Origin: Octopus vulgaris
Taxonomy: Eukaryota
Direction: 5' to 3'
DNA: 64,000 nt
Assembly: GCA_951406725.2 (NCBI GenBank)
Contig: OX597817.1
Coordinates: forward strand, 4,960,001-5,024,000
The first letter of the stretch is position 1; each line of letters starts with the position of its first letter. Below are positions 1 to 64,000 of the stretch, one piece after another. Under the pieces are notes generated by a model that was given only the letters and a program-made list of their open reading frames with translations, searched no databases and was not told where the DNA came from. The position numbers were made by a program, and so were the translations under genes.

Positions 1-200
1 TATGCGAACCAACTCCCAACATGGGCAACGACAAAATATTGCGGAATTATTTCTTTTACATATCTAAACACGAATTTATATTTATCTCATATGATTGAAA
101 TTAAATTCGAATTCTATTAATCAAGATGTTTTCCACGTATCCCAAGTATTTTAGCATTCACTATCTACATTAACCTCTTTCTCTCTCTCTCTCTCTCTCT

Positions 201-238
<38 letters not shown>

Positions 239-241
<3 letters not shown>

Positions 242-437
242 GGTCCCGGGTTGAGTCGGGGTTAACCACAGTAAATAAGGTACTCAATACATAGCAGAGT
301 AAATTAATTTATTTTATAGAAGGAGCTTCTACAGGACTAGAACTGTTTCATTCAAGAGAAATCATCAGGAAGCTCCTGAGCTTCCTGATGATTTCTTTTG
401 AATGAAACAGTTCTAGTCCTGTAGAAGCTCCTTCTAT

Positions 438-443
<6 letters not shown>
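239..443. mobile_element. Short fold-back element in (TA)n with HHR-like motif; probable Penelope-like pseudo-LTR remnant
   Basis: Flanked by (TA)n on both sides. 310-443 is a near-perfect inverted repeat with its axis at 376/377. The right arm reads CTGATGA(385-391)-tttcttttgaat-GAAAC-agttc. Confidence 0.7.
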
Positions 444-530
<87 letters not shown>

Positions 531-1649
531 ATATATTTATGTGCCTATACGGTTTTTATTGCGCCTGCCTGCCTACATTAACTTTATAATACATACACAC
601 AGACACAGACCAATGCAAAACACACGCACACAAGTACACACACGAGCACACATATGTTTACATGGAATATACCCAGCATATATCTGAGAATATCATAGAT
701 TACGAGAGGGCTCAATGCAAAAATATGTATACAGTATACTTTAATGAGTTAACGAGAAAATGTAACTTAGCCTTCATCTTTTCCATAAGATGCATATAAC
801 CAGATTCAAATTATATAAGGCTAGGCTATGAAAAGTCTACACTCACCAAATAACCTTACACTAAAATAAATATTAAGATTGGATAGGCAGTTTATAATTG
901 ATACGTTGGTTGATAGATACTTAATTGGCCATACATATCTATCCGCATTTCAAAGTGCTGCATAAAACTCATTATTCATATGGTTACACTCGCACAGAGA
1001 CGCACCCAATGACAGAGAGAAACTGGAGGATGGTTATAAAATTTCTGCGCGTTTAATTTACATTCCTAGCTGCGAACATCTTTGATATTTTTTTCACACA
1101 TAGATAAGCTCTATCATATCTCAATAAATCCTCTTAAGAATTTTACTCATGTTATCAATGTTTGATGGATTAAGAGCTTTTCAATGTTTGTAGAATTTAG
1201 AATTTAGAATGCTAGAACATAACAGATGTTTGATTTGTTACAAAAATATTTGCCATCTATACTTTTCTTAATTTCACATTGTTTCGATTCTAAGATATAT
1301 GAGGCCAATCAGACGGAGAAATTGTAATGTTCTTACATTTCTTGAAATATTATTGTTGCTTCCTAAGTTAATATACTGTCAAACATGTCATTAATATTCT
1401 ATAAGAATTCAAACTGTATTTGAAGTGTTACTGTACGGTATTCTACTCATTGATATAATGATACGAATTTATAGATTTCTGGTTATGAAATGACTGTTCA
1501 GCGTTATTAATGAAATTATTTGAAATACCATATTTGCTCGCTAAGCTATTTCTTTTAATAGCTTAGTATTGAGGAAATGACAGTATCCATAGCTTTTGTA
1601 GGGTCATCGAGACCTGTTTCACGAGTACTTTAATATTCCGCTCAAATTC

Positions 1650-2130
1650 TCTAAGTTGACGACAGCGGAAATGGCATGGGAGGAGCTGGAATTAGAATGA
1701 GGGCATGAAGCTAGGGGACTTAGCTAGGAACAGGCTCTTGGAGGCTGGAAATATCATTGGTTGGTGAGAGACTTACAACTGTGTTGAGAGTGCCTAAGTT
1801 GGGTTGCATGTGGTCAGCATGTAGAGGCTAATGTATCAGCAGTAACGAGACAGTGGAGGGTGATAAGCTTGTAGGCCAGTGACTGGTTCGAATCTACGAG
1901 AAACTTTATTCTACTGGACACTGCTCATGGAGCAAAACATGATGTGTAGTGGAGAATGGGAAGATTCTACAAAGTTGATTGTGATGTTTGGAAGGCGGTA
2001 CAGGATGAAAGGTGAATGGAGTTATCCTACTTTGTTTGAATGATAATATTCTAAACGTCGAGAAGTTAAGAGCTGTCCAGTTAGTGAGAAAATGCTTTGT
2101 AGGTCTGGATGACATTTGCCAAAACTAATA
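1650..2130 (-). mobile_element. Possible very degenerate Penelope-like element fragment (RT thumb/linker region)
   Basis: Minus-strand RITPFTFHP resembles the PLE RIPLVLTYHP motif. The rest is too decayed to confirm. Confidence 0.25.
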
Positions 2131-2210
2131 CAGCGTCAAACTATTACACCTGTTTGTTGTTTATACATCTGATCTGTCTTCGTCTTCTGTTTTTCAGTGA
2201 ATTTCAACTA

Positions 2211-2211
2211 T

Positions 2212-2310
<99 letters not shown>

Positions 2311-2541
2311 TATATATACATATATACATCCATATATATACATATGTCAATATATATACATATCTGTATATACATATTTATATATACATATTTATATATA
2401 CATATTTATACATGCATATTTATGCATACATATTTATACATACATATTTATACATACATATGTATATATATACATACATATTTAAACATATATATTTATA
2501 CATACATATTTATACATATGTATTTATACATATATATTTAT

Positions 2542-2589
<48 letters not shown>

Positions 2590-2590
2590 T

Positions 2591-2658
<68 letters not shown>

Positions 2659-2723
2659 CATAGATACATAGATAGATAGATAGATACATAGATAGATAGA
2701 TAGATAGATAGATACATAGATAC

Positions 2724-2816
<93 letters not shown>

Positions 2817-2857
2817 GATTGATAGATTGATAGATACATAGATACATAGATAGATAG

Positions 2858-2921
<64 letters not shown>

Positions 2922-2939
2922 GGATGGATAGATAGATAA

Positions 2940-3003
<64 letters not shown>

Positions 3004-3040
3004 ATTGCTGACAGACACAATCACACACACACACACAATC
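2211..3040. repeat. Compound microsatellite (CA)n-(TA)n-degenerate TACATA-(GATA)n
   Basis: Directly visible; source of the spurious HT/IY/YLSI ORFs. Confidence 0.98.
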
Positions 3041-3069
3041 ATAGATATTGTGATGCTTTCTTATTTGCT

Positions 3070-3830
3070 TCATTTGTCATGTTACAGTAAAGGAAGCCAA
3101 GCATTGAATGTAGAGTCCAGAGTGTTGCACCATCTGAAGCCAATTTTCTTGTTCTTTTATTGAACAGTTCATGTTCTTCGAAGTAAAGAACTCCTTTACT
3201 GAAGACTCTACCACAACTTGGTTGGTGATGCGTTACGAGCACAGGAAGTGAGCCATGAATTGGAACAAGTAATACGAGTGATATTACTCCGCAATCATAA
3301 AGTGCGAAAGCTTTGGTGAAAGCAGGAGCCAGTTTCCGGAACCTGGCACCAAATATGGGCATTTCGAATACAAGGTGTTGCTGCATCCAGTGGAATTAAC
3401 AGGAGATAGATAATCCACAACGAGGTCGTTCCAGACCGTGAACCATCAATGTTAACCCGTACTCCAAACAGGTTGATCAGCTCTATGCCATCATGCGGCA
3501 AATATATATCCGGCATTGTTTAACAGAAAGCGAACACTTCTGCAGAATTACAACGCGAAACCTTATACGGTTCGAGCAGCTCGTACTACACTCCAGAAAC
3601 TATGCCACGCCTAGCATATAGTCCACAAGTGGCTTCATCGGAGTATTAGTTGTTCTGATCCTCGATCCACTTCCTGTACCCGTGAGGCTTCATGAACCAA
3701 GAGGGGGTGGAAGCTTCAGTGAATGAGTTCTTAACCTTAAAGAACAAGAACTGGTATCAGGTTGTATAAAAGAACTGTTAGAAAAATATATGCGGACGGT
3801 ACAAAACAGTGGCCTCTACTTCGAATACAA
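3070..3830 (+). pseudogene. mariner-type transposase pseudogene (catalytic and C-terminal region)
   Basis: Frameshifted plus-strand translation gives IIHNEVVPD..TINVNPYSKQVDQL, LLQNYNAKPY (cf. LLHDNARPH), AYSPQVASSEY*LF (cf. YSPDLAPSDYHLF) and EFLTLKNKNWYQ..VQNSGLYFE. Confidence 0.85.
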
Positions 3831-3904
3831 GGCTGCTATTGTGGTGTCTAGACGAATAAAGCAAATAAGTTAGCAAAATATTGCAAGACTTTTGATTCAA
3901 CACA

Positions 3905-3948
<44 letters not shown>

Positions 3949-4299
3949 ACACACACACACATATACTCTCTCTCTTTCTTGCACAGACACGCACACACAT
4001 ACACGTATACATAAATATATGCATAGAAGCATATTCATATCTGGTCATGTAAGTAAATGTGTGTGTGAGAGCGAATGGCTGGTGTCTGTATTAGGTACTC
4101 CATTATTAATTCAGTATATCAATATCACCATACGGTGTTCAAGTAAAATTTATCGATTATTTTGTCTCTATATTTCAGGAACAGCTAGCTATAATGGTAA
4201 ATAGTCAACGGTGTTGGTGAGCATAAAGAGGAAATTTGTAGTTGCTAGAAAGTTAGCTGACATAGAGGATTGAATGCCATTTAAATAGAAGAAAATATT

Positions 4300-5342
4300 T
4301 ACATCTGTCATGATGACTCGCGCATTCTATCAAAATGCCGACAAAATGACTGCTGTTCAATGCGCTGTGGACACTGTAAAAGCTGTGAGATTTGACATGG
4401 TCAGCTACAACTGAGACCTGGATCGTGAGGCCAGCAGGCAGGTATATGTCCGCAAGCTAAAATTCATCCCACAACTAAAGGACAAGTTGATGGAAGATGC
4501 AAGCAAAGTTATCCAGTCTCAGGCGAAAGATATGAGTGATGGAGTCGCTACTATGAAGCTGGGTCTGAATGAGGAACTTCGCTACCACTCGTGCAAGAGG
4601 TGCAAGGGACAAATTCTAAAGGCCAAAGTCAAGCAGAACCACTTGATGAAGACAAAGCAACCCCTGCTGAAGCTGAGGCATCTTGTTGAGCAAGGGATCA
4701 TCTGCGTTTTTTCTGATGTACCGGAACAACAGGAGGCTTGGCCAGAACACACAGAGCAACATGAAGCTTGCCTACAATACCTGTAATGTTTCATGTATCA
4801 CAAAAACCAGGTTCTCCAATGATGTCATGTTTTCACTGTGTCTGCAGTAAATCTAGGCTCAATTCATACAACTATGTGAAGCTGCTGGAGACTGTGGGAA
4901 GCCTGGCTCAAGATGGTTGCAACTGGAGGACCATATGTATGGCACCAGGATTCAAGTCGTTATTCTACCCCTAGGAAGTTTCAGAATTTGTTGTTGAAGA
5001 ATTTCTAAAACTTCTTCCTATTGTAATCTCATGGATTGTTATGAGTGGGGTGCAGCTGAGAACAATACCAGCTGCTCTGCCTGCGATACCAAGGCCGAGC
5101 TGGTAGCTAATGTCAAGAACGTACTCGACCTTCCCAAGTATACAGTGACGATTGTATGCGAGAGATACCTTCATGAGGTGGTATTATAAGTTGAGGACAG
5201 TTACTGTGAGTAAACTATTATCTCCCAGCCATGATCTAGCTGATATTTTATTGAGTTTTTAAGATACTTTTATTTTGGAATGGAGATTCTGTGTATTCTT
5301 TTCCTTTATGCAAACTGTCAACTTTAGATCAAACACTTTGTA
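4300..5342 (+). pseudogene. Tc1/mariner-superfamily (maT/DD37D-like) transposase remnant
   Basis: EELRYHSCKRCKGQIL..LLKLRH..ICVFSD (cf. FSDEK), YVKLLETV..PWL..PYVWHQDS and CNLMDCYEWGAAE (cf. SPDLNPLDY.VW); many stops and frameshifts. Confidence 0.7.
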
Positions 5343-6299
5343 TGTGTCTGCTGAAATATTGCATAACTTTTGAAAAACATTGATGAGTCTATGGAATGAA
5401 TATAAGTATTGTTTATATCCAAAAGCAAATATATCTAATGCGTTTTAATCCATTGTATCGGTCTATATTGTTTTCGAAGGATTTGGTTACTATTTCTTTT
5501 ATTTTGTAGTTGAAATTTAGAACTGTGCAATGATTTTATACAATAACGTCCCTGCACATAAAAATATGTTGCCATGTATCATATATCATATCAGATTTAA
5601 TCTAAATGGAGTGTTGCTACTGATATCATTGTACTTTGCTATTTCTTAAACAAACACAGTACTGTTTATTCTCATGTTTATTTCCATCTATCTTAATGTC
5701 ATCAAATTTGTTTCTGCTTTAAAATGGCTTTGTTACTGGTCGCATCATTTGCTGATGTAGATAAAAGGACGCTTCAAATTAGCTGAATATTTTAGCAACA
5801 GAAAAAAAATCTGGATTATAGGTATCTGGTGAAAATCTGTGCTTCTAGTTATTAATATGAATAAGACATGACAATTATGAAGATACAATAATTAGTGTAA
5901 TTGATAAATTGAAAATAAGAACATATATTTCGGATACATAGAAATATTAATATCAAAGTCTACCTCCGTAGGATTTTAACACAGAAAGTAAAACATTAAA
6001 TAGATATAGAAAAGTATGTTGTTACCTTTTTCGCTCTATCAATTCTCCCAAGTATAACAGCACAGCAAATAACTTAGCATCAACGTCGGGCTAATTCGGC
6101 TGCGGGTTTGCATAGCTATATGAGAAAATTGCGATGCAATAGTGTTTTTTATCCTCAGAATCAGAAACCAAGCGACATAGGCGGCGAAAATGGAGGAATT
6201 GTGAGAAGCAGTAGGTCTCCCTCGTTCGCTGATGAGTGTTCATTTGATCAACCAATTAAATTAACTGCTTCTGAATTAATATCTAAGTGGCTGAAATCA

Positions 6300-6900
6300 T
6301 ACAGAAACAGTAAATAGAATTATACTGAAGCAGTAAATAGATGTGGTGTGGCTGGAGGCAGGTGTTTTACTGAACATGGAGAATAGAATCAGTATACTCC
6401 AATTTACCAAACTGCACCAGCAGAACTGGTGGGTCCAAGGCATGGAACTCATTATACGGGCCACACAAAAAGACCTCGAAGACATACCAGACCAGATTAT
6501 TCTACCCAACGAAACCACATTAAGAGTAATGGTGGAGGAGAGAAAATTTCGTTTTTATAAATATGGGCAAATGTGCCCCCTCCACCCAGCAAACCTACAC
6601 ATGTTGAGACCATAGAAGAAGACACAGAGCTGCCAGCCAGCACAACGCCGAGGAGGCCCACAATCGAAGCCCCAAGAAGAATAGCGAGGGAGCCTGAAAG
6701 GGACGCACAAGAGAGTGAAGCCATCCATAATGATTGGAGAGTTATCAAAAAAACGCAAAAGAAAAATACATCCCCCATACATATAAACATCACAGACACC
6801 CATACATCCGCACTCACTACACACCAACCCCAAACACCCATCCCAGTACCCACAAACACAGTCATCAATGTTACAGCAATTAACATTAGCAACGCCACTC
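6300..6900 (+). mobile_element. Possible non-LTR retrotransposon ORF1/gag-like remnant
   Basis: LRVMVEERKFRFYKYGQ resembles a decayed V.VEGR.P.C..CG zinc-knuckle entry, followed by Pro/Thr-rich low-complexity sequence. Confidence 0.35.
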
Positions 6901-6904
6901 AATG

Positions 6905-7560
6905 TCTATAGATGGGTAGAGTGAAACTACTCCATACTACCTACTACACAACCTGTGAAATCGTTGGAGTGGTTGCGACTTCTGATTCTATTCAGGAGAT
7001 CCTCCGTACTCACATAGACATTCTGGGACACTTCAATGAGTGGTTGTAGCACCCGTGAAAGGAAGTAGGATAGCCTGTAATTGTTGAAGATATTTAACTC
7101 TGAAAACTCGCCAGGTTGGGGGCCCCATAACAGGGTTTACGTATGGTTTATGGTCCTTACGTAACCCGCATAACGTAGGGACATCGTTGTTGAATGCTTG
7201 GAAATTTTTTTGCAGTCCGTTCCTTGGGTTGGAGTATGTTGCACCACATTCCCATGTTTCCATTGAAAAGTTTTTACACTCTTTCATGTTTCTGTGGTGC
7301 AATTTCTCTCATGCTTCTGATGTGTCGTTGCATGGTCTGGACATAGTTTTGTAGGATGTCTACCGACAGTCTGCCAGACTTGTCCGTTTCGAGGCACACT
7401 AATTCTTTGTTCCGTATTCACTGTTTCCCTGAGTTTTTAGGTCCTCCCTCATTATTTTTTTTTAGTTGTTTTGTTATAGCGGTCTAAGATGTTTCGGAGT
7501 CTATTTCTAGCTCACGAAATCTTTGCCCCTGTGTCACTGTCAGTCTTAGGTAGGATACAT
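6905..7560 (-). pseudogene. Penelope-like element reverse transcriptase remnant (N-terminal RT motifs)
   Basis: Frameshifted minus-strand translation: ELVCLETDKSGRLSV..NY, VPTLCGLRKDHKP...GPPT, YRLSYFLSRVLQPL..STEDLLNRI and VVGSME*/SLYPSID (cf. PLE S.DV.SLYPSI). Confidence 0.85.
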
Positions 7561-8055
7561 AACCTTTTGTTGAATGGTAAATCTGTTGGGTAGATCCTCG
7601 TTATGTCTTATGATTTGTTGTTGAAGTTAAAGAAGACAGTTGTGGTTGTTGCTATCAAGGTTGCTGGCATTGTTGTTGTTGTATTCTTCTTCTTTCCAAT
7701 CAGGACCCACACCATTAGCCACAAAGAATAATCTCTAATTCGAGCCTACTCTAAGCTACTAAGAATGCGTGTGGCAACTTGAAGATGAACTCACCACACG
7801 CGATAGACTGGCGGTTGCACGGGCGCGAAAGCTACGTTGTTATTCTCATTCCGTAAACGGTGGCTTTAACGGGTGGAGAGCTGAACCATCCTGGGGTACA
7901 GATGATTCGCAATCTAGACTAGGGTCGGAAAATTTACCACACCATAATGGGTTACACCATGGGTCTCTGTTTTGTGGCAGAAGTAGGAAGAAAGAGTGAG
8001 AGAAATCTGTGGTGAAAGAGTACAACGGGTTCACCCCACCCCTCGTCTTACAACC

Positions 8056-8098
8056 GCGAATTTGCTGCCCTAACCACTGGGTCAGAGCGCTTCCACTG

Positions 8099-8130
<32 letters not shown>

Positions 8131-8278
8131 AGTGCTTGTGTTGTGTTGATTGTTATTGTTGTGGTTGTTGCTATTATTGTTGTGGGTGGTATTGGTTTTG
8201 GTGAGAGTATGGATGATGTATTTGTCATTGTCGACTGCGAGTTAGCTGCCCTAACCACTGGGCCATTGCGCCTCCACT
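8056..8278 (-). mobile_element. Two truncated tRNA-derived SINE heads (8056-8097 and 8237-8278)
   Basis: Minus strand agtggaggcgcaaTGGCCCAGTGGttagggcagc is a tRNA A-box-like start; there are two diverged copies. Confidence 0.55.
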
Positions 8279-8686
8279 CTTGTTGTTGGGTGGTGGTGGT
8301 GTTATTTTCCGGTGCCCTGGCGCCGAAGTCCTCTGGTAGTCAACATTCCGATATGACGTCGATATAGTTTGGGTATCTGTGTTGATTCTTACCATGCTGA
8401 GAATGTTGTTGTTGTTGCTGTTCTATCCCCTTGAGTTTGTTGTAAAAGTGTTTGTTACAGGCATAGTCTTATTTGGTGATATTCTTGTCTGATTTGCCAT
8501 GAAGCTGTGTGTTTCACGTGGGGTTGAGGTATTTTTCCTTTCATGCAGTAGGACCCTCTTTGGTTCTTGGTACTGGTTGATTTATACGTATATTTTCTTT
8601 CTGATGCTTTGCAACATCGTAGTTTAGTTTTCTTGCTTGGTGTTCTGCGAGTTTCATAGTTAGCAGTGGCAGCGGTAAAGAAAAGT

Positions 8687-8687
8687 G

Positions 8688-8784
<97 letters not shown>

Positions 8785-8839
8785 TAGTAGTAGTAGCAGC
8801 AGCAGCAGCAACAGCAGTAGTAGTAGTAGTAGTAGTAGT

Positions 8840-8898
<59 letters not shown>

Positions 8899-8908
8899 TA
8901 GTAGTAGT

Positions 8909-8949
<41 letters not shown>

Positions 8950-8953
8950 TAGT

Positions 8954-9040
<87 letters not shown>
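8687..9040. repeat. Alternating (GCA)n/(GTA)n block trinucleotide microsatellite (second copy 21866-22217)
   Basis: Directly visible; gives the spurious poly-S/L/C/Y/A/V ORFs. Confidence 0.98.
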
Positions 9041-9830
9041 TATTGTTGTTCTTGTTGATATTCATGTTCCGGCTGCTTTTGTAACTCTGTGTTTGTTGTT
9101 TACTTATTTCCCGCTATATAGGTTTTGACAATACTGTAATAGCGTTCGCTAATTTATATATCTGTCACTGGAAATTCACACGTGAAGTGGTTTCTCGTAA
9201 AATAATTGGCTTTTTGGTTGCCCTATGTTACTATAGGTCAAATGTTACAACTGGCTCATGCCCGAGATTTGAGTTACGTCGACAATGAGTCATACTTGCG
9301 TGCTCGTGGGATTTTGCGCCTGTCTGTATGTATATAAACCCTCACGTTTATCGATATATGTGCAAATATGTATGTATACATATGTGTGTGTGCGTTGTGT
9401 ATATGTGTTTGTGTATGTTTTGTGTGTGTGTATGTGTTTGGGCGAATATGTGTATATGTATGCATATATTTACGTATATATATATATATATATATTTATG
9501 TATAGATAAGTATATTTATGTATTGATAAGTATATTTATATATCGATAAATAAATGTATAAAAACCACACTGATATACACATGTGTGTAGGCACACACAT
9601 AAACATACACACAAGGATGCATAAACATATATACATTTTTATTGTCCATAGTGTGTCTATATAAAACTGAAATGTATATTCAGTGTCGTATGAGCGTTTG
9701 CTTATATACAATTTATGCTAAATACTAAGTTATACTTTTGAACATATAGGATGCCACTTCATCGACATATGTACCTATATATTTGTTCATCCGTTCGCAA
9801 ATTCTAGTTCAAATGCTTATATACACACAG

Positions 9831-9931
9831 GTGCAGGAGTGGCTGTGTGATAAGAAGCTTGCTTTCCAAACACATGGTTCTGGGTTCAGTCCCATTGCGT
9901 GACACCTTGGGCAAGTGTCTTATACTATAGC
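9831..9931 (+). mobile_element. 5' fragment of tRNA-derived SINE (same family as 17197-17597; duplicate ~23017-23115)
   Basis: ggagtggctgtgtgataag...ggttcagtccc matches the head of the full copy. Confidence 0.8.
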
Positions 9932-10266
9932 TATACAAGCTATAAAGATGTGGTTGCTATGACAAAAAGAGTGATTTTTTATCGATAGAAGTGGGCCCAG
10001 AGCCCCTCTAGGTTTGTGCGATTGGCTTTTAATGCCCAGCGGCATGCGCTGCAGACTGTTGTGCTTAATAAACATACATTTTGTCACGAAATTCCGGCTA
10101 CTAGGAAACGATTTTTCATTGAGAAAAAACGGGTGCTTTTTGTCCTCATTTTCTTTTTAACCTTTTCCATAAATCAACTATCGTAAAAATTTTCTACCAT
10201 GACCTCACATTTTCTATGTATGTGTGTGTACCCTAAAAGACGTGATTAGGCAGAGGTCCAATTGAA

Positions 10267-10563
10267 TTGAATGGACCGGCAGCTGGTCAAGGTGTTCTTA
10301 TAACTCACATGTCCCTCACTCCTTCCGATGCGATCTACGTGTTTAAGCGACTTCAGTTTCCTATCAAACTCTCCTTTGCAATGACAATAAATAAGGCACA
10401 GGACCAATCATTGCAAATGGTTGGTTTAAATGTCACAGAGCAAGTGTTCTCCCACGGTCAACTTTACGTTGGAGGCTCCCGTGTCGGCAGGCCACAAAAT
10501 CTATACATTTGTGCATCAGAAGGGAAAACGAGAAACGTTTCCTACGAAGAAGCGCTACACTGA
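10267..10563 (+). pseudogene. Helitron RepHel Pif1-family helicase C-terminal fragment
   Basis: FKRLQFPIKLSFAMTINKAQDQSL..VGL..VFSHGQLYVGGSRV..GKTRNVSY.EAL* matches Pif1/Helitron helicase motifs V-VI and C-terminus; upstream domains are absent. Confidence 0.92.
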
Positions 10564-10789
10564 AAAGACGGCATTTCTTCACAAGTGAAATTTACGGGGT
10601 TCAAGCAACAATCTAAAAGGTTCGTCCATTTGTTTCTTCGACACTTAACTTCAAGCAGTCTAATAAGTAGTTAAATTTAACCAGTCAGTTGCGCATGAGC
10701 ATTCGATAAATTCTGCATACTTTATCGTAGTTCGACGTGAACTTGCGACGAAACAGGTTGTATTTTTTGTGCTTGGGATTACCGTAGAA

Positions 10790-10945
10790 AAAGAGATCCA
10801 AAGCGAACACTATCGACACCATATGCCTTTCCATTTTTCAAAAGGCAAGAAAACACAGGGAAACTGCAGGAAGATACGCACTGTTTAGGAGGGGATGCTG
10901 TTATGGAAGATGTGAGTCGGAAATGGATCTCAGAATTCGTTCTGA
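10790..10945 (+). pseudogene. mariner transposase N-terminal HTH fragment (duplicate ~23973-24128)
   Basis: EHYRHHMPFHFSKGKK...RKIRTV*..DAVMEDVSRKWISEF (cf. EHFRH.LLF.F.KG...IC.VYG.DAV..R...WF..F). Confidence 0.65.
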
Positions 10946-11752
10946 CTAACCAGCTGAGATTATCATGAGCAAAATATAAACAGTAAGGTCGCAGATTTTC
11001 TCCAAACATTCAAATAGAGTGCTGAAAATCATAATTTTGATTGCCAAGTCAAAACGACCCCCGTTTGTTATTTTTTGGTTGATTTTGTATTAATTGTGGA
11101 AGGCAAATTATTTTCCTTTTAACTATTCTTTCCCATTTGCGAATTCGAAATCTGTAGAACTCCTATTTATCTTTTGCTGGAGTCTTTTTTAAGACCTGTT
11201 CTTGTGTCGCTTTCATATTGATTGAGTACGTCAGTTTACGGCTTGTATCTGTCTGATAATTATCTCACTTGAATGTCGTTTTGTTAAATTAAGCCTTCTG
11301 CCGAAGATCCTAAACTGATTTCTACGTCCCCGAGAGGAATGCAAAAATAGGAAAGGTAATACTATGCTACAAGAAACAATGAAATTTAAATGATCATTTC
11401 AGTACTGCAGGATCTTCCTAACTCTCATAAAATCCATTTTTCCGTAGACCATACATATGATAAAATTTATGATGTGGCATTACAAAGGGATACGCTTGCA
11501 TCAATTTTTTTATCCTCCACAGCCAATATTAAGTTAAAAGTGTCTAGCACATACACAAAAAACTCTTCTATATGTATCTATGAGTATTTGCCCACACTGC
11601 AGCATGAGCTTTATTTTAATCTCTCGTGGGCAGCTGTTAAACATATCTTTGTAAAAGTTCATTTACAAAAACCTTATTCACGATATCAAATATGGGTGAC
11701 TCATCAGGTTTCGATGCATTATAAACATATTTGCTTATATATATATATATAT

Positions 11753-11955
11753 AGGGAGAGTTTACGAAAAAAAACAAAGGACGACGACAGGTGGTGTACA
11801 AAACAAACAGATGTATTAGTATAACGCTCAGGAATAGAAAAAGTCTTTTACGTTTCGAGCCTACGCTCTTCTACAGAAAGGGACACAGAAAAAACAAGGA
11901 GAGAAAAAAATGTGTGTAGTGGCTACCGATCCATCATGGCGACTAGTGCCGGGCA
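11753..11955 (-). mobile_element. (TA)n-inserted HHR-motif element, related subfamily of 12843/50381 (duplicate ~24933-25135)
   Basis: Shares tgtattagtat..cgctcaggaa...cgtttcgagcctacgctcttc. The minus strand reads TAGAAGA-gcgtaggctc-GAAACGTA, with a mutated core. Confidence 0.65.
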
Positions 11956-12794
11956 TATATATATAGAAATGCTGCACTCCATATTTGATCGTTCGAATAC
12001 TCGGAAAGGTGAAATAATTCAGCTATATATTATTAGAAGATCCAGCTTCTAATAAAATGTACAGCTAGAACATAGATAATTTTTTCCTTTGAAACAGAGA
12101 CGTTCAGCAATCCGTGAGTGTTCAGATGTACGTGTGTGAGTGTGTGTGTGTACGTGTATGCGAGACTATGCCAGTTTATATTTATATGTGTGTACAATTT
12201 GCTATAAGATATAATGCAGGATTTCCAGTCTACCAATCATTCATTTTTAAACCAATGTATTGCTTTAGATCCGGACTTTAGATCCAATGACGGAATGCAA
12301 TCATTAGACTAGTATTTAATTTGTGAAACCTTACAGTTCGTAAAGGGACTTATAAATGTGATATTAAAGGCTGAGGAACGTACATTGGATGAACATCCGT
12401 AAATATTTATTCAACACAAATCCATATATAAAGAAGCAATGAACCTCAAGCACATAAATATGCAATTGTAAATGCTCTCCGCATTCACACCAACATACAC
12501 AACTATACACAGGTACATATATGTGTGTGTGTGAGTGTGTGTGGGTGTACATAGATTACATATACATACACAAAAATACATACACATATCTTTCTCATGG
12601 TATGTATTTATGCTATATGTGCCTGGATATGGAAGCGTTTGTCTGAATTTGTGCCGGTGTATCTGAACGACTGCGTGTATATGGAATATAACATTTCATT
12701 CTAGTTTTACTTTACAAAATACAAATGTAGTTAATTTTTCTTTTTATTTGCTTAATAGTTATTGGAATTAAAATTTGAACAATTTTGTGCAATA

Positions 12795-12842
<48 letters not shown>

Positions 12843-13058
12843 ACGGGAAGCTTTATGAAAATAAACAAAAGACGAAGGCAGGTGGAATACAAACAAACAA
12901 TTGTATTAGTATGGCGCTCAGGAAATATAAATAAAACAAGTCTTTTACGTTTCGAGCCTACGCTCTTCAACAGAAAGATACACAGAAAAGAAATACGGAA
13001 AGAAACAATGAGAGAAAAAAAATGCGTGCAGAAGCTAGCGAATCAACATGGTGATATG
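12843..13058 (-). mobile_element. (TA)n-inserted HHR-motif element (duplicate ~26017-26232; independent copy 50381-50589)
   Basis: Between (TA)n tracts. The minus strand reads TTGAAGA(12970-12964)-gcgtaggctc-GAAACGTA. Confidence 0.7.
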
Positions 13059-27784: not shown

Positions 27785-28176
27785 TATGCATATCTATGAA
27801 TATGTATGCATATATATATAATAAGTATTATACATATATATATGCATTTGTATAATATATATTTGATATATATATATATACATTATATATAATTATGTAT
27901 ATATGTTATATGCATACATGCATATATGAATATGTAAAATATATGTATATGTAAATATTATGTGTGTGTATGTATACACATGTAAATATATTAGAAGATC
28001 AGCTTAAGGGATGAAACGAAAGGTTCTTAATATTACATCTCCGATCTGACCTCAAACTGTTCGCTATTTTATGTACTGTATTAATTTGCAGCACCTCGTT
28101 GAAAATGTATTCATAATGAAAGTTAGTATTCGTAGAATATATTTAATTAAAGTTCTCTGCTCACACACACACACAC

Positions 28177-28216
<40 letters not shown>

Positions 28217-30348
28217 TCATATACATATACATACACATACAACCACATGTATATATATATATACACATGTGTATATATATATGTGTGTGTGTGAGTGTGT
28301 ATAAGTATACGCAATGAGTGTTTCATTTAGATTTCCTTTTAGGACATCTAATTAAGACCGGATATAAGATGGAGATATTTTTTCTTTTATCATCTCTTGC
28401 TATAGACTTCATTAGTAAAGCTTTGTGTGGGATTTCTTTCAAATGCATTTCTAGATTGCAGTAATTCAACATAATTTGTAAAGGAGTACCTTTTTCAAAC
28501 TACCTTGCAACTGTCTCCCAGGTATGCACTTACATTTGCACGCACAACAATATGCATATGTGAGAAACACTCACCTATCCCTTACTCTATCTCTCTGTGT
28601 CTGTTTTGTTGTCCTCCATTCTGTTGTATACACACGCATTCAGCAACATACAGATCCTCACATTTACACCCACACACAAGAAATAGAAAAAGGGAGACTG
28701 TGTTTTAGCGAGTCAAACGTGCATACCCACTTATAGAGGTGTATATACTAAAACACGATGTTATAAGATATTAAATAGCACGGAAAATTTTTAATAAAAA
28801 TAAATTCAAAAGTCAATATAAAAAATTATATTGGTATTAATTAAGAACACTCATCGAGCTGTCAAAGCTGATAGAATTTCTTAAGTAATTTATTTAGTTT
28901 TAATTTGAATATCAGATACTTCAATTAATTTTAAGAGATTAGATTGAAAATTACAGGAATTTTCGACCAAACATGGGATTTAGAACTAAATATAATTTCC
29001 CAAATTGTGGCTAAACATTCAAACCATGAAATCTAATATTTCATTGTGATAAACTTGTTTTACTTTCATTATTTCTTCATTTTAAATGTATATTATTTAC
29101 AATTTTACATAGAAAATCGAGACAGCCATTGAAACTTACATATATTCGTACATTTCAACACAAGAGTGTTATTAAATGCCAATATTTGGTCTTACATCTG
29201 CTTATAGTTTCTACAGTTTCACTGAAATATAATGTCTGTGTCTGTACATGTGTGTGTATGTATAAGTGTAATTCCATCTGTGTGAATGTATGTAAATATG
29301 CAGAGTGTCTTCCTGCACTTGGCTAGATTTCCATTTATAAGTACATTTATTGACCTACACCTGAACACTAAGCAGTGATAGATCAAATTGCAATGTTATT
29401 ATCAGTCCGAATATACTTGATGCACATTCGAACTGGAGGAACAAGCTACTCACTGCGTTTTGTAACGGAGAATATATCTCGCTTGTTGACAAATGTTGTG
29501 TATACACCTAGATCAGCTCGCAGCGTCACCTACCTAGACTGTGAGATGTTAACATTTCGGAGTAGTTATCTCCTCACTTATCACAGACAGTAAGCAGACG
29601 GCACGTATAGCGCTGCCAGTCATCGCACGCTGACAGGAAAAGTATAGGAAAGGTAGTATTTTAATTCTGCTCGCTGTGTCGTCTGCTTAGTGTTTGTGTC
29701 CAATAAGGTGATAACTACATAGAAATGTTAACATCTCACAATCTATGTAGATGTCAGTGCGAGCTGGTCTAGGTGTATACACACCATTTATCAACAGGCG
29801 ACATATATTCTCCGCGACAAAACGCAACGAGTAGCTTTTTGCCCATTTCGAACGGGCATGAAGCATATTCGGAATAATAATAAACATTGCAACTATGGAA
29901 ATAAAATGTAACCAAGAAGCAGCAACACTAATATAACTTTGTGTATATAAGAAAATCAAAAGCAGTTGTGGTATTTCTACGAAACGGTGGGCTGTATTTC
30001 TATATGAGTATGTGTATGTGTGCGTGTGTATGTGTGAGATATATATACACATATATTTATATGTGTGTGTCTACACTTTATTTGTGGGTTAGCAAGGCTA
30101 CCAAGTGTTTCATATAGAGATCTCTTTACAAATTTCAAGTGTGTTGTATGAGAACGTTATTACTGGTACATGAGACTGCACGGGGTTTCGAAATGAATAA
30201 TTATTTAAACACAGATAATGGGAGTTCATTTATAAGGAATTCTTAATTGTTTACTCCTTTTTGCAAGGAATTGTCTTCATCAAGTATTAATTGGTTTTTT
30301 AATCATCTTTCGTTAGAACGATGGTGCACGTCCAAATTTATAAATATA

Positions 30349-30749
30349 GATACGCAGGAGTGGCTGTGTGGTAAGTAGCTTGCTAACCAACCACATGGTT
30401 CTGGGTTCAGTCCCACTGCGTGGCATCTTGGGCAAGTGTCTTCTGCTATAGCCCCGGGCCGACCAATGCCTTGTGAGTGGATTTGGTAGACGGAAACTGA
30501 AAGAAGCCTGTCATATATATGTATATATATGTATATGTGTGTGTTTGTCCCCCTAGCATTGCTTGACAACCGATGCTGGTGTGATTACGTCCCTGTCACT
30601 TAGCGGTTCGGCAAAAGAGACCGATAGAATAAGCACTGGGCTTACAAAGAATAAGTCCCGGGGTCGATTTGCTTGACTAAAGGCGGTGCTCCAGCATGGC
30701 CGCAGTCAAAATGACTGAAACAAGTAAAAGAGTAAAAGAGTAAAGAGTA
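30349..30749 (+). mobile_element. Full-length tRNA-derived SINE (duplicate of 17197-17597)
   Basis: Near-identical sequence inside the duplication. Confidence 0.88.
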
Positions 30750-30878
30750 ATATATTTACTTATGGACATAGGCACAAAATACACACACATGCATACAGAC
30801 TCACACACATTCATACACAAACAGATACACACACACATACACGAACAGACACACATGTACACACACACACGTGCATAA

Positions 30879-30936
<58 letters not shown>

Positions 30937-31312
30937 ATAAATAGATTAGAAAATTAGTCAATTGTATGCGTAGGTGCATTACTGATCAAGCAACTATCAA
31001 AATGTCAGGCCCATACTACAACACAATATTAGGTAAGTCCAATTTTAAGAGTATTATGACTGTATAGGTCTTGAAGTGTTCAGATAAACAAAACAACTCT
31101 AGTAACTCTTAAAATCATCTGGTACTTACCGAGCTACTACGTTACGGGGACGAAGATCAACTAACACCGGTTTTCAAGCGGTGTCAGTGTGCAATCGAAG
31201 AGCACATACCTATACAGATATATAATTACATACTTATCTCTTTCCGTGTCTCTTTATCTATCTATTTATCGAAATATCTATCTATCTATATATATATATA
31301 TATATATATTTA

Positions 31313-32039
31313 CGAGATCTGATTAATAAGTATTTAGAATGTTGCCATAGTAACGAAGCTAAAGCACACAGAGTAAAGTCCCATAGCAAAGATTCACATT
31401 AAGTTTTAACGTTCTACCTCACTTCCACTGTTTACAGCAGTGCTTGGAAGGAAGGTGTGTTGCGTGTGGTCGTCGCACTGACCATGGCAGAGAAGGTTGT
31501 CATGGTGATACCTGCTCAGAGGCCTACTCGAAGTTGCAGAAAGTGTATGGAAAGGAGTGTATGAGCAGCACAAAAGTAAGGGTGGTTGAGGCGATTCTAA
31601 GATGGCCGAAAAAATGACGATATTGACGAACGTTCTGGCAGACCCACAAGTACCAGAACTGAGAAAAACATTACAGATGTACGTGCATCTGTGAGGGAAA
31701 ATCGTCGAATCACCATCCGTGAGGATGTGCAGATTAGTTACGGTTCATTAGTTCAGTCCATTATCACTGAAGATTTGGGTATGAGGTGCGTGTGGTATGG
31801 CCAAGCTTTTGGCAAAGTTTGATGCAGATTCTCTGCTCAACTTTCTCTCTCGTGGTCAATGCGACTATCATACGCTTCCTTCCAAGTACTGCTGTAAGCA
31901 GCGGAAGTGAGCTAGAACGTTAAAACCTAGTGCTCATGCACAGCTGAGTTCAAGGTCAATCTGTGCCATGCGGCTTTATTCTGTGTGCTTTAGTGTCGTT
32001 TGTATAGCGATAGTCTGGATATATACTGATCAGACCACG
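31313..32039 (+). mobile_element. Long-TIR mariner deletion derivative (duplicate of 18175-18899)
   Basis: Near-identical sequence inside the duplication. Confidence 0.85.
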
Positions 32040-32184
32040 TATTATATATATATATACACGTCGGTCTTTCACCCAGTTCCCGTCTACCAAATTTACTTAA
32101 AAGGGAAAGTGTCGGCCGAGGCCTATAGTAGGACGTACTTGTACAAGGTGACGTGCAATGAAGCGGATCCCGAAACATCGTAGT

Positions 32185-32224
<40 letters not shown>

Positions 32225-34415
32225 AAGATAGATAGATAGATAGACAGATAGATAGATACTCAGACTGATAAGTTAACAGTGCTAAACAGTAATCTGTATG
32301 AATACAAAATTGTAACCATTTGAAATATTTCTGAAACATTCGAACCCGTTAGGAAGCCATTCGTTGTATTTGGTCCCCGAGAACATTTCTCGCTGTAGAC
32401 AAATAGGTGTAAATATATCGAGTCAGTGCACAGTCAGTTCACAGAAAATTGTAACCAGACAGTTGAGAGCATGCATTTCGGAGTGGTTATCTCCCCTTCA
32501 GCAACAAAGACCGGAAAGACAGATGCTGCGAACTGGCACGAAGAACAGGTCCCTGTTATGTTATTACCGTCATCTCAAAATGACTGACTGCACGATTCAG
32601 TGACTCACCGCAAATAAATGGGACGGGGAGGCAGCGCTAAGCAATGATGTGTACAAGTACAAAACTGTTGCTAGAAATATTCGAAGCCGGAAAAAAAGCC
32701 ATAGAACTTGCATACATAGACATACAGCATGTATGTGTGCGTGTGTGTGTGTGTGTGCGTGTATGTGTGTGTATGTGTGTGTATGTGTGTGTCTATGTGT
32801 GTGTGTGTGTGTGTGTATTCGTTGGAAGTCGTTGCCCACCTTTTATTTTATGCTTTACCTCATAAAGTCCATTAGCCTCAGTCGAATATTCTTTCAGTCG
32901 TGCTCTAAAGACTTGAAACAATGAACTAAAAAACGTGGTCTAAATACATACTTTTCTTTAATATTGCACGTGATACAGTAAGTAGAAGAGCAGTAAACAC
33001 AAGATAGATGTACAAACATTTAGTGTCAAGCGAAATATTCGGTAATTTGTTACTTCTCTCCAAAACTCAACACGATGCAACAAAATACAACGGAAATGTT
33101 TGTTATAATTGCACCGGAAGTTTCACCAAAACCACATTGGACATTTATAGAAATAATTTACCAAGTGAAAAATGACCAAACTCTCCACAGTAAACTTTCC
33201 ACTGTAAATCAACTGCAGCTCAGGTATATGTAATTCTTTAGATGAAAATTTCTAAGAAATGTGCTGATGTATCTCAACAAGGGCCCTTCTGCAGTAAGCA
33301 AATGGGAAAATTAGCTCTGCGTCACAGTAAAGACATTAGGGAACCGAAATCCCTTATTTATACAAATACATTACTTTCAGTGTTCCAATACTTCTGAATA
33401 ATGGAATATAATTAAAGTAAACCCACCAACATATTCTCCTACGTTTTAGAAATTAGATCACCTCATTCAAGCTGTAAAACAGATGCATGTGTTCCTACTA
33501 CAATGAAAAAGGTTTCGTATTAATACAACAGCTAGAAAGCCTAAATATTAAATATTATATGCACAAGAATAAATATTTGTTTTGGCACTTAAAGCTACAA
33601 ACGGATAATTCTTTACGAATGAATATCCGATATCACTTGTACTATTAGAACCTATATATTTGTATTCTATAAATGGCTTTTGAAATAGACGACAGGCCAT
33701 AAATTGCCCTCTGATTAGCACAAAGAGTAATGCAGTAGCTCAGCAATTCAGTAACACAATATATTTCCCAAGCAACAAAGGGTAAAATGATATGGTAAGT
33801 CTTACCTTGGAAATTTACTGGAAGCTTTAAATGTAGATGTTTAAGATATATTTCAGGCCATAGTTTTAACTCGAAATTTTAGCTGGTGCTTGAAAACAGA
33901 ATCGTGGTAGCACAGGGATATAATTGCGATACAAAAACTTTAATAAAGTCAACAACCAATATGAAGTACTTGTTCATTTCCACGTTTAAAATTGAAATTC
34001 CCCCTCCTCTCTCTGTCACTCGTACACATATTAGTGTAGTTCTCCGTTTCAATAAAACAGACAGCTATTCTCATATTACTATATACGAGTATACGTGTTT
34101 ATGTCTAGAGTAATCCCCCGACATCTCGCGGTTTATTATTTAAGCTTACGTCGATTTCTCCATGGTGTTTTGCATTTATGATAAAATAGATATATTCACC
34201 AGGTACTGCTATTAGGTTAGACATGACCTGGGCCTATACTTCTCGAAACCTATCAAAGTTATCAAAGTTAAGTTGAGGGATTACTGCATGCATAAATATA
34301 TATATATATGCGTACATTGAGAAAAAGGAGGTAGTCAGAAATTTGGCGAACTCTTCATTAGCGTTTTTCTTTCGTTTATCGAATTCGTGAAAACAAAATC
34401 AAAATATATGCGTAG

Positions 34416-34463
<48 letters not shown>

Positions 34464-36599
34464 GTACATATATTTTAATAATATAGGGCAAAATCAGTAA
34501 TAACTTTACCAGGTAGCCAGTACATACATATATATGTATATGTATGTATATGAATATCTCTGTTCGTGTTTGAAATCAATATACATATATTTATTAATGC
34601 TTGCAAGTGTCTGCATGTGCGCCTTTCTTTCTCCCTTCTCTCTCTAATTTTATATGGGGGTTCTGTGTGTGTGTGTGTGTAGAAATATTATGGGATATTG
34701 TAACGCCATAACCAGCTAGACGGGAACGGTGAGGTAATTTGTTACGAACTCCCACTATGAGCGACAGGAGAATTATACGATAGTTGTTCTAAAGAAATGG
34801 CAACTATTTAGTAAAAACAAGATAGACCTATGTGTTTTGGGAGACAAATCGATCAGATACAATTATGTCGCTGGAAAATGAGTACTGAATATGATTTGTT
34901 GTCTCCCTAATGGTAACGGAGATAATATAGACGTGATAATACAACGACGTTTTGCTTTGAATGGTTATATTACTGATCAGTATGATGGTAGAGGTGCCAA
35001 GTGGACTTCTTGCTGGTGATGATAATTTTGATGTTGAAGGTTGCGATATTCATAGTCATTATGATGGTCGTGATTTGGACAGTAGTTACTGTTAACTTAT
35101 AGTTATGATGGTGATGCTGGTTTTGCTGATCGCTGTTGGTGATCGGGCCGGAAATAATTGTACCGGCAACAATCTTGATGGTCTTTGAGATATCGGTGTT
35201 GTTGCGGTTGTAGTCTTGATACTTGTAGCGGTGGTACAAATGCTAGTTGGTTTAGTGGAGGCTACCGTAACAGTCATAATATTTCTGTTGGGTGCCCATG
35301 CATATTACGACCAATGATTATGGAATTAAGTACGTTGGCTCCGTAATTCATGGGACAAAATTTGTTGGATGATTTTGTTTGTGTGCAAAATATTTGGCGC
35401 GAGTGTTTCGTTGTTTGTGTCAGTAACCCATATACCTATGCATGCATGTGTGTATGTATGCATGTATGTATATGCGTGTCAATGTATGTGTGCATATATG
35501 TACGTATATATATATGTGTACCCACATAATGTATGATATATATATGCGTATGTGCATGCGTGTATGTGTTCATATGTTCATATCTGTTAAAGAGAATGAC
35601 CTAACTACTAACGTTGAACATACATTTCATGTATATTATTTACCTTATCCGCAGTGTTGCTCTCCAGCTACGATGACTATGTCTATATAATTATATCTGT
35701 ATATAGTTATGCAATCATATACCTATGTATAACATCTCTACTACGCTGCTTCTCTTAAATATCTATTTGGCTTACTTTATATATCATTATAAGTTGATGT
35801 TTGTTCTTGTGCGCCTAAAAATGCACCCTGTAAATATTGTTTTATCTGATATTATAAAGAGAAAACATAAATTTGCCTCCTCGAAAATTGATATCTTTAT
35901 TATAAAGTGAAAACAAAAAAAAAAGAAAATTATACTGCTGGAAGTAGACTAGTGTGACTATTTCTAAAAAAAAAACTGTCAGAGAGAAGAAAACAGAATA
36001 ATTTTACTGAGAAATAATGCGACCTTCTAACCATCACATTGCTGTTAATCATTTCGAGAAATAGACCATAATATTTGTAGATTGATGTGTATGATGTTTC
36101 ACTGAAATACTTCTGAGGAGTTTTATTTTTCAGAAAATTCCAATGTCAATGAATACTGCACGAAAATGCTCCTTACTTAAATTAAATGCTTTATATATCG
36201 CAAAATATCAACACATATTCTACTTGTCAAGCGTTTCTCACTTCTAACCCAACATATATAATCCTAAGATGACAAAAAAATAGCTGAAACTGCGAGCTGC
36301 CTTGACGCAAACAAGTGTTCTGCTTTAAAACTTGCATAGTTAGCTTTGCTAATCTCTTATTAGCCTTAAATACCTTTCAAATAATTTACGACGAAGGAAG
36401 CAATGGTGGTATATTTGGGAAGTAGAACGCAACCCGGTTAGGCATCTCAGAAACCTATTAGTTAACATTACATCTTTGAAAATTTGTTATATACAGAAGA
36501 CTAATAAGCTAAAAGCATTAATTATACCTGTCAGCAATAAAAGTTGGCATATAAACTTCTATAGGCATACTACCTATTTATAAAGAAATGGCAACCTAT

Positions 36600-37300
36600 A
36601 TCAAGGGTTGACAGAGAAGACATTAATTTTACCAAAGCATCTGACACCACAGACTATTCGAATTATACCAAAAACTTAACAAATAGCGTAACTTGGCCTT
36701 TCAAACAAATAATTTCTAATCTCTCCATTATGAATAGGATGCAATTAGAAGGTAAATTCTAAATGCTATAGTTAGAACAAAAGCATACAATATTTCGCTG
36801 ATAATGGAATAAGAGTTCTTCGGTATGAGGATACTTAGACGGGGTTAAAAGCAAACAATATTGATATTTATCAGTACCTATCAAGATGAAGAGGTTCAAT
36901 CAATGGTCACTAATCTACCATTCGGATATGAGTTAACTCCGATGATATTTCTCTACCTTTCGCTATTTCTCAAAGCTTATCTTTCATTGAAAACGTAATA
37001 CCAAAACAGGGGTGTAATAAGTTCGTTAGTGACCTAATGAAATATCCCTTTTGTTTTTAAGATAACTTATTTTTGGCTTAAAAGGTGACGTCGAATGAAT
37101 TGATATCCCAATAGGATATCACAATAAGCAGATTTGCGTGAAATTATCGGAATTTATATTTTGGACCTCCTACATAAAAATATTTCCTTTCTTGTAGGAA
37201 AGATTTATAGAGAAACGACGATTGTATATTCTCACACAACATGAACTGTCAAGAACTAACCAGATTGAGAAAGGACGTCATAGAGCTTTTCAGAGAAATA
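36600..37300 (+). pseudogene. Highly degenerate Penelope-like (Naiad-type) RT remnant
   Basis: IDIPIGYHN..ADLREIIGIYILDLL (cf. FDV.MG..DGAE.CELVG.YIL) followed by RNDDCIF...ELTRLRKDVIELF (cf. YRDDGL...DR.RK.II..F). Confidence 0.55.
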
Positions 37301-37530
37301 TGTGTTAGAATTTTTCTGAATCTAAACTGATATTTAGAAACAAATGGTTTCTACACTTCTGCGAAAAGAATGTTTTATATACCAAACAATTCACCCGTTC
37401 CCAACACACCCTTCTCCAACAATTATAGTTTCCGTGTTTGATAAATACACATATATTATTTATTTTTAAATGAAGATACATTCTATTTTGCAAAATAACT
37501 TTAAATATCTATAATGACTCTTATCACTTG

Positions 37531-37747
37531 AAATTATAGAAAGATGCACGAACATATATATATATATATATGCATACATGAAAAATATATGTATATACTG
37601 ATATGCAGCAATTCTATTTTGTCTATTAATCTGTTGAAATATACAATATTGAAACAGATTAATAGACAAAGTAAATAGAATTGTTGCATATCAGCATATA
37701 CATAGATTTTTCATGTATATATATGTTCGTAGATTTTTCAATAATTT
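37531..37747. repeat. Imperfect ~215-bp palindrome
   Basis: tgatatgcagcaattctattttgtctattaatctgtt is mirrored by aacagattaatagacaaa..aatagaattgttgcatatca. Confidence 0.8.
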
Positions 37748-38322
37748 ACTTACATTCACGGCTTTCATAATTTTCCAAGAACAATTATTGTTCTGAGGCT
37801 AGTCACAGACAAGACTTCACAATGTTAATTAATATGAGAATTTTATGCTACATTTTTTTCATGTTCGTCCGAAGTTCAGTAACAATACACAGTGCACGAT
37901 TTGCGACTTTTAAATAGATTTATTACATAAAGTCGCTTGTGCGAGCGCACACACGCACACGCACACACACACATACACACACGTAGACACGCACTCATAC
38001 ACAACAAAATCATATATATTATGAAAATCACATACTTAATGTGCGTGTGCAAGAGAATAAAAGAATAAGCGTGACAGAGTTTTCTGTTATTTTTGGAAGA
38101 TGATTTAGCTATCAGGAAATTCGTTCGAATGAAAAGAAACATGCACAAGTGTAAGGTTAAATGTCATTTTGTTTATCTTATTGATAATACAAGCATTGGC
38201 ACAAAATATTTGATTGATAAAACCGGAACTACCACAAGCTTGGAATCTCCCTTCGCTATTGGCCGCAGATAAGCTGAGCAACTCTCTTTTTAGATTGGTA
38301 CTCGAATGCGTACAAATATATA

Positions 38323-38555
38323 TGTTTCTTTATTACCCACAAGGGGCTAAACAGAGGGGACAAACAAGGACAGACAAACGGATTAAGACGATTACATCGA
38401 CCCCCAGTGCTTAACTGGTACTTAATTTATCGACCCCCGAAAGGATGAAAGGCAAAGTCGACCTCGGCGGAATTTGAACTCAGAACGTAACAGCAGACGA
38501 AATACGGCTACGCATTTCGCCCGGCGTGCTAACGTTTCTGCCAGCTCGCCGCTTT
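38323..38555 (-). mobile_element. tRNA-derived SINE (second family) with 16-bp target-site duplication
   Basis: Minus strand ggcgagcTGGCAGAAACGttag...GAGTTCAAATTCC...gtcgactttgcctttcatcctttcgg..gtcgataaattaagtacc. TSD tgcgtacaaatatata at 38307-38322 and 38556-38571. Confidence 0.9.
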
Positions 38556-39261
38556 TGCGTACAAATATATAATAGACATACGACCTAGATATGAACTTGC
38601 ACTTTAAAATGTTAACTTCTGTGAAATGTTTTCCTCCGTTTTAGATGAATAGATAGATAAAAAGACAGAAAGATAGATAGATGTGTATAGCTAGATAGAT
38701 AGATGTTCCAGTGAAAACCACAATACAATATAAACACAATAGACCTGATATAATGATCTGAGACAGAGAAGATAAACTGTGATAACATAAAGCTGAAGAG
38801 CAGTGAAAAGAATACTTACGCCGACCTATTTAAAAATCTCCAGTTACTCTATACAGAATACGAGTTCAGGTCCATAACTGTAATTATTGGGACACTGGGA
38901 TATGTAACACACTGCCTAAATACCAATCTGGAGAAATTACGCTTCTCCAAACCAGAAAGAAGAAAGCTAATTCGAAGATTACAGAAGCAAACCATCACTG
39001 GAACTGTAAATATCTGTAAAACTTTCAAGAAGTTTATCATTTAAGTATATATATATACATGAGCATGTCTAGAAATGCAAGTATATGCATGTGAAGACAT
39101 GCATTAAACAAAACATACATACAAACGCATACATACAAACAAGTATACTATTTTGTTGATGTTGAAATTTAAGGTTAGAAACCGGCTCTTTCTCTATTGT
39201 CAAGAAATCTTCAAATAAAACTGAATGATGACATACATACATATATATATACATAAAAAGT

Positions 39262-39585
39262 AAAGACCCTCTATGTTCATGAATGACCATAGGATTGCAT
39301 CTAGAAAGTTACAGGCCGAGGCACAAGTCCGAACAAGCCATTTTATAGAAGACCAGCAGTCAGCCACGCATACCAGCCTCCCCTCTCCACGCCACAGATG
39401 TTATCCAAGGGAAAAACAAAGATCGAAAAGGCTTGGTACCACTGACGTCGCAACTGATTTCTACAACTGGAGCGACGTGAAATAAAGTGTCTTGCGCGAG
39501 AAAGCAACACATAGCGCGGTCTGGGAATCGAACTCACTGCCTCATGATTGCGAGCCTGATACTCTAACCACTTAACTATGTACCT
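39262..39585 (-). mobile_element. Diverged tRNA-derived SINE (third family)
   Basis: Minus-strand head tagttaagtggttagag...gagttcgattccc (A/B box-like). Confidence 0.65.
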
Positions 39586-39628
39586 TCATACGTACATACA
39601 TAGATACCTACATACATACACGCATATA

Positions 39629-39995
39629 TCTATTATATAAAATCCGTTCTGTCTGTCTGTGTGTGTGTCTTCTAGGATCTCGGGCATCCTCCATCCTATT
39701 GCGCTCAAATTTTATATGACACAGGTATCAGGGCGTCTATAAGTTTTGGAAAAATTACAAAAATTGATTCCAGATGAGAATGCTATCGATAAAGTCGTGA
39801 GAACGTACATTTGTACGTGCAAGTACATCAGCTGTTGCGATCGATACTACGCGTACGGGGTCTCAAATTTAAGTTAAATCAGTGTTTCTCAAAGGGAAGG
39901 CCTATGTGGCGGTCGGACAAGGTGCTTTGAGAAAATTTGGTTTAAATATTTGACAACTCAGCACCGTCCATTGGACGGGGGGGGGGGGGGTTGCT
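39629..39995 (+). mobile_element. 5' part of a non-autonomous Helitron-like element
   Basis: a|TCtattatataaaatccgttctgtctgtctgtgtgtg has the typical Helitron 5' TC plus (CTGT)n; no 3' CTAG found. Confidence 0.5.
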
Positions 39996-42482
39996 CGTAC
40001 AATACATAAATACATACATACATACATTATATATGCAAACATACATTATAGATGTAAGCCCTGAATGGAACTATCAAAATATGTAAAACTTTACAAAGTT
40101 TTAGCAGGTAACTACTCATGCACAAGTCTAGACATGCAGTAATAAGTATGAATATACATGAAACAAAACACATGGATTTTCACATGCACTGACTCCAAAT
40201 ATTTTCATACATACAAACAAGCGAACATATTTTCGTGTTGAGCCTTCGATTTACATATGTTTGGTACTAATTCTTTCTCGAGCAGCAGTAAATCTCGAAA
40301 TAAAACTTAACAACAAGCATATATGCACATATACTTTTACATACTCATAATATGTATGAGTGTCTTAACATATTTGTATGGCTTCTTAAGTGTTTATAGT
40401 TTCTTAATTATGACTATAAATCTTAAAATTTCCATAAAATATTCAGATCATACATGTGTTATTACATTATCAAATATTAAAAGCAATTGAGTATATCTCA
40501 CAGTGTATTGATATTCATTGTTCAAATCCAAATATACAAACCTGTTGTTCGGCCTCTGAAGGTGCTTAGACTGGCATTAATCATATATTAATGCTTTGCC
40601 GAAAATGTCGACTTAATCTTAAATACACTCCTACTTCCTAGATTAGTGTAGTTCTCTCTCTGTTACTCACTCTCTCTCTCTTCCTTTCTTCCTTTCTCTC
40701 TCACACACATTCTCTCTCTTTCTCTCAAGCTCGCTGGTTTGCTTGGTCTCTTTCTGCGGCATTGCACATGTTCTACATGTTCAGTAATTCTGAATAATTT
40801 ATATCTCTCGTCTCACTGCATTATACTACCATTGACTTTACGAATTGTATTCGATAAAAAATCTGCTGTGGACAAGACAAGTGTATTTAAGACAGTAGAG
40901 TTTGGTTCCAAGGAAAGGGTTTTCAGGCATTTCTAGCAAGTCGAGCGTTCAGACTCAGGCTCCTCCTTCGTAAGGAAAATGTACATACTATTCCATATAA
41001 CAGGTCATTGAGAGCATTTAACCAGATCTTTCGGGTTTCACTGTGATGTGGAAAGACCATAGCTCAATAGCTTAGAACATTGTTACGCAATAAAGATCTC
41101 TTGCGCTCGCGTATTTGATGATTCTGCTTGACATCCATTTTTCGTTGACTTTGTATTTACCGTGGAATATCTCAGTTACAATCTGGTTTATTAGTAATGA
41201 CAGATTATAAGTAACTAATTCTTCATCTGGTTGTCCTGTAACCTCTGGTTTTGACTCTACGAATCCCATATCACAGAGTAGTCATGGTTAAATCTACTAC
41301 TATTCTAACTATTGTTGATGCTGTTTTTGTAATTGTAATAGATATAGTTGGAACTACAAGTTTATCTACGGAAATATTCGACCAAACGAAGTATTTCTAT
41401 TTGTTTGCTAGAAAGGACAGCTCGTCTTATTTTATATGACATTGCACCTATTTTGGCAAATAATCCATAGATTGTAAAATACATTCATCATAATCCTTCT
41501 AACATCCTATTTTTTTGCAACGATAAATATATATTCGTCATTATATTTAAATTCACTCTGGTAAGATACTTAGCTTAGTGTTCTGCAGTGTCTGTACCAA
41601 ATAATAGCACTGATTTTTACAAAGACACAACAAAACCAGAAAAGTGATACGATGTAAAACCTTACAGGACACATGCTGATTATGGTAATGTCGCGGTTAT
41701 TGTTGGAACAAACACAAGACCACACAGTTTGCAAAAGTACCACCTCCATTCTCGCATTCATCCCTGACATCACAGCTACCGATGCAATTACTATAACCAA
41801 AACCATAACACACAATCCCTGTAGCTATGACAACCATCGTCATCGTTATCTCTGACATTACAATCTCTGTCAAAACTACAATAATAACAAGCAAGAATAT
41901 TACCACCACAACTACTATCATCGCCATTATCCACCAGCACTACCTCCATCACAACCTCCACCACCACCACCATCACCACCACCACCACGATCATTATCAC
42001 CACCGCTACCACTGCCATCACGTTCACCGCCGTCACCACCAGCAAAACCAGAAAGAACAACAACGAGAACAAAAATCAACACGACAGCAGCAACTATGAA
42101 CCGAAAAGCAAAATTAACAAAAGGAACATAAAAATTAGCAAAACACTGCCTCTCGCGATGCATTCTCGTCTTACCATCTGCGTGGGTGCTTCTACATCTC
42201 TTGGCAAACATTTCGTACGAGGAAATATTTGTGAAATGATTTAAATATTAAACACAATAACACAAACAAAACAGGAAAATTAAGAAGGAAGCATAAAAAA
42301 AAATGATAAACTAATTCTTCGATTTACTTTATTTCTAGCTGCTACAATGAAATTGCCATAATGCTGATTGTTCTATATCGATTCAAAACTGAAGTATATT
42401 AATAGTAATACTATTCTAACGCGTGTACAAGATATGTATAGCTTTGTATGTGTGTATATCAATATATATATAGATATATATA

Positions 42483-42877
42483 CTAGCAGTATCGCCCGGC
42501 GTTGCTCGGGTTTGTAAGGGAAATAATTATATAAGCATTTTTAGAGATGTAAAGTATAATAGCCATCTCAATATGGCTAACCACAAAGGGGGAGGGGTGT
42601 TACTGTAGCTTTTTATCTTCTGAGATTTAATAATAAATTTTAGAGAGTTACTTCCCTTATATATGTCAAAAATGGATTAAAAATGGGAAAAATTGATGGT
42701 AATTTTTTTTTTAAATCGTAGACTCATCGTAGACGCGCGCTAATACCCAGACGGGCTCGATATGAATCACGACTATAAGATACCCGGTTTTGGTTAAACT
42801 GCACCGCAAAATGTGGGAGTAGTTAGGAAACTAAATCGTAGGAGACAGACACACAACCTCACTTTTATATATAAAGA
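42483..42877 (-). mobile_element. Complete non-autonomous Helitron (type B)
   Basis: Minus strand a|TCtttatatataaaagtg...cccgagcaacgccggg hairpin-cgatactgCTAG|t; inserted between A and T without TSD. Confidence 0.9.
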
Positions 42878-42971
42878 TTTCCTCTATTTACATAATATTG
42901 AGGTCTCTTTCTTTCTTTTGTTATCTTACTGTTTTTACCAATATACATATATATATATAAATATATATATA

Positions 42972-43294
42972 GTTACAGAGATGTACTTGCATAGCAAGTG
43001 ACTTGATCTGAGATCGTGTGCTTAAACGAAAACAGTTGCAGCGTTGAAGGTGTTTATAAGCCATTTAAGAAACACACAAAAACCGTTAGATTCACTTCAA
43101 CATTTAAATTTAATTTGCCAAAATATTTTCGTCGCTTTGAGACCGCGACCTGTTAGCACGATATTTTTGTCAGTGAACAGGTCGCGGTCTCAAAGCGAGG
43201 AAAATATTTTGGCAAATTAAATTTAAATGTTGAAGTGAATCTAACGGTTTTTGTGTGTTTCTTAAATGGCTTACAAACACCTTCCACGCTGCAA
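42972..43294. mobile_element. Fold-back element in (TA)n with G3:C8 HHR-like motif
   Basis: Inverted arms 43036-43154 and 43176-43294 with a 21-nt spacer; TA tracts on both sides. Confidence 0.75.
43166..43216 (+). ncRNA. Putative minimal type I hammerhead ribozyme, G3:C8 core variant
   Basis: Stem I TTTGTCA/TGGCAAA; core GTGAACA(G); stem II GTCGC/GCGAC (intact in the left arm, GCGAG in the right); GAA; palindromic stem III AATATT; predicted cleavage after T43209. Confidence 0.6.
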
Positions 43295-43374
43295 TATATA
43301 TATACACACATATATATATGTATGTATGTATGTGTGTATATGTGTATGCATGTATGTGTGTGTGTGTGCGTGTC

Positions 43375-43590
43375 TGTGCTTGTGATTGTCCTCCACCACT
43401 GCTTGACAACGAATGTTGGTTTGTTTACATCCCTGTCACCTAGTGGTTTGACAAAGGAAACAGATAGAATAAGTACAATGCTTAAAAAAATAAAACTGGA
43501 GTTGATTCATTAAACTACAATTCTTCAAGGCATTGCCCCAGCATGGCCACAGACCAATGGCTGGAAAAAGCAGAAGAATAAAAGAATACA
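43375..43590 (+). mobile_element. 3' half of the 17197-type SINE, diverged
   Basis: ctgcttgacaac...gatagaataagtac...ccagcatggccacag...aagaataaaagaata. Confidence 0.7.
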
Positions 43591-43653
43591 TTCTCTGCTT
43601 TGGTCTTATGTTCAAGGCATGAGAAAGCTTGAGTTTACATGAGAAGGCCTAAC

Positions 43654-43905
43654 AGACCTGGTAGAAACAGCAGCCAAATCTCCCTCAAATCACACCTTAC
43701 TGTCTTATGTATGTATATATATATGAGCCAATGAGGGGGACCTCTACATGGTAGCTAGACCTGGTAGAAATAGCAGCCAAATTTCCCCCAAATCACACCT
43801 TACTGTCTTATCTATGTATATATGTATGTATGAGCCTATGAGGGAGACCCCTACATGGCAGAAATAGCAACCAAATCTCCCTCAAATCACACCTTACTGT
43901 CTTAT
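43654..43905 (+). repeat. Three tandem ~100-bp units sharing agaaa.agca.ccaaat.tccc.caaatcacaccttactgtctta
   Basis: The core occurs three times, separated by TA/TG microsatellite. Confidence 0.85.
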
Positions 43906-43949
43906 GCATGTATATATATATATATACAAGCCACTACGGTTATTTAATG

Positions 43950-44402
43950 TAAAGTCTTCCTCAAATCACTCTCTTGCTATTTACTCTCTTCCAAGAATAT
44001 TTTCACTCACTCTTATCTCTTAGCTTGCCATACATTTTACTCGTGTATCTATCAGCGTCATAGACAGAAACAAATATTACATCGCCATCGCCATCGCATT
44101 CTATTGTCTACCTGTCAACACACACACAGTGAATTAGTTTCAGTTTATTCGTTGCACACTGTGTGTGTGCGTGTGAGTGTGGTGTAAACCACATTAAGAA
44201 AAGCATTTGACATACACACCAGAATGTGAGTTTTCTGTAAATTTTGCTTAATTGGAGTTTAAATTTTAAAAACTGGACCTGGCATGACTCGATGCATTCT
44301 TCTCTTAAAAATGCTAGGTAAATTGTAATTGAAGAAATCCTATATTGTAGATTTCTATAACTGACAAAGGGAGGCAGATAAAATCTGCCTTTTATAATAA
44401 GA
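43950..44402 (-). mobile_element. Helitron-like 5' segment (type A), fused directly to the CTAG end of the neighbour
   Basis: Minus strand starts TCttattataaaaggcagattttatctgcctccc; homologous to 45800-46198 and 46224-46621. Confidence 0.75.
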
Positions 44403-45038
44403 CTAGCAGTATCGCCCGGCGTTGCTCGGGTTTGTAAGGGAAATAACTATATAAGCATTTTTAGAGAGTTATAGCCAAAGAATAGCAAAAAATGCATTAA
44501 AAATGGAAAAAATATGATGGTAAATTTTTTTTAAATCGTTGACTCATCGTAGACATTTTTAGAGAGTTACTTCCCTTATATAATAGCGAAAAAATGCATT
44601 AAAATGGAAAAAAAACGATGGTAAATTTTTTTTCAAATCGTAGACTCATGTAGACGCTTTCTTAGCCATTTCTGTTTTGGTGTCTTCAAGCCATGAAGTC
44701 GTTGTTCTAAAAGAACACTGGTCTCCTTGACAACGCATTACGACGTTGATTTCCTTACACTCCCTTCCCCACAGGTGCAGGTGTGAGCGTGGACGCCAAC
44801 TCCGCCGCCATCGACACACGAATAATTATGCATTAAAATGGAATAAAAAATTATGTTAAATTATTTTTAAAATCGTAGACTCATCGTAGACGCGCGCTAA
44901 TATTCAGACGGGCTCGATATGAATCACGACTATAAGCTACCCGAATTTGGTTAAACTGTACCGCAAAATGTGGGAGTAGTTAGGAATCTAAATCGAAGGG
45001 GACAGACACTCATACAACTACAGTTTTATATATATAGA
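44403..45038 (-). mobile_element. Complete non-autonomous Helitron (type B, longer variant with internal repeats)
   Basis: a|TCtatatatataaaactg 5' end at 45038; same hairpin and CTAG 3' end at 44403. Confidence 0.9.
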
Positions 45039-45099
45039 TATACATAGCGCAGTAGTGGTGAGATATGACAGCAAAGAAAAGCATACATTTACTCTCTGC

Positions 45100-45415
45100 A
45101 TGCAATTAGACTCGGAAAGTTCGTGAGGAACCCATTGACCCAATTTGCTGACTTTTCCGATAGCACACAGGTGTCAATGAATGGTTGAATGACCAAATCC
45201 AAGCTTCTCTGCTAGTTCCTCAACAGTTACGATGATATTTTGTTCCACCAGGGTTTTCAGGATGTCCTTGTCGAGTTCTACAGATCTTTCAGGATGAGGC
45301 TCGTCTTCTAGGCTGTAGTTTATGGCTCGGGATTTCTGGAACCACCATTGACACTGCCTTACGCTTATTGTCCAATCCCCATATACTGCATTAATATTTC
45401 TTGTACTTTGCACAC
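45100..45415 (-). pseudogene. mariner transposase N-terminal HTH fragment
   Basis: STRNINAVYGDWTISVRQCQWWFQKSR..NYSLEDEPHPERSVELD..LKTLVEQN...TVEELAEKLGFGHSTI matches Mos1/SETMAR-type HTH domains. Confidence 0.88.
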
Positions 45416-45799
45416 ATTTATATTCTGTTATTCTTTTATATGTTTCAGCCTTGAGGTTGTGGCCATGCTGGATCATGTGTGTGTGTGTGTGTGTGTGTCT
45501 ATCTGTCTGTCTGTCTGTATGTATATATGTATATGTATGTGTGTGAACAATAATATTTTCAACAGATGTGTTGCAAATGTATCTGATTGTTCTCAAGCTT
45601 CAATACTGTGTGTGTGTGTATGTATGTATGTATATGTATGTATGTATGTATATGTATGTATGTATGTATGTGTGTATGTATGTATGTGTGTGTGTGTATG
45701 TATGTGTGTGTATGTGTGTGTATGTATGTATGTACGTATGTATGTATGTATGTATGTATGTATGTATGTATGAGTGTGTGTATGTTTACTTTATTACTA

Positions 45800-46621
45800 A
45801 TTACTCTCTTCCAAGAACATTTTCACTCACTCTTAGCTCTTAGCTTCCCATACATTTTACTCATGTATCTATCAGCGTCATAGACAGAATACTTTCACTT
45901 TAGTCTTCCTCAAATCACTCTGTCGCTATTTACTTTCATTTTATTCGTTGCCCACTGTGTGTGTGCGTTTGCGTGTGGTGTAAACCAGACTAAGAAAAGC
46001 ATTTGACACACACACCAGAATGTGAGTTTTCTGTAAATTTTGCTTAATTGGAGTTTAAATTTTAAAAAGTGGACCTGGCATGACGCGATGCATTGTACTC
46101 TGAAAAATGCTAGGTAAATTGTAATTGAAGAAATCCTATATTGTAGATTTGTATAACTCCCAAAGGGAGGCAGATAAAATCTGCCTTTTATAATAAGATT
46201 ATAATAAGAGATATATATATATCTCTTATTATAAAAGGCAGATTTTATCTGCCTCCCTTTGGGAGTTATACAAATCTACAATATAGGATTTCTTCAATTA
46301 CAATTTACCTAGCATTTTTGAGAGTACAATGCATCGCGTCATGCCAGGTCCAGTTTTTAAAATTTAAACTCCAATTAAGCAAAATTTACAGAAAACTCAC
46401 ATTCTGGTGTGTGTGTCAAATGCTTTTCTCAGTCTGGTTTACACCACACGCAAACGCACACACACAGTGGGCAACGAATAAAATGAAAGTAAATGTAATA
46501 TTTGTTTCTGTCTATCACGCTGATAGATACATGAGTAAAATGTATGGGAAGCTAACAGATAACAGTGAGTGAAAATGTTCTTGGAAGAGAGTAAATTAGC
46601 GACAGTGATTTGAGGAAGACT
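45800..46621. mobile_element. Two type-A Helitron-like 5' segments head-to-head (45800-46198 minus, 46224-46621 plus) forming a long inverted repeat
   Basis: Both begin TCttattataaaaggcag and point away from a central (AT)n at 46211-46221. Confidence 0.8.
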
Positions 46622-46999
46622 AAACTGAAACTATGAAACAGTGTTTATGTATAAACAGACGACACTTATATAAACCCTTTCGTTACCAAACCGCCCGAAT
46701 TTACCTATTCATATTTAAATGAGAATATCAGAGTAAATCTCTTTAGTACATTCGTGAAAACACGTATTATACTTCGTAAACACTTCAAATACAGTTTTGT
46801 ACAAAAATCGAAGTGTAATTTTAATTCCGTGAATTATGGGAGATTTTTTTCCGAAATTTGTTCCTATTGTGTTTTCAAAATTTGTAATTCTGACAAAAAA
46901 TGGATATGAATTTCATTATATCAAGCAGCGAGTCAGAATTCGAAGGATTTTCTACTGAAGACCTTCATAAATCTAACTCTATGACTGAAAAAAAAAGCA

Positions 47000-47391
47000 T
47001 CTTTATATAAGAGTGAAATTGTGTGTCTGTCCCCTTCGATTTACATTCGTAATTACTCCCACATTTTGCGGTGCAGTTTAACCAAAAGCGGGTATCTTAT
47101 AGTCGTGATTCATATCGAGCCCTTCTGGGTATTAGCGCGCGTCTACGATGAGTCTACGATTTAAAAAAAATTTACCATCATATTTTCCATTTTAATGCAT
47201 TTTTTTCGCTTTTATATAAGGGAAGTAACTCTCTAAAAATATCTACGATGTGTCAACGATTTAAAAAAAAATTACCTTAATTTTTTTTCAATTTTTAATG
47301 CATTTTTTTGCTATTTTTTGGCTATAACTCTCTAAAAATGCTTATATAGTTATTTCCCTTACAACCCGAGCAACGCCGGGCGATACTGCTA

Positions 47392-47392
<1 letters not shown>
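47000..47392 (+). mobile_element. Complete non-autonomous Helitron (type B)
   Basis: a|TCtttatataagagtg... hairpin cccgagcaacgccggg (47365-47380) ...ctgCTAG|t. Confidence 0.9.
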
Positions 47393-47431
<39 letters not shown>

Positions 47432-48272
47432 ACATATATATATGTATGTATGTGTGTGTATGTGTGTGTATACCCACCTATATATATATATAATATATTT
47501 ATATATATATATATGTGTCCATATACATATACACATTTATATAAATATATATATATATACAAATAAATGTATGTATATGCATATATATATATATATGTAT
47601 GTATGTCTATGTATATATATGGGTACACATGTGCAAAAGCTGCTTATTATAATCACCTATTATGACATCAGAAAGTATACTCTCCAAAGTAATGACAATA
47701 AGGCGGTACTGGGTATACTTCATAAGGATATGTATATGTGTGTGTGTGTATGTGTGTGTGCGTACGCGCGCGGATGTACGAAAGTGTGATGTACATTTGT
47801 CTACTGAAGTGCGGAGGATCATAAATGGAAGAAAACTTATAGTAATATTGCACGGCAACACAGGAAATGAAAAAGTAACACCATATTCCAGTGCCTTAGA
47901 AGTGAGATTCAGACGTCGTTAGTTGTTTTAACGTGGGTCGGTGTTTTGTATTTCGAGTCAGAAAAGAGCTCAAGGCATCTCACTGAGTATCATCAATGAC
48001 TAATAGGAATAAATTCATAAAGGTCGGTCGTTATGAAGACAGACGATGTCATCCAGCATTTCAAGAACATCGACAGTAAATACTCCAGCGTGTCGATGAT
48101 GACCATCGGTGAGTGTATCTAATATTCTCAGCCCACGTTCAGACTTGTTATCCACGTGTATATCAGATATAAAAGGCAAAACGTACGGAGGCATTTATAA
48201 CTATAATCCAACGAAGTACAGCCATGTCTTTATGGTGTCGTCATTTGTTATTCTATCTTCTGCTTGTCTGGT

Positions 48273-48385
48273 GATGGAAGAATGGTGACGTGTGCAGATG
48301 GAAGAGTGGTGACGTGTGCAGATGGAAGAGTAGTGACGTGTGCAGATGGAAGAGTAGTGACGTTTGCAGATGGAAGAGTGGTGAC
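48273..48385 (+). repeat. 24-bp minisatellite gatggaagagtRgtgacgtgtgca, ~4.7 copies
   Basis: Directly visible tandem units. Confidence 0.95.
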
Positions 48386-48589
48386 TGTTGGAAGTGTGCA
48401 ATAACTTTCATTTGTTATCTATGCTACAAACCATGCAGATCTTCATCTGAATAATGACACATCTAAGAGGTCATGGAAGAAAAATCAAAGAGGCCATTCA
48501 CAACACTGAAGCACAAAAAGACTTAATCATCTGTGAAGTTGAAGCAATCACCAAGTACGCATGTATGTATATATGTATGTGTTATTGAT

Positions 48590-48627
<38 letters not shown>

Positions 48628-48659
48628 ACAGACAGACGGACAGACTGATATAGAGAAAT

Positions 48660-48707
<48 letters not shown>

Positions 48708-49509
48708 TAGCTAGCTAGCTAGCTAGAGAGATAGATAGATAAATAGAGAGAGAGAGAGAGAGAAACAGAGATACAACCTCCCACTTTAACATCTACATTC
48801 ATGCATATAAATACACATACACATAAGTAGGTATAAATAGGTATCTATACTAATCAATATATGTTATACACTTAACTTACCCATTCGAATTCGATGATGT
48901 ACTCCGTAGTGACGCATAATTTCTGGGCACATCCAATCTCTCACTCAGGAAATTATATTACCGAATTAAGACGGAGTAGCATCACTTACAATAATTTTCA
49001 TCTCACCACTTCGGAATAAGTATTTCATTATTTCTTTAATTACAGTATAATTTTGCGAAAACAATTTGTTCTGCGGCTTAAAATTCTTCCATGCCTGTAT
49101 AATCAATGTTAATGTTGATACAGACAACTCTAATTATATTGTGTAAAGGGAAAAACACTGTTCCTTGTGTTGATTTCTGTAATGGAGTTTGTGTCAAAGA
49201 ATTCTATATTCCTGGCATTAGGATCTGCTTCATTCAGCAAAATGATATAGGTTATAAATACATCGGCAGTATAATATACAGTCTCTTTTAACCTTGATAA
49301 ATTTGTGTGTAGCTCAGAGATTACTTAGTTGTAACCTCCATTGGAAATCAGTTCCTTTATTTAATTCATCTGAATTAAACTGAAATTCCAGCGCTGTTTC
49401 TTTTCTCCTTCCAATAGTTTGGCTAGATTCAGGCACAGAGAAAAATTCAAATATATTCTAATATGTATTTTGTTGACAGAATCACTTCTAGGGATATATT
49501 GCTGAGGCT

Positions 49510-50055
49510 TACGCAAAGTTTCAAACACTTTTCGTCTTTATCGACACAATCAAGAAGATCTCGTTCAACTGAAAGTCGAGTGTCATTTTGGTCAGCTGAA
49601 AGCAGTTTGGGCACAAAATTTCAGACACAAGTCTCATACCCAAAACTTCAGTGATAATTGACTGAACTGAATCGTACCTAATCTGCCCTTCCTCCCATAA
49701 CTTACGGATTGTGATTCGACTATTACCTCACAGGGCTGCACGTACAGTTCTGATGGTTGTAGGTCTTCCAGAATGTTCGTCAATATCGAGTTTTTCGGCC
49801 ATGTTTGAAGTGCGGCTCATGCACTCCTCTCCATGCATTTTCTGCAACTCTGCGTTGCTTTCTGAGCAACTTTCTCTGTCATGATCAATGCGATGATCAC
49901 TAGGCACAACTGTAAACAGCAGAAATGATCTAAAACGTTAAACCTTAGTGTGCATGCACACCATAATCCAAGGTCAATCCGTAACAAGCAGCTGTACCCT
50001 TCGTACTTTAATTTCGTTACTATGGCAACAGTCCGGGTACATATTGATCATTCTT

Positions 50056-50059
<4 letters not shown>
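49510..50059 (-). mobile_element. mariner remnant of the same family as 18175-18899 (left TIR plus N-terminal coding)
   Basis: TIR gttgccatagtaacgaa is shared. Minus translation SVQSIITEVLGMRLVS/FVPKLLSADQ (cf. WVPH.L motif). Confidence 0.75.
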
Positions 50060-50106
<47 letters not shown>

Positions 50107-50324
50107 AGAGCGACTACAAGTTAGCGTTGAGCCCCCTCGCTTACAGTATATTTAGGACAAAGATAAAGTGTCGATAAGCCACACGGAAAGGATGTTTTTG
50201 TGTGGTTAAAAATAGTAACATTGTCCTGGTCAGGGCTGCCACATTATGTTTACAAATAAATTTTGCTATCCAGCACTGTTACTACATAATTCTCAATAAG
50301 AGATCTAAAATTAGATGTTTTTCT

Positions 50325-50380
<56 letters not shown>

Positions 50381-50382
<2 letters not shown>

Positions 50383-50589
50383 CGGGAAGCTTTATGAAAA
50401 TAAACAAAAGACGAAGGCAGGTGGAAAACAAACGAACAATTGTATTAGTATGGCGCTCAGGAAATATAAATAAAACAAGTCTTTAACGTTTCGAGCCTAC
50501 GCTCTTCAACAGAAAGATACACAGAGAGAGAAAAACACAGAAAGAAGGAGAGAAAAAAAATGCGTGCAGTAGCTAACGAATCAACATGA
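50381..50589 (-). mobile_element. (TA)n-inserted HHR-motif element, independent copy of the 12843 family
   Basis: Same boundary (TA)n|acgggaagctttatg. The minus strand reads TTGAAGA-gcgtaggctc-GAAACGTTA. Confidence 0.75.
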
Positions 50590-50761
50590 TATATATATAT
50601 ATATAATATGGAACAGTCAGTAAGTTGTCATAATAGAACTCAGAGTTTCAAATCCCGGAGCTAAGCGCTTCGAAGCAATTTCATCGGCTGTTTTGACGAT
50701 AGACGCTGTGAAAAAACCGGTTTTCTCATATATATATATGAAACTATATATATATATATAT

Positions 50762-51201
50762 TTTCTCTCTCTAGTTTCAGCTCAGAGCTGCGGCCATGCT
50801 GATGCACCGCCGTTTTGCTACACTGTTATTACTAAGATCCTCCTCTAATATCTGACACTTGGTGAAGAATGGAGTTTGATATAGCTACCCTCATTGGCAC
50901 CTCTTGCCGTAAGGTAGGTTTATCTGGGACTCTCGACAGAAAGAGATCCAGCTTCGATTTTAAAAAAAACTTACATCTACCTTGTGCAAGTTTCTCAGAA
51001 TCTTTGGGAGAATATTAAAAAGCTGTGGGCCCTTGAAACCCAGGCTGTTGCAGTAACTGGTCCTGAAGCGTGATGGCATTGCTGGGATCTTTGGCACCTT
51101 GCAGTGTCGTCCCGTTCTGGCAGTGGTGTAGCTTTCAATGCCAAAATTTGACACAATTCCTTCCAGGATCTTCCAGATAGATATTACCGCATACCTCTCC
51201 C

Positions 51202-51205
<4 letters not shown>
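50762..51205 (-). mobile_element. 3' end of a CR1-group LINE (5'-truncated)
   Basis: RRERYAVISIWKILEGIV...NSLGFKGPQLFNILPKILRNL is a typical post-RT C-terminus, followed by a short 3' tail. Confidence 0.8.
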
Positions 51206-51241
<36 letters not shown>

Positions 51242-51770
51242 AGTTCTAATATATATTCATGATCAAGCAGTCATATTGACGTGGTGCGTATTTTCACTTT
51301 CAGGGTGCTATATATTTTCTACTAATGTATATTGAAGGTAACTTTACCTTTCGTATTTCTACTTATATTAAGGAAAGTATTTATTGTTAAAAATAGTTTT
51401 GTCTTAACCATTAAATCTAACATATCAAAAGGCTTAACGATACTTGCAGAAACATTCTAGTAGAACAACTCTAACGCAACGACTGTCACTGAACAGAATC
51501 TGCCTCATGCAGTTTTGCACTCTTTTTAACACTAATGGAGACATCATTTTTAAGCAGATTTACTCCAGTAATTCTCGCTAACATCATAACCTGATGACAA
51601 AAGAAGAATGTCTGCTAGAAATGTTAACCAAATCCACCCTTAAATAAACAACCTTGAATCGAAAAAAGCTGTCCTGTGCCTCACACTCTGAATATATGGC
51701 ATGTTTGCTTTTCCCCAGCAACCTTATAATATTAGCGCCCATGCTCTTTGTGAAGGATCTATCGTCAGTA

Positions 51771-51994
51771 CGGGGGGGTGGGCAGCTGAAAGTTCCTGAC
51801 TTAAGGGTATCACGAAAGGGCTAGTTGGGCACCCAAACATCTGAATTCTTTTCCATGGCTTATCAAAATTGACGGATCATTGCCATAAGTTCGTGAATCT
51901 GAGAAGTCGATATGCTTAATAAAACCATAATAAATTTATCCTACTGTATTTTATTTTACCTAAAGCCAAGAACATTTCAGCTCCCCCCACCTCG
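51771..51994. mobile_element. mariner-derived MITE
   Basis: ta|cggggg..gcagctgaaagttcctgactta ... taaagccaagaacatttcagctccccccacctcg|ta: imperfect TIRs with TA flanks. Confidence 0.7.
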
Positions 51995-52148
51995 TAGTAG
52001 TGTATTTTTTTGCATATCATACATAAGGCTGCATACAAATTTAAAAAATTAATAAAATGTACGTGTGTGTGTGCACACGTATATATATATATATATACAC
52101 ATACACACACACATATGTGTACGTGTGATATACATATTCATGTATATA

Positions 52149-52151
52149 TTA

Positions 52152-52227
<76 letters not shown>

Positions 52228-52249
52228 CATCATCATCATCATCATTATT

Positions 52250-52299
<50 letters not shown>

Positions 52300-52345
52300 T
52301 ATTATTATTATTATTATCATAATTATTATTATTATTATTATTATA
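52149..52345. repeat. (ATT)n/(ATC)n compound trinucleotide microsatellite
   Basis: Directly visible; gives spurious poly-I/M ORFs. Confidence 0.98.
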
Positions 52346-52743
52346 TATGTGTATGTATGTTAATAGGTATGTAAATATGCGTGCATATATGCCTGTGGGT
52401 GTGTGCGTGCGTGTGTGTGTATTAGTGCGTGTGTATGCGTGTTCATTTAACTAAAAGCAGATCAGGCACGGAAGTACTATAGTACCATTTGAAATATCAA
52501 CCCAAGTAATCAAGTACAGCCGAAAATCATCCACAAGTTATGGGTTCCGCCTGAACGAAATAAATGAATTCATCATCTCATTATACAATGCTCCCGTTAT
52601 TGAGTACTGTTTCTCTCGTTACTTACAATTAACGAATATATATTTATCTGGATATATCTTTTAGTGATAGGAGTGTGTACGCATAAGTACAAACACTCAA
52701 CCACACATACACATACATACAGAACATTTATACACATGAACGA

Positions 52744-52798
<55 letters not shown>

Positions 52799-53879
52799 GG
52801 CATAATTGTTTGTGTGTATATATTACCCTCGTTCTCATCTTTCCCTCTCTTTCTCTTTGTATGTATGTATATGTGTGTGCGTGCGTGATCTGTGTGTGTG
52901 TGTGAGTGTGTGTACACGTGTATTTGAATTAATAAATCATGAAACTTTCTCGAAGCAATGTATGAAAAGAACTAATTTTGTAAGTCTTCCATCGATATAA
53001 CTTGGTGTATTCTAATCCCTAGAAGCACTGATCAAATAACATAGAAACGAATGATTTCACTTCATTAATTTGACAAACTAAAAGGTCACGCGAAAATATT
53101 GTTGGTGCAGATGATTAATATTTCTATTTTTGGCACTACACACACTCACACACATCAACACCAATAAACATACATACATATGTAAGTACGTGTATATATA
53201 TATCATGTGTATATATATTCGTAAGCAATTTAGTGTGTAAATTTTCATTTTAAAATGTTAATTATATAAAACAGTTATATGAAGACGATGATGTTGAACA
53301 GAGAATGTCATCTCTATCCCAAGATTATTGATAGCATCAACGTTCGAACTTTACCTGTTGGACTTATTAAAAAGTCAAACACATTTTAATAATTCTTTAA
53401 AGCACTGCATATCGTATGCGCCTTATAACTTCTCACTTCGTTCCTCTAAAGCATTTCCCACTACATGCTTTATATTTGATATTTATTTTCTGTCCCTTAT
53501 AATATCATGCTGCATTATAATATAAGACCATGGATGCTGTAGATGCAAATGTTATCGCATGTGTAATATCTTGTACAGATGTGTGGTATAGTGATTGCCA
53601 CTTTTATCTTCTAGCTGTAGCTTACTGTCAGAGTGTGAAATTATGACCTTCGATCTGACTCCCTATTCCTTTTCTCTCTCTTACGTCGATCTCCGTATAT
53701 GTGTGTGTGTATATATATGCATATTTGTATATATGTTTAGTTTAAGACTTGTATGCGTTGTTTGCAAAATTGAAGCTGGTCTGTAATAAAAATGGAATTT
53801 TTTTTCGGACGAGATATTAACTTCCGCTATGCCGCTATCAAAAGCAACAGCGTTTGACTTGCCTTCATAACTGAATAAA

Positions 53880-55850
53880 TAATATCATGAATGTATTCAT
53901 TAGATCCTGCTGCTATATTTCTTGAAGTGCTCCGCTAGTATTACTAAATTAAATTTCAAAAGATCATGTGTGTCTTTGTCTGAATTTTCTGAACAAACCT
54001 TCTCAAGGTTAACATTGTAAATAATGTGCTGTGAAATTGGAAGGTTGCTCCCTGCAGACATTTCGGAGCAGCTGGTGTTGCTATCATCCACGTTGCTATG
54101 GCACATTCGATAGTTCCTCTTATAACATAAATGTTTAGTGGTATCTATTTTTCTTTTATATGTATTTCCTGATAAGCAAAAACTTATTCTTCGTTATAGC
54201 ATTTGACGTGCATATCATGGATACAGAATAAGCTCTTCTTCTCAATGTTGCTGGTTATATATTTGTATGTATGTATGTATCTTTGTATGTATGTATATGT
54301 GTATGTGTCTGTGTACTTTTATATATGTATAACATAAAAGAATGAACTTATCAATAATTTTAATACATACTTTACAATTGTTTCATCGTATTTCAATTTA
54401 ATCAAACTCCTTAATACTGTAATTATTCTGGCAAATATCAATCAATTTTTGTAGCAAATGAAGATTAATCAATAATTGTCGGAACGATAACAACATTATA
54501 CAGGATTGATTGTATAGAATTATGACGACACGATTGAAAATGAAATGATAAATGATATGCTAACACCATCCTCACCTGTTTGCCCTTAGAAATACTCTGC
54601 AGAGCAAGAGCCCACGCGAAGAGAGTAAGCGTCGCTGAGGAAGTCACAGATATGTGATGAAATATATCCAGACAATTACATGAATTAGAATAAGAACAGT
54701 AATAAATGAGCGAAGAATGAATATATAGTGCGTGTGATTATTTGGTAAAATAAAAAATGACCATCCCGAAATACAACAGTTTCAACACATGAAGTCACAT
54801 CAGGAATCTTAGAACAGAAATTTGATTTACTACATACATACATACATACATACATACATACATACATACATACATTTATATATATATATATCTTACTCTT
54901 TATGTTATTAAACTTTTAATACTTTTTGATAGTTTATAAAAAAATAAATAAATAAATAAATATAAAAATATAGAAATATAAAAAATATAAAAATATAAAC
55001 AAAATAAAAAATAAAATATAAAAAATAAAAAATGAAAAACATAAAATATAAAAAAAATAGAAAAAAAATAGAAAATAAAAAAATAATAAATAAAAAATAT
55101 TAAATAATTAAATGAAATAATAATAAAATGATATATATATTTATAATTTATAAGTTTAAATTATTAATTTAAATAATTTTTTTAAATTTTTACTTTAATT
55201 TAAATATTTTAATTGGATTTTTATATTTTATATTTTATATTTTTTTATATATTTTTTAATTAATTTTATTTATATATAATGTCTTATGATTTTCACTGTT
55301 TGATTTGCCTAATAGTGGTTTTATCTCTAATTCAATATAATATATATATATATATTTATATATGTATGTATGTATATGTATATACATATATATATATATA
55401 TTTACTTATTTATATTTACATATATGTATGTATATATCTACATTTATATATATGTATGTATGTGTATTTAGCTTGTTTGTGTGTATGTGTGTGTCAGTGT
55501 GTGTAATGTCCGTCTGATATCGTGAGTATTTCTGTAAAGTATTACTGTTGATTACATATGTATTATTTTCATTTCTTTCTAAACTACTTAGTAATTGTTG
55601 CTTGAAAGCTGTTATGCACAACTCCAATAACCGTTTGTTCTAGCCCTATATTTCTGTGCCCACTCTCCACCTCTGGTAGACCTTATCCGTGAAAGCTGTG
55701 TCTGTGCTGGTAAATATGATCCATGTCTTGATATCCAAGTTGTATGTTTCCTCAAATCTCCAGTCAAATATCCGAAAAACTATTACGATCACTAACACTC
55801 TAAATGCTTTACGAGAGGAGAATATGTCTAATGCTTCCCTCCGCATACCT
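53880..55850 (-). mobile_element. Fragments of an R4/Dong-type non-LTR retrotransposon interrupted by AT-rich DNA
   Basis: 55630-55850: KAFRVLVIVIVFRIFDWRFEETYNLDIKT..DKVYQRWRVG (cf. AIN..AVPV..YSF.I.DW...E...LD.KTRK..DRLY..R..GGRGL). 53900-54120: YRMCHSNVDD...SCSEMS...LP, a decayed CCHC region. Confidence 0.45.
54900..55280. repeat. Almost pure A/T low-complexity tract, A-rich half then T-rich half
   Basis: Directly visible strand-skew switch near 55135. Confidence 0.9.
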
Positions 55851-56436
55851 TCCCGAATAAGCGGATGTACAACGTCAACAATCTAGTTTTGTTCGGAAAA
55901 CAATTTTTAATAAATTTCAAGCTTCATCTGAAGTAGAAAATATAGATAGGCAGTCAGATATTCCGTCTCTGAATACCAGGCTTTACACGATTTTTCTTGT
56001 TGAACTATCAAATATGAACAGTAAACCTGACTAAACACCGTTCCTATATCATGTGAGAATGTTGTCAGTAGTTCTGTCTTTTCGTCATATCAATATTACC
56101 TTCACATATCTTAGGATCATTAGCACCAATGCTTAGGTGACATAGATTTCTTTTTCTTTTTTCATTTTGGCAAATTCTAATAAGTAATCTTGGCATTTTC
56201 CTAACAGTGCTGACAAGACGTTCATTGTCAGAATGAACGGCATTGCAGACACGCTATTACACTGGAATAGTTCCACCTATAACATTAATTCATTTGAGTG
56301 TATTTGTTGTCTCCCAATATGATAGTAAGTTATGAGTTCTTTGTTCTAATCACTATTTTCGTGGAATCGTTCAAAGCAGACAGAATTCTTGAATGGTTCA
56401 ATTATTCATGAGTGAAGTCCTGTACCCATATAGGCA

Positions 56437-56492
<56 letters not shown>

Positions 56493-56495
<3 letters not shown>

Positions 56496-56839
56496 AAAAT
56501 AGTAAAAAGTGAAAAAACTACAGGAGGCTTGTTTTAAAAGGTTAAAAAATATATTTCAGTCATTATGTCGGAAGATAGTTATAAATTTTTTTCATACAGT
56601 GACATAATTTTTGAAGAAATTACCGGTTTCGTGTTAACTTTTCAAATTTGAAAAGTTAACGCGAAACCGGTAATTTCTTAAAAAACAATGTCACTGTATG
56701 AAAAAATCTTATAACATTCTTCTGACATAATGACTGAAATATATTTTTTAACCTTTTAAAACAAGCCTTCTGTAGTTTTTTTCACTTTTTACTATTTTCT
56801 ATATATTCAACCACGTGCTTTCACACACCAGCTTTCTCA

Positions 56840-56841
<2 letters not shown>
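56493..56841. mobile_element. Fold-back element in (TA)n with U3:A8 HHR-like motif
   Basis: Inverted repeat 56495-56799 with axis 56646/56647 and a unique 42-bp extension; long (TA)n on both sides. Confidence 0.8.
56644..56676 (+). ncRNA. Putative minimal type I hammerhead ribozyme, U3:A8 core variant (mirror copy on minus strand)
   Basis: Stem I AAAT/ATTT; core TTGAAAA; mini stem II GT-taac-GC; GAA; palindromic stem III ACCGGT; predicted cleavage after A56672. Confidence 0.6.
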
Positions 56842-56884
<43 letters not shown>

Positions 56885-56902
56885 GCAAACACACAAAAAT
56901 AT

Positions 56903-56967
<65 letters not shown>

Positions 56968-58124
56968 CGTATGTATATATGTATATGTATGTATTTATGT
57001 ATATGTATATAAATAGATATATACACACATACCTTTAGGCCGTTCAATTTCTCTCAATCGGTCAATGTACCGATTGACTAAACCAACCCATAACGGAACT
57101 ACAATCACTACTGGAAACAATCGCAAGTCAAATTTTCTGCAATAAAGAAAATTATATGAAAACCATTATTTATACCTTGTCTCATATATATACTTACATC
57201 AATAATATACATGCAAACAGATATATGTATATCACTTATATATATATAAGGCCTTCTCGCTTAGCCAGCGGGGTGGCGTCATTTGAAGGCTAAAACAATG
57301 CGGAGAGCATTGTGACCAGCGATGTGTAGCAACATCTGATAGCCTGGTCGATCACGTGATATATATATATATATCTTATATTTATGTGTGTGTGTGCATG
57401 CATACACCTATACACAGATATTTCCAAATTATCTAGACACAAAATGTTCATCTCTTCTTTTTCCTTTCGATATTCGCTGGTCAAAGAATGGGTTTCCTTC
57501 GAGCTAGTCTGCCATTGTAGCAGTGTTGATGAAGACACCTCACAGAAATACTCCGATTCATACTGTCAACTGAATGAGAATTAATAATACCTCAATAAAT
57601 TTGAGACACCGGATAGTATCCACACAGAGAAAACAGTATAAGGGATGGGTTTTTCTCTACTTCTCAGATGCCTGTATATGTGAGCGTGTATGCGTGTCTG
57701 GGCGTGTGTAGGGAGAAGAGTGCATGCGTGTGTGTATGTATGTATAAACATATTATCATTGTTGTTCTGTTGCTGCCATCGTCGTCGTCGTCGTCATCGT
57801 CGTCGCCGTCATCGTCGTCGACGTCATCGTCATCGTTGTCATCACCACCACCACCACCATCACCACCACCACCATCATCCTCATCATCATCATTCAGTAG
57901 TTTTATTGTTATTACTTGCTTTCACAACACCACCGTATGTAGCTGTGTGTCCCTGGGGGCATATGATTTGGTTTGTTTTAGTGTTGCTGTTGTTTTTTCT
58001 CATACTGAAAGTGTTTTTTTCGTAGGATGTGTGCGGGGCCTAGCAGTGCAATTGTCTGTATGTTACATATATTGGGGAATCGTCGTGTTTTTATTATGTA
58101 TCTGTCTGTATATTGTTCAACCAT

Positions 58125-58520
58125 GACCCTATTATCACAGGGGTTATCTCTACATCGAGTTATTTCTATTTCTATACCTTTGTATTTCGTGAGTTTCTCC
58201 GTTTCTTTTAGATATGCTTTGTCATCTGTCAGGGCCGAAATGTTTAGGAGTAATTTTCTATTCTTGGTGGTCCCTGACAACAATATCTGATGTATTAGAC
58301 ATAATCCCTTCATCTGAGTGTATTGGCATACCCCAGATTATGGTTACTCAGTCATTTTCTGAAATATTTAAGGTATGTAACTATACCATTGCGGGTGCCG
58401 CCGATATGCGAAGTTCTCAGTCTTATCATAAAAAGCATTAGTATTTTGGTCGATAACTGATGAAGAATTAGGGTCGTTCTGTGTTTGTCCTATGTGTACG
58501 CTTTTTAGTATTTGATGCAT
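58125..58520 (-). pseudogene. Restriction-like endonuclease domain remnant of an R4/Dong-type non-LTR element
   Basis: IWGMPIHSDEGIMSNTSDIVVRDHQE (cf. LWD.PI.TD....NRPDIVV) and DD.AYLKETEKLTKYKGIEIEI (cf. KE.EK..KY.DL..EI). Confidence 0.75.
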
Positions 58521-58533
58521 TTTCTATTTATTG

Positions 58534-58669
58534 AGCGCTTTCGTGCGTTTATTGAACTAGTCAAAACAAAATCAAAATTAATTTTGATTTTGTCTTGACG
58601 AGTTCGATAAACGAACGCAAGCGCTAGCAAAGAATTATACAAAATTCTGACTGCCTCCCTTTTCTCAAT
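58534..58669. mobile_element. Short fold-back element with HHR-like motif
   Basis: Palindrome 58534-58625 with axis 58579/58580. Right arm TTGACGA-GTTCG-ataaa-CGAAC-GcA-AGCGCT-A; the left arm preserves GAAAGCGCT. Confidence 0.7.
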
Positions 58670-58712
58670 TTACCATATCTGTACATCACTTCAAACACGC
58701 TATAAATACATA

Positions 58713-58763
<51 letters not shown>

Positions 58764-60736
58764 TAAACGCGTGTGTGTGTTTGTGTGTGTGTCAAGTAGT
58801 GAATAGTGTGTTGTAGCTTAATTACAGATGCCATAATATTGAAAATCTTAGCTAGTTAAACAATAATATATGAGATACGTTACCAATAGTCAATGTTGTA
58901 TTAATTATTCAACTGGGCGGCATAAGAGAGGAATATAATTAGAGAAAGCAATATATAGATAGATATTAGTTAGATATATAGTTAGAAAGTTTAAGAGAAA
59001 ATATTTAATGAAGTAGCCAAACGGTTAAGAAGTGAAGTTCGCCAATACCTCGATCGAGATTTATTCCCAAAGCGTGGTGTCTTGTGTGTCTTTTGCCATA
59101 CCCTCAGTCAATTTAATCCTTGTGAATGGTGCTTGTTGGAATTTAGCGGTCACAGCATATCACATATCCGCCTACAACGTACATTAATGATGGAGATTTC
59201 TGCGAAATATTCAGCTACGTAGACGCTAATTCAACGGATAGGCTGATCTGTTGATATAACAACTGCATACTCATCATCGATACAGACGGAGAACTGTTTA
59301 GGAGGAATTATTTGAGACTACTTTAAGTGTATAACGTCAGATGATTTACCATAAAAAGAAGATAAGAATAAATTAGAATTAAGCCTAGTTGTGGTTGATA
59401 AATTAGTGCTATATCACTCTGATAGGTTTTCCCTAAGAAAACTGTCAGATGATATCTTTCCGAAATTGTGATTAATGCTACATGGTATAGCTAGTAGAAG
59501 TAACGTATGGACGCTGTATAGGAAGAGGGTCATTGTGGAAGATAAGTGCTTAGGTTAGCGATTAGGAATTTAAACACGGGATTTGTATAAGTGACGTTAT
59601 TACTACCAATGTATAATTAAATGATGTAGTTTTTGAGAAACTGGTTTAATACAAGGAGTATGTTACTATGCTAGAAAATAAAACTAAAAGCAAATTAATA
59701 GTCTTTTTTAATAGCAACAGAAATTATAATTGTGATCGCTTACTGCATTGTAAGAATCGCTGATGTAATCTTATATGTTATATGTTACTAATCTATAAAA
59801 TATGTTACTAATCTATAAAATATGTTTTCTAATACTAATAGAAGTGGAGGATGCAAACGCACTGATAGCATTCTGATTCCAGTTTGGTTAAGCTTCTTTA
59901 AATGGGGATGATAATTGGGGTTTCAAAACAGGATGCATACCTGTGAATATTATGGTTTCAGTTTTGGGGAGCATAAAAGTAACTTTTCAGTGTTTTATAG
60001 AACTTGAAATTGAAGAGGTCAAAAAGGTAATAAGGATAGGACAAAATATATAATATTGCATTTATTGTATAAAGTTGTTTGTCAGTTTAATGTGGAAATA
60101 CTGATAGATGAAATTGGTATCGTGTCTGGGAGTGCAATGTCAAATCCGCTGGTATTTATTATGTTATAGATAATATTGTGGACCAACTGTGCCAAACTGT
60201 GGGTCTGGAATTATGTTATATGGGAGTTGACAGAACGAGTAAGGAAAAGCAAATGGAAGGAATTTAAAATAGTTAAAAGTTAGAAATATGTAAAAGTGAT
60301 TATTATTAATGATAAAGTATATGGAGCAGCCACATATCTTCATCAATATCATCATTTCTCTATATCTCTCATATAACACTTCTTTTAATAATACCAACTA
60401 ATATTAATGAATTCCAGAGAGATATCTATTATCTGACATAGTTTTAAATATCACCGAATTATCAAATTCCCCAAGGCTTAAATAATTCTAATTGCTTTTT
60501 ATAATATCGTATTTTTGTTAAATGTAAATTATATAATAATCAAGCTAGTGTCTCATATTTCCTTCTAATGACTTCTTTGATAAACAATTGGGTCGCCCGA
60601 TAGCTATCTTAGCTATCTTATAATATTCTACGAAACATTCATTTTAAAGACAGTAATTTTAAATATAAATAACAGCGTCGCTAATAGTCTTTTAACACCG
60701 CTAATTCTTAAAGGCAAAAGTTTGACACCACTAGCA

Positions 60737-60803
<67 letters not shown>

Positions 60804-60855
60804 CATATACATATATGCATACATACATACATACATACATACATACATACATACA

Positions 60856-60886
<31 letters not shown>

Positions 60887-61539
60887 GAGTTGATTTCGAA
60901 CAATGGGAATGCATGCTCATCACCGCATAGGTGGATGAATGTCCTCTTTTGGGAGAAGGAGGGAGTTAACACAATCTACCAATTGTTTTCCGTAATGACA
61001 ATATATTACCAATTATCAATCTGCTATGCGAGAACGTTGGTAGACGACTCCATCTTGAAGGAGAATACTCAAAGCTACACATGATTGTATGAGATTGTGG
61101 AATCAATAAATAAATAAATGAGAAAACTCATGCACGTACAAATCTATAAATAAAACTCGCACATATGTGCACATGCACGTTTACACGAAACATATGCGCC
61201 CACACTCCCACACTCACACACGCATATAGATTTATAGATACACACACACACCTGCCATTATGCATTGTGCTTGAGTTTGAGTATGTGCATATAATTAAGA
61301 AGCTTTACACATTTTGATAACCAAACTTAGTCCATGGGGATGTGAATTCATAAGCTTGTGTAAATATATAACTTTTCTGTGAATCATGCGATGTCAAGAA
61401 TTTGTACAATGCACATATATCTGTGTAATGAGGGAATCCAGCATAATTTTGTGAGTTTTTGTTTTGCTTAGAGAAGTAATTACCCAAGGTGTGACAAATT
61501 GGGTTGCTGGGGGTTGTCATGCTTTAAATTTTGAAGTAT

Positions 61540-62050
61540 GAATTGTTGCTTGTGCATGAAGGGGTAGAATGTTTCCGCCTCAATGTCTAAAAGATATCCC
61601 TATTGATGTTATGATGTTTAGCTTTCCGATAATGCAGGTTTCATATTTGCTGCTCTGTTTCCTGTATTTTATGGATTTAGTTATAATGCTCCAGTGCATT
61701 TGTGGGTTGCTAACACTTCTTTAAATGTCCATACCATATCGGATAAAGGTCTTGTATGTTTCTTTTTTTTTTGTACTCTGATCGAAGTCAAATGCTTCGC
61801 ATCTCTTTCTTGTAATGTGTTTCCCGTGAATCCAACGTAAGGGTTTCCTGTTCTATTGAGATCCTTAATGCCGGTCGGTTCAAGCACCTATTGTTCATAA
61901 GACAACTGTCCAGAGATCTAAAATTATAAAACCTTTGGAAGATCTTGCTTCTGATGTTGAAAGTTTCATTTTGTTTGAAGATGATCACCCAAAATATTGA
62001 GTAGATAAATATAGCTAACTTTTAGTATCTATGTGAGTGAAGAAAAGTAG
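61540..62050 (-). pseudogene. Penelope-like (Naiad-type) GIY-YIG endonuclease remnant
   Basis: KVSY, CLMNNRCL and PYVGFTGNTLQERDAKHLTSIR....HTRPLSDMVWTFKE (cf. CPL.G.CL...YIG.T...FK.R...H..SF...T.LS..IW.LK). Confidence 0.7.
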
Positions 62051-62219
62051 TTATCTATGAATTTCAGGAGTTTTCTAGTTATGTTCGAGGCTACAATCAT
62101 ATTATGGAGGGAATCGTACCAGAATTTTATAGTATACACCCAACGAGATTTAACAAAACAGATCACACATTGTATTCAGTAGCCACACTAACACCAGTAG
62201 CAAAGTCGTCATGACAGTA

Positions 62220-62810
62220 GAGTGTGCTCCTGGATCTTCAACACTTTCTCATCTAGAGATTTTCGTACTATTATCCTTATCTTTCTCATTTCGCCTGTCC
62301 TCACTTTGAATGTTGGTATCCTCTATGGTCTCTAACCATGATTAGAAATATTGTAAAAATTGAAGTACCCTAGAAATCAATCACGAAAAAGAAGATAGAT
62401 CACATGACAGGTCTTGGTTATTGAGATCGGCTTCAGAAGCTCAAACTATTCTGTACAGTGACGCCATAAACACTCATTAGTATGATGAGGCAACATATTC
62501 CAAAAGCACTGCCCATATGATGTTGGAATTAGATTTTAAATTCATCCAAGGCTTAGTCGCCGTGTCATCTGTCGAATGACATTGCTCTCTTTAACATCAT
62601 GCCAAGACAGATAAGAGAAGAATACGGTATCATAACTTTGAAAAGTTTCTCGGACATATACCTCCAATAAATTCCAGATAAAGCAAATTTGCTAGGATAC
62701 AACTTTGCAAACATTAACACTTTGATCGAATAGGCTATGGGGTACCAAAAACTGACAGTAATATAAACCATCATTAAATGTAATTTCACGGTGGCGGTAG
62801 AGAGGTAGTC
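62220..62810 (+). mobile_element. Degenerate CR1-group LINE 3' region
   Basis: FSSRD..PHFECWYPLWS (cf. RPHLEY..PLWSP), LGY*DRLQKLKLF and LFNIMPRQIR...LQ*IPD. Confidence 0.7.
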
Positions 62811-62963
62811 ACAGACTATATGAATTATGGTAGAAACTTACCTAAATATGCATGCATGTATGTATTTAAGTATGTATGTATGTATGTATGTATGTATGTA
62901 TGTATGTATGTATGTATGTATGTATGTATGTATGTATGTATGCATGTATATATATATATATAC

Positions 62964-63072
<109 letters not shown>

Positions 63073-63075
63073 CAG

Positions 63076-63300
63076 ATGATAGCCGTCCCATCAACACACA
63101 ACACACCTACAGCACAATCCGCTCGTTGATGAGCTCTTAGCTGATTTGTAAGACCAGCTGCTGACTGACAAGGTTTAAAACACAAGTGACAGATATTATT
63201 CAATTTCTTCTATATCTTTGCCCTTGGGAATCTGATTCTGAAAGAATGCTTTCATGAGCTATTATATGACCTCGAACCCACAAGAGTCAACAAGAGAAAC
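63076..63300 (-). mobile_element. RTE-type LINE 3' end fragment
   Basis: ICHLCFKPCQSAAGLTNQLRAH (C..C...C.S..GL..H.R.H motif), then a short tail running into (TCTA)n. Confidence 0.55.
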
Positions 63301-63359
63301 AGAAACAGGCAGAAACAAGGAAAATGCCACTTGTATTTTAACACTATGCAAATATTCTT

Positions 63360-63535
63360 TTAAAAAACCACTCTTTTAATTTTTCCAAAATTCAATTGTT
63401 TTCCATACTTACAGTTGAAAAGTTTCAATGACTAAGACCGGTACTGAAATGTTCTTTAAAAAATGATTTTAGCATTTTCTATCTTGACATTTTTTCCATA
63501 TATATCAACTCGTGTGTTCCTTTTCAACCTTCTAC
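63360..63535 (+). mobile_element. Degenerate U3:A8 HHR-motif element beside a (CA)/(TA) microsatellite
   Basis: cag-TTGAAAA(63415-63421)-gtttcaatgact-aag-ACCGGT-A-ctg; the GAA is mutated. Confidence 0.5.
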
Positions 63536-63587
63536 ACACACATACACACACACATGTATATATATATACATATATACATATATATAT

Positions 63588-64000
63588 GGTGACCGCTGCC
63601 GGATCAACATTGTTCCCGTCTGCCGAAAAGGCAATTTTTCCAAACACGCCTGCTAGATAAGTTAAATGTGTCTAAATTTGTCTAAAGTCGTAAGACACCT
63701 GCTGTTATCCTGTTATTACCATTCTTGTTTTTATTTTTATTTTTGTTTTTGTTTTTTTGTATTTATATTCGTGTGGCTTCGTCCGTTTTTCTGTCTTTGT
63801 TTCGTTTACATTCGATCCTTTTTCTAAGAAATTTTTCATTGGGGCTGGCCGTTTCTGAGCAATATTAGGATTAATCAGCCGAAATTTGCTATGATGATCC
63901 GGTTTCTGACTGAAGATTAAAGGCTCCGAATGACCCGTCCGTTTTTTGTGTTCGTCCCTTTGTGTATTTCATGTTCTTGTTTCTTTATATATAATTTTAT
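63588..64000 (+). mobile_element. (TA)n-flanked repeat, possible PLE pseudo-LTR
   Basis: Begins after (TA)n, T-rich, and contains CTGAAGA(63910-63916)-ttaaaggctcc-GAA. Confidence 0.35.

Follow-up and report, generated by a model that had tools for sequence, protein, structure and literature searches.

A putative G3:C8 minimal hammerhead in a probably Helitron-carried copy of a Penelope-like element of Octopus vulgaris

The window, a stretch of 64,000 nucleotides of the Octopus vulgaris genome (contig OX597817.1, positions 4,960,001 to 5,024,000), contains a fold-back insertion that lies between two (TA)n-type repeats and is embedded in a larger mobile element (Table 1). The inverted repeat, first described in a first-pass annotation made from the sequence alone, is real: its arms (43036-43154 and 43176-43294) are 119 nt long and 97% complementary. 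The same annotation let the fold-back start at 43036; the insertion begins at about 42972, since the left arm bears a 62-nt tail. The sense arm begins some 6 nt within the usual 5' boundary of its repeat family and runs through a hammerhead motif to the first 10 codons of an open reading frame (ORF; ATG at 43266, the start being seen in the tandem copy L293, see below). The left arm ends at A6 and is therefore without a complete core on either strand.

Table 1 Features of the fold-back locus, in window coordinates
Feature	Position	Strand	Remarks
Composite non-autonomous Helitron-type element (by terminal motifs), fold-back as cargo	42483..44402	-	Shared flanks and boundaries, 30 loci
Shorter inner element within the carrier	42483-42877		
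(TA)n-type repeat, left target flank	42941..42971		Window sequence
Inverted 5'-truncated arm	42972..43154	-	Broken at core A6; 91.5% to parent over 177 nt
Optional ~62-nt tail of the left arm	42972-43035		
Sense arm, piece of Penelope-like pseudo-LTR	43155..43295	+	No tail; 91.5% to parent L284 over 130 nt
Putative minimal type I hammerhead, G3:C8 core	43166..43216	+	Window sequence, family state
Stem I	43166-43172 with 43210-43216		7 bp, one G-U
Core GTGAACA	43173-43179		G3 = 43173, C8 = 43178
Extra G directly after core	43180		
Stem II	43181-43185 with 43195-43199		G10.1 = 43181, position 11.1 = 43199
GAA box	43200-43202		G12 = 43200
Stem III palindrome AATATT	43203-43208		
U17	43209		Predicted cut after 43209
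(TA)n-type repeat, right target flank	43295..43320		Window sequence

The hammerhead motif and its carrier

The letters of the motif, as given in the earlier annotation, match the window sequence exactly, and the pair at 10.1-11.1 is, as it had noted, intact in the left arm only: the left arm has C at 11.1 and the right arm G, which leaves the window copy with a stem II of 4 bp. The motif forms a three-way junction in which stems I and II adjoin the core without a gap, and it carries U4, G5, A6 and A9, G12, A13 and A14, the A15.1-U16.1 pair and an H at 17. In place of the consensus C3 and G8 it has G3 and C8, which make a Watson-Crick G:C pair. Every testable feature of the minimal hammerhead is present except the identity of these two bases. 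A descriptor with a 7-bp flush stem I, a 6-nt palindromic stem III and positions 3 and 8 left free matched the window once, with a mean of 0.01 matches in 100 dinucleotide shuffles (one of the 100 had a match); the motif is not a product of chance. Standard searches do miss it, as had been predicted: Rfam found no hammerhead in the window at the gathering score, and none in a copy of the parent element at E up to 10, where the repeat unit gave four unrelated chance matches.

Two further cores in the window had been cited as U3:A8 and C3:G8. The first, at 56648, is indeed a clean U3:A8 core; it belongs to the fold-back at 56484-56801, a member of a U3:A8 Penelope-like family with an ACCGGT stem III and the same type of insertion. 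The second, at 385, has CTGATGA and GAAA boxes within a fold-back at 240-445, with U-U at 10.1-11.1; its 5'-side complement lies 11 nt beyond the cut site, which prevents a flush stem I, and a differently wired motif is possible.

The element that carries the fold-back ends, on the minus strand, in TC at 44402 and in a hairpin followed by CTAG at 42483, termini that we take to be of the Helitron type. Helitrons have a 5' TC and a 3' hairpin with CTRR, and insert between A and T. These terminal features recur across 30 loci, with some ends missing or out of range, and by its terminal motifs the carrier appears to be a Helitron-type element. A query with the 140-nt right half of the fold-back gave 856 candidates, of which 40 were scored and 35 proved to be exact copies, and all 30 copies that we read share the same fold-back and about 1.9 kb of common flanks. 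The 10.1-11.1 pair is broken in the window copy and in its 34 exact twins. Among the first 30 loci that keep stem II intact, six are themselves carrier copies; the C-to-G change at 11.1 therefore dates from within the carrier lineage, which is what one would expect of an unselected passenger. The window copy itself is only a passenger.

Two observations concern the carrier more generally. In five of the 30 carrier copies (window position 43118; L002, L003, L005, L011), the left arm has the stem I variant of the right arm, which suggests either conversion between the arms or one event in a sublineage. In addition, a second Helitron-type element (44402-44960) adjoins the carrier head to tail, and this junction recurs in several carrier copies.

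The repeat family and its parent element

We searched the 2.8-Gb genome for the motif with an intact stem II and found 2,884 exact matches, against none for the reversed control. Among 86 copies of a longer pattern with another base at position 3, C8 was kept in 77, C3:G8 occurred in none, and U:A or A:U in three. G3:C8 is the state of the family, and the annotation's reading of GTGAACA as its consensus stands.

Outside the carrier, the family unit measures about 205 nt and consists of a fixed 5' boundary about 20 nt before G3, the hammerhead, a further 85 nt and, in some copies, a tail of about 60 nt. Across 131 loci, a set that includes one duplicate locus (L276/L284), we counted 68 inverted pairs, 61 solo units and two loci without a long arm. 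Exactly one tail was present in 64 of the 68 pairs, none in one and two in no case, and three were ambiguous. The inner breakpoints outside the carrier were scattered between unit positions 2 and 151, and the (TA)n-type target recurred in many independent copies. An inverted 5'-truncated partner with a tail at one end only is a feature described for Penelope-like elements (PLEs) (Craig et al. 2021, PMC8557442; cited papers are drawn on in part, here and throughout). The insertion in the window is such a pair, its left arm tailed, its right arm without a tail and (TA)n on both sides. The fold-back is thus the ordinary footprint of an inverted PLE insertion and not part of a ribozyme design.

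The parent element was found through two widely spaced inverted pairs with an ORF for a reverse transcriptase (RT) and a nuclease between their arms. Two other routes were abandoned: a Pfam GIY-YIG search yielded other PLE families, and the sequence past the tail in L119 proved to be a different repeat. A protein search recovered many parent copies that are 95-100% identical, with open frames of up to 1,025 aa. In 22 of the 23 ORF-bearing loci (two of them duplicates of other loci in the set), the GTGAACA hammerhead lies 0.95-1.25 kb past the nuclease domain, and its stems are perfect in nearly all; in L284 the motif falls at 6423-6500. In the tandem copy L293, the unit flanks the ORF on both sides, in the manner of the partial-tandem, hammerhead-bearing pseudo-LTRs of PLEs; the ORF opens with MAYKHLPRC inside the unit, 57 nt after the predicted cut, and runs through the tail. 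The unit is therefore the pseudo-LTR and ORF start of a PLE.

The single parent ORF contains RT motifs, a CxxxCxxC linker and two Cys between the VYQ and YIG motifs, that is, the RT and C-terminal GIY-YIG nuclease with CCHH motif that characterise PLEs. Its protein is 21% identical over 667 columns to a Pfam-positive RT and GIY-YIG protein of the same genome (BLASTP E 2e-10) and has 102 homologues in public data; a Pfam search at E up to 0.1 gave no match of its own. The parent is a young autonomous PLE with an RT and a GIY-YIG-type nuclease. Its short zinc-finger linker, compared by eye with alignment rows, suggests a possible place in the Nematis clade. Nematis and Neptune PLEs likewise have a C-terminal GIY-YIG-type nuclease, a CX2-5CxxC linker and (TA)n targets, as well as the one-tailed inverted pairs described above (PMC8557442). 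Despite its Nematis-like short linker, the parent reaches only 21% identity to the Neptune-like family of the genome, and it has a long RT insert. A decayed ORF remnant of a parent-related PLE, at 28-45% identity, lies elsewhere in the window (6895-7634, minus strand).

Just before the unit, the parent has a branch-point-like CTAAC, a pyrimidine tract and AG, and 48 of 102 arms begin at the unit's 5' boundary, right after this AG-ending stretch. Intron-free copies keep the AG in 25 of 43 cases, and in 15 of those 25 a G precedes it. The boundary would agree with a splice junction or with the capped start of a transcript. Contigs from four presumed RNA runs, inspected outside the repeat stretch, showed no splice junction. 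Short copies (L058, L060 and L085, compared with L284:6400-6425) start with AG-ATGCAG, with the extra G in the same 15 of 25; this G may be a cap copied by the RT where transcription starts, or may mark a very short first exon.

Pairing of positions 3 and 8 across families

The covariation argument of the first-pass annotation had been made from three unrelated repeats; it holds in homologous elements and in families found by leaving positions 3 and 8 free. All 14 family-level motifs pair Watson-Crick at 3:8 (five C:G, five U:A, two G:C and two A:U), with a permutation p of 7e-7 that assumes independent families, whereas the families are related and two of the motifs were read by eye. The value overstates the case; several separate double changes are still needed. 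U4, G5, A6, A9, G12, A13 and a non-G at 17 are present in 14 of 14 motifs, partly by the design of the descriptor. Other PLE families of the same genome have hammerheads in the same place with U3:A8, C3:G8 or A3:U8. Genome-wide, a pattern with positions 3 and 8 free gave 1,684 matches, against one for the control, and among 30 of these that were read, 28 were Watson-Crick at 3:8 (18 A:U, nine U:A and one G:C).

We identified a second G3:C8 family (L209, L295-L313), tied to Neptune-like nucleases and unrelated to the first, with an 8-bp stem I and an ACCGGT stem III. Here, G3:C8 occurs in 18 of the 21 motif matches, and U replaces the conserved A14 in seven of the 21. This family sits on a separate branch of a 30-row nuclease tree, on which the G:C label needs two changes (bootstrap range 2-2) and U:A and A:U likewise two each, with labels that were assigned by eye for L094 and L096 and by family for L305 and L310, and that may be mis-linked for L203 and L224. 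Parent homologues, with 44-47% and 33% protein identity, have C3:G8 (L461, L459) and U3:A8 (L462) just after the ORF. These are the three with a readable hammerhead among 10 metagenome homologues, the rest being cut short or having none visible; L461 was found by descriptor, and L459 (U15.1-A16.1) and L462 (a stem I mismatch) were read by eye. The conserved pairing at 3:8 across families suggests that the cutting shape is kept by selection.

The survey also brought to light several variants. The hammerhead of the parent homologue L459 (4965-5020) combines U15.1-A16.1 with a palindromic stem III, and family B includes a U4C subfamily. Neptune-like PLE families (L111, L215, L212 and others), in hundreds of copies, have an A3:U8 core and a stem II of two base pairs. 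One inverted pair (L205/L206, G000:C1:7828096-7828240) has U3:A8 in one arm and A3:U8 in the other, against one shared sequence background. Finally, a young Neptune-like PLE with many intact 781-aa ORFs (L121:745-3087) has a U3:A8 hammerhead, with stems that appear degenerate in the youngest copies. Core changes such as A14U and U4C are tolerated in some lineages.

Cleavage, alternative readings and known relatives

Predicted folding of solo units agreed with the hammerhead, with pairing probabilities of 0.65-0.98 for stem I and 0.99-1.0 for stem II, mostly above 0.9. All pairs of the six-base stem III are A-U; the minimum-energy cofold of two units is not the dimeric hammerhead. For the fold-back in the window, the long hairpin is 66 kcal/mol more stable than the hammerhead fold. 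The window copy is probably inactive, because its stem II pair is broken, the modelled hairpin is favoured and the left arm has no full core.

Truncated genomic copies offered a view of past cleavage, limited to products that were reinserted. The 5' ends at the predicted cut were not enriched: about 37 ends without stem I microhomology, as against roughly 31-46 at the two positions used as controls. At the cut site, all 62 matches were read and binned by script into 38 ends, 16 stem I microhomology joints and eight continuing sequences, with two or three mis-binned as judged by eye. For control +2, we read 55 of 273 matches, from the first 100 places, and counted 15 ends, the rest being mostly a subfamily with a 2-nt insertion; the genome-wide estimate is about 38-46 ends before allowing for a looser filter. 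For control +9, 30 of 85 matches were read, with 11 ends, or about 31 genome-wide. Of the 102 arms, three start at the cut site, two of them via stem I microhomology.

This result fits the reading that the hammerhead-shaped fold is kept at the 5' end of PLE RNA as a signal for protein binding or folding, in which 3:8 pairs for the sake of shape and cleavage in vivo is negligible. The 48 arms that reach the 5' boundary point the same way, as they imply uncleaved RNA as their template, and so do the A14U and U4C subfamilies. In the anole element, moreover, uncleaved RNA is the main substrate and no RNA-seq ends fall at the cut (PMC11167929). However, the anole PLE hammerhead does cleave when supplied with protein (PMC11167929), the truncation test detects reinserted products only, and the core residues and the non-G at 17 are kept in every family-level motif, although partly through the descriptor. 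We consider this reading unlikely, though not negligible.

Much harder to sustain is a relic, that is, a lost ribozyme whose G3 and C8 drifted in by chance along a master lineage. The broken 10.1-11.1 pair of the window copy and its twins, together with the decay of genomic family copies by about 5-10% per site, would agree with it. Against it stand 3:8 pairing in all 14 motifs (7e-7 on the assumption, which does not hold, of independent families), several double changes that arose separately on the nuclease tree and the perfect stems of the youngest ORF-bearing copies; we regard it as very improbable. It is barely credible that the fold-back is an independent MITE or hairpin element whose arms form a hammerhead look-alike. 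In favor of this reading, 35 of the 40 scored copies match the 140-nt query without a difference, and the fold-back is the same in all 30 read. But these copies share their flanks and their TC and CTAG ends, breakpoints outside the carrier are scattered, solo units make up 61 of the 131 loci, and an RT-bearing element has the unit as its 3' end, which refutes the reading as the origin; the fixed terminal inverted repeats and length, target duplication and unrelated flanks of a MITE were not found. A non-LTR retrozyme, known as head-to-tail tandem arrays of 150-400 nt units that each carry a type I hammerhead (bioRxiv 10.64898/2026.07.22.740005), was also rejected, as the 131 loci are solo units or inverted pairs, two without a long arm, and show no head-to-tail arrays.

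We favor, as the likely reading, that the window holds a decayed, Helitron-carried copy of a PLE pseudo-LTR, and that this pseudo-LTR encodes a putative minimal G3:C8 hammerhead that would cleave slowly, as a dimer or aided by the PLE protein. In the mechanism that we propose, the PLE nuclease would nick the two strands of an AT-rich target, and the RT would start at two sites about 55-60 nt apart; the resulting pair of cDNAs, both extended towards the 5' end of the RNA, would join head to head into a fold-back with one tail. One RT start per strand would give one tail per insertion, as in 64 of the 68 pairs, and the one-tail rule offers a clean genomic read-out of two-strand, two-start priming. 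A Helitron would later have taken up this insertion with its flanks and spread both, after which the hammerhead would have begun to decay (C11.1 to G). In the RNA of the parent, the G3-C8 pair would give the 2'-OH of residue 8 the position that it has in C3:G8 ribozymes, and stem III would form between two units through the six-base palindrome. Selection on the active-site fold would act during PLE replication and not on genomic copies. Cleavage is predicted to be slow, as a dimer or helped by the element's protein.

Short PLE-associated hammerhead variants that cleave as dimers have reportedly been described by Lunse, Weinberg and Breaker (RNA Biol). A review likewise covers PLE-associated hammerhead variants with a reduced stem III and dimer cleavage (PMC6765202). 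The minimal hammerheads of metazoan PLEs are also of type I and lie in the pseudo-LTR (Cervera and De la Pena 2014, PMC4209133). Like the octopus motif, they have an additional nucleotide that follows A9, a G10.1-C11.1 pair and a palindromic stem III, and they too are dispersed as truncated copies that number in the thousands, some of which form pairs on opposite strands (PMC4209133). They cleave weakly, even as dimers (PMC4209133). The 56 representatives of that study are C3:G8 except for two U3:A8 and one U3:G8, with no G3:C8 or A3:U8 listed; its descriptors were fixed to those cores. A natural compensatory 3:8 change, as in the octopus family, is known from Perreault et al. 2011 (PMC3088659), in the form of U3:A8 only. 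Natural U3:A8 is thus already published (PMC3088659, PMC4209133), whereas G3:C8 and A3:U8 are transversion pairs, absent from the account of core variants in PMC3088659 as far as it is used here.

The closest experimental system is PAc, the Poseidon element of Anolis carolinensis (Frangieh et al. 2024, PMC11167929). PAc likewise has a hammerhead near its ORF start and AT-rich targets, and in vitro both strands are cut and extended, with two RT start sites bounding an optional tail, as proposed for our family. It differs in that its ORF starts within the ribozyme and not after it, its tail is 30-40 nt as compared with about 60 nt, and Poseidon lacks the zinc-finger linker of the octopus parent (PMC11167929). 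G3:C8, the natural state in the octopus family, is in PAc an engineered double mutant: C3G/G8C partly restores its hammerhead, which needs the PLE protein, and hammerhead mutants left insertion in vitro unaffected (PMC11167929). In a full double-mutant scan, G:C was the sole 3:8 swap to rescue activity, whereas U:A and A:U stayed low (PMC9901934). By these data, G:C is the swap with the most bench support, and the natural A3:U8 families are more surprising than G3:C8. Within the literature searched, which is of partial coverage and in which colon and subscript notations are unsearchable, G3:C8 occurred only as an engineered pair and A3:U8 in no natural case. The natural G3:C8 PLE hammerhead thus appears new as to its core pair; as a sequence feature it is real and supported by covariation, and its cleavage is predicted.

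A wider reading, which we hold tentatively and at slightly less than even confidence, is that the PLEs of this one genome have explored all four 3:8 pairs (G3:C8 twice independently, A3:U8 in families of hundreds of copies), and that all are catalytically competent within the RNP of the element. The consensus would then be N3-U-G-A-N-N8-A, with only pairing required, and many such motifs would be invisible to CUGANGA or UUGANAA searches. The corresponding change to search descriptors is to leave positions 3 and 8 free and require that they pair. These candidates bear on the question of whether the feeble minimal hammerheads of PLEs are selected as catalysts: the 3:8 pair exists only in the active three-dimensional fold, and repeated double changes at it are the strongest sequence argument for a selected geometry. 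The octopus families offer natural G3:C8 and A3:U8 candidate ribozymes together with a young cognate protein. If the wider reading is true, hidden PLE ribozymes would also be present in elements that have been scored as having none.
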